Source of the DNA: an uncultured delta proteobacterium
GTDB taxonomy: Bacteria > Desulfobacterota > Binatia > UBA9968
Length of the DNA stretch: 34,818 bases
Direction: 5' to 3'
Assembly (NCBI GenBank): GCA_963840855.1
Contig: CAWJBB010000044.1
Coordinates: 1 to 34,818, forward strand
In this document: in pieces, positions 1 to 34,818 of the stretch
Numbering within the stretch: position 1 is the stretch's first letter
How the letters are laid out: each line of letters begins with the position of its first letter
Translations under genes and position numbers: made by a program
The notes under the pieces: generated by a model
Databases searched by the model: none
Seen by the model: only the letters and a program-made list of their open reading frames with translations
Told to the model about the DNA's origin: nothing

Positions 1-1
1 T

Positions 2-1231
2 CACAACCCGACGCTTAAACGCCAATGCCTGACCAATCATCTGCCTTTGGATTACACCCGTGATCAATTCATCGATGCATGGAAGAAACGCCTCGATAAG
101 CCCGCGCTGATTCCGCCCCGGGCGGTCGATTCCGGTCCGTTGCTCGAGAACGTATTTGAGGGCAATGATATCGACTTGCTCTCCCTGCCCGCTCCTTGGT
201 GGCACGAAGGTGACGGCGGCCGCTACATCGGCTCGCTCAACGCTACGATCAGCCGCGATCTGGAGGAAGGCTGGATCAACGTCGGTTGCTATAGGGTGAT
301 GCTGCATGACCGCGACACGTTGGCGCTCTACATGTCGCCTGGGCACCACGGCAACATCCATCGGCAAAAATACTTCGACCGCGGACAGCCGTTTCCGGTC
401 GCAATCAGCTTTGGCCCCGATCCGTTGCTCTGGTTCTTCGGCCAGATGGAAATTCCGGCGGGAGAGTCCGAGTACGATTACGCCGGCGGCGTGCGCGGCA
501 AGCCCTACGAAGTGATTCTAGGCAAGCATACGGGTCTGCCGATTCCCGCCTACTCCGAAGTCGCCATCGAAGGCGAGGTCATTCCCGGCACGAAAATCCC
601 CGAGGGACCGTTCGGTGAGTTTACCGGATACTATGCCGGCGGGCTTCGTTCCGAGCCGATGCTCAAAGTAAAACGGCTCATGTACCGCAACGATCCGATC
701 ATCACCGGCGCGCCGCCGTTCAAGCCGGCGCCGGGGGCGGAAAATAATCTCATTCGCGCGGCTTACATTTGGCACTATTTGGATAAAGCCGGCGTACCCG
801 ATGTTAGAGGCGTGGCCTACTACCAGACGCGCATGCTCGTAGTTGTTTCGATTAAACAACGCTACCCGGGCCATGCCCGGCAGGCGGCGCTGGTTGCGTC
901 GCAATGCCGCGCCGCGGCTCTGCTCACCCGATACGTTATGGTGGTCGATGACGACATCGATATCTGGGACAGTAACGATATTTTATGGGCGCTATGCACG
1001 AGAACCGACCCGGCAAAGGATATCGATATTCTGCGCCGCTGCTGGAGTAATCCCATCGATCCAATCATTCCGCCCAGCGAGCGCGGCTTTCAGTCGCGCG
1101 GTATCATCGACGCGTGCAGGCCTTATGAATGGATGAATGAGTTCCCCAAGGTTTCCGGAGCGAGTGCCGAGCTGAAGGCGAAGGTAACCGCGAAGTTTGG
1201 CGCGAGCTTGGCGGGGAAGACGACGATTTAA
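2..1231 (+). CDS. UbiD-family (prFMN-dependent) decarboxylase, 5' end outside window
   Basis: Frame is open from the window edge. Motifs DGGRYIG, NVGCYR, EGPFGEFTGYY, VVDDDIDIWD..WAL.TR and IIDACRP are typical of UbiD. Confidence 0.93.
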   Translation, partial: HNPTLKRQCLTNHLPLDYTRDQFIDAWKKRLDKPALIPPRAVDSGPLLENVFEGNDIDLLSLPAPWWHEGDGGRYIGSLNATISRDLEEGWINVGCYRVMLHDRDTLALYMSPGHHGNIHRQKYFDRGQPFPVAISFGPDPLLWFFGQMEIPAGESEYDYAGGVRGKPYEVILGKHTGLPIPAYSEVAIEGEVIPGTKIPEGPFGEFTGYYAGGLRSEPMLKVKRLMYRNDPIITGAPPFKPAPGAENNLIRAAYIWHYLDKAGVPDVRGVAYYQTRMLVVVSIKQRYPGHARQAALVASQCRAAALLTRYVMVVDDDIDIWDSNDILWALCTRTDPAKDIDILRRCWSNPIDPIIPPSERGFQSRGIIDACRPYEWMNEFPKVSGASAELKAKVTAKFGASLAGKTTI

Positions 1232-1437
1232 CCCGGTTCTCAAATCCACCACTGACAAGATTTGGCAGGAATCCGGCAGCGCAACGGAATTCCCCATGGA
1301 CCGCCTGGTCTTTCGGTCTTGCGCGAAGCCAAGGCGGAGCTAAAAAGGCGGTGGTTTCAAAGAGACGGTATTGCGTGACGGGCTGGCCATAATATAGAAT
1401 CCGCGCAGTGACAATTTCTTAAGCAGGAGGCTTGCCT

Positions 1438-1908
1438 ATGAAGTCGCTCGTTTCTGTAATCGTGTTGAGTCTGGGTCTGGTATTGTTTCAATCGACAGCG
1501 TTCACCGACATGCCCCGTGAAAAGGACAAGAAGCCAGAAAATCCGAACATCGTAGCAGGCCGTAAAGCCATCGACGGGAAAGACTTCAAAGGCGCGGTGG
1601 GACATTTGACCCAAGCCGTCCAGGAAGAGCCCAACAACGCCGACGCCCACAGCATGCTTGGCTACAGCTACCGCAAGTCGGGCACCTTCGATAAATCGAT
1701 GGAACATTATCAAAGGGCTCTCAAAATCGACTCCAACCATCGCAGCGCCCATGAGTACCTTGGCGAGCTGTACCTCGATATGAATCAACCCGAAAATGCC
1801 GAAAAGCAGTTGGCGGCATTGAAGAAAGCCTGTCCGTTTTTCGGGAGGTGCGAAGAATTAGATGATCTCAAAAAGGCCATCGACGAATACAAAGCGAAGA
1901 AAAAGTAA
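1438..1908 (+). CDS. Exported TPR-repeat protein
   Basis: Signal peptide; TPR motifs (NADAHSMLGYSYRK, AHEYLGELYL); SD AGGAGG upstream. Confidence 0.85.
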   Translation: MKSLVSVIVLSLGLVLFQSTAFTDMPREKDKKPENPNIVAGRKAIDGKDFKGAVGHLTQAVQEEPNNADAHSMLGYSYRKSGTFDKSMEHYQRALKIDSNHRSAHEYLGELYLDMNQPENAEKQLAALKKACPFFGRCEELDDLKKAIDEYKAKKK

Positions 1909-1966
1909 GAACCGTTTCTAGTTGGACGCGCGCCGCTGTGCGGCTTTACGCCAAAGGAGCTTTCCA

Positions 1967-2686
1967 ATGCCGGAAATAAAAGCACGGATAGGTTTCGTCA
2001 GCGGCGGGGCGGGCTCCATGCCGCATTACAATAGTTTTCTGCCAATCCTTCCGAGCGAGATCGAGATGGATTCCCAGGGGTTGGGGCTTTATAGCAAGTC
2101 GCTGTACGAGATCGCCGACAAAAAGGAAATGATTCTGCGCCGGGTGAAGGAATTCATCGCCGAGCGAAAATGGGACGGCCTCATTCTGACGGCTGCGCCA
2201 ACGGAAGTTCTCAATCCCGGACTCTATGATGATCTCAAAGCAGCGGTCTCGATTCCCTTTACCACCGCTCTCAATGCTTGTGTCACCGCGCTGCGCGTTT
2301 ACTCGGCGCCGAAGGTGCTCCTGCTGACGCCGTTCGATGCGCGCTTGAACGATTTGATCGTGGCGCATCTCGCCAAAGTTGGAGTCACGGCGGTGTCGCC
2401 CCATTCTTTCGCTGAGTTGGCTGTGCCGAAGCGAATGACGCCCGACGAGGTTTTCGAACTGACGAAAAAGAATCTGGCCGCCGCGGGCAAGGTCGACGCG
2501 ATTTACTTTCAGGGCGCCGTGCTCGACCCGATCAAGTGTCTCGAACGGATCGAGTCTGAGCTTAAAGCGACCGTGATCGCGAGCAATCCCGCGATGTTCT
2601 GGTATGTGCTTGCCAAACTTGGAAAGAAGTATCCCATAACCGGTTACGGACGATTATTACGGGAGTGGCCGGCGTTAACCGGATAA
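1967..2686 (+). CDS. Maleate isomerase/arylmalonate decarboxylase-like (Asp/Glu racemase superfamily) protein
   Basis: SD AAGGAG before ATG 1967. Motifs LLLTPF, VIASNPAMFW and GYGRLL match this family, but the usual catalytic Cys positions are not Cys. Confidence 0.75.
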   Translation: MPEIKARIGFVSGGAGSMPHYNSFLPILPSEIEMDSQGLGLYSKSLYEIADKKEMILRRVKEFIAERKWDGLILTAAPTEVLNPGLYDDLKAAVSIPFTTALNACVTALRVYSAPKVLLLTPFDARLNDLIVAHLAKVGVTAVSPHSFAELAVPKRMTPDEVFELTKKNLAAAGKVDAIYFQGAVLDPIKCLERIESELKATVIASNPAMFWYVLAKLGKKYPITGYGRLLREWPALTG

Positions 2687-2692
2687 AATAAC

Positions 2693-2728
2693 CGTTCCAA
2701 TCGTTCAAGCAGTTCAAAACGTTCAAGC
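2693..2728 (+). repeat. Four tandem 9-mers (consensus CGTTCAANN), one-armed copy
   Basis: cgttccaat cgttcaagc agttcaaaa cgttcaagc, starting just after the stop at 2686. Confidence 0.85.
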
Positions 2729-2857
2729 TGTGGAAGATATCAAGTGTTCAGACGGTTTCTGATTCTACCTACCTGCACCGGTAAGCGAATGCGGTAGTGC
2801 TTACGTATCTAGCCTTCTCCGGCAATATCAATTCCAGGAACCAACGGAGAAAATTTT

Positions 2858-3985
2858 ATGGCTGACGAAAAGAAGGCGCCGTTTCGCGCCAATCACGTAG
2901 GCAGTTTGTTAAGGCCCCCCGAACTGCGACAGGCGAGAGAGAAACGCGAGAAGGGCGAGATATCCGCGGCGGCATTACGAGAGGTCGAGGACCGCTGTAT
3001 TCGCGCAGCCGTTAAAATGCAGGAAGATGTCGGTTTGCAAGGGATAACCGACGGCGAGTTTCGTCGCAGTCTTTGGCATGCAGACTTTTTAAGTCAGTTC
3101 GACGGCATCAAAGTCGTCGAAGGGTTGCTGCCTGACTCCGCGCGCCATTTTCAAAACCCCGACGCGGACGTGCAGCGCTCCCCCACCCAATTCGTCGTGA
3201 CGGGAAAGTTGAAACATAGCCACGGCATTGAGACGGATAATTTCAAATTTTTAGCTGCGGTGACGAAGCAGACGGCCAAACAGTGTATTCCCTCGCCGTC
3301 CTTGGTGCATTTTCGCACGGGCCGCGCCGGTGTGGACAAGGGTGCCTATCCCGAGATGGAGGAATTCTTCTCAGATCTGGCGCGCGTCTACCGGGAGGAA
3401 ATCGCCGAACTCGCCGCTGCCGGCTGCACCTATCTGGAAATCGATGACGTGAACTTCGCTTATCTTTGCGATCCTAAAATGCGCGAAGGGGCGAAAAAGA
3501 TCGGCGAAGATCCTGACAAACTTCCGGCTTTGTACGCCAAGCTGATCAACGAATGCATCAAGGACCGCCCGGCGAATATGTCGGTGTGCACGCATCTATG
3601 CCGTGGCAACTTTCGCAGTTCCTGGGTCGCCGAAGGGGGCTACGATCCCGTTGCCGAAGTCCTCTTCAATGCGCTCAAGGTTGACGGCTACTTTCTCGAA
3701 TTCGACACGCCCCGCGCTGGAAATTTTGCGCCACTGCGTTACCTGCCGAGAGACAAGAAACTCATCCTTGGCTTGGTGACGTCAAAAACGGCGGAGCTGG
3801 AAAAGCCGGATGAACTGAAGCGCCGTATCGACGAAGCAAGCAAGTTCGTCCCGTTGGACCAACTCGGCATCAGCCCCCAGTGTGGTTTCTCCAGCACCGT
3901 GCTCGGAAATAAGTTGACGATTGATGACCAGATCGCGAAATTAAGACTGGTAGTTCAAGTGGCGCGGGATGTGTGGGGCTCTTAG
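2858..3985 (+). CDS. Cobalamin-independent methionine synthase II-like (single-barrel MetE/YxjH family)
   Basis: HVGSLLRP, ITDGEFRR, Zn ligands HLCRGN, LEFD and SPQCGF. Confidence 0.92.
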   Translation: MADEKKAPFRANHVGSLLRPPELRQAREKREKGEISAAALREVEDRCIRAAVKMQEDVGLQGITDGEFRRSLWHADFLSQFDGIKVVEGLLPDSARHFQNPDADVQRSPTQFVVTGKLKHSHGIETDNFKFLAAVTKQTAKQCIPSPSLVHFRTGRAGVDKGAYPEMEEFFSDLARVYREEIAELAAAGCTYLEIDDVNFAYLCDPKMREGAKKIGEDPDKLPALYAKLINECIKDRPANMSVCTHLCRGNFRSSWVAEGGYDPVAEVLFNALKVDGYFLEFDTPRAGNFAPLRYLPRDKKLILGLVTSKTAELEKPDELKRRIDEASKFVPLDQLGISPQCGFSSTVLGNKLTIDDQIAKLRLVVQVARDVWGS

Positions 3986-4272
3986 GCTGTCACGGACTGC
4001 TGAATGTCCATAGGCTGCGATACTAGACTTGCAGCTGCAGCGAGCATCGCCGCGACCATTCTCGTGCTGCCGCCAACGCGAATCAGTTCCACGTCGAGCC
4101 CCTCCTGGGTGAAAAAGCCGGCTTCCTTGCTGACCCATGCCGGCGCCCAACTACCGGCAAAGCTCGGATAGAGAAGGCGTACGTGACTGGTTGCCGTGGC
4201 GGCATTTCCGCGGGCGGCGAAGGCGAGCGAGACAACCGCTAACGCAATCCATCGAATTGCTGTAGCTAGCAT
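3982..4272 (-). pseudogene. Truncated NMT1/SsuA-type ABC substrate-binding protein (N-terminal ~95 aa only)
   Basis: SD GGAGG, signal peptide, then WVSKEAGFFTQEGLDVELIRVGG. The ORF stops early, overlapping the metE-like stop codon; the full-length paralog at 32190-33188 is 332 aa. Confidence 0.7.
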
Positions 4273-4446
4273 CATTCCTCCCTGGTGAACCACGCCAATC
4301 GAAAGAAAGCGCCGGCGGGAACCGGCGTGATTCTCGGCGCCGCGATTGACCGTTTTACACGGATGCGAAGTTTTTTTCCTGTCTCTGGTCACGTCAAGAT
4401 TGGTTTCCGACGAGGCCCGTTGTAAACATGGTGGCTCTATCTGCGA

Positions 4447-5706
4447 TTGCCGTTTGCGAGCGAGGATACATCAAAGGTGGCGCTTAAGGAAAGCACGGAG
4501 GGGCTCGATGGAGCTCGGGAGGAACAAATTATCCGGCCTTTTTTGGCACAAATCGGCCCCGTGGTTTTCCTGGTTCTGATATTTCTTCTCAATTTTATTT
4601 CTCGGATTATATTCTCGCCGCTGTTGCCGACCATTGAGAAAGAGTTAGCGATTGGCCATGGCCAGGCCGGCTTCTTCTTCTTTCTGATATCTGCAGGTTA
4701 TCTGACTGGCTTGCTCGGATCGGGCTTCCTCTCATCGCGCACGACCCATCGCCGCACCATCCTTATTTCCGGCACGGGTGTCGGCTTCGCGCTTCTGACC
4801 CTTTCGTTTTCAACTAGTCTGTGGGCGATGCGCGCTGGTCTCTTGGGTTTGGGACTGGCCGCGGGACTTTACATGCCATCTGCCATCGCGACCATCACAG
4901 CCCTGGTCGATCAGCGGCACTGGGGCAAAGCGATAGCGGTGCATGAACTCGCGCCCAACCTGGCTTTTTTCACCGGTCCCTTCGTTGCGGAGTTGTTTCT
5001 GAGCCAGTCAAGTTGGCGTGCAGCGTTGGGCGCTCTCGGTATCGCATCCTTAATCATCGCCGTAGCCTACTACCGTTTCGGGCGGGGTGGTAGATTTTCC
5101 GGCGAATCCCCGACGTCCACCGCTTTTGGCTCGCTCATCCGCACATCGGCGTTTTGGATCATGCTGATCCTCTTTGGATTGGGAGTCAGTTCTACCATCG
5201 GTGTGTACGCAATGCTGCCGCTCTATCTCGTGAGTGAGCGCCGCATAGAGGCGAGCTGGGCGAATACTTTGACGGCCTTCTCTCGATCATACGGTCCGAT
5301 ATCCGGCGTTGTTGGCGGCTGGGTGTCGGATCGGCTCGGTCCGAAGCGCACGATGGTGCTAAGTTTGATCTTTACCGGCGTGTTAACTCTGCTGCTGGGC
5401 TTGGTTGCCGATTCTCGGCTCAGCGCTGCAGTTATCATTCAGCCGGCCCTCGCCGTGTGGTTTTTCCCCGCCGGTTTTGCCACCCTCGCGGTCATCGCGC
5501 CACCCCATGCGCGCAACCTTGCCGTCGGTTTTACGATTCCATTCGGCTATTTGATCGGCGGTGGCGCGATTCCCACGCTGATCGGCATTATGGGCGACGC
5601 GGGTTCCTTTGCTTTCGGATTCATGACCACGGGAATTTTGATCACTTGCGCAGGGATGCTGGCACTGTTTCTCAAGTTACCTGCTGCCGCCAAGGGTGCG
5701 GCGTGA
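4447..5706 (+). CDS. MFS transporter
   Basis: About 12 hydrophobic segments; motif A-like GWVSDRLGPKR. Start uncertain. Confidence 0.9.
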   Translation: MPFASEDTSKVALKESTEGLDGAREEQIIRPFLAQIGPVVFLVLIFLLNFISRIIFSPLLPTIEKELAIGHGQAGFFFFLISAGYLTGLLGSGFLSSRTTHRRTILISGTGVGFALLTLSFSTSLWAMRAGLLGLGLAAGLYMPSAIATITALVDQRHWGKAIAVHELAPNLAFFTGPFVAELFLSQSSWRAALGALGIASLIIAVAYYRFGRGGRFSGESPTSTAFGSLIRTSAFWIMLILFGLGVSSTIGVYAMLPLYLVSERRIEASWANTLTAFSRSYGPISGVVGGWVSDRLGPKRTMVLSLIFTGVLTLLLGLVADSRLSAAVIIQPALAVWFFPAGFATLAVIAPPHARNLAVGFTIPFGYLIGGGAIPTLIGIMGDAGSFAFGFMTTGILITCAGMLALFLKLPAAAKGAA

Positions 5707-5753
5707 TTTTCAACTTGTTATCGGCAGCCAGGCTGTTCTATAAAAGGTGGCAT

Positions 5754-6509
5754 ATGCTCAGCTTGGACCAATTTGCCGCCAAAATCAGAGCGTCGAGCGA
5801 GATCGTTATTTTTACCGGCGCGGGCATCAGCACCGAGTCGGGTATTCCGGATTTTCGCAGCCCCGGTGGTCTCTGGACGCGCTACAAGCCCGTCACTTAT
5901 CAAGAGTATCTCGCCAGTGAAGTAGCGCGCGTCAGCGCGTGGAAGCGGCGTTTGGAGACCCATGAGACGACGAAAAATGCCAAGCCCAACCTTGGCCACT
6001 ACTTCGTCAACTCGCTAAACGTCAAGGAAAAACTCATCGGTCTGATCACACAAAACGTCGATGGCCTGCACAGCGAAGCAGGACTGCCGGACGACAGGAT
6101 CGTCGAGCTGCACGGCAGCAACCGCAAGGTCATTTGCCTGAGCTGCAGCAAGGAGTTCGACCCCGACGAGATCATCAAGACCCTAACCGGAAACTTTGCG
6201 TCGCCCAGATGCGATACCTGTGGCGGTATCCTCAAATCGGCGACCGTTTCTTTCGGCCAAGCGATGCCCCAGGAGGCAATGCGAAAGGCCGAAGAGTGGA
6301 CTGAGCAGGCGGAAGTCTTCGTCGTGATGGGTTCATCGTTGCAAGTGCAACCGGCGGCTTCCTTTCCCGTGATTGCCAAGCACAACGGCGCCCTGTTGGC
6401 GATCATCAACCGCGAACCGGGGCCCCTCGACGAGATCGCGGATTACGTTCATAACGGCGCCATCGGGGAGTTCTGCGGCAGATTCAGCGAAATGATCGCT
6501 GACGGATGA
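5754..6509 (+). CDS. cobB: Sir2/CobB-family NAD-dependent protein deacylase
   Basis: GAGISTESGIPDFR, TQNVDGLH, ELHG, CxxC..CxxC, GSSLQVQPAA. ATG 5754 is preferred over the upstream extension. Confidence 0.93.
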   Translation: MLSLDQFAAKIRASSEIVIFTGAGISTESGIPDFRSPGGLWTRYKPVTYQEYLASEVARVSAWKRRLETHETTKNAKPNLGHYFVNSLNVKEKLIGLITQNVDGLHSEAGLPDDRIVELHGSNRKVICLSCSKEFDPDEIIKTLTGNFASPRCDTCGGILKSATVSFGQAMPQEAMRKAEEWTEQAEVFVVMGSSLQVQPAASFPVIAKHNGALLAIINREPGPLDEIADYVHNGAIGEFCGRFSEMIADG

Positions 6510-6530
6510 TTCGGAATTAAGGAGATATTC

Positions 6531-7535
6531 ATGGCTGATTGGAAACTGATCGATGCCGATGGGCATATTCGCGAAACCGAGAGCGAAGTCTTCGACTATT
6601 TGCCGGATATCTACAAAAACCGGCGTGAGGCGGTGCTCTATTTCCCGCTATTACCCCATCATGGCTGGCACCGCCAAGCGGGTAGAGCCGGCGACGGCGC
6701 ATCGTTTTTGATTCCCACGCTGGAAGATTGGCAAAAGGCCCTGGATGAAGGGAACATCGAAGCCGCGGCGCTTTATCCGACGCGCTTCGCGCATATCGGC
6801 CAGGTGGGTATGGTCGAATTCGCCGTCGAACTGAGTCGAGCCTACAACGACTATCTGTCCGACCGGTTCCTGCGTCACGATTCTCGGTTGAAGGGTATCG
6901 CCGTCTTGCCCTTGCAAGATGTCCGGGCCGCGGTTATGGAGTTGCGGCGCGCGGTAAAAGAGTATGGCATGGTCGGCGGTTTTCTGCCGGCGGACGGATT
7001 GCCGCGGCCCCTGGGCCATCCGGAGTTTCACCCATTGTATGAAGAGGCGAATCGTTTAGGTTGCATGCTCGCGGTGCATTCGCAAAATTCATTGCGCAAC
7101 AACGATCTTTTCATGTGGCTTGGCGAGGCAGCGACACTATCTCATGTCTGGCCGCAGATGCGCCAGTTCACGAATCTGATGTTTTCCGGTGTTTTTGGCA
7201 AATACCCTGATCTACGAGTTGCTTTCCTGGAGGCAGGCTGTGGCTGGGTGCCTTATCTGATGAGCAAAATGGACGCGCGCATGGGCGAGTTGCCGCGGCC
7301 GTCGGCGCTCATCGAGCGCGGCCAAATTTATTTTCAATGCGGCGAGGAAATGACCACCGGCCGCGATATCGAGTTGCTCGGCGACGAATGCCTGTTCTGG
7401 GCGTCAGACTTTCCCCACGAGGGTATCGTCGATATGTCGAAAGCGGTGAACGAATTTCTCGGGCGGGAAGATATTTCGGATGCGTCGAAACGGAAGATCA
7501 GCTACGACAATCCAAAAAAGCTCTACGGGCTCTAA
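6531..7535 (+). CDS. Amidohydrolase-2 family protein
   Basis: IDADGH, AYNDY, FLEAGCGW, WASDFPH, NPKKLY; SD AAGGAG. Confidence 0.9.
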   Translation: MADWKLIDADGHIRETESEVFDYLPDIYKNRREAVLYFPLLPHHGWHRQAGRAGDGASFLIPTLEDWQKALDEGNIEAAALYPTRFAHIGQVGMVEFAVELSRAYNDYLSDRFLRHDSRLKGIAVLPLQDVRAAVMELRRAVKEYGMVGGFLPADGLPRPLGHPEFHPLYEEANRLGCMLAVHSQNSLRNNDLFMWLGEAATLSHVWPQMRQFTNLMFSGVFGKYPDLRVAFLEAGCGWVPYLMSKMDARMGELPRPSALIERGQIYFQCGEEMTTGRDIELLGDECLFWASDFPHEGIVDMSKAVNEFLGREDISDASKRKISYDNPKKLYGL

Positions 7536-7542
7536 AGCGTGC

Positions 7543-7634
7543 CGTTCAAATCGTTCCAATCGTTCAAGACGTTCAAATCGCCGGAACAATCCGAATCGGT
7601 TTGAACGACTTGAACGTTTTGAACGGCTTGAACG
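7543..7634. repeat. Palindromic array: 4 x CGTTCAANN, 20-bp spacer, 4 x NNTTGAACG
   Basis: cgttcaaat cgttccaat cgttcaaga cgttcaaat / cgccggaacaatccgaatcg / gtttgaacg acttgaacg ttttgaacg gcttgaacg; fills the gap between convergent genes. Confidence 0.92.
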
Positions 7635-7642
7635 ATAGTCTT

Positions 7643-8029
7643 TTAAACGTTGAAATCGGCTTGTACTTTTTGGCGGACGTCTTGCCGAGTTATGTAATCG
7701 ATGATCTGAATCTTGTCAGCCGGTCCGGAACGGTTGCCCATCATGATCATTGGACCATCGCCGGTATTCTCCAGCTTATAGAACGAACCGCCGGTAATCA
7801 GGGCGGCTTGGCCAGGTTTCAACGTTACCTGACCGCCATCAGGAAAGCTCATCGTGCACTCTCCGTCAAGGACGACAAAGGTCTGGTCGGCATTGTGGCA
7901 GTGCATTTCGTCTTTCTGACCCGGCTTATAGTAATGCATCCAGGCGTGAAAGCGCGGCGTGTCGAAGATATTTCTACGCCGTTTTTCCTTGTGCGCCATA
8001 TCCACCAGATCGATCACGTCGATGCCCAT
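7643..8029 (-). CDS. Cupin-domain protein
   Basis: MHCHNADQTFVVLDGE and LKPGQAALI cupin motifs. Confidence 0.85.
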   Translation of the reverse strand: MGIDVIDLVDMAHKEKRRRNIFDTPRFHAWMHYYKPGQKDEMHCHNADQTFVVLDGECTMSFPDGGQVTLKPGQAALITGGSFYKLENTGDGPMIMMGNRSGPADKIQIIDYITRQDVRQKVQADFNV

Positions 8030-8067
8030 AAGAAATTCTCCTCTGTGGGTTGAGTTTGTGCTAGTCG

Positions 8068-8448
8068 CTATAGAACCGCGATCACTTCGATTTGAAACAA
8101 GTTATTGCCGCGCAGGTCGACTTTGATCGCATGGCGGGCAGGCCGGTCGTGCTCGTCCGGGAACATCTTTAACCAGGCCTTGTTCACGGCATCGCGGTAT
8201 TTTTCTTCCTTCAAATAGACCTTCATGTAAGCGATGTTCTCCGGGCTTCCTCCGGCGGTTTCCATGAAGAGCCGGAGGTTGCGAAACAGCGCCTCCGCTT
8301 GCTCGTCCGGGTCGGGCGAGAGCACGCCGGTCTTGGCGTCTTTGCCGGAGAGCGCCGAGGAAAAAATCATGTTGCCGATCACCACGCCGTTGGGAATCGG
8401 CGCGCCATGTTCCATGCCTTTGATGTGAATGCTTTTGCGTTTTGCCAT
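8068..8448 (-). CDS. RidA/YjgF family protein
   Basis: HGAPIP, FSSALSG, RPARHA, QIEVIAVL; SD AGGAG. Confidence 0.88.
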   Translation of the reverse strand: MAKRKSIHIKGMEHGAPIPNGVVIGNMIFSSALSGKDAKTGVLSPDPDEQAEALFRNLRLFMETAGGSPENIAYMKVYLKEEKYRDAVNKAWLKMFPDEHDRPARHAIKVDLRGNNLFQIEVIAVL

Positions 8449-8541
8449 AATCGGTCTCCTTGTGGGGTTCGTTCGACCTATCGCTTCATATCACGGGCTG
8501 ATAAAAAATCACATGGGCACGTCGAGGGTCTTGCGCCGTGA

Positions 8542-9447
8542 CTACGGATAGTTTCGCGGCAGTTGGTTCTCTTCCGATCGACGACTAATTGAGGCCTTCA
8601 TTACGGCAGTGTCCCTTTTGATGAACCCCGGCGGGCGGCCATGCCGTGAGCGTACTTCGAGCCATTCGTCCCGCGCGCCAACCACGTTGATCTCCATTCC
8701 CGCTTCGACCCGGGCCAGGGGCGGGGATCTGTCGTTGGGTTGGCTGAAGACACGGGTGGAGCGCACAACTTCATATCTAGCGCCGCTGAGGGCGGTGCTC
8801 CTTGCGGCAGCAGCGTTGCGACGCGGTGTTGCTGTTTCCGTGGATTTGTTTCCCTCCGCGCTCGCGGGGCCGGCGTGATCACGCGCAATATTTGCGTTGG
8901 AAGGCTGCTCGGCAACCGGTGCGTCCCGTCCCGCCAATCCAAGCGTTGCAAAACGCCAAGCCTCGGTGTAGTAGGTAGCCGCGCCGGCCGCGAGCAGCAC
9001 TACAACAGCCTCGGCGACCCATGTACGCCGCTGATCGGCGGCGCGAACGGCAGGTTCCTCGACTGGTGCGCTTGGCGCGCTTTCGGCGATCTGGGCTCCC
9101 AGCTCAGGCCTTTTGGACCGGTAACGCGCGCTCTCTTGCTTGAGTCGGCCGTTCTCGGCACGCAAACGTTCCACCTCGATCCACAGCGTTTCAATATCGG
9201 CTCGGCTAGATTGCAACTGCTCTGTCAAAGCGGCGATTTCAGCGTATGGTTCTCGATTCCTGCGGGCAGTAACTTCTCGGTGGGCTTCAATGCGCGCGCC
9301 GCTTCCGGTCTCGTCGGACCGCGAGCGCAGCGACTCGACATCCGCGCGTTTGCGTTTTAGTTCGCGTTCGGAAGCGATCAGCAGGGCGAGCATTATGATG
9401 ATGGCTATGGCTGCAATAACCAGCGTCCAGACGAGCATGGTTTCCAT
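8542..9447 (-). CDS. Membrane-anchored coiled-coil protein with C-terminal bacterial SH3-like domain
   Basis: N-terminal TM, coiled coil, second hydrophobic segment, then INVVGARDEWLEVRSRHGRPPGFI; SD GGAGGG. Confidence 0.75.
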   Translation of the reverse strand: METMLVWTLVIAAIAIIIMLALLIASERELKRKRADVESLRSRSDETGSGARIEAHREVTARRNREPYAEIAALTEQLQSSRADIETLWIEVERLRAENGRLKQESARYRSKRPELGAQIAESAPSAPVEEPAVRAADQRRTWVAEAVVVLLAAGAATYYTEAWRFATLGLAGRDAPVAEQPSNANIARDHAGPASAEGNKSTETATPRRNAAAARSTALSGARYEVVRSTRVFSQPNDRSPPLARVEAGMEINVVGARDEWLEVRSRHGRPPGFIKRDTAVMKASISRRSEENQLPRNYP

Positions 9448-10040
9448 GATGCCCTCCTAAATCAATGCCGCCGGCGGCGGGCTCGCACATACGTGACAGG
9501 GCATATTCGAGGAGCGCGGATTGCCCACGCCGAGGTCCGACGGTGTTGAGCTGATGCGGGCCGACGCAGATATAACGTCTTTGCGTCTGATTCGGATCTC
9601 TGCAGCCATCGGAGTCAGGACCTTTTTAGCCGTATTTAGCACAACCAGGCCGGCAGTAAAACTTCTGCGTGGCAGCAGCTACTTCGCGCCGGCGGGTTCG
9701 ATGCGCCCGCGCATGATGTCTAATACTCGCCGCCAACCGCGCAAAGTCTACTAAGCCGGCCTCGTTATGACAACCCGCAGGGTCCGACACTCGCATGAAA
9801 ACTGGCAGGGCTGCAATGAAGGTAACGTCGCCAATAGCATGCCATGCCTAAGCGGTCGGGAAATTGCCGTTGCAATTCAGGAAAGTGAGGCTTCTTACCA
9901 GCTATATATCCGAGCGACCCATCGACGGCTGAACAATTCGGTCAAATCCTGTACGAATTCGTCCGTCTAATTCGGCAGCCCGAGGGGGAGAAGTTAGACT
10001 CTGCAGCGATCCTTTGGGCGCGAGTAAATTCTTCATCTGG

Positions 10041-10056
10041 AGTTATCGCAGAACTT
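10041..10056 (+). repeat. attL-like 16-bp direct repeat
   Basis: AGTTATCGCAGAACTT, identical to 15960-15975, about 70 bp from the integrase stop. Confidence 0.8.
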
Positions 10057-10125
10057 TTGTCGCAATTTATTTTCTGTTTCAATTCAAATAGTTCGAAGCC
10101 TTAACGCGATAAGACCTACTTTGTT

Positions 10126-10694
10126 TTAAGCCGTTTTCAAGAACGCTCTCTCTGCCGGTGCCGACAGCAATCCTGCTTCGCGAAACGGTTCCAGTATCGC
10201 TTCTTTGGTGATGATCACGTATTTCGCGTGCTGGCTCTTGTCGACGTGGCCGCTGGCGCGCATGACGATATGCCACGGAATTTTCAGGTTCGTCCAACGC
10301 GTGATACACGTCCGGCGAAAAGCGTGGGGCGTGATGCCGACGAGCTTGGCCTTTTCGACGGCGGACTTGAAGCTCGCGCCGATGTCGCGGATGCGCGACC
10401 CGTCCGCCCAGGTAAACACGTAACCGTGGCGGCGCGCGCCGGTTCTCAAGGTTTCCTTCTTTGAGTTCCAACAAAACCTGACGCAGCTCGTGCGAGATAG
10501 GAACCCGGCGCGGAACTCCCTCCTTGCAGATGTTGGCAGGCATCCTGAGAAGATTCGCTTTCAAGTCGACCATCGTCCACGTCAAAAAGGTTGGCTCTCT
10601 GTGCCGCATGGCCGTTTCCCACCAGCAGGGTGACGACCCGCTGCGGCTCGCGCCGCAAGTGGCTGAGAATCGCGCTGTACTCTTCAGGCGACAC
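10126..10694 (-). pseudogene. Tyrosine recombinase/integrase catalytic domain, N-terminally truncated, two frameshifts
   Basis: Three frames join as VSPEEY..LL / WETAMRHRE..CKEG / ..TPHAFRRT..SGH..HAKY, giving the R-K-H-R-H-Y catalytic set. Extra bases at ~10622 and ~10455. Confidence 0.85.
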
Positions 10695-10712
10695 CGACGT
10701 GTCGATTGCTAA

Positions 10713-11430
10713 ATGTTGAAGACTTATCAGAGTGAGCAAATCGCGGCGCTAGACTATGCGGCCTACGCGAAGGGCGACCCGCAGGCCGGGCGACGGATTC
10801 AAGCCGAGGTCAACGCAGGAACCCCACTGCGAGACCTCGCCAGGCTCGCCGAGCAATTTCGGCGTGGCGAGCATTCCCCGCTGCGAGTGGCGGCCAGGAA
10901 CGGGACGCACGCCACGCCGCAAGAAATCTTCCAAGCTGGCGTTTCCCCTCGACGCCGATGCCAAGCAAATCATGCAGCAGAAGCACCTGAGCTACAACGC
11001 GGCATTCAAGGAAGCACAGCTATCTGCTCCCAGCCTCGCGCACGTCTACTCCCACGGCGTGAAGATGGAATCGCCGGATGTGGATCAGCTCAAGTACAAC
11101 AGCAAACGGTTCGTCGATGCCGACGCTTATGTGGCTGGGAACGATACCGCGCAGAGCCCGATCACTGTGCTCGCCAACGTCGCCACCAGCTTGAAGCTGG
11201 CGGACGGCGCGATCAACTGGCCCGCCGCCGCTGCCGCCGTCAACGATCACGTGGACGAAGGCGTTCGCAAGCGCGCGGCGACCGAATCGCTCGAGGAGCT
11301 GGCTAAACGGTGGCCGCAAAAGAGTCGGGACGAGATCGAGCGTGAACACCGCTCGCTCGCGGCGGCGGCGCTCACCGGCGTTTACACGGAAGAAAGTCTC
11401 CGCGATCTGCTCTGGTCGCTGGCGAGGTAA
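10713..11430 (+). pseudogene. Phage-like hypothetical protein with one frameshift
   Basis: ORF 10713 (MLKTYQSEQIAA..EIFQAGVS) joins the ORF ending at 11430 (LDADAKQIMQQKHLSYNAAFKEA..) if one C is removed from the C4 run at 10945-10948. Confidence 0.5.
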
Positions 11431-11603
11431 AAGAACTTTGGCCCACGGCGATCTTGCCGTTCCTGACTTTGGTCGCCCGTCCAAAGATGGGCCGAAGACC
11501 CGCGCATCGGGCGGCTCGGCGGTTACCACCCCGCCGAGCAAATGAGCGGGAACTGGGCGGCGTCGCGGCGGATGGCGTCTGAGGCGGCGCTGCCCTTATA
11601 ACA

Positions 11604-11795
11604 ATGATTCTCTCAAGTCCGATTTGCCTGTGCGGCCACACTCACTGCTTCGAGGGCACGCGGTTTCTTGATTGCCCCTTTTGCGCGTGCGACCAGTACT
11701 CGCCCAGGCGCAACAAGCCGGTGCCGACGGGCGTCAATTTCCGCAGCGTGCGCGAACGGAGCGTGCTGAGGCGAAGGGAGAGGGAGCGACTTTGA
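11604..11795 (+). CDS. Small Cys/His-rich (Zn-finger-like) phage-type protein
   Basis: CLCGHTHC...CPFCAC; its stop overlaps the next start (TTGA). Confidence 0.5.
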   Translation: MILSSPICLCGHTHCFEGTRFLDCPFCACDQYSPRRNKPVPTGVNFRSVRERSVLRRRERERL

Positions 11796-12055
11796 AATCC
11801 ATCGCAACCATCGCTGACAAGCTGGCCGAAGCGCACGCCGAGAGGGACGCCTTGCAGGAAAAAATCGTGATGGTGGATGGGCGGCAGGTTACTTTGTACT
11901 CGCCAGACAACCAACACTGGTTCTCCAAACCGAGCGACATCCAGCGATGGCAGGCAGCGAAGGCGGCGCGCGCCCTCAATTATGAGCATCCAGTTTTCAA
12001 CCTCAAAGCTGGGGGGACGAAAGAAAAAATAGGAGGGCACCTTGCCTATCAGTAG
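11792..12055 (+). CDS. Hypothetical protein (phage-like operon)
   Basis: TTG start with SD GAGGGAG, coupled to the upstream stop; overlaps the next gene. Confidence 0.5.
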   Translation: MKSIATIADKLAEAHAERDALQEKIVMVDGRQVTLYSPDNQHWFSKPSDIQRWQAAKAARALNYEHPVFNLKAGGTKEKIGGHLAYQ

Positions 12056-12371
12056 CATCATCGACGGCCACGCTAGAAAAACTTTGTTCAGCGGTAATGC
12101 CGCCAGCGTTCCCGGCAGCACGGGGCATGGCGTCTACGACGTTTCCAAGTTTTCGCGATTCACCGGTTTATTTTCGGTCGTCGGCAGCGTGACTCTGCGC
12201 TGGCGACTGGGCGTTCAGTCCGGCAACTACGTTGTCACGAGTTCCACGGTCATCAACTCCGGTCCGGCTGTTTTCGAAACCCTGAACTACGGAAAATATA
12301 GCGAGTGGACCTTCAGCGCGGCAAACTCACAGACACCGACGTATATGATCGCGGCAGAACCACTACGATGA
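12042..12371 (+). CDS. Hypothetical beta-rich protein, possibly virion-structural
   Basis: SD AGGAGGG before TTG; Ser/Gly/Thr-rich, beta-strand-like 109 aa. Confidence 0.6.
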   Translation: MPISSIIDGHARKTLFSGNAASVPGSTGHGVYDVSKFSRFTGLFSVVGSVTLRWRLGVQSGNYVVTSSTVINSGPAVFETLNYGKYSEWTFSAANSQTPTYMIAAEPLR

Positions 12372-12493
12372 CACACACACCATGATCTGTCCCGCGTGTG
12401 TGCGACCCGCCTCTTTGGGCGAGACAGCTCGGACACTGAGGGCGGCCAAAAACAACAGTAAATCAATTGGGCCGCATTGATCGCAGTTTTTCT

Positions 12494-12799
12494 CTAATTT
12501 CGGCAAACCCATAAGTCGCTCAATCTAACCTCCAGGCACTCTCCCAAAATTGTAAACCGTGGGCCATCCTTGGAATATCCTGTTATCAAATCTTGCCGCC
12601 CCGATTGATCATGTCCGCTCGCCAAAAACGAAAAGTACCTAGCTTGTCCTTGGATAGCTTCGTTCGGGGTGGTCTCGTCAACTAAGGTCGATGCCATTAT
12701 TGTCGGGTCTTTTTTCTTCGGCGTAAGAGTGATAATAGGGCCGGGGGTGTCAACCGTCAAGGTCCCCTTTGTCCGGGACAAATCGCCGTTAACTCGCAA
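12494..12799 (-). pseudogene. Hypothetical protein fragment, probably N-terminally truncated
   Basis: Open 101-codon frame beginning directly after a TAA with no SD, back-to-back (5 bp) with the gene at 12805. Confidence 0.35.
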
Positions 12800-12804
12800 T
12801 TATT

Positions 12805-13254
12805 ATGAAATCGTTGACGTTGGGTGTCTTATTCTTTGTGCTTGCACCGTCTTTTTGTTTTGCCCAGGCCGCCAAGACAATTGCAGTTGCCGTGAAACAC
12901 ACTGGTAGTGATTCTGTTGGCGAAGGCGTGGCATTCTCGCTCAAGGAAGCCATCCGCAGATCACAGAGTTTTTATCTTGTGGATGACGATATTAAACTGG
13001 GGCCAAGAATAGTTGTTAGCATCGTGAGCGTGAGCATTGAGAGTCGTGAGCTTACTAAAGGTGACAACAGCGCAATTGGATACGCTATTCTCTACGACAG
13101 CTTAACGACACCTGTTGACGGAATTTTGCTTACCCTTCTTGTTCAAACCTGCGGGCGAGATCGTATTGAAACTTGCGCAAATATTTTGCCGAAGATAGAT
13201 CAAGAAGTTGAAAATTTGCGCAAAAACTGGCCGGCTCTGTGGAAAACCCTGTGA
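12805..13254 (+). CDS. Exported hypothetical protein
   Basis: Sec signal peptide (MKSLTLGVLFFVLAPSFCFAQA); 149 aa. Confidence 0.7.
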   Translation: MKSLTLGVLFFVLAPSFCFAQAAKTIAVAVKHTGSDSVGEGVAFSLKEAIRRSQSFYLVDDDIKLGPRIVVSIVSVSIESRELTKGDNSAIGYAILYDSLTTPVDGILLTLLVQTCGRDRIETCANILPKIDQEVENLRKNWPALWKTL

Positions 13255-13308
13255 TGGGGATTTCTTGAACCACCATAAAAAGCGGTCAAATACTGAGCCA
13301 AATTGAGG

Positions 13309-14309
13309 TCACCAGCCCAGATATGGAATCGCTGAAACCGACACATCGGCGTGAATGCCTTTTTGCCTGAGTAATATCTCAACGGCCAGTTTACGCCTTT
13401 CCTTATCAGGATGTGGGCCAACCAGAATTCGCTTGATGGGCAGCGGTTTACTCAAGGGGTCGGTAATACCTTCAAAAAGGTTGACATACGGTACGGCCAT
13501 TCCGTTGCGCAAAAAACTACGGACAGGTTTCTCCGGTAGGATTGACTTCTCTTCCTTTTTGCAAATTCAATTACTTGCCGTGAACTCGGTATCGCGACAA
13601 TTCTGCACTCTCTCTCCTCGGCAAATCCCCAATGCTTATACAGACAAGCGCACGCAATGAAGTGATTAAAGATATCCCCCAGGTCTTTCGAATCTTGCGT
13701 ACGAAATGTTTTTGCCCAATTTTTTTGTATGGTGTCGATGTGCTCACGGAACTCATCGCGCACCTCGTCATCGGTTGCCGAGCTATAGACAATGTCCCCA
13801 GTAAGAATTAGCGAGTATGTGTTCCGTTTTCCCTCCTCACGTTGCAATTGAATTAATCCATCGGTATCAAAGATAATCGCGTATCCACCCTGCGTTCCAT
13901 AACCTCTCCACTGACTTAAGAGCCCATGGTTAGCAATATAATTGTCGCCTTTCTCAACAGTGCAAAAAGATGTGATGTACGGTTCAGCAAATGGTGCATC
14001 ACCCTTCATACCGTGGAACGTAGTGTCGTACATAACGTCCGCCAGTTTCTTGGGTTCCTTTTCCAAGGCGGCCGCGGTGCTGCCATATTCCTTAATCAGA
14101 AGCTGTTCTTGCTGGGGAGATGGCTTGCTAAAAATGCTTTCGAACACTGGACGCAAAATATCCGGCAATCGGTCGCGAAAATGACTGATTTCCTCAGCAT
14201 CGTTAAGGTATTTATAGTGTGTCGCCCAGAGAGTCTGGCTTTCGACGATACCTTTCAGCCCTTGAATTCCCGTGTAGTGATATAGTTCATCAGGAAGTGG
14301 CTTTGGCAT
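13309..14309 (-). pseudogene. DUF2971-domain protein with one frameshift
   Basis: LYHYT..GIVESQTLWAT..LND, YITSFC, LLSQWRGYG, YKHWGFAEERECR. The C-terminus (VPYV..RILVGPHPD) is in another frame and is restored by one extra A in the run at 13556-13560. Confidence 0.8.
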
Positions 14310-14548
14310 GGCGTTAATACGTTAGCAATTTTGCGCAATGACGCGGAGCGAGTCGGCAGTCGCCGTGCCGCTGAGTGAGTTTAATTGAGATGCGAAGGGG
14401 CGACAGTTAGCAAATGGTCCCTTGCGGACATTAATTTTGTGGTCGCCGCCTTCGCGTGCCGGACATCTAACGAGTGGTCCCTTCGGACAGCATTCAGCTG
14501 GTCCGGCAAAAACACGTTAGCAAAAGTTTGAGATTTTTGAAAGAAAAA

Positions 14549-14727
14549 ATGACCCCGACGCACTACCATTATTGTCCGAATGCCGGAGCGACGTTGCCGC
14601 GTATGGTGATCTCAATCTCTGCGCCGATGTCGACCGTGTTTGCCACAGGTGCTTGGTCAAAGCATTCAGCTCCCGGCTAGTCGTGCGTCCACCCCAGCCG
14701 GACGACGCGCCCACGTGCGATTGCTAG
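14549..14727 (+). pseudogene. Small Zn-ribbon-like ORF with one missing base
   Basis: Adding 1 nt at ~14579 gives MTPTHYHYCPxCRSDVAAYGDLNLCADVDRVCHRCLVKAF..CDC*; the span is 179 nt (180 minus 1). Confidence 0.35.
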
Positions 14728-14747
14728 CTCAAAAGCTGGTTTTCGGC

Positions 14748-14777
14748 AGTACAATCGTAGTACAAAGCAGAGTAGAA
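14748..14777 (+). repeat. Integrase arm-type-like direct repeats AGTACAA x2 (+AGTAGAA)
   Basis: AGTACAA at 14748 and 14759, AGTAGAA at 14771, about 120-150 bp upstream of the tRNA fragment. Confidence 0.45.
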
Positions 14778-14897
14778 ATATGCTTGTTTGGGGACAACAA
14801 GAGAAGAATCAGAAGTGAGAGAAAGTGCAAGAAAAACAGAGCGTTACAACGAAAACCGTTATTTCTCTTGCACTTGTGCTCTCCCTGGGCAAGCGTG

Positions 14898-14953
14898 CTT
14901 GAAAGCCGGCGTCCATTCGTGGACCGCGAGTTCAAATCTCGCCCCCTCCGCCA
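14898..14953 (+). tRNA. 3' half of tRNA-Ser(TGA), att-type fragment, non-functional
   Basis: Anticodon loop CTTGAAA, 3' stem GCCGG, long variable arm GTCCA-TTCG-TGGAC, T arm GCGAG-TTCAAAT-CTCGC, acceptor strand CCCCTCC-G-CCA. No 5' GGAGGGG, D arm or 5' anticodon stem upstream. Confidence 0.88.
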
Positions 14954-15071
14954 ATTCTGTAGAGTGAAAATTGACGATTCATGCCGTTTTAAGCGCCGTT
15001 TGGGCCGTCGTGGCCAGCTTTTTTAAGGTTCCGGCGTGGCGAGACTTAGAATCTTCTTTTCTTCCACCATT

Positions 15072-15476
15072 TCACTCGGCGATCTCGGTCGCAGCTTCCT
15101 CTCTTGAAAGCGTCATGAAGATTCGGCCACTGGTATCCCCTCCCCCATAGGTTCCCACATACACCTCTTGGCCCAGACCCAGGCTGTCCGGAACTCGCTC
15201 CAGCATGCCTGCACCGGTCGAGCTGTCCGCCCCATCAGAGTCCCGCCAGGTAAAATGGTACCGACCTGTAGCGTATCTGGTTACGATCATCGTGCCGTTC
15301 TTCGCGCCCGAGATGTGAGTATTCAGCTCCATGTAGCTCCCTTCCTCATTCACATAGCCCGTGAAGTCTCCTCGAAACTTATGGCCTTCCGCCCAACCGA
15401 GGTCAGTGGTCCATACCTGCAGACCTTTAACTTTTACTTTGATCCATATCGGTAGGACTTTTGCTTGCTTTGCCAT
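15072..15476 (-). CDS. Hypothetical beta-strand-rich protein
   Basis: Strong SD GGAGGAG; 134-aa ORF with an alternating beta-strand pattern. Confidence 0.7.
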   Translation of the reverse strand: MAKQAKVLPIWIKVKVKGLQVWTTDLGWAEGHKFRGDFTGYVNEEGSYMELNTHISGAKNGTMIVTRYATGRYHFTWRDSDGADSSTGAGMLERVPDSLGLGQEVYVGTYGGGDTSGRIFMTLSREEAATEIAE

Positions 15477-15959
15477 ATAAAATCTCCTCCCGTTGCTGAG
15501 TTAATTTCCACCTTGGCTAGTGCGAGCACACCTCCCTCACATCACGAACGTCCGCACAGGTCCCGAAACGTCGTCTCTTGGGTTGCTATTTTTTCTTCAC
15601 CTCCTTTTCCAAAAATAGGCTGCTGACATTTGAAAGCTCAAGCACGAAGGAACTTATCTCAAAGGCGATCCTTGAACAAGCGCATTTTTCCAGCGAGGAC
15701 CTCTCCTCTGGTTCTTTTTTTTGGGCGACACGATTCGGTCGCCTGCCGCCGCGTGGTGATAATGTAACTCGTTTTTTCTGGCAGGAAAGCAGCGAATTCG
15801 TTTGCAAGCCGTTTTCAAGAATTCCGAGCCGAATAACGTCGAATAGCGTCGAACAAGCTTGAATCTTTCCGAGGGTCGACATAAAAGAAAAGCTAGAAAC
15901 TTCAAAGACTTTCGCGCTAAGTGGATGAAATTTATAGCTTTTCGGCCAGCTATGTCAAA

Positions 15960-15975
15960 AGTTATCGCAGAACTT
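15960..15975 (+). repeat. attR-like 16-bp direct repeat
   Basis: AGTTATCGCAGAACTT, identical to 10041-10056. Confidence 0.8.
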
Positions 15976-16128
15976 GGGCTATGGAGAGAACAGATTCAAT
16001 TCGACCCATTTGAGCGCGGCGAAAATAACCAGTGGTGAAGAATCGTGAATCAAAGCGGCGCACAACGACCGGTATGGGCAGGTAATGTCGCGCCGCTTAC
16101 AGATAATGTTTTGAAAGGAAAAGTCACA

Positions 16129-17097
16129 ATGGTTATCGACTTTCAGCATCACTATATTCCGGTGGAGTTGGCTAAGAAGCGCGGGCTTTATTCGGAAACC
16201 GGCAACACCATGCTCAAGGAAGGCGGAGTGCCCGCGACGACTATGCACCGGCGGCTTTATGACTTGGACTTGCAGCTCGAAGACATGGACGAAGCTGGCG
16301 TCGATATCTCTGTGCTTTCCTGTCTGCTCGGCTGGTCGGCGCCGCTGGACGAATGCCGCTTGATCAATAATGATCTTTCGGCGGTGCAAGAAAAATATCC
16401 GCGCCGCTTCGTGGGGCTCGCCCAGGCTCCGCTATTGGAGGGATCTGCGGCCCTCGTCGAATTACGCCGGGCAATTTTTGATCTCGGTCTTCGCGGCGTG
16501 ACGATTACCTCACAGGTCAACGGCCATTCTCTCGATGCATCGAATCTTTACGGATTTTACGAGCTGATTTGTGAACTTGATGTGCCGGTGTTCGTTCATC
16601 CCGCTTTGGTTCCTACGGGGTATGAGCATTTAAAAGACTACGACTTGCCCCGCGTCCTGGGTCGAGAAGTAGATCTCACGGTGGCGACCACGCGGCTTAT
16701 CGCCGGCGGAATTCTTGACCGTTATCCCGGACTCAAAATCGTCATGGCGCATTTCGGCGGCGGCATCGCCGCGGTTAAAGAACGGCTGGTCGGCAAAGGT
16801 TACCGCTTCGGCACGCTCAAGCGCCCCTTCGGCGAATATTACGACATGGTGTATTTCGATATGGCCGGTTTCGAAGGAGGAATGGTGGCACTTTCCTGCG
16901 CGCTCCAGGGCATTCGCCCTGAGCGCCTCGTTTTCGCCAGCGACTATCCGCAGGATTTTACCGGCGTCAACACGGACACGGGGAAGGGAATGAAAGAGTT
17001 GCGCGATTATATTAACGCCGTGCGGGGATTGCCGCTCGATGAAAAACAGAAAGACGCCATGCTCGGCGGAACGGCCGCCCGTCTATTGAAAATCTGA
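16129..17097 (+). CDS. Amidohydrolase-2 family (ACMSD/decarboxylase-like) protein
   Basis: IDFQHH, VFVHP, MAHFGG, FASDYP; ATG 16129 follows AAAGGA. Confidence 0.9.
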   Translation: MVIDFQHHYIPVELAKKRGLYSETGNTMLKEGGVPATTMHRRLYDLDLQLEDMDEAGVDISVLSCLLGWSAPLDECRLINNDLSAVQEKYPRRFVGLAQAPLLEGSAALVELRRAIFDLGLRGVTITSQVNGHSLDASNLYGFYELICELDVPVFVHPALVPTGYEHLKDYDLPRVLGREVDLTVATTRLIAGGILDRYPGLKIVMAHFGGGIAAVKERLVGKGYRFGTLKRPFGEYYDMVYFDMAGFEGGMVALSCALQGIRPERLVFASDYPQDFTGVNTDTGKGMKELRDYINAVRGLPLDEKQKDAMLGGTAARLLKI

Positions 17098-17111
17098 ACG
17101 AAAACCACGCA

Positions 17112-17152
17112 GGTTCAAAGCAGTTCAATACGTTCAAAAGGTTTCAGACGGT
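17112..17152 (+). repeat. Degenerate GTTCAA tandem array (9-10-bp period)
   Basis: ggttcaaagc agttcaata cgttcaaaa ggtttcagacggt, between convergent genes; a weak inverted remnant (gttgaac) lies near 17202-17208. Confidence 0.7.
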
Positions 17153-17213
17153 GACGAGCTTTTCAATAAACCTGGGGATGAAACTGCACGGCCTGAAGCC
17201 CGTTGAACTGAGG

Positions 17214-17795
17214 CTATTTTTTGCCCTCAGGGCGGGCCAAGCTCGCTTCCACGTACCCCGGTTTTCTGCCTTGCTTGGACTCAACTTTGAGCCAACCCTT
17301 CTCTTCTTCGACGACGTTGAGTTTCATGCCCTTGGGAATCTCGGCGACCACGGGATAATGAAGCCCGGGGCCGCTGCGCACTTGCGTGTTCACCAGGGTT
17401 ACGTACTTCCCCTCCACCGGGCGCGGCGCGTCGGCTTCCTGCTCCTCTCCCTCGCCGGGTTTCGCCGACTCTTTGTCGATATAACCCGGCGCATTGCCTT
17501 TCTTCGAGACGATCAAAAGCCATTCGCCGTCACGTCCCACCACGTTGACTTTAGCGTTGGGTCTGATTTCGCCGATGATTTTGAATTGCTCTCCCGGCCC
17601 GGTGCGCACTTTGGCTAATTCCACGATAACATAAGGGCGAGTCTGCTTGCTCAAATCGGGTAAATCGTCCGAGACGACTTGGTCCTGTTTATTCTTGCAC
17701 GCTCCAAGCGTAAGGGACAGCAATGAGACAAGTACGCACAAAAAAATATGCTGGCAGCGCAACATGTGCATGGTCCTCCCGCTCTTGTGGTTCAA
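17214..17795 (-). CDS. Lipoprotein with two bacterial SH3 domains
   Basis: Lipobox LGAC; two repeats VRxGPG..EI..NVV..WL..GY. Start may be a downstream ATG. Confidence 0.85.
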   Translation of the reverse strand: MNHKSGRTMHMLRCQHIFLCVLVSLLSLTLGACKNKQDQVVSDDLPDLSKQTRPYVIVELAKVRTGPGEQFKIIGEIRPNAKVNVVGRDGEWLLIVSKKGNAPGYIDKESAKPGEGEEQEADAPRPVEGKYVTLVNTQVRSGPGLHYPVVAEIPKGMKLNVVEEEKGWLKVESKQGRKPGYVEASLARPEGKK

Positions 17796-17841
17796 AGTGA
17801 ATTATAGCACATGGCGGCCGGGCGGCGATGGGGCTCGGTCA

Positions 17842-17931
17842 GTTCAACGTTCAAGGTTCAATGTTCAAAGTTAAACTCGGAACAGCGAACGGGAATCCCA
17901 TACCTTGAACGTTGAACTTTGAACATTGAAC
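17842..17931. repeat. Palindromic array: 4 x GTTCAAN, spacer, 4 x NTTGAAC (7-bp period)
   Basis: gttcaac gttcaag gttcaat gttcaaa ... cttgaac gttgaac tttgaac attgaac, directly downstream of the trp operon's last gene. Confidence 0.92.
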
Positions 17932-17946
17932 CGACACTGCCGCGAG

Positions 17947-18366
17947 TCAGCGTATCTCTTTCCACACCTTGGCCAGGCTTTCGCCGTAGACGCTTAGATC
18001 CCACTCGCAAAAATAACCGAAGGGCGTGATCCAAACTTTATAGCCGGTTTCGCGCAGCCGTTCGGCCAAGTTGGTTATAGATGCTTCGGCATAGGCCGGC
18101 GGTGCGGTCTCGCCACCCAGATGAGCAAATGAGTGCAACACGATATTATTTAGTTCTCTCTTGTTGGCGAGCCACTTGAGATGCTTGAGCGTCTGGCGCT
18201 GTACCGAGGTTTTTCTGTCCTCCTCGGCGTCGCGCGCTTCGGCGTGGATGAACACGACCAGGGTTGCTTCCACTGTCTGATCCACGTCCTGGGCCGGCAC
18301 TTCCGGCAAGGTCTTAGAGTGGGTCTTCCAGCGAAAACGCTTGGCTTGGAAGCAGAGCAGTTTCAT
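17947..18366 (-). CDS. Stand-alone archaeal-type threonyl-tRNA synthetase editing domain (DTD-like fold)
   Basis: LVVFIHAE, SFAHLG, TPFGYF..L..YGESLAKVWKEI resemble the archaeal ThrRS N-terminal domain (FAHL, PFGYYK, GHPLAE); 139 aa. Confidence 0.8.
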   Translation of the reverse strand: MKLLCFQAKRFRWKTHSKTLPEVPAQDVDQTVEATLVVFIHAEARDAEEDRKTSVQRQTLKHLKWLANKRELNNIVLHSFAHLGGETAPPAYAEASITNLAERLRETGYKVWITPFGYFCEWDLSVYGESLAKVWKEIR

Positions 18367-18376
18367 TGCCGGCGCA

Positions 18377-18943
18377 TCAATAGTAATCGAGAAAATTCTT
18401 GAGCAGTTTCTTGCCTTCTTCGCTGAGAATCGACTCGGGGTGAAACTGCACGCCTTCGATGGCGAGGCTCTTGTGACGCACCCCCATGACGACGCGATCT
18501 CCTGTTTGCGCGCTGATCCTCAGTTCGGCGGGAAGGGTTGCCGGATCGATGACCAGCGAATGATAGCGCATGGCGGCAAAGGGATTCTTGAGCGAGCGAA
18601 AAATGGTTTGCCCGTCATGCGATACGTTGGAAAGTTTTCCATGCATGATTGACGGCGCGGACGCGATGGCGGCGCCGAAGGCTGCGCCGATGCATTGGTG
18701 GCCGAGGCAAACTCCCAGGATCGGCGTTTGTCCGGCGAAGCGGCGGATGAGATCGCATGAGATGCCGGCCTCTTTGGGGGTGCACGGGCCGGGTGAGATG
18801 ACGATCTTTTCGGGATTCAAATCGCTGACTTCGTCGAGGGTGATCTTGTCGTTGCGAAAGACCGATACCTCCGCACCCAATTCGCCGAGGTAGTGGTAGA
18901 GGTTGTAAGTGAAGGAGTCGTAGTTGTCGATCAGCAGGATCAT
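18377..18943 (-). CDS. trpG: Anthranilate synthase component II (glutamine amidotransferase)
   Basis: [27 protein letters not shown]; ATGA overlap with trpE. Confidence 0.93.
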
Positions 18944-20427
18944 CGCTTCCTCCACTCTTCGGCGAGTTCGACGGCTTTAAGCATAGCGCGGGCTTTATTC
19001 AGCGTCTCTTGGTACTCCGCCTCGGGATTGGAATCGGCAACGATGCCGGCGCCGGCGTTGATATAGACCTTTTTGCCTTTCATGACGATGGTGCGGATGA
19101 CGATGCAGGTGTCCAGATTGCCGTTGTAGCCGAAGTAGCCGATGGCGCCGGCGTACAGGCTCCGTTTTTCCGGCTCCAGCTCGCTGATGATCTGCATGGC
19201 GCGTATCTTCGGTGCGCCGCAGACGGTGCCGGCGGGAAAAGCGGAAACGAACAGATCGAAGGCGGACTTGCCCGGCGCCAGCTTGCCGCGCACGTTGGAA
19301 ACGATGTGAATGACATGGGAGTAGCGTTCGATGGCCATGAGCTCGTTGACCTCCACGCTGCCCACCTCGGCGACCCGGCCGACGTCATTGCGACCCAGGT
19401 CCACCAGCATGATGTGTTCGGCGCGCTCTTTGGGATCGGCGAGGAGATCCGCTTCGAGTTCTTTTTCCTCCTCCGGGGTGGCGCCGCGACGCCGGGTGCC
19501 CGCGATGGGGCGTAGCTCGATGGTGCGGCCGGTCAGGCGCACCATGGTTTCCGGCGACGAACCGATGACCCGGAGGTCTTCCAGCTCTAGATAAAACATA
19601 TAGGGCGATGGATTGATAAAGCGCAGCGCCCGGTAAATTTCGAACGGGTCGGTGCTCGATTCGGTTTCTAATCTTTGGCACAGCACCGCCTGAATGATAT
19701 CGCCGGCGCGGATATACTCCTTAGCCCTATTCACCGCTGCATGGAATTCCCGGCGGCTGAGATTCGATTTAAATTTGCGCCCACCGGTAGTCTGGCTCAA
19801 GTCCCGCGGCTCGATACCGCGAGGCTTTTTTTTGAGCGAGGCGATGACCTTGCGAATTCTTGCCGCTGCCCGGTCATAGGCTTGGCGCGGGCTTGTCTTG
19901 CCGTCGAGGCGGGCATTGTCGATGACTTTGATCGTATGTCTCAAATTGTCAAAGGCGACCAATGTCTGCACGAAGATGAAAAAAATCTCGGGCATGCCCA
20001 GGGGTTCACTTTTGCTGTTCGCGATATCGTGCAACTGCGCCACCGCGTCGTAGCCGACGTAACCCAAGGCACCGCCGAAAAAGGGTGGCACGCCGGGAAC
20101 GGGCACCGGCTGGCAGCCGGCCAAAAGTTCTTCCAGAGACTTCAACGGCGCATCGCTGTGCCAGCTTCGCTCCTCGCCGTTCTCAACCACTTCGACTTGG
20201 TTGCCCCGCGCTTTAAAAATACGGTACGGACGAGTGCCCAAGAATGAATAGCGCGCCCAGCGTTCGCTGCCTTCGACGCTTTCGAGCAGAAAGGCATAGC
20301 GGTCGCGCTCGATGCGTTTGAAAAACGATAGCGGGGTTTCCAAGTCCATGAGCAATTCTTGATACACCGGAATCAGATTGCCCTGTTTGGCGAGCTGGCG
20401 AAATTCTTTAAACGATGGTTGAATCAT
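18940..20427 (-). CDS. trpE: Anthranilate synthase component I
   Basis: LLES and NPSPYMF Trp-feedback motifs, [34 protein letters not shown]; Trp leader upstream. Confidence 0.95.
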
Positions 20428-20433
20428 GAATGC

Positions 20434-20475
20434 AAAAAACCAAAAGGGCCACAAGTTTCTCACCTATGGCCCTTT
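20434..20475 (-). terminator. Attenuator (intrinsic terminator) upstream of trpE
   Basis: Minus strand AAAGGGCCAUAGG-UGAGAAA-CUUGUGGCCCUUU (13 bp including G-U pairs) followed by UGGUUUUUU. Confidence 0.85.
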
Positions 20476-20503
20476 GTATCAGCACAGTCTCGGACGGCTG
20501 GAC

Positions 20504-20584
20504 TTAGCCAAGGTGGCGAGGCCGGGCATGACGCCCGCGCCACCACAGCCATTCTAACACCGCAACTTCCAGCCGTTTTTTCAT
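20504..20584 (-). CDS. trpL: Trp operon leader peptide MKKRLEVAVLEWLWWRGRHARPRHLG
   Basis: 26 codons with TGG CTG TGG TGG. The Trp codons overlap the hairpin GGTGGCG..CGCCACC; a terminator and trpE follow. Confidence 0.82.
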   Translation of the reverse strand: MKKRLEVAVLEWLWWRGRHARPRHLG

Positions 20585-20591
20585 GGGAGGC

Positions 20592-20620
20592 ATTTTGCCG
20601 GATTCGACCTTGACGGTCAA
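20592..20620 (-). promoter_or_regulatory. Sigma70-like promoter for trpL-trpEG
   Basis: TTGACC (20620-20615), 17 bp, CAAAAT (20597-20592). The predicted start site falls at or next to the leader ATG (20584). The -35 sits in the palindrome CTTGAC-G-GTCAAG. Confidence 0.55.
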
Positions 20621-20647
20621 GCAGCAGCGCCCTATCACCAACGCCGA

Positions 20648-20676
20648 TTGACAAGCCGGACCTCGTGGGGTAAGCC
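20648..20676 (+). promoter_or_regulatory. Possible sigma70 promoter for the IclR gene
   Basis: TTGACA (20648-20653), 17 bp, TAAGCC; the -10 is weak. Confidence 0.3.
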
Positions 20677-20752
20677 TAAAACGCCTTTTTGAATGGCAAG
20701 TTTTTCTGGCGTAAATTACCCGGGACTCGTGCGCGATTTCGGGGAGGGGATT

Positions 20753-21532
20753 ATGGTCCGGCGTGAAAAATCCAACTATGTAATCCAATCCGTTTCCCAT
20801 GCTTTGGATGTATTGGAGCAATTTAACGGCAATGTCGAAGAGATCGGCGTCACCGAGCTCAGTAAGCGACTAAAGCTGCATAAGAATAATGTGTTTCGTT
20901 TGCTCGCGACGCTCGAGGCGCGCGGCTACATCCAGCAGAATAAATTGACCGAGAACTATCGCCTCGGTCTCAGGTGCTTGCAGTTGGGCCAGACTTTTAT
21001 TCAACAGATGGGCCTGCTGCTCCAGTCGCGGGCGGTTCTCGAAGACCTGGCAAAGACAACGAAAGAAAGCGCCTTCGTGGCCGTGCGCAAGGGCGCCGGC
21101 ATCGTGCCGCTGGATTTCGTCGAACCGCTACGCGCGGTGCGAGTGGTATCATTTTTGGGCACCGCGCTGCCGGCCCATTGCACGGCGGCGGGGAAGATCT
21201 ATCTGGTGTTCGAGTCGGAAGGCGACCTCGGCCAGAATCTGGGGAGTGGTCTCAGACGCTATACGGGCAAGACCATCTGCGATAGCGACGCGCTTGCGGC
21301 GCAAACCAAAGAAATTGGGGCGGCGGGATACGCGGTGGAGCTGGAGGAGTTCACCGAGGAGGTCAGTTCGGTGGCGGTGCCGATTCGGGACTATACCCGG
21401 ATGTTGGTCGGTGCGATGGCGGTGGTGGGACCCAGTCAACGGTTAACCTCCGATGTGATCAAGCACGATGTCGCGCCGAAAATTGTGAAGGCGGGCGACG
21501 AACTTTCCAAGCGCCTGGGGTATCCGGGTTAA
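20753..21532 (+). CDS. IclR-family transcriptional regulator
   Basis: IQSVSHALDVL, HTH (GVTELS..LHKNNVFRLLATL), PAHCTAAGK, SVAVPIRD; SD GGAGGGG. Confidence 0.93.
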   Translation: MVRREKSNYVIQSVSHALDVLEQFNGNVEEIGVTELSKRLKLHKNNVFRLLATLEARGYIQQNKLTENYRLGLRCLQLGQTFIQQMGLLLQSRAVLEDLAKTTKESAFVAVRKGAGIVPLDFVEPLRAVRVVSFLGTALPAHCTAAGKIYLVFESEGDLGQNLGSGLRRYTGKTICDSDALAAQTKEIGAAGYAVELEEFTEEVSSVAVPIRDYTRMLVGAMAVVGPSQRLTSDVIKHDVAPKIVKAGDELSKRLGYPG

Positions 21533-21667
21533 CCGGCGACGCTCCGTTGACACCGACCACGGCAGCGCGGCTTTCTCGCGGTTTGGGATATTCTCTCCGT
21601 TCATTTTAGCTTTGACGAAATGCGCTGGTAAAAGGCCAAATAGGCGAAAGTACGCTAAGGAAGTAGC

Positions 21668-23665
21668 ATGCTAACAATCGTCGAGAAGATCGTCTTCATT
21701 GTGCTTGCCGGAGCGTCGTTGTATTTCGGCGGCAAGGGATTTTTTGACGTTTACAAGGTCATCTCGCGGGGCAAAGCAGAGCAGCGCTTCAATGATCTCA
21801 GCGGGAGAATTCGGCGCGCGCTGAGCACCGTCTTAACTCAGCGGTCGGTTTTCAAAGCACGCCCGGTGGTTTCCCTGCTTCACGCGTTGGTCTTTTACGG
21901 TTTTGTTTTTTACTTCCTGGTCAATCTCGTCGATCTGCTGGAAGGTTTTTTTTCGTTGCGTTCTCGGGGCGGAGCCTGGAATGCATTCAATCTCACGGCC
22001 GATTTGCTCACTACCGGAATTTTAGCCGGTGTCATCGGTTTGATCATCCGGCGCCGCGCCGTCCGGCCGGGGGATTTTGCCTTTCCGTCCAAGGTGCCGC
22101 TGCATGCCGAAGCCAGAGCGGTAATTTTGCGCGACTCGACCATCGTATCCGGCTTTATCTTGTTCCACGTCGGCAGCCGGCTGATGCTCAGGGCGGCGCA
22201 ATTGGCGCGGGAAGGCGCCGATGCGTTCCAACCGGTCGCTTCCCTGTTCGCCGGCATCTATGGCGGCATGAATCCCGGGCTCATGGAAGCGGCCGTTCAT
22301 GTTTTTTGGTGGGGCGCTCTGGGCTCGATCCTGGTCTTCATTCCTTACTTTCCGCGTTCCAAGCACATTCATCTCTTCATGGCGCCGGTGAACATTGCGC
22401 TCAAGAAAGACAAACCCGGCGTGTTAGCACCGATGGATTTCGAAAACGAGGAAGTGTTCGGCGCAGCCAAGTTGGAAGAGCTGCCCTGGCCGCGGCTTAT
22501 GGACGCCTACAGCTGCATCATGTGCAACCGCTGCCAGGATGTTTGCCCGGCGACCAACACCGGTAAGGCGCTCAGCCCGGCGGCGATTCTGATCAATGAA
22601 CGTATTGAGTTGAACAAGATTTTCTCCGATTTCGCCGCGGGGAAGGAGAGCCCGCGGCCGCTCCTCGATTTCGCGCTGAGCGAAGAGGCCGCCTGGGCGT
22701 GCACGACCTGCAACGCTTGCGTGGAAATCTGTCCGGTGGGCAATGAACAGATGCTCCATATTATTGATGTCCGGCGCGAGCGCGTGCTCTCGGCGGCGGA
22801 GTTCCCCAATGGGCTGAAGAACGCGTTTAACCATATGGAGCGCGCCGGCAACCCCTGGGGCATGGCGGCGGAGGAGCGGATGGTATGGGCGAAGGACTTG
22901 CCTTTTGCCGTGCCAACCTTGGAACAGAAGAGCGACCCGGAGGTGCTATACTGGGTGGGCTGCGCCGCGGCCTTCGATCCCCGGGCGCAAAAAATAGCCC
23001 GCAGCATGGCCGAGCTACTCCATGCCGCGGGTCTTGATTGGGCGGTGATCGGCAAAAGCGAAACGTGCACCGGGGATGCCGCGCGGCGCACCGGCAATGA
23101 ATATCTCTTCGTACAGATGGCCGAACAGAACATCGCGGTATTGAACGAAGTGAAGCCGAGAACCATCGTCACCCATTGTCCGCATTGCTTTCACACGATA
23201 TCGAATGAGTATCCCCAGTTTGGCGGCAATTTTACCGTCAAACATCACACGCAATTTATCGAGGAGCTGATCCGCGACGGTAAGATTAAAGTGGATGCCA
23301 ATGGCGCCCGCGCGGCGACCTATCACGATCCCTGCTATTTGGGACGGCACAACGGTGTCTTCGATTCACCGCGGGCGCTGATCCAATCCACGGGCACCAG
23401 GATCGCGGAACCGGATCGCAACCGTAGCAACAGCTTCTGCTGCGGCGCCGGCGGCGGGCAATTTTGGAAAGATGAAGAAAGAGGCAACGAACGGGTCAGC
23501 ACCAACCGCTACCGCGAACTCAAACAAACCGGCGCTAAAACGATTGCCACCGGTTGCCCGTTCTGCATGCGCATGATCACCGAAGAGACCGCTAAGGAAG
23601 AAGAAGGCGCCGCTCCCGAGGTTTTAGACGTCGCCGAGATCGTAGCGCGGAGTCTGCGCCGATGA
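21668..23665 (+). CDS. Membrane-bound Fe-S oxidoreductase (HdrD/FadF-like; TM + 2x[4Fe-4S] + two CCG domains)
   Basis: TM N-terminus with SKHIH; CIMCNRCQDVCP and CTTCNACVEICP; GC..CTG..CPHC and HDPC..CCG..CPFC. Confidence 0.92.
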   Translation: MLTIVEKIVFIVLAGASLYFGGKGFFDVYKVISRGKAEQRFNDLSGRIRRALSTVLTQRSVFKARPVVSLLHALVFYGFVFYFLVNLVDLLEGFFSLRSRGGAWNAFNLTADLLTTGILAGVIGLIIRRRAVRPGDFAFPSKVPLHAEARAVILRDSTIVSGFILFHVGSRLMLRAAQLAREGADAFQPVASLFAGIYGGMNPGLMEAAVHVFWWGALGSILVFIPYFPRSKHIHLFMAPVNIALKKDKPGVLAPMDFENEEVFGAAKLEELPWPRLMDAYSCIMCNRCQDVCPATNTGKALSPAAILINERIELNKIFSDFAAGKESPRPLLDFALSEEAAWACTTCNACVEICPVGNEQMLHIIDVRRERVLSAAEFPNGLKNAFNHMERAGNPWGMAAEERMVWAKDLPFAVPTLEQKSDPEVLYWVGCAAAFDPRAQKIARSMAELLHAAGLDWAVIGKSETCTGDAARRTGNEYLFVQMAEQNIAVLNEVKPRTIVTHCPHCFHTISNEYPQFGGNFTVKHHTQFIEELIRDGKIKVDANGARAATYHDPCYLGRHNGVFDSPRALIQSTGTRIAEPDRNRSNSFCCGAGGGQFWKDEERGNERVSTNRYRELKQTGAKTIATGCPFCMRMITEETAKEEEGAAPEVLDVAEIVARSLRR

Positions 23666-23666
23666 T

Positions 23667-24125
23667 ATGCGCCTGATTTTCGCGCTATTCATTTCCTTTG
23701 TGGTTTTTACCGGGGTGACTGCCTGTCAAGCACAGCCACGAGTCAGCATCATTGCCGAAGAAGGGCGTGAAATCGTGTTTCAGGTGGAGATCGCGGACAC
23801 GCCGACCGAGCGCGAGATGGGACTGCAATATCGCCGCGAGCTGGCTCCCGACCAGGGCATGATTTTTCTGTTCCCCGCGGAAGAACAACAGTCATTTTGG
23901 ATGAAGAACACGCCGATTCCTTTAGACATGATTTTTATCAGCGCCGAGCGAAAAATCGTCGGCATCGTCGAGAACACTGTGCCGTTCTCGCTGGATGCTC
24001 GTTCCGTACGCGGCAGAAGCCAATTTGTGCTGGAGATCAACGGCGGTCTATCGCGCCGATATGGCTTCAAACCCGGGGACAGCGTGCGCTTCCAAGGGTT
24101 CTCTCCTGAAAGCGCGCCACGGTAA
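23667..24125 (+). CDS. DUF192-family lipoprotein
   Basis: VEIADT..GL..GMIFLF..FWMKNTPIPLDMIF..VLEINGG; lipobox VTAC. Confidence 0.92.
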   Translation: MRLIFALFISFVVFTGVTACQAQPRVSIIAEEGREIVFQVEIADTPTEREMGLQYRRELAPDQGMIFLFPAEEQQSFWMKNTPIPLDMIFISAERKIVGIVENTVPFSLDARSVRGRSQFVLEINGGLSRRYGFKPGDSVRFQGFSPESAPR

Positions 24126-24127
24126 AA

Positions 24128-24156
24128 ATAAAGGGCGAGTGACCTTCGCCCTTTAT
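24128..24156. terminator. Intrinsic terminator hairpin between convergent genes
   Basis: ATAAAGGGCGA-gtgacct-TCGCCCTTTAT perfect 11-bp stem; T-run on the minus strand. Confidence 0.75.
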
Positions 24157-24177
24157 CCCGCCAAGCGGAGCAAGCGG

Positions 24178-25254
24178 CTAAATTTCGTCGAAGAAATAGG
24201 GCCGCACCGGGGCAAGCTTCTCTTCGTACGAGTCGGGATATAAAAACCACAGCGTAGCGGCCAGGCTGCTTAGTAAAGAGTTGCCGTCCTGCGGCGTGAA
24301 ACAGGTGCCGATAATTTCCTTGTCGCCGTGTATCGCCAGGCTCTGCGACACGATCACCGTCTGATTCAATATCCGGCCAAATAGACCATGATCCCGGCCG
24401 AAGGAAAACACCGAGGCCGATGACTTCTTGTTGGTTAAGGCGACTCTGCGGGTCGACTTGAAGCGGCGCATTAACTCGTCCTTGTCGATCTTGCGGCGCA
24501 GTCTGAGATTGAAGTGAATGGTGTGCATGTACTGAGTGTTGAGCTTCAAAGCGGACGAGAAAATGTTCAGGTCCAGCCCAACAGTCTGAAATAATTCGTG
24601 GGCATCCCGTCCTTGATGCGTGCCGAACTTAGAGTCGTCATGCTTGCCGACTTCCGGAGCCGGGATGAAATCGCCTTCTTGGCTCAAATCATTGGCGCGG
24701 CGCATGCAGACGAAGCGGCTTTCGGCGAGATTGTCTTCCTTTTCCGGCCCCAAGGCGATGGTATCGATCAGCACGGCCAAGTTGTGGGTATTGCAACTGA
24801 CAACCTGGATGAATTGATCCTGACCTCTGACCAGCGCTTTGTCATTGATACCGCGGGCGTACTTTTTACCGAAGCCGTCTTCGCTGCCCTGGGCGATAAA
24901 GCCGCGCCCATTGTTGGCGTACTTGTTGTAAACTTTTTCCTTGTTCTGGTTGCCCACCGGCGTGCAATCGATCACCACGTTGGCCCGCTCGATCGCTTCT
25001 TCGGCCTCGTAGCTGGGTGTCATGCCCATCTCGACGAATTTTTGCCAGCGTTCCTTATCGACGGCGAGCTTCGCCCCGTTCTGGCAGGAGACGGTGACTT
25101 TGGAGCGGTCCGTCAGAAGCGGTGTGCGCTTGTGAAAGGTAACTTCATCGATGCCGAACTGCTCCTGGAACGTCGAGAGAATCCCGACAAGCGGTTCCCC
25201 GATGGTGCCGGTGCCGACGATATGAACGATTTTCTTGGCTGCCATAGATTCCAC
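24178..25254 (-). CDS. Archaeal-type (class II) glyceraldehyde-3-phosphate dehydrogenase-like protein
   Basis: GTGTIG, VIDCTP, FIAQG, catalytic VVSCNT, RRAND, GTHQG.D, YMH match the archaeal GAPDH motif order rather than bacterial ASCTTNC. Confidence 0.8.
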   Translation of the reverse strand: MESMAAKKIVHIVGTGTIGEPLVGILSTFQEQFGIDEVTFHKRTPLLTDRSKVTVSCQNGAKLAVDKERWQKFVEMGMTPSYEAEEAIERANVVIDCTPVGNQNKEKVYNKYANNGRGFIAQGSEDGFGKKYARGINDKALVRGQDQFIQVVSCNTHNLAVLIDTIALGPEKEDNLAESRFVCMRRANDLSQEGDFIPAPEVGKHDDSKFGTHQGRDAHELFQTVGLDLNIFSSALKLNTQYMHTIHFNLRLRRKIDKDELMRRFKSTRRVALTNKKSSASVFSFGRDHGLFGRILNQTVIVSQSLAIHGDKEIIGTCFTPQDGNSLLSSLAATLWFLYPDSYEEKLAPVRPYFFDEI

Positions 25255-25376
25255 CCGTCCCTCTCTTTGATTTAAGCGAGTCTAGCTTAAGCCTCTGACA
25301 CGATCAACCTCTTTTCTCAGGATGTCCCTTAAAGCCGGGGCGTGAATATGGTAAAAAGTTCCTTAGGGAGAAAGTC

Positions 25377-26825
25377 ATGAAAAACGAAGTCATCCCCGCG
25401 AATTTATTTTTCGACCGTAACTTCGGTATCGGCGCGGCGGCCTTGGACAAAGTGCTGGCGACCGCCATGGGTAAGAAGGCGGACTACGCCGACCTGTATT
25501 TTGAATACCGAAAGAATGAAGGGGTTAGCCTGGAAGAAGGGCTGGTGAAAAATTGTTCGCAGTCGACGGGCAATGGGGTTGGCGTGCGGGTGCTGGCCGA
25601 AACCAAGACCGGTTACGCGTATACCGACGATATTACCATTGAAAATCTGGAAATCGCGGCGCGCACGGCGCAATACATCGCGCAAAACCGTCAATCCCAT
25701 TTACCGGTTGCCGTCGGGCAAACGGAAGCAAAAGCTCACGACCTGTATCCGGTCAAAGTTTCGGCAACGGATGTTGCGCTGGACAAAAAGGTCGCGCTGC
25801 TTTATGAGATCGACAAATACGCCCGTGGCCTGGATCCGCGGGTGAAAAATGTCTTTGTGTCCCTCGGTAGCGAGTACAAAGTCATGCTTGTTGCAACGTC
25901 GGAGGGGCGGGTTGTCGGGGATATTCAACCCCTGACCCGTCTTAACGTCACCTGCATCGTCGAGGAAGATGGCAATCGTCAAGTGGGTAGTTTTGGCGGC
26001 GGCGGACGCGTCGAGTTCGGCTTTTTTGTCGATGCCAAAGACTACGAGAGATACGCCCGGGAGGCAGTGCGGCAGGCGGTGTTAAATTTAGGCGCCCAGG
26101 ACGCCCCGGCTGGGACGATGGATGTTGTTCTGGGCGCGGGATGGCCAGGCATATTGTTGCATGAGGCCATCGGCCATGGACTCGAAGGCGACTTCAACCG
26201 CAAAAAAACCTCTGCGTTTTCCGGCCGCATCGGCCAACGGGTGGCTTCGGAGTTATGCACCGTGGTGGACGATGGAACGATCCCGGCGCGTCGCGGCTCG
26301 ATCAATGTCGACGATGAAGGCACGCCGACGCAGCGCAACATTCTGATCGAAAACGGCATTCTCCGCGGCTATCTCCAGGATAGGCTCAACGCGGGACTCA
26401 TGAAGATGCCGCTCACGGGCAATGGGCGGCGCGAGAGCTACGGGCATATTCCGATGCCGCGCATGACCAATACGTTCATGCTCGCCGGCGAGAGCGCGCC
26501 GGACGATATTCTTCGCTCGGTGAAAAAAGGGCTCTACGCGGTTTCCTTCGGCGGCGGCCAGGTCGATATCACCAGCGGCAAATTCGTCTTCTCGGCCAGC
26601 GAGGCCTATCTCATCGAGGACGGTAAAGTCACCGCGCCTGTCAAAGGTGCCACCTTGATCGGCAACGGCCCCGACGTGCTTACCCGGGTGTCGATGGTCG
26701 GCGCGGATCTCAAGTTGGATGAGGGCATCGGCACCTGTGGTAAAGATGGCCAGTCGGTGCCGGTCGGTGTCGGGCTGCCGACGATTCGCATCGACGGGCT
26801 CACGGTCGGAGGGACGGCGGCGTAA
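25377..26825 (+). CDS. tldD: Metalloprotease TldD
   Basis: GILLHEAIGHGLEGDF, PMPRMTNT, GTCGKDGQ. Confidence 0.96.
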   Translation: MKNEVIPANLFFDRNFGIGAAALDKVLATAMGKKADYADLYFEYRKNEGVSLEEGLVKNCSQSTGNGVGVRVLAETKTGYAYTDDITIENLEIAARTAQYIAQNRQSHLPVAVGQTEAKAHDLYPVKVSATDVALDKKVALLYEIDKYARGLDPRVKNVFVSLGSEYKVMLVATSEGRVVGDIQPLTRLNVTCIVEEDGNRQVGSFGGGGRVEFGFFVDAKDYERYAREAVRQAVLNLGAQDAPAGTMDVVLGAGWPGILLHEAIGHGLEGDFNRKKTSAFSGRIGQRVASELCTVVDDGTIPARRGSINVDDEGTPTQRNILIENGILRGYLQDRLNAGLMKMPLTGNGRRESYGHIPMPRMTNTFMLAGESAPDDILRSVKKGLYAVSFGGGQVDITSGKFVFSASEAYLIEDGKVTAPVKGATLIGNGPDVLTRVSMVGADLKLDEGIGTCGKDGQSVPVGVGLPTIRIDGLTVGGTAA

Positions 26826-26843
26826 CAGTAAAGCGTACAGGAG

Positions 26844-26900
26844 GACGGACGTCAGAGATCAGAGCTCGGAGTAGTCTGACATCTGACTTCTGATTATCTG
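26844..26900. repeat. Small palindromic heptamer array (TCAGAG.. / TCTGAC..)
   Basis: gacggac gtcagag atcagag ctcggag tag tctgaca tctgact tctgatt, between tldD and pmbA. Confidence 0.65.
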
Positions 26901-26906
26901 CTGACC

Positions 26907-28262
26907 ATGAAACGGTATGAGCTAAGCCAAGATTTGGCGCACGATATTTTGGCAAGGGCCAAGGCGAGAGGCGCGTCCCAGGGTGATGTTGTTATGGCTG
27001 AAAGCCAGTCATTCTTCGTCACCGTGCGCATGGGTGAGGTGGAGAAGATCAGCCAGTCCGGCGAGAAGCGGCTGGGTTTGCGGCTGTTCTTTGGCAATAG
27101 TTCCGCATCCGCGTCAACTTCCGATATTTCCGAACAAGCCATCGAAAAACTTGTGGAAGACACGGCGTTGATGGCGCGCGTAACCGCTCAAGACCCGCAC
27201 GGCGGCCTGCCCGACGCCGACGAACTGGCGCGCGACATTCCGGATTTGGATTTGCTCGACGAGGGAGCCCGGTCGGTTTCCGTTGAGGAAAAAATTCAGA
27301 TCGCTCTCGATACGGAGAAAAGCGCGCTGACCTTCGATGAGCGGATTACCAATTCCGAAGGCGCTGAGTTTTCTAACGGTTTCGGCAGGGTTATTTACGC
27401 GAGCAGCCACGGCTTTAGCGGTGAATACGAAGGCTCGAATTTCGGTCACTCCGTTGCCCCGGTGGCGAAATCGAACGGCTCGATGCAGCGCGATTACTGG
27501 TACTCGTCCAACCGCAAATTCTCCCACTTGGAATCGCCGCAAAGCGTCGGCGAGAAGGCCGCTCAACGGGTGCTCAGGCGGCTCGGCGCAAAAAAAGTCA
27601 AAACCTGCGAAGTGCCCATTGTTTTCGAACCGGAGATCGCCGCATCGCTGCTACGAAATTTGGCGTCTGCCATCTCCGGTTATGCGCTTTATAAAGGCGC
27701 ATCCTTCTTAGTCGGCAAGCTTGGTACGCAAATCGGTTCCGAGCTGCTTACTGTAGTCGACGATGCCACGATACCCAGCGCATTGGGCTCGAAGCCCTTT
27801 GACGGCGAAGGACTGCCGACGAGCAAAAAAACCATTGTCGAGCGGGGCAAATTGCAAAGTTATCTCCTTGACAGTTACAGCGGCAAAAAATTGGGCATGG
27901 CCTCCACCGGCAATGCCTCGCGCTCCGTCGCTGAACCGCCGGGAGTCGCGCCCACGAACTTTTATCTGTCTCCGGGCAAGTATTCCCCGGATGAAATCAT
28001 TGCTTCGGTTAAACAGGGATTTTACATCACCGAGTTGATCGGCTTCGGCGTCAATATGGTGACCGGCGACTACTCGCGTGGCGCAGCCGGGCTTTGGATC
28101 GAAGACGGCGAGCTAACGCACCCTGTAGAAGAAGTAACCATCGCCGGCAATCTCAAAGCGATGTTTCAGAACATCGATATGATCGGAAACGATTTGGAGC
28201 TGCGCGGCAGAATCGCCGCACCGACACTCAAAATTTCACAGATGACGGTTGCGGGGGATTGA
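26907..28262 (+). CDS. pmbA: TldE/PmbA protein
   Basis: MQRDYWY, PFDGEG, TGNASR, GVNMVTGDYSRGAAG, EVTIAGNL; follows tldD. Confidence 0.95.
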   Translation: MKRYELSQDLAHDILARAKARGASQGDVVMAESQSFFVTVRMGEVEKISQSGEKRLGLRLFFGNSSASASTSDISEQAIEKLVEDTALMARVTAQDPHGGLPDADELARDIPDLDLLDEGARSVSVEEKIQIALDTEKSALTFDERITNSEGAEFSNGFGRVIYASSHGFSGEYEGSNFGHSVAPVAKSNGSMQRDYWYSSNRKFSHLESPQSVGEKAAQRVLRRLGAKKVKTCEVPIVFEPEIAASLLRNLASAISGYALYKGASFLVGKLGTQIGSELLTVVDDATIPSALGSKPFDGEGLPTSKKTIVERGKLQSYLLDSYSGKKLGMASTGNASRSVAEPPGVAPTNFYLSPGKYSPDEIIASVKQGFYITELIGFGVNMVTGDYSRGAAGLWIEDGELTHPVEEVTIAGNLKAMFQNIDMIGNDLELRGRIAAPTLKISQMTVAGD

Positions 28263-28517
28263 AACAGAGGTGAAAGTCCCTTGCCATCAGGCGAACCAGC
28301 GGCGTCATTTCGAGGCGCACCCTAGAATTCCACCTACGCGCCAACCTGTGCGGCCCTGACTATTGTGTCGATTTCGATCTCCTCATTGCCCGGACCGATA
28401 CGACGACTGCTGCGTAATCGAAGCCGGTTCCGTTCGGTCTAGAAAACGCTTCGCGCTCGCTGCGCCAATCCACTCATGCCACTGTCGCAAAAACACCGGC
28501 TGATTCTAAGGAGATCC

Positions 28518-29018
28518 ATGGACACTTCGACTATCATCATGATGGCGGGCGCCTTGATCATGCTCATCGGTGTTTACTGGAAAGCCCCAGAGGCGGCTCA
28601 GAAGGGCCTCGCCGCTACCGGATCGCTGATCCTAGAAATCACGCCGCGCATGATCGCCGCGTTTACTCTCGCCGGCTTGTTTCAGGCAATTATCCCTGAG
28701 GATGTCATCGTGCGCTGGATGGGGCACGGCTCCGGCCTGCGCGGCCTTTTGATCGGCATGTCCCTCGGCGGCGTGACGCCTGGGGGGCCCATGACGCACT
28801 TTCCCGTAATCGCGTCTCTATTCAAGATGGGGGTGGGTGTTGGGCCATTGGTTGCCTATCTTTCGGCCTGGTCCCTGTTCGGTTTGCAACGCATTATTAT
28901 GTGGGAGATTCCGTTTCTTGGTCCCAAGGTGGTGGCGATCCGAGTGGCGGTTAGTTTCGTCTTTCCATTCGTCGCCGGTTGGCTCTGCCAGCTGGTATGG
29001 AACAAGCTCAACGTCTGA
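28518..29018 (+). CDS. Predicted permease (DUF318/ArsP-like half)
   Basis: SD AAGGAG before ATG 28518; TPGGP..FP..L motif; hydrophobic. Confidence 0.8.
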   Translation: MDTSTIIMMAGALIMLIGVYWKAPEAAQKGLAATGSLILEITPRMIAAFTLAGLFQAIIPEDVIVRWMGHGSGLRGLLIGMSLGGVTPGGPMTHFPVIASLFKMGVGVGPLVAYLSAWSLFGLQRIIMWEIPFLGPKVVAIRVAVSFVFPFVAGWLCQLVWNKLNV

Positions 29019-29024
29019 CCCAGC

Positions 29025-30305
29025 GTGAACCGAAGAGAATTCCTGAGACTGTTAGGCAATGCGGGTTGGGCATTGCCTTGGCTGAGCATGCCATTGGGCT
29101 GTGCGTCGGTGCTGACGGCGCCCGATGCCAATACGGGCTTGTCGCTCGGTTACGTCGCGGGCGATGTGACCGAAGACGCCGCCGTGGTCTGGGTGCGAGC
29201 GGAGCCGGGCAGCAATGTCGCACTCCATTATGGCATGGAGCCGGACCTCAGTGAGTTTGCTGTTATCGGCCCGCTGCCTGTGGATCCGGAGGCTGACTAT
29301 TGCGTGCGGTTCCATTTGCAAAAACTACCGGCCGCGACCGTGTGCTATTACCGCGCTGCGGTGGTGGGAAAAGCCCCGGGACCCATCGCCCGGTTCGTCA
29401 GTGCGCCTGGCGTAGAGGATGATAGGAGAGTCGTTTTTTGCTTCAGCGCCGACACCAGGGAAAGCTACAAGCCCTTTAGCGTGATGGATGCGGTGCGCGC
29501 GCAGCGTCCTGATTTCTTTCTCCACCTAGGCGATACGATTTACGCGGACCGCAATGGCACGGCCACCACGTTGACGGAGTTTTGGGCCAAGTATCGCAAC
29601 AACCGCGACGACGCGGCGACCCAGGCGCTTCATTCCGAGACCAGCGTCTACGTGACTTGGGACGACCATGAGGTCGCCGATAACTATCTGCCGGGGCATG
29701 CCCTGGCTCCAGTTGGCCATAAAGCGTTTCTCGACTATTGGCCCATTCGCAGAGATCCGCAGGAACCGAAAAAGATCTACCGCTCATTTCGCTGGGGCAA
29801 AGCCTTGGAGCTGCTTATTCTTGACGTGCGGCAATATCGCGACCCCGGGCAGGGGACGATGTTGGGGAAAGCGCAGAAAGAGTGGTTGCTGACCGCCCTG
29901 GCGAAATCATCCGCTGTCTTCAAATTCATTGCGACAGCGGTGACGATGGACGGCGGCGGCCGCGACCGCTGGGACGGTTACCGGAAAGAACGAGGCGAAA
30001 TACTGCGCTTCATCAACGCCAAAAAACTTCTCGGCGTGGTTTTCTTAAGCGCGGATCTACATTACGCCGCCATCTCCAGGATTCGTAACGGCGGTGCTCT
30101 CAGAGACATCGCGGCCGGGCCTTTAGGCGCGCCGCTCAACCGGATCACCGACGGGTCGGCCAGCCGGTTCGAATTCTTTTCAGCGGAGAACTTTAACTTC
30201 GCCAAGATTACGGTCGATCCCAGAGCCGTCCCGATGCATGCGCTGGTCGAATTCATCGACCAGGACAACCAGACTTTCCATCGAACGAAAATTAACGCCC
30301 GCTGA
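29025..30305 (+). CDS. phoD: PhoD-family alkaline phosphatase/phosphodiesterase, Tat-exported
   Basis: NRREFLR Tat motif; GDV..A.VW.R, HLGDTIYAD, WDDHE, LDVRQYR, DRWDGY, SADLH. Confidence 0.9.
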   Translation: MNRREFLRLLGNAGWALPWLSMPLGCASVLTAPDANTGLSLGYVAGDVTEDAAVVWVRAEPGSNVALHYGMEPDLSEFAVIGPLPVDPEADYCVRFHLQKLPAATVCYYRAAVVGKAPGPIARFVSAPGVEDDRRVVFCFSADTRESYKPFSVMDAVRAQRPDFFLHLGDTIYADRNGTATTLTEFWAKYRNNRDDAATQALHSETSVYVTWDDHEVADNYLPGHALAPVGHKAFLDYWPIRRDPQEPKKIYRSFRWGKALELLILDVRQYRDPGQGTMLGKAQKEWLLTALAKSSAVFKFIATAVTMDGGGRDRWDGYRKERGEILRFINAKKLLGVVFLSADLHYAAISRIRNGGALRDIAAGPLGAPLNRITDGSASRFEFFSAENFNFAKITVDPRAVPMHALVEFIDQDNQTFHRTKINAR

Positions 30306-30409
30306 AGGGGTTTACACGGCGCCCAAATTTCGGGCGATTGTCCGAGGCTATAAGGTCGAACCGGCGAGCAAATAGGAAGTCGGTTCGCGCTGGCTGAGCC
30401 AGATTTCGA

Positions 30410-30560
30410 AGTCGGCGATGCTCATGGGCTTGGCGAAGTAAAAGCCTTGACTAGCTCACAGCCGAGGTTATTCCACTCGGTTGACGTCTCGACGCCCTCG
30501 GCGATGGTAACGAGACGGAGCTTCGACGCCAGCGCGATGGTGGATTCGACCACCGCCCAG
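30410..30560 (-). pseudogene. EAL-domain C-terminal remnant
   Basis: AVVESTIALASKLRLVTIAEGVET..LGCEL then, after a frameshift, QGFYFAKPM; no N-terminal part. Confidence 0.7.
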
Positions 30561-30738
30561 CGCGCCGATCCTGGCTCCGCTACTCGATCGTGTCCCGTGC
30601 TATCGTCCATTTGGACTCGGCCGGGTACCTCGCGCGGTTGTCCGGCTTGGCTAAACCGTCATTACGTTCGCGTTAAATGAGGGGTATGGACTGCAGTCTC
30701 ACGCCAATCCAAATGATCGCGCGGGAGGCGCGCCGGTT

Positions 30739-31710
30739 TCAAATTGCTCGGTGCTGCAACGCCTCGGGATTCAAAGCCCGGGTGAGCTTGCCATTCATAT
30801 AATCGAGTATGTTTGCGACGGCGTTTTCGGCGAAGCCTTCGAAGCCGGAGTCTGTCGGCCAACCCAGGTGCGGCGTGAGGACGACGTTATCTAACTCGAG
30901 GATCGGGTGTTTTGCCGGGAGTGGCTCCTCCGCGAAAACGTCAAGGGCAGCGCCAGCGATGGCGTTGTCAGTGAGAACCTGTAACAGTGCTTGCTCGTCG
31001 ACAATGGCGCCGCGCGCGGTATTGATGAAATAAGCGTTTTTTTTCATCAGGCGCAGGCGCCGTTCATCGATCAGGCCTTTGCTCTGCTCGGAGAGCTTGA
31101 GATGGACGGAGACGACATCCGCGGTGCGCAGGACATCATCCAGTGGCATGAACGTGGCCTGTGATTTCGCGGCCCGCTCTAGTGTCAACGTCGGTCCCCA
31201 CGCGATGACCTTCATGCCGAAGGCGCGGCCAATGGCCGCGACCTCGGTGCCGATGTTGCCGAGGCCCAAAATACCCAACGTTTTACCTTTGAGCACGTAG
31301 CCCAACACCAGCGGCCATTTGCGGTTACGTATGGCCCGGTCGCTTTGTGGGATGCGGCGCATTACGGCCAACATCAGACCGAACGCCAGTTCAGCGGTGC
31401 TGTTGCGGCCGGGCGCCAAAGAGACGACAATGCCGGCGCGTGTCGCCGCGTCTATGTCTATATGATAGGCGTGGTTGCCGGTCTGTGAAATGAGCTCAAG
31501 ATCGGGTAGCTTTTGCAGCAACAAAGCCGGGAACGTTGTACGCTCGCGAATTGGAATGATCGCTTTGGACCCTGCGAGCGCGCGCGCAAGCCCCTCTTCC
31601 GAAGGAATTTTTTCGGTTAGAACCTGGACTTCGGCTTTTTGTCTTAACCGCTCGATTGCCTCTGTGTTGCCAAGTGCGCGCTGGTAGTCGTCGAGGACGG
31701 TGACGCGCAT
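30739..31710 (-). CDS. D-isomer-specific 2-hydroxyacid dehydrogenase
   Basis: LGILGLGNIG, INTARG, ALDVF..EP, TPHLG. Confidence 0.93.
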   Translation of the reverse strand: MRVTVLDDYQRALGNTEAIERLRQKAEVQVLTEKIPSEEGLARALAGSKAIIPIRERTTFPALLLQKLPDLELISQTGNHAYHIDIDAATRAGIVVSLAPGRNSTAELAFGLMLAVMRRIPQSDRAIRNRKWPLVLGYVLKGKTLGILGLGNIGTEVAAIGRAFGMKVIAWGPTLTLERAAKSQATFMPLDDVLRTADVVSVHLKLSEQSKGLIDERRLRLMKKNAYFINTARGAIVDEQALLQVLTDNAIAGAALDVFAEEPLPAKHPILELDNVVLTPHLGWPTDSGFEGFAENAVANILDYMNGKLTRALNPEALQHRAI

Positions 31711-31712
31711 CC

Positions 31713-32102
31713 CTAAATGACCGCGATACCAGCGATCTCGATCAAGTAATCCGGGTTGGCCAAGCCGCTTACGATCACCAGAGTGCTGGTTGGGGAATTC
31801 TTCTTATATTGCTGGCGCCGCACTTCGTTGTAACCTTCACGGTACTGCCTATCGGTAATGTAGGTGGTAGTCATGACCATATTGTCCAATGATCCGCCGG
31901 CCGCCTTCAGAACCGCCTTGATATTATCAAAGACCTGCTGCGTCTGAGCTTTGATGTCTCCCTTGCCCACGACGTTGCCGTCCTTGTCTGAAGCGGTTTG
32001 CCCGGCGATGAACAAGAGTTTTCCACCGCTATTCAAGATTCCCTGGCTGTAGCGTGGCCGCGGGTCGTTGAGCGATTTGGGTTGAACGACTTTTTTCGGC
32101 AT
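31713..32102 (-). CDS. RidA/YjgF family protein
   Basis: YSQG, FIAGQ, PTSTLV, LIEIAGIAV. Confidence 0.92.
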   Translation of the reverse strand: MPKKVVQPKSLNDPRPRYSQGILNSGGKLLFIAGQTASDKDGNVVGKGDIKAQTQQVFDNIKAVLKAAGGSLDNMVMTTTYITDRQYREGYNEVRRQQYKKNSPTSTLVIVSGLANPDYLIEIAGIAVI

Positions 32103-32189
32103 GGTTTTCTCCTTTCAAAATCGGACTTTGGCGTATGAACGTAAAGGGGTTCCGCACCACACTCCATACTCCATTTTGGCTCGCCATGT

Positions 32190-33188
32190 CTACTTCACCG
32201 GATAACGCTTCGCCATCTCGGTAAAGAAACCTTCTTTTTCCAATTCTTGCAGGAAACTCAGATCGACGAATTGCTCCGGTTTAAAGTTTTTTGCATTGGG
32301 CAGCGTCGGCGCGAGCACATCGAGCATGAATTGGATACCCTTGAGAGTGGGGTACGGCTTCTTGGGGATCGACTTGATATAACCGTTGTAGGAATCCTCC
32401 AGCACTTCTGGGTTATTGGTGCGCATATACTTGGCGAAGACCCGCTGTGTGTCTTTCTTGTTGGCGTAGACAAAGTAGATCGCTTCGACGAATCCTTTGA
32501 GCGCCGACTTTACAACCTCCCGGTTGCTCGCGATGTATGCCCTCGAAGTGGCGAAGCCGTTGCCCTGTACTTCGACGCCGAGATCGCCGATGGAAATATG
32601 TTCGGTAAGCCCCACTCGCCTTGCCAATGGCGCGGCAGAGGTCGCGAGATAGGTCGCATCTATGACTCCGGATTGGACCGATGCGATGCGCTCGGTGTCC
32701 AGTCCCGCGGGCACCAAAATAAAATCCTTCAATTCGGCATTCAGGTGTCTGGCAAGAATGATCGACGCATAGTGGGTTGCGGAGTTGAATCCCGTGATGC
32801 CGATCCTTTTGCCCTTTAGTTGTTCCAATTGGGTAATGCCAGTCCGGGAGAAGATGATGAGGTCGTATTTAGTCTCCACTGCGGCGATGAGCACGACGTT
32901 ATGACCCTGGATTGTGGCTTGCACCACCGTGCCGATGTTGACAATCGGCGGATCGCCGCTCACCAGGGCTTGCGTAGCGACTTGACCGCCGCGAAAAAGA
33001 ATCGGTTCAACTTCCAGTCCATACTTGTTAAAAATACCCATTTCCCTGGCGACCCAGACGTTGCTCTGCCGAAAACTCAGCGACGGATAACCGATCTTTA
33101 TTCGCTTGAGAGTTTGGGCGTTTGAGGTAGTCGCGGCTACGCCCAAAACTAGTGCCACTGCGGACAATACTCTTTTAACTGATCTCAT
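32190..33188 (-). CDS. NMT1/SsuA/THI5-like ABC substrate-binding protein
   Basis: Signal peptide; WVAREMGIFNKYGLEVE, LKGKRIGI, FVDLSFLQELEKEGF. Confidence 0.9.
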   Translation of the reverse strand: MRSVKRVLSAVALVLGVAATTSNAQTLKRIKIGYPSLSFRQSNVWVAREMGIFNKYGLEVEPILFRGGQVATQALVSGDPPIVNIGTVVQATIQGHNVVLIAAVETKYDLIIFSRTGITQLEQLKGKRIGITGFNSATHYASIILARHLNAELKDFILVPAGLDTERIASVQSGVIDATYLATSAAPLARRVGLTEHISIGDLGVEVQGNGFATSRAYIASNREVVKSALKGFVEAIYFVYANKKDTQRVFAKYMRTNNPEVLEDSYNGYIKSIPKKPYPTLKGIQFMLDVLAPTLPNAKNFKPEQFVDLSFLQELEKEGFFTEMAKRYPVK

Positions 33189-33231
33189 GGGCAGATGGAT
33201 GTCGGCGAGAATGAACCGCGCCTGGGCAATG

Positions 33232-34818
33232 TCAACGGTATAGCTCCGGGTCCTCGCCGGAAGCCGCCCCGATACGAATTCTGGGATAAACGGAAAATCC
33301 GCCGGGCCGTCCGTGGATCAAGAAATCCACTGGAATAAAATCTTTGAGCAGAGGAATCGGCAACTGAACGCCGGCAAAACTACCCTTGCGGTCCGCGCCG
33401 ACGGCCAGCTGGTTGCCCCACAAACCGGTGGGCAGAGCGCCGCTCATGCTGAAGCGGCTCGCGGAAATGCTCCCTTGGATCGGCGGCAGCTTGTAATTGG
33501 CGCCGGGGTTGCGTTCGTTTTCGCTCAATAGTTCGTGGTCCAGCACCCGAGGATAAGACCGGCCGCCCGCTTCGCGCACGAGGGTAAACGTCGTGTCATC
33601 ACGCTCGTCGGCTTTGGCCTCTGGTTTCTCAGGTTGGGCGCGGAGGACCGCGCTCGGCAGGGCGTGAATGCCGCCAATGCTGCCTTTGGCGCGTTGGTTG
33701 ACGTCGGCCAGCGCGACCTGTTGGTTTTTGTCGCGCAACCGGACGAAAAACCGGTCCGACATCTGGGCGGAGAGCGGGTAACTCTGGCTGCGCACGCCCC
33801 ACGGCGTCTCGTAGTAAACGAGCAATTCACGGTCGCTGACCAGGTTGACGCCGCGGTTGGCGATCTCCAAGTTGCGCGGGTTGCCATCGAATAACGATGC
33901 CTTTAGACCAAGTCCGTTGGGGCCATAGAGCTCCGGGTTTTCCATGAGAAATTGCTTGCTCATGCGCAACCCCTGATTTTCATCCTTGGCCATTTCGGCT
34001 AGCTTCCTGGTGGCCTCTCCCGCCGAGGAACTGTCGGCGAATTGGTCGACCAGCCGCGTCAAGTAGTACTCGCGGGCGCCGCGGTCTTTGGCCTTGGCCG
34101 CGGCATTGAGCAGCCCCTTGGCGGCTTTCTCTTTTACCACCGCGACTTTTTCCTGCGAGCTGCCCGCCAACTCGTGGTAGGCGATGGCCCGCTCGAACAT
34201 GCCGCGCTCTTCGTAGGAGTCCGCGAGGACTTTGTAAACCTCGGCGGAGTTCGACGAGTTCGGATGATTGCGCACGTAGGACACGCCGGCGTCGATCACC
34301 GGTTGGGCGGAAACCGGATTGTTAGTCACGACCTGGTAAATATTGCTGCCCAGAAGGATCGCGTTGATGGTCCCTAAAGTCGCGGCGCCGGCGGGGCCGG
34401 CGGCCGCCATGGCACCGGCCGCGTAGAGCAGATTCTTTTTGAGCAGATCGTCGCCAAGCAGCACATATTTGACGGTTTCCAGACGGCGTTCCCCCTGGGC
34501 GCCGTGAAACGATGCAAGCAGATTATATTCGGGACTTTGCAACAGGGTGGTGGCATGGTTGCGTGCATCGGGTGTTACCGAGGAGCGAGAGAGTTGCGCG
34601 ACGATTTTCTTTGCCTCTTCATGGCGCCCTCTCATTTCCAGCGCCACGGCTTCGGCGTCCTTGGCGGTGTCGGACAACGGCTTGCTTTGGTATTTTTTAT
34701 CGAGGTCGACGGCCAAGCGCTCAAGCTTTTTCGCGTCGCGCAGGCTCAGCGCCACGAACAGCGTCTCGACGTCGATCTGCTCGGCCGGGGAGCGGCTCGG
34801 TTCCGCCTTGGCCAACGG
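33232..34818 (-). CDS. Large hypothetical protein with TPR-like helices, 5' end outside window
   Basis: Frame is open to the window edge (over 527 aa); TPR-like segment LADSYEERGMFERAIAYHE. Confidence 0.8.
   Translation of the reverse strand, partial: PLAKAEPSRSPAEQIDVETLFVALSLRDAKKLERLAVDLDKKYQSKPLSDTAKDAEAVALEMRGRHEEAKKIVAQLSRSSVTPDARNHATTLLQSPEYNLLASFHGAQGERRLETVKYVLLGDDLLKKNLLYAAGAMAAAGPAGAATLGTINAILLGSNIYQVVTNNPVSAQPVIDAGVSYVRNHPNSSNSAEVYKVLADSYEERGMFERAIAYHELAGSSQEKVAVVKEKAAKGLLNAAAKAKDRGAREYYLTRLVDQFADSSSAGEATRKLAEMAKDENQGLRMSKQFLMENPELYGPNGLGLKASLFDGNPRNLEIANRGVNLVSDRELLVYYETPWGVRSQSYPLSAQMSDRFFVRLRDKNQQVALADVNQRAKGSIGGIHALPSAVLRAQPEKPEAKADERDDTTFTLVREAGGRSYPRVLDHELLSENERNPGANYKLPPIQGSISASRFSMSGALPTGLWGNQLAVGADRKGSFAGVQLPIPLLKDFIPVDFLIHGRPGGFSVYPRIRIGAASGEDPELYR

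Follow-up and report, generated by a model that had tools for sequence, protein, structure and literature searches.

A stand-alone archaeal-type ThrRS editing domain with altered pocket residues, encoded behind trpE and trpG in Binatia

[quoted passage not shown] We analysed a window of 34,818 nucleotides, i.e., the whole stretch of DNA available for this locus, with the gene for the editing domain (ED) at its centre of interest. A preliminary description, made from the sequence, had proposed a bacterial trans-editing factor with changed specificity residues and another substrate than the archaeal domain, possibly induced by Trp starvation.

Family, fold and pocket of the ED protein

Our results confirm that the gene product is a stand-alone form of the proofreading domain that is fused to ThrRS in archaea, with the DTD-like fold that had been assigned to it. 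The Pfam family PF08915 (tRNA-Thr_ED) matched the protein with an E-value of 1.9e-35 and 122.4 bits (Pfam cut-off 30.2), and residues 1–138 aligned with positions 1–137 of the 137-position profile. Foldseek placed the AlphaFold2 model (pLDDT 97.4) on the ThrRS editing domains of P. abyssi, M. jannaschii and A. pernix, with E-values of ~1e-15 to 1e-12. In these comparisons with PDB chains, on which the kinship to the archaeal domains is based, the 18 archaeal N-terminal domain (NTD) entries among the matches listed had TM-scores of 0.87–0.93 and rmsd values of 1.4–2.1 Å; they include 1y2q, 2hl1 and 4rrf, each with a TM-score of ~0.9. Fusion to a ThrRS core or an anticodon-binding domain was not found in this single-domain ORF of 139 amino acids. 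A search for longer ED-containing proteins gave three in all, too small a sample to support an argument; none was a synthetase, two were fusions to a ComEC-type MBL hydrolase (each a single-member cluster) and one carried a partial domain.

Motif positions were mapped with HMMER alignments of ED to the solved P. abyssi domain. The PFGYFC motif of ED aligns with PFGYYK and its GESLAK with GHPLAE, which bears out the two motif changes read by eye in the preliminary description and shows that the Lys is not conserved. Residue by residue, Tyr120 of P. abyssi corresponds to Phe119 in ED, Lys121 to Cys120, His130 to Glu129, Pro131 to Ser130 and Glu134 to Lys133, while His83 is retained as His82. Hence, ED resembles the archaeal domain in its fold, predicted dimer, Phe-Gly pair, His83 and PFGY segment, but differs from it in being unfused and in the replacements at Lys121, Tyr120 and Glu134, as well as Pro80 to Ser and Tyr79 to His. 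In the archaeal ThrRS editing module, which hydrolyses Ser-tRNA(Thr) and spares Thr-tRNA(Thr), Tyr120 and the cross-subunit Glu134 touch the seryl moiety. The importance of the Lys, as stated in the preliminary description, agrees with the literature: Lys121 places the catalytic water, and exchange of this Lys for Met (K121M, K116M and K122M) in three archaeal domains, those of P. abyssi, M. jannaschii and A. pernix, has abolished their editing activity (PMC4491819, here and below in its accessible sections). According to the same source, the archaeal enzyme tolerates loss of the Tyr120 and Glu134 side chains, only small side chains fit its editing pocket, and DTD carries Met at the Lys121 position.

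The ED protein is predicted to be a homodimer with a cross-subunit active site. The predicted homodimer scored 0.86, against 0.02 for the best control; in the benchmark of this score 20 of 30 solved one-chain pairs attained the mark, compared with 1 of 23 proteins solved as single chains, and the pass of ED may reflect memory because like complexes have already been solved. Three runs shared at least 97% of the contacts, with a partner pLDDT of at least 92. In the model, the interface comprises residues 119–130 and 132–135, where 119 and 120 contact residues 128–130 of the partner chain.

The DTD-like fold is known from three functional classes, namely DTD, the archaeal ThrRS NTD and animal ATD (PMC5802732, accessible sections, also below). 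Like DTD (PF02580) and ATD, ED would be a free-standing, trans-acting homodimer (predicted for ED) of one and the same fold, with a non-basic residue at the Lys121 site. Unlike DTD, which ranked next after the archaeal NTDs in Foldseek (TM ~0.7, 9–13% identity to ED), it has no SQFTL/Gly-Pro cross-subunit motif and no PF02580 match, and it coexists with a canonical DTD.

Free-standing tRNA-Thr-ED homologues have been catalogued before (Mukai et al., 2017, mBio 8:e00561-17, Text S1), and a related paper appeared later (Mukai et al., 2022, Front Genet 12:794509). ED is one more member of the family noticed in 2017, and its unusual residues belong to the family as a whole. Like the tRNA-Thr-EDs of Mukai et al., it is a single domain of ~135–140 amino acids without an anticodon-binding domain; as far as the accessible text of the 2017 study goes, these proteins share with ED that the archaeal ThrRS editing domain is a nearer relative than DTD and that the equivalent of M. 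jannaschii Glu135 is changed. The accessible text notes this changed Glu and proposes hydrolysis of aminoacyl- or hydroxyacyl-tRNA. The focus there is on archaeal SepCysS-linked copies and SepRS fusions, in which the 'serine recognition motif is completely conserved'. In contrast, in ED the Lys121 equivalent is also replaced, and ED is bacterial (Binatia) and located in a Trp-attenuated trpEG operon. The accessible parts of the Mukai papers contain no mention of such a context, and our literature search found no paper on the bacterial free-standing form beyond those of 2017 and 2022. The bacterial free-standing form with its rewired pocket makes a fourth branch of the DTD-like fold, which raises a question of translation quality control in at least 552 GTDB species, a figure obtained by a related-locus search using a 12-sequence alignment.

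The trp leader, the operon and its flanks

The features of the locus are collected in Table 1. As the preliminary description had noted, ED starts 10 nt after the trpG stop on the same strand. A sequence scan of this spacer found no Shine-Dalgarno-like run, and neither a promoter-like nor a terminator-like site in or near it, in line with the earlier claim that ED is the last cistron of a trpL-trpE-trpG unit. The short spacer suggests co-transcription and translational coupling of trpG and ED. The likely start of trpG (ATG 18943) forms an ATGA overlap with the trpE stop and has GGAGG upstream.

Table 1. Features at the ED locus of the window, in order of position.
Feature	Position	Strand	Details
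SH3-domain lipoprotein gene	17214..17771	-	downstream of ED; Pfam SH3_3
Palindromic GTTCAAN-heptamer element	17841..17932	.	directly 3' of ED stop
ED gene	17947..18366	-	139-aa ORF, ATG start; free-standing tRNA-Thr_ED, DTD-like fold
ED protein, key residues			H78, S79, F80, H82, F116, G117, F119, C120, K133
trpG-ED spacer	18367..18376	-	10 nt, TGCGCCGGCA; trpG ends 18377, same strand
trpG (anthranilate synthase component II)	18377..18943	-	Pfam GATase 1.9e-59; TIGR00566 261 bits, above cut-off
trpE (anthranilate synthase component I)	18940..20427	-	495 aa, ATG 20427; TIGR00564 trpE_most 570 bits (cut-off 517.7)
Leader intrinsic terminator	20433..20475	-	14-bp stem then T-run TGGTTTTTTG, 5' of trpE ATG 20427
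trpL-like leader ORF	20504..20584	-	26 codons, MKKRLEVAVLEWLWWRGRHARPRHLG; 3 Trp codons (WLWW) at 20551-20540
Promoter-like site	20592..20620	-	TTGACC-17-CAAAAT, consensus match only

Upstream of trpE, a cluster of Trp codons in a short ORF is followed by an intrinsic terminator, which is the arrangement that defines a leader-peptide attenuator. The leader RNA has a folding energy of −72.2 kcal/mol (z −3.7), and its CACCUUGGC can pair with GCCAUAGGUG of the terminator 5' arm, which by eye makes it a candidate antiterminator. Enterobacterial trpL attenuation has the same layout, in which a short leader ORF carrying a cluster of Trp codons is followed by an intrinsic terminator just 5' of trpE. 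Unlike enterobacterial trp operons, this operon contains only trpE, trpG and ED, with trpB on another contig and the other trp genes outside the operon, and its leader lacks an Rfam match. At gathering thresholds no Rfam family was matched anywhere in the window; hence, the leader corresponds to no known Rfam element, and a T-box is absent. ARAGORN found no tRNA genes in the window.

Contigs from metatranscriptomes (four runs, three studies) cover the locus in patches, and the uncovered stretches carry no information. One of them, from soil, 312 nt long and with nine differences, bridges the trpG/ED junction (18283–18594), though it may stem from DNA carry-over; a second runs over the 3' end of ED and the palindrome. 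Both are weak hints. From the spacing, the scan for consensus signals and the one contig across the junction, we infer that ED is co-transcribed with trpE-trpG, with a promoter within trpG as a possibility.

Induction of ED by Trp starvation, as suggested in the preliminary description, agrees with the W-rich leader, its terminator and the operon position. It fits poorly with the protein itself, which is rich in Trp (5 of 139 residues, against none in TrpG and 3 of 495 in TrpE) and would be ill-suited to Trp starvation.

The GTTCAAN-heptamer palindrome is one copy of a repeat that is dispersed genome-wide, and is likely the 3' boundary or a stabiliser of the ED transcript. The SH3 lipoprotein gene beyond it has its own TATAAT (17806–17801) and GGAGG (17779–17775) and is probably transcribed separately from ED; it shows synteny with ED within the clade.

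Relatives of ED, their neighbours and other editors

The ED family comprises 2751 clusters at 90% identity and 386 at 50%. The ESM Atlas yielded only more PF08915 clusters, most commonly from Myxococcota, Nitrospirota and Bacteroidota. Synteny with trpEG, which the preliminary description had named as a check, does exist in relatives: the order trpE-trpG-ED was found at 37 of 101 loci (12 of 21 and 25 of 80 in the two locus sets), though all 37 fall, across several genera, within a single Binatia clade of the ED tree. This tree is a quick IQ-TREE with SH-aLRT support only, 139 columns and many open forks, and its 101 rows represent 92 different sequences, several rows being the same genome reached two ways. 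In 15 of the 52 rows of the same clade, ED lies away from trp genes. Of 25 trp-linked loci, 24 had a trpG-ED gap of 1–39 nt, and W-rich leaders were present in 19 of the 22 related loci having upstream sequence.

The remaining 64 loci, from Chloroflexota, Planctomycetota, Myxococcota and other Binatia, have neither trpE nor trpG within ~6 kb. Clustering of the neighbours of 80 loci showed that the top family among the unlinked loci is common to no more than 8 of 64; clusters 1, 2 and 8 consist of ORFs in overlapping frames across ED and trpG. In one Chloroflexota clade, ED lies 11–90 nt 3' of asnS on the same strand (five loci), and NCBIfam calls two of these five asnS with 533 and 518 bits (cut-off 414). 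This asnS adjacency is an independent tie of ED to aminoacyl-tRNA biology. Also in Chloroflexota, a gene for an M19 dipeptidase is located upstream of ED on the same strand in eight loci, at a distance of 1–3 nt in four of them. An M20 dipeptidase gene lies 12 nt 3' of ED in two loci (one of these annotated), a Byssovorax MAG has an adenosine deaminase gene that overlaps ED by 4 nt, and a ComEC-type MBL hydrolase gene adjoins ED in two loci. Further neighbours are OCD/mu-crystallin, Amdase/xanthine dehydrogenase and a luciferase-like oxidoreductase. Most contexts of ED are not tRNA-related, which counts against a tRNA deacylase.

The pocket changes are conserved far beyond the trp-linked copies. 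Among 66 family representatives, the Lys121-equivalent site is never Lys (Cys in 22, Leu in 21, Asn in 11, other residues in 12), the charge at the Glu134-equivalent site is reversed to Lys or Arg in 64, and His82 is kept in 64; His and Ser are fixed at positions 78 and 79 of the family. The Phe that stacks on adenine and the next Gly (F116-G117 in ED, Phe117-Gly118 in P. abyssi), whose role has been described (PMC3845328, accessible sections, also below), are conserved in 101 of 101 close homologues. Across the representatives, position 116 is aromatic in 65 of 66 (F 52, Y 9, W 2, H 2) and 63 retain G117. The family is under strong purifying conservation across its at least 552 GTDB species and the clusters given above. 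The changed residues are not special to this gene or its Trp context, as C120 and K133 are equally fixed in the 37 trp-linked and the 64 unlinked loci; by sequence comparison, the pocket changes are traits of the whole ED family. Since the same pocket residues occur in unlinked loci, interpreting them as an adaptation to Trp is not justified.

The genome also contains other editors. A canonical dtd is present on another contig, and dtd was found in 21 of 25 ED-carrying relatives. In a tally of 41 genomes, which takes in two unpublished ones (G009 and G015), 21 had both ED and DTD, 4 ED alone, 11 DTD alone and 5 neither. Complementarity of ED and DTD was rejected, with no enrichment of ED in genomes where dtd was not found. 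Unlike in the archaeal case, the ThrRS of the ED host is of the bacterial kind and carries an N2 editing domain of its own. It comprises TGS, tRNA_SAD, core and anticodon domains, and for that reason ED was rejected as the complement of a split ThrRS. Its motifs HSTAH and DLCRGPH, which we take to be the cis-editing motifs as named from E. coli ThrRS, are intact, and so apparently is the N2 site.

What the ED protein might act on

We give slightly better than even chances to the reading that ED is a homodimeric, trans-acting acyl-tRNA deacylase whose target is not Ser-tRNA(Thr), and which in the Binatia clade is co-induced with trpEG. It is homology that points to a tRNA substrate and to catalysis, because the literature that we found holds no assay of any member of the bacterial branch. 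By analogy with the solved archaeal domains and DTD, the active sites would sit at the dimer interface. The invariant Phe116-Gly117 would stack on the 3'-terminal adenosine of the acylated tRNA, and the 3'-ester would be hydrolysed by a water activated through the tRNA's own 2'-OH. The acyl pocket appears rewired family-wide, with Lys121 replaced by Cys, Leu or Asn, the cross-subunit Glu134, which would hold the alpha-amino group, by Lys or Arg, and Tyr120 by Phe. Such a remodelled pocket argues for a target other than the classical Ser-tRNA(Thr); a reasonable guess is an acyl group that lacks a free alpha-ammonium, or a negatively charged one. In the Binatia clade, ED would have joined a leader-attenuated trpE-trpG operon, and as its third cistron would be made when charged tRNA(Trp) is scarce. 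What counts against the deacylase reading is that a family lacking Lys121 may work by a different mechanism, or may bind but not hydrolyse.

The other substrate suggested in the preliminary description is plausible, with Lys121 lost and a host ThrRS that keeps its own cis-editing domain. The same two observations weigh against ED as a classical back-up editor that would hydrolyse Ser-tRNA(Thr) and Gly-tRNA in trans, as a 'third sieve' beside the N2 domain of ThrRS. In its favour, ED finds its top matches among archaeal Ser-tRNA(Thr) editing domains, it retains His83, the PFGY backbone segment and the adenosine site, and the archaeal enzyme can do without the side chains of Tyr120 and Glu134; yet the Lys needed in three archaeal domains is absent from every representative, and the charge reversal at Glu134 is nearly universal, so that we consider this role rather unlikely. 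A role outside tRNA biology is also unlikely. ED could bind or hydrolyse small esters of the aminoacyl- or acyl-adenosine type, or sense an adenosine ligand, in amino-acid or peptide metabolism, which would suit the frequent peptidase and nucleoside-enzyme neighbours (M19, M20, adenosine deaminase) and the adjacent or fused ComEC-type MBL hydrolases. However, these contexts vary by lineage, with none common to more than 8 of the 64 unlinked loci, asnS is linked in another clade, and all characterised members of the fold act on tRNA (PMC5802732, PMC3845328). Most improbable is a second chiral proofreader, i.e., an analogue of the D-aminoacyl-tRNA deacylase. The fold and the non-basic Lys121 site, where DTD has Met, would allow it, but the protein has HSFAHL and GESLAK where DTD has SQFTL and NxGPVT (Gly-cisPro; PMC5802732), and it gave no match to Pfam Tyr_Deacylase. 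The D-aminoacyl-tRNA substrate offered in the preliminary description is likewise hard to defend as a replacement of DTD, given the canonical dtd beside ED here and in most ED-carrying relatives.

The gene order invites a more specific alternative, in which ED is a Trp-starvation-induced trans-editor that clears D-Trp, an aromatic analogue or mischarged Phe or Tyr from tRNA(Trp), and would thereby also keep the tRNA(Trp) read-out of the attenuator honest. It is consistent with the trpL-trpE-trpG-ED order kept across several genera of the Binatia clade, with the tight spacers and conserved W-rich leaders, and with the location of the remaining trp pathway elsewhere, which ties ED to the regulated first step. 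Against it stand the identical active-site motifs in the unlinked loci of other phyla and other Binatia, the copies elsewhere within the Binatia clade itself, and the dtd in the genome. The archaeal pocket admits small side chains only (PMC4491819), and nothing in our data points to its enlargement in ED. Nor is the protein depleted in Trp: trp-linked copies contain on average 4.92 W per protein, versus 4.81 in unlinked copies. A Trp-specific substrate, as raised in the preliminary description, is thus possible but quite unlikely. Very unlikely, in our estimate, is a variant in which ED in Binatia would be a Trp-starvation-induced guardian of tRNA(Trp), removing near-cognate or non-amino acyl groups that TrpRS would be prone to load when Trp is scarce. 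If true, this guardian would prevent both mistranslation of Trp codons and a false 'Trp replete' signal, from mischarged tRNA(Trp), at the WLWW leader, and would give a synthetase devoid of an editing factor its first one, wired into the attenuator that it protects.

The putative Trp-sensing attenuator in one soil lineage offers a concrete and conserved regulatory handle; asnS or dipeptidase contexts are found elsewhere. Together, these contexts give a short list of tRNAs and conditions for first testing.

Editing-domain protein, fold and predicted dimer

The preliminary description had recognized a free-standing archaeal-type ThrRS editing domain at the end of a trp operon, and this observation was confirmed by Pfam, by the fold and by the gap of 10 nt between the trpG stop and the start of the gene. 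PF08915 (tRNA-Thr_ED) spans the entire protein, hereafter ED (Pfam search, E = 1.9e-35, 122 bits, cut-off 30.2). Matches in NCBIfam consisted only of archaeal ThrRS N-termini and Ser-tRNA(Thr) hydrolase models, far under both cut-offs, and the stand-alone form therefore lacks a curated family. The AlphaFold2 model (48 homologues as input, pLDDT 97.4) superposes on the ThrRS editing domain of P. abyssi, as proposed, and on those of M. jannaschii and A. pernix (TM 0.87–0.93, rmsd 1.4–2.1 Å over the three domains). DTD (D-aminoacyl-tRNA deacylase) structures form a clear second tier, with a TM of ~0.7.

Two-copy prediction yielded a symmetric dimer with a score of 0.86, versus 0.02 for the best control; contact agreement between runs was at least 97% and the partner pLDDT at least 92. 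The mark used to call dimers was passed by 20 of 30 solved one-chain pairs, compared with 1 of the 23 proteins solved as single chains. In the predicted dimer, strand 118–126 would pair over the axis, and residues 119/120 would contact residues 128–130 of the partner chain. Because archaeal dimers have already been solved, this prediction represents a likeness rather than independent proof.

Active-site residues across the family

Residues were mapped by HMMER alignments of the ED protein and of a 48-member family profile (profile E = 3e-30) to the P. abyssi chain. The alignments agree with the earlier reading by eye: PFGYYK corresponds to PFGYFC (Tyr120 to Phe119, Lys121 to Cys120) and GHPLAE to GESLAK (His130 to Glu, Pro131 to Ser, Glu134 to Lys133). 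Furthermore, PFAHL reads SFAHL (Pro80 to Ser79, with His83 retained as His82), and Tyr79 is replaced by His78. According to the available part of one article (PMC4491819), the side chains of Pro80, Phe81, Ala82, His83, Tyr120, Lys121 and Glu134' lie within 6 Å of the scissile bond in the archaeal domain, which uses the 2'-OH of A76 in catalysis; Tyr120 and Glu134 are not required, Lys121 holds the catalytic water in position, K121M, K116M and K122M are severely compromised, and DTD has Met at the Lys121 position. The site of Phe117, the invariant adenine-stacking residue of the DTD-like fold (PMC3845328, likewise available in part), is retained in ED as Phe116-Gly117. Offsetting the published residue numbers, as far as the sources give them, would align the family-specific His78 with Ser87 of DTD, which is described there as holding the ribose 2'-OH through its side chain.

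Relatives of similar length number 2751 at 90% clustering; clustering at 50% identity gives 386 clusters, with representation in at least 552 GTDB species genomes. Record titles among the matches listed include Binatia, Planctomycetota, Chloroflexota, Myxococcota, Verrucomicrobiia and Margulisiibacteriota, and the ESM Atlas holds further clusters, with Nitrospirota and Bacteroidota as the commonest known phyla. Across 66 full-length representatives, Lys never occupies the Lys121 position (Cys in 22, Leu in 21, Asn in 11, others in 12), and 64 carry Lys or Arg in place of Glu134. Retention is high for His78 (63), Ser79 (60), His82 (64) and Gly117 (63), and position 116 is aromatic in 65. In the 101 closest loci among the matches listed, TPFGYFCEW and G[ED]SLAK are fixed to the same degree in the 37 trp-linked and 64 unlinked copies; Cys120 occurs in 37/37 versus 48/64 (Asn in 15), and Lys133 in 37/37 versus 63/64. 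Judging from these alignments, the altered residues are traits of the whole family and not of the ED gene at this locus. Hence, the 'changed specificity residues' of the preliminary description are real, but they define a large family.

This family was already catalogued in 2017. Its tRNA-Thr-ED homologues have a wide prokaryotic distribution, resemble ThrRS editing domains more closely than DTD, and retain the residues that recognize aminoacyl-adenosine, except for the equivalent of Glu135(Mj); hydrolysis of aminoacyl- or hydroxyacyl-tRNA was proposed there as a putative function (Mukai et al., 2017, Text S1). The main text, in its available part, reports small 'tRNA-Thr-ED' genes accompanying archaeal clade VII SepCysS (Mukai et al., 2017). 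A review, also available in part, describes SepRS fusions of tRNA-Thr-ED and dependence of the isolated domain on the U73 discriminator (Mukai et al., 2022). Beyond these two papers, our literature searches did not find the bacterial free-standing form.

The trp operon and its conservation

Features of the trp–ED region
Feature	Position	Strand	Remark
SH3_3-domain protein	17214–17771	−	lipoprotein-type signal peptide (…LSLTLGAC)
Palindrome	17841–17932		directly after ED stop; tandem array of four GTTCAAN heptamers plus its reverse complement
ED ORF	17947–18366	−	139 aa
trpG, likely start	ATG 18943	−	overlaps trpE stop as ATGA
trpE, most likely start	ATG 20427	−	
14-bp hairpin and T-run	upstream of trpE		
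26-codon leader	upstream of trpE	−	MKKRLEVAVLEWLWWRGRHARPRHLG
Promoter-like site	20620–20592	−	upstream of trpE
IclR-family regulator	20693–21532	+	divergent from trp leader region

The folded trp leader RNA reaches −72.2 kcal/mol (z −3.7), and by eye CACCUUGGC of the leader can be read as pairing with the 5' arm of the terminator as a putative antiterminator. The promoter-like site lies in the intergenic region shared with the IclR-family gene. Scanning of the trpG–ED junction found neither promoter-like nor terminator-like sites. ED is followed by the long palindrome and then by the SH3 gene, which has its own TATAAT and GGAGG, so that ED looks like the last cistron of the trp unit. The SH3_3 gene comes after ED in most trp-linked loci. 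Elsewhere in the genome, trpB lies on another contig and trpS is an ordinary single copy.

A near-identical trpE-trpG-ED-SH3 copy occurs on a second contig of the same assembly (locus C45:1944–2357; identity 100% for ED, 97.9% for TrpG, 99.5% for SH3). Since the contamination figure of the assembly is 8.27%, the copy probably stems from a second strain binned together with the first, rather than from duplication.

The palindrome folds at −58 kcal/mol (z −5.5). With at most one mismatch allowed, GTTCAANGTTCAANNTTCAA has 586 matches across the genome (7.1 Mb) and the reversed control has 0; copies frequently stand in inverted pairs, 60–80 nt apart. From this pattern we regard it as a REP- or MITE-like dispersed element.

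Linkage to trp in relatives, on which the preliminary description partly depended, was found, with 37 of the 101 loci trp-linked. Of the 21 ED loci in this genome plus 40 relatives, 12 have the order trpE-trpG-ED, as do 25 of 80 loci among the matches listed in a GTDB scan. In those 25, the trpG–ED spacer measures 1–39 nt, apart from a single locus with 242 nt. Upstream sequence is present for 22 of them, and in 19 of these a Trp-rich leader (WWRW, WRRW or similar) comes before trpE. A quick ML tree places every one of the 37 trp-linked rows inside one 52-row Binatia clade (SH-aLRT 94), together with 15 unlinked rows, requiring at least four state changes. Outside this clade, no locus among the GTDB matches listed has trpE or trpG within ~6 kb. 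The trp operon context of ED is thus real and conserved within one clade.

Sequence words of the searched stretch were present, in small proportions, in five runs recorded as RNA, and contigs from four of these runs were aligned to it. A 312-nt RNA-library contig with 9 differences covers 18283–18594, including the trpG–ED junction, and a 241-nt contig covers 17849–18093; DNA carry-over is possible in both. They give no more than a weak hint of co-transcription. RNA-library contigs also match the palindrome arms alone, with loose ends.

Probable function and other genomic contexts

The most likely function of ED, and the one towards which we lean, would be deacylation of acyl-tRNA in trans, on a non-classical substrate. 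A Trp-specific role, one of the examples offered in the preliminary description, seems improbable to us: the altered residues do not track the operon setting (37 versus 64 loci). ED itself is Trp-rich (5 of 139 residues, with 0 in TrpG and 3 of 495 in TrpE), and Trp depletion was not seen in the trp-linked copies.

The suggested check on dtd showed a canonical copy alongside ED in this genome. Among 41 genomes, including the unpublished G009 and G015, 21 have both ED and DTD, 4 have only ED, 11 have only DTD and 5 lack both; ED and DTD are not complementary. The ThrRS of this genome has TGS, tRNA_SAD, core and anticodon domains, and also HSTAH and DLCRGPH, which we take to be the E. coli N2 editing-site motifs.

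Unlinked ED genes have varied neighbours, including Amdase and xanthine-dehydrogenase-like genes, OCD/mu-crystallin, and a luciferase-like oxidoreductase with GST and MFS genes. In a Byssovorax MAG (L057:4826–6004), the start of ED lies within an adenosine deaminase gene, with 4 nt shared between the two. An M19 dipeptidase gene lies upstream on the same strand in eight Chloroflexota loci (L063, L073 and six others), with a gap of 1–3 nt in four. In L063 and L073, a 462-aa ORF, named M20 dipeptidase in L063, follows 12 nt downstream of ED, and the arrangement looks like a tight dipeptidase–ED–dipeptidase unit. In another clade of Chloroflexota MAGs (L064, L077, L079, L089, L094), a class II synthetase of 445–476 aa is encoded 11–90 nt upstream on the same strand. 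Two of these five synthetases were checked, and both matched NCBIfam asparagine--tRNA ligase (asnS; 533 and 518 bits, cut-off 414). AsnRS itself is not known to carry an editing domain. Finally, a ComEC-type metallo-beta-lactamase-fold domain is N-terminal to ED in two 444-aa fusions (P0271 and P0272, both single-member clusters), and is encoded directly 5' of ED in two Chloroflexota loci (L091, L102).
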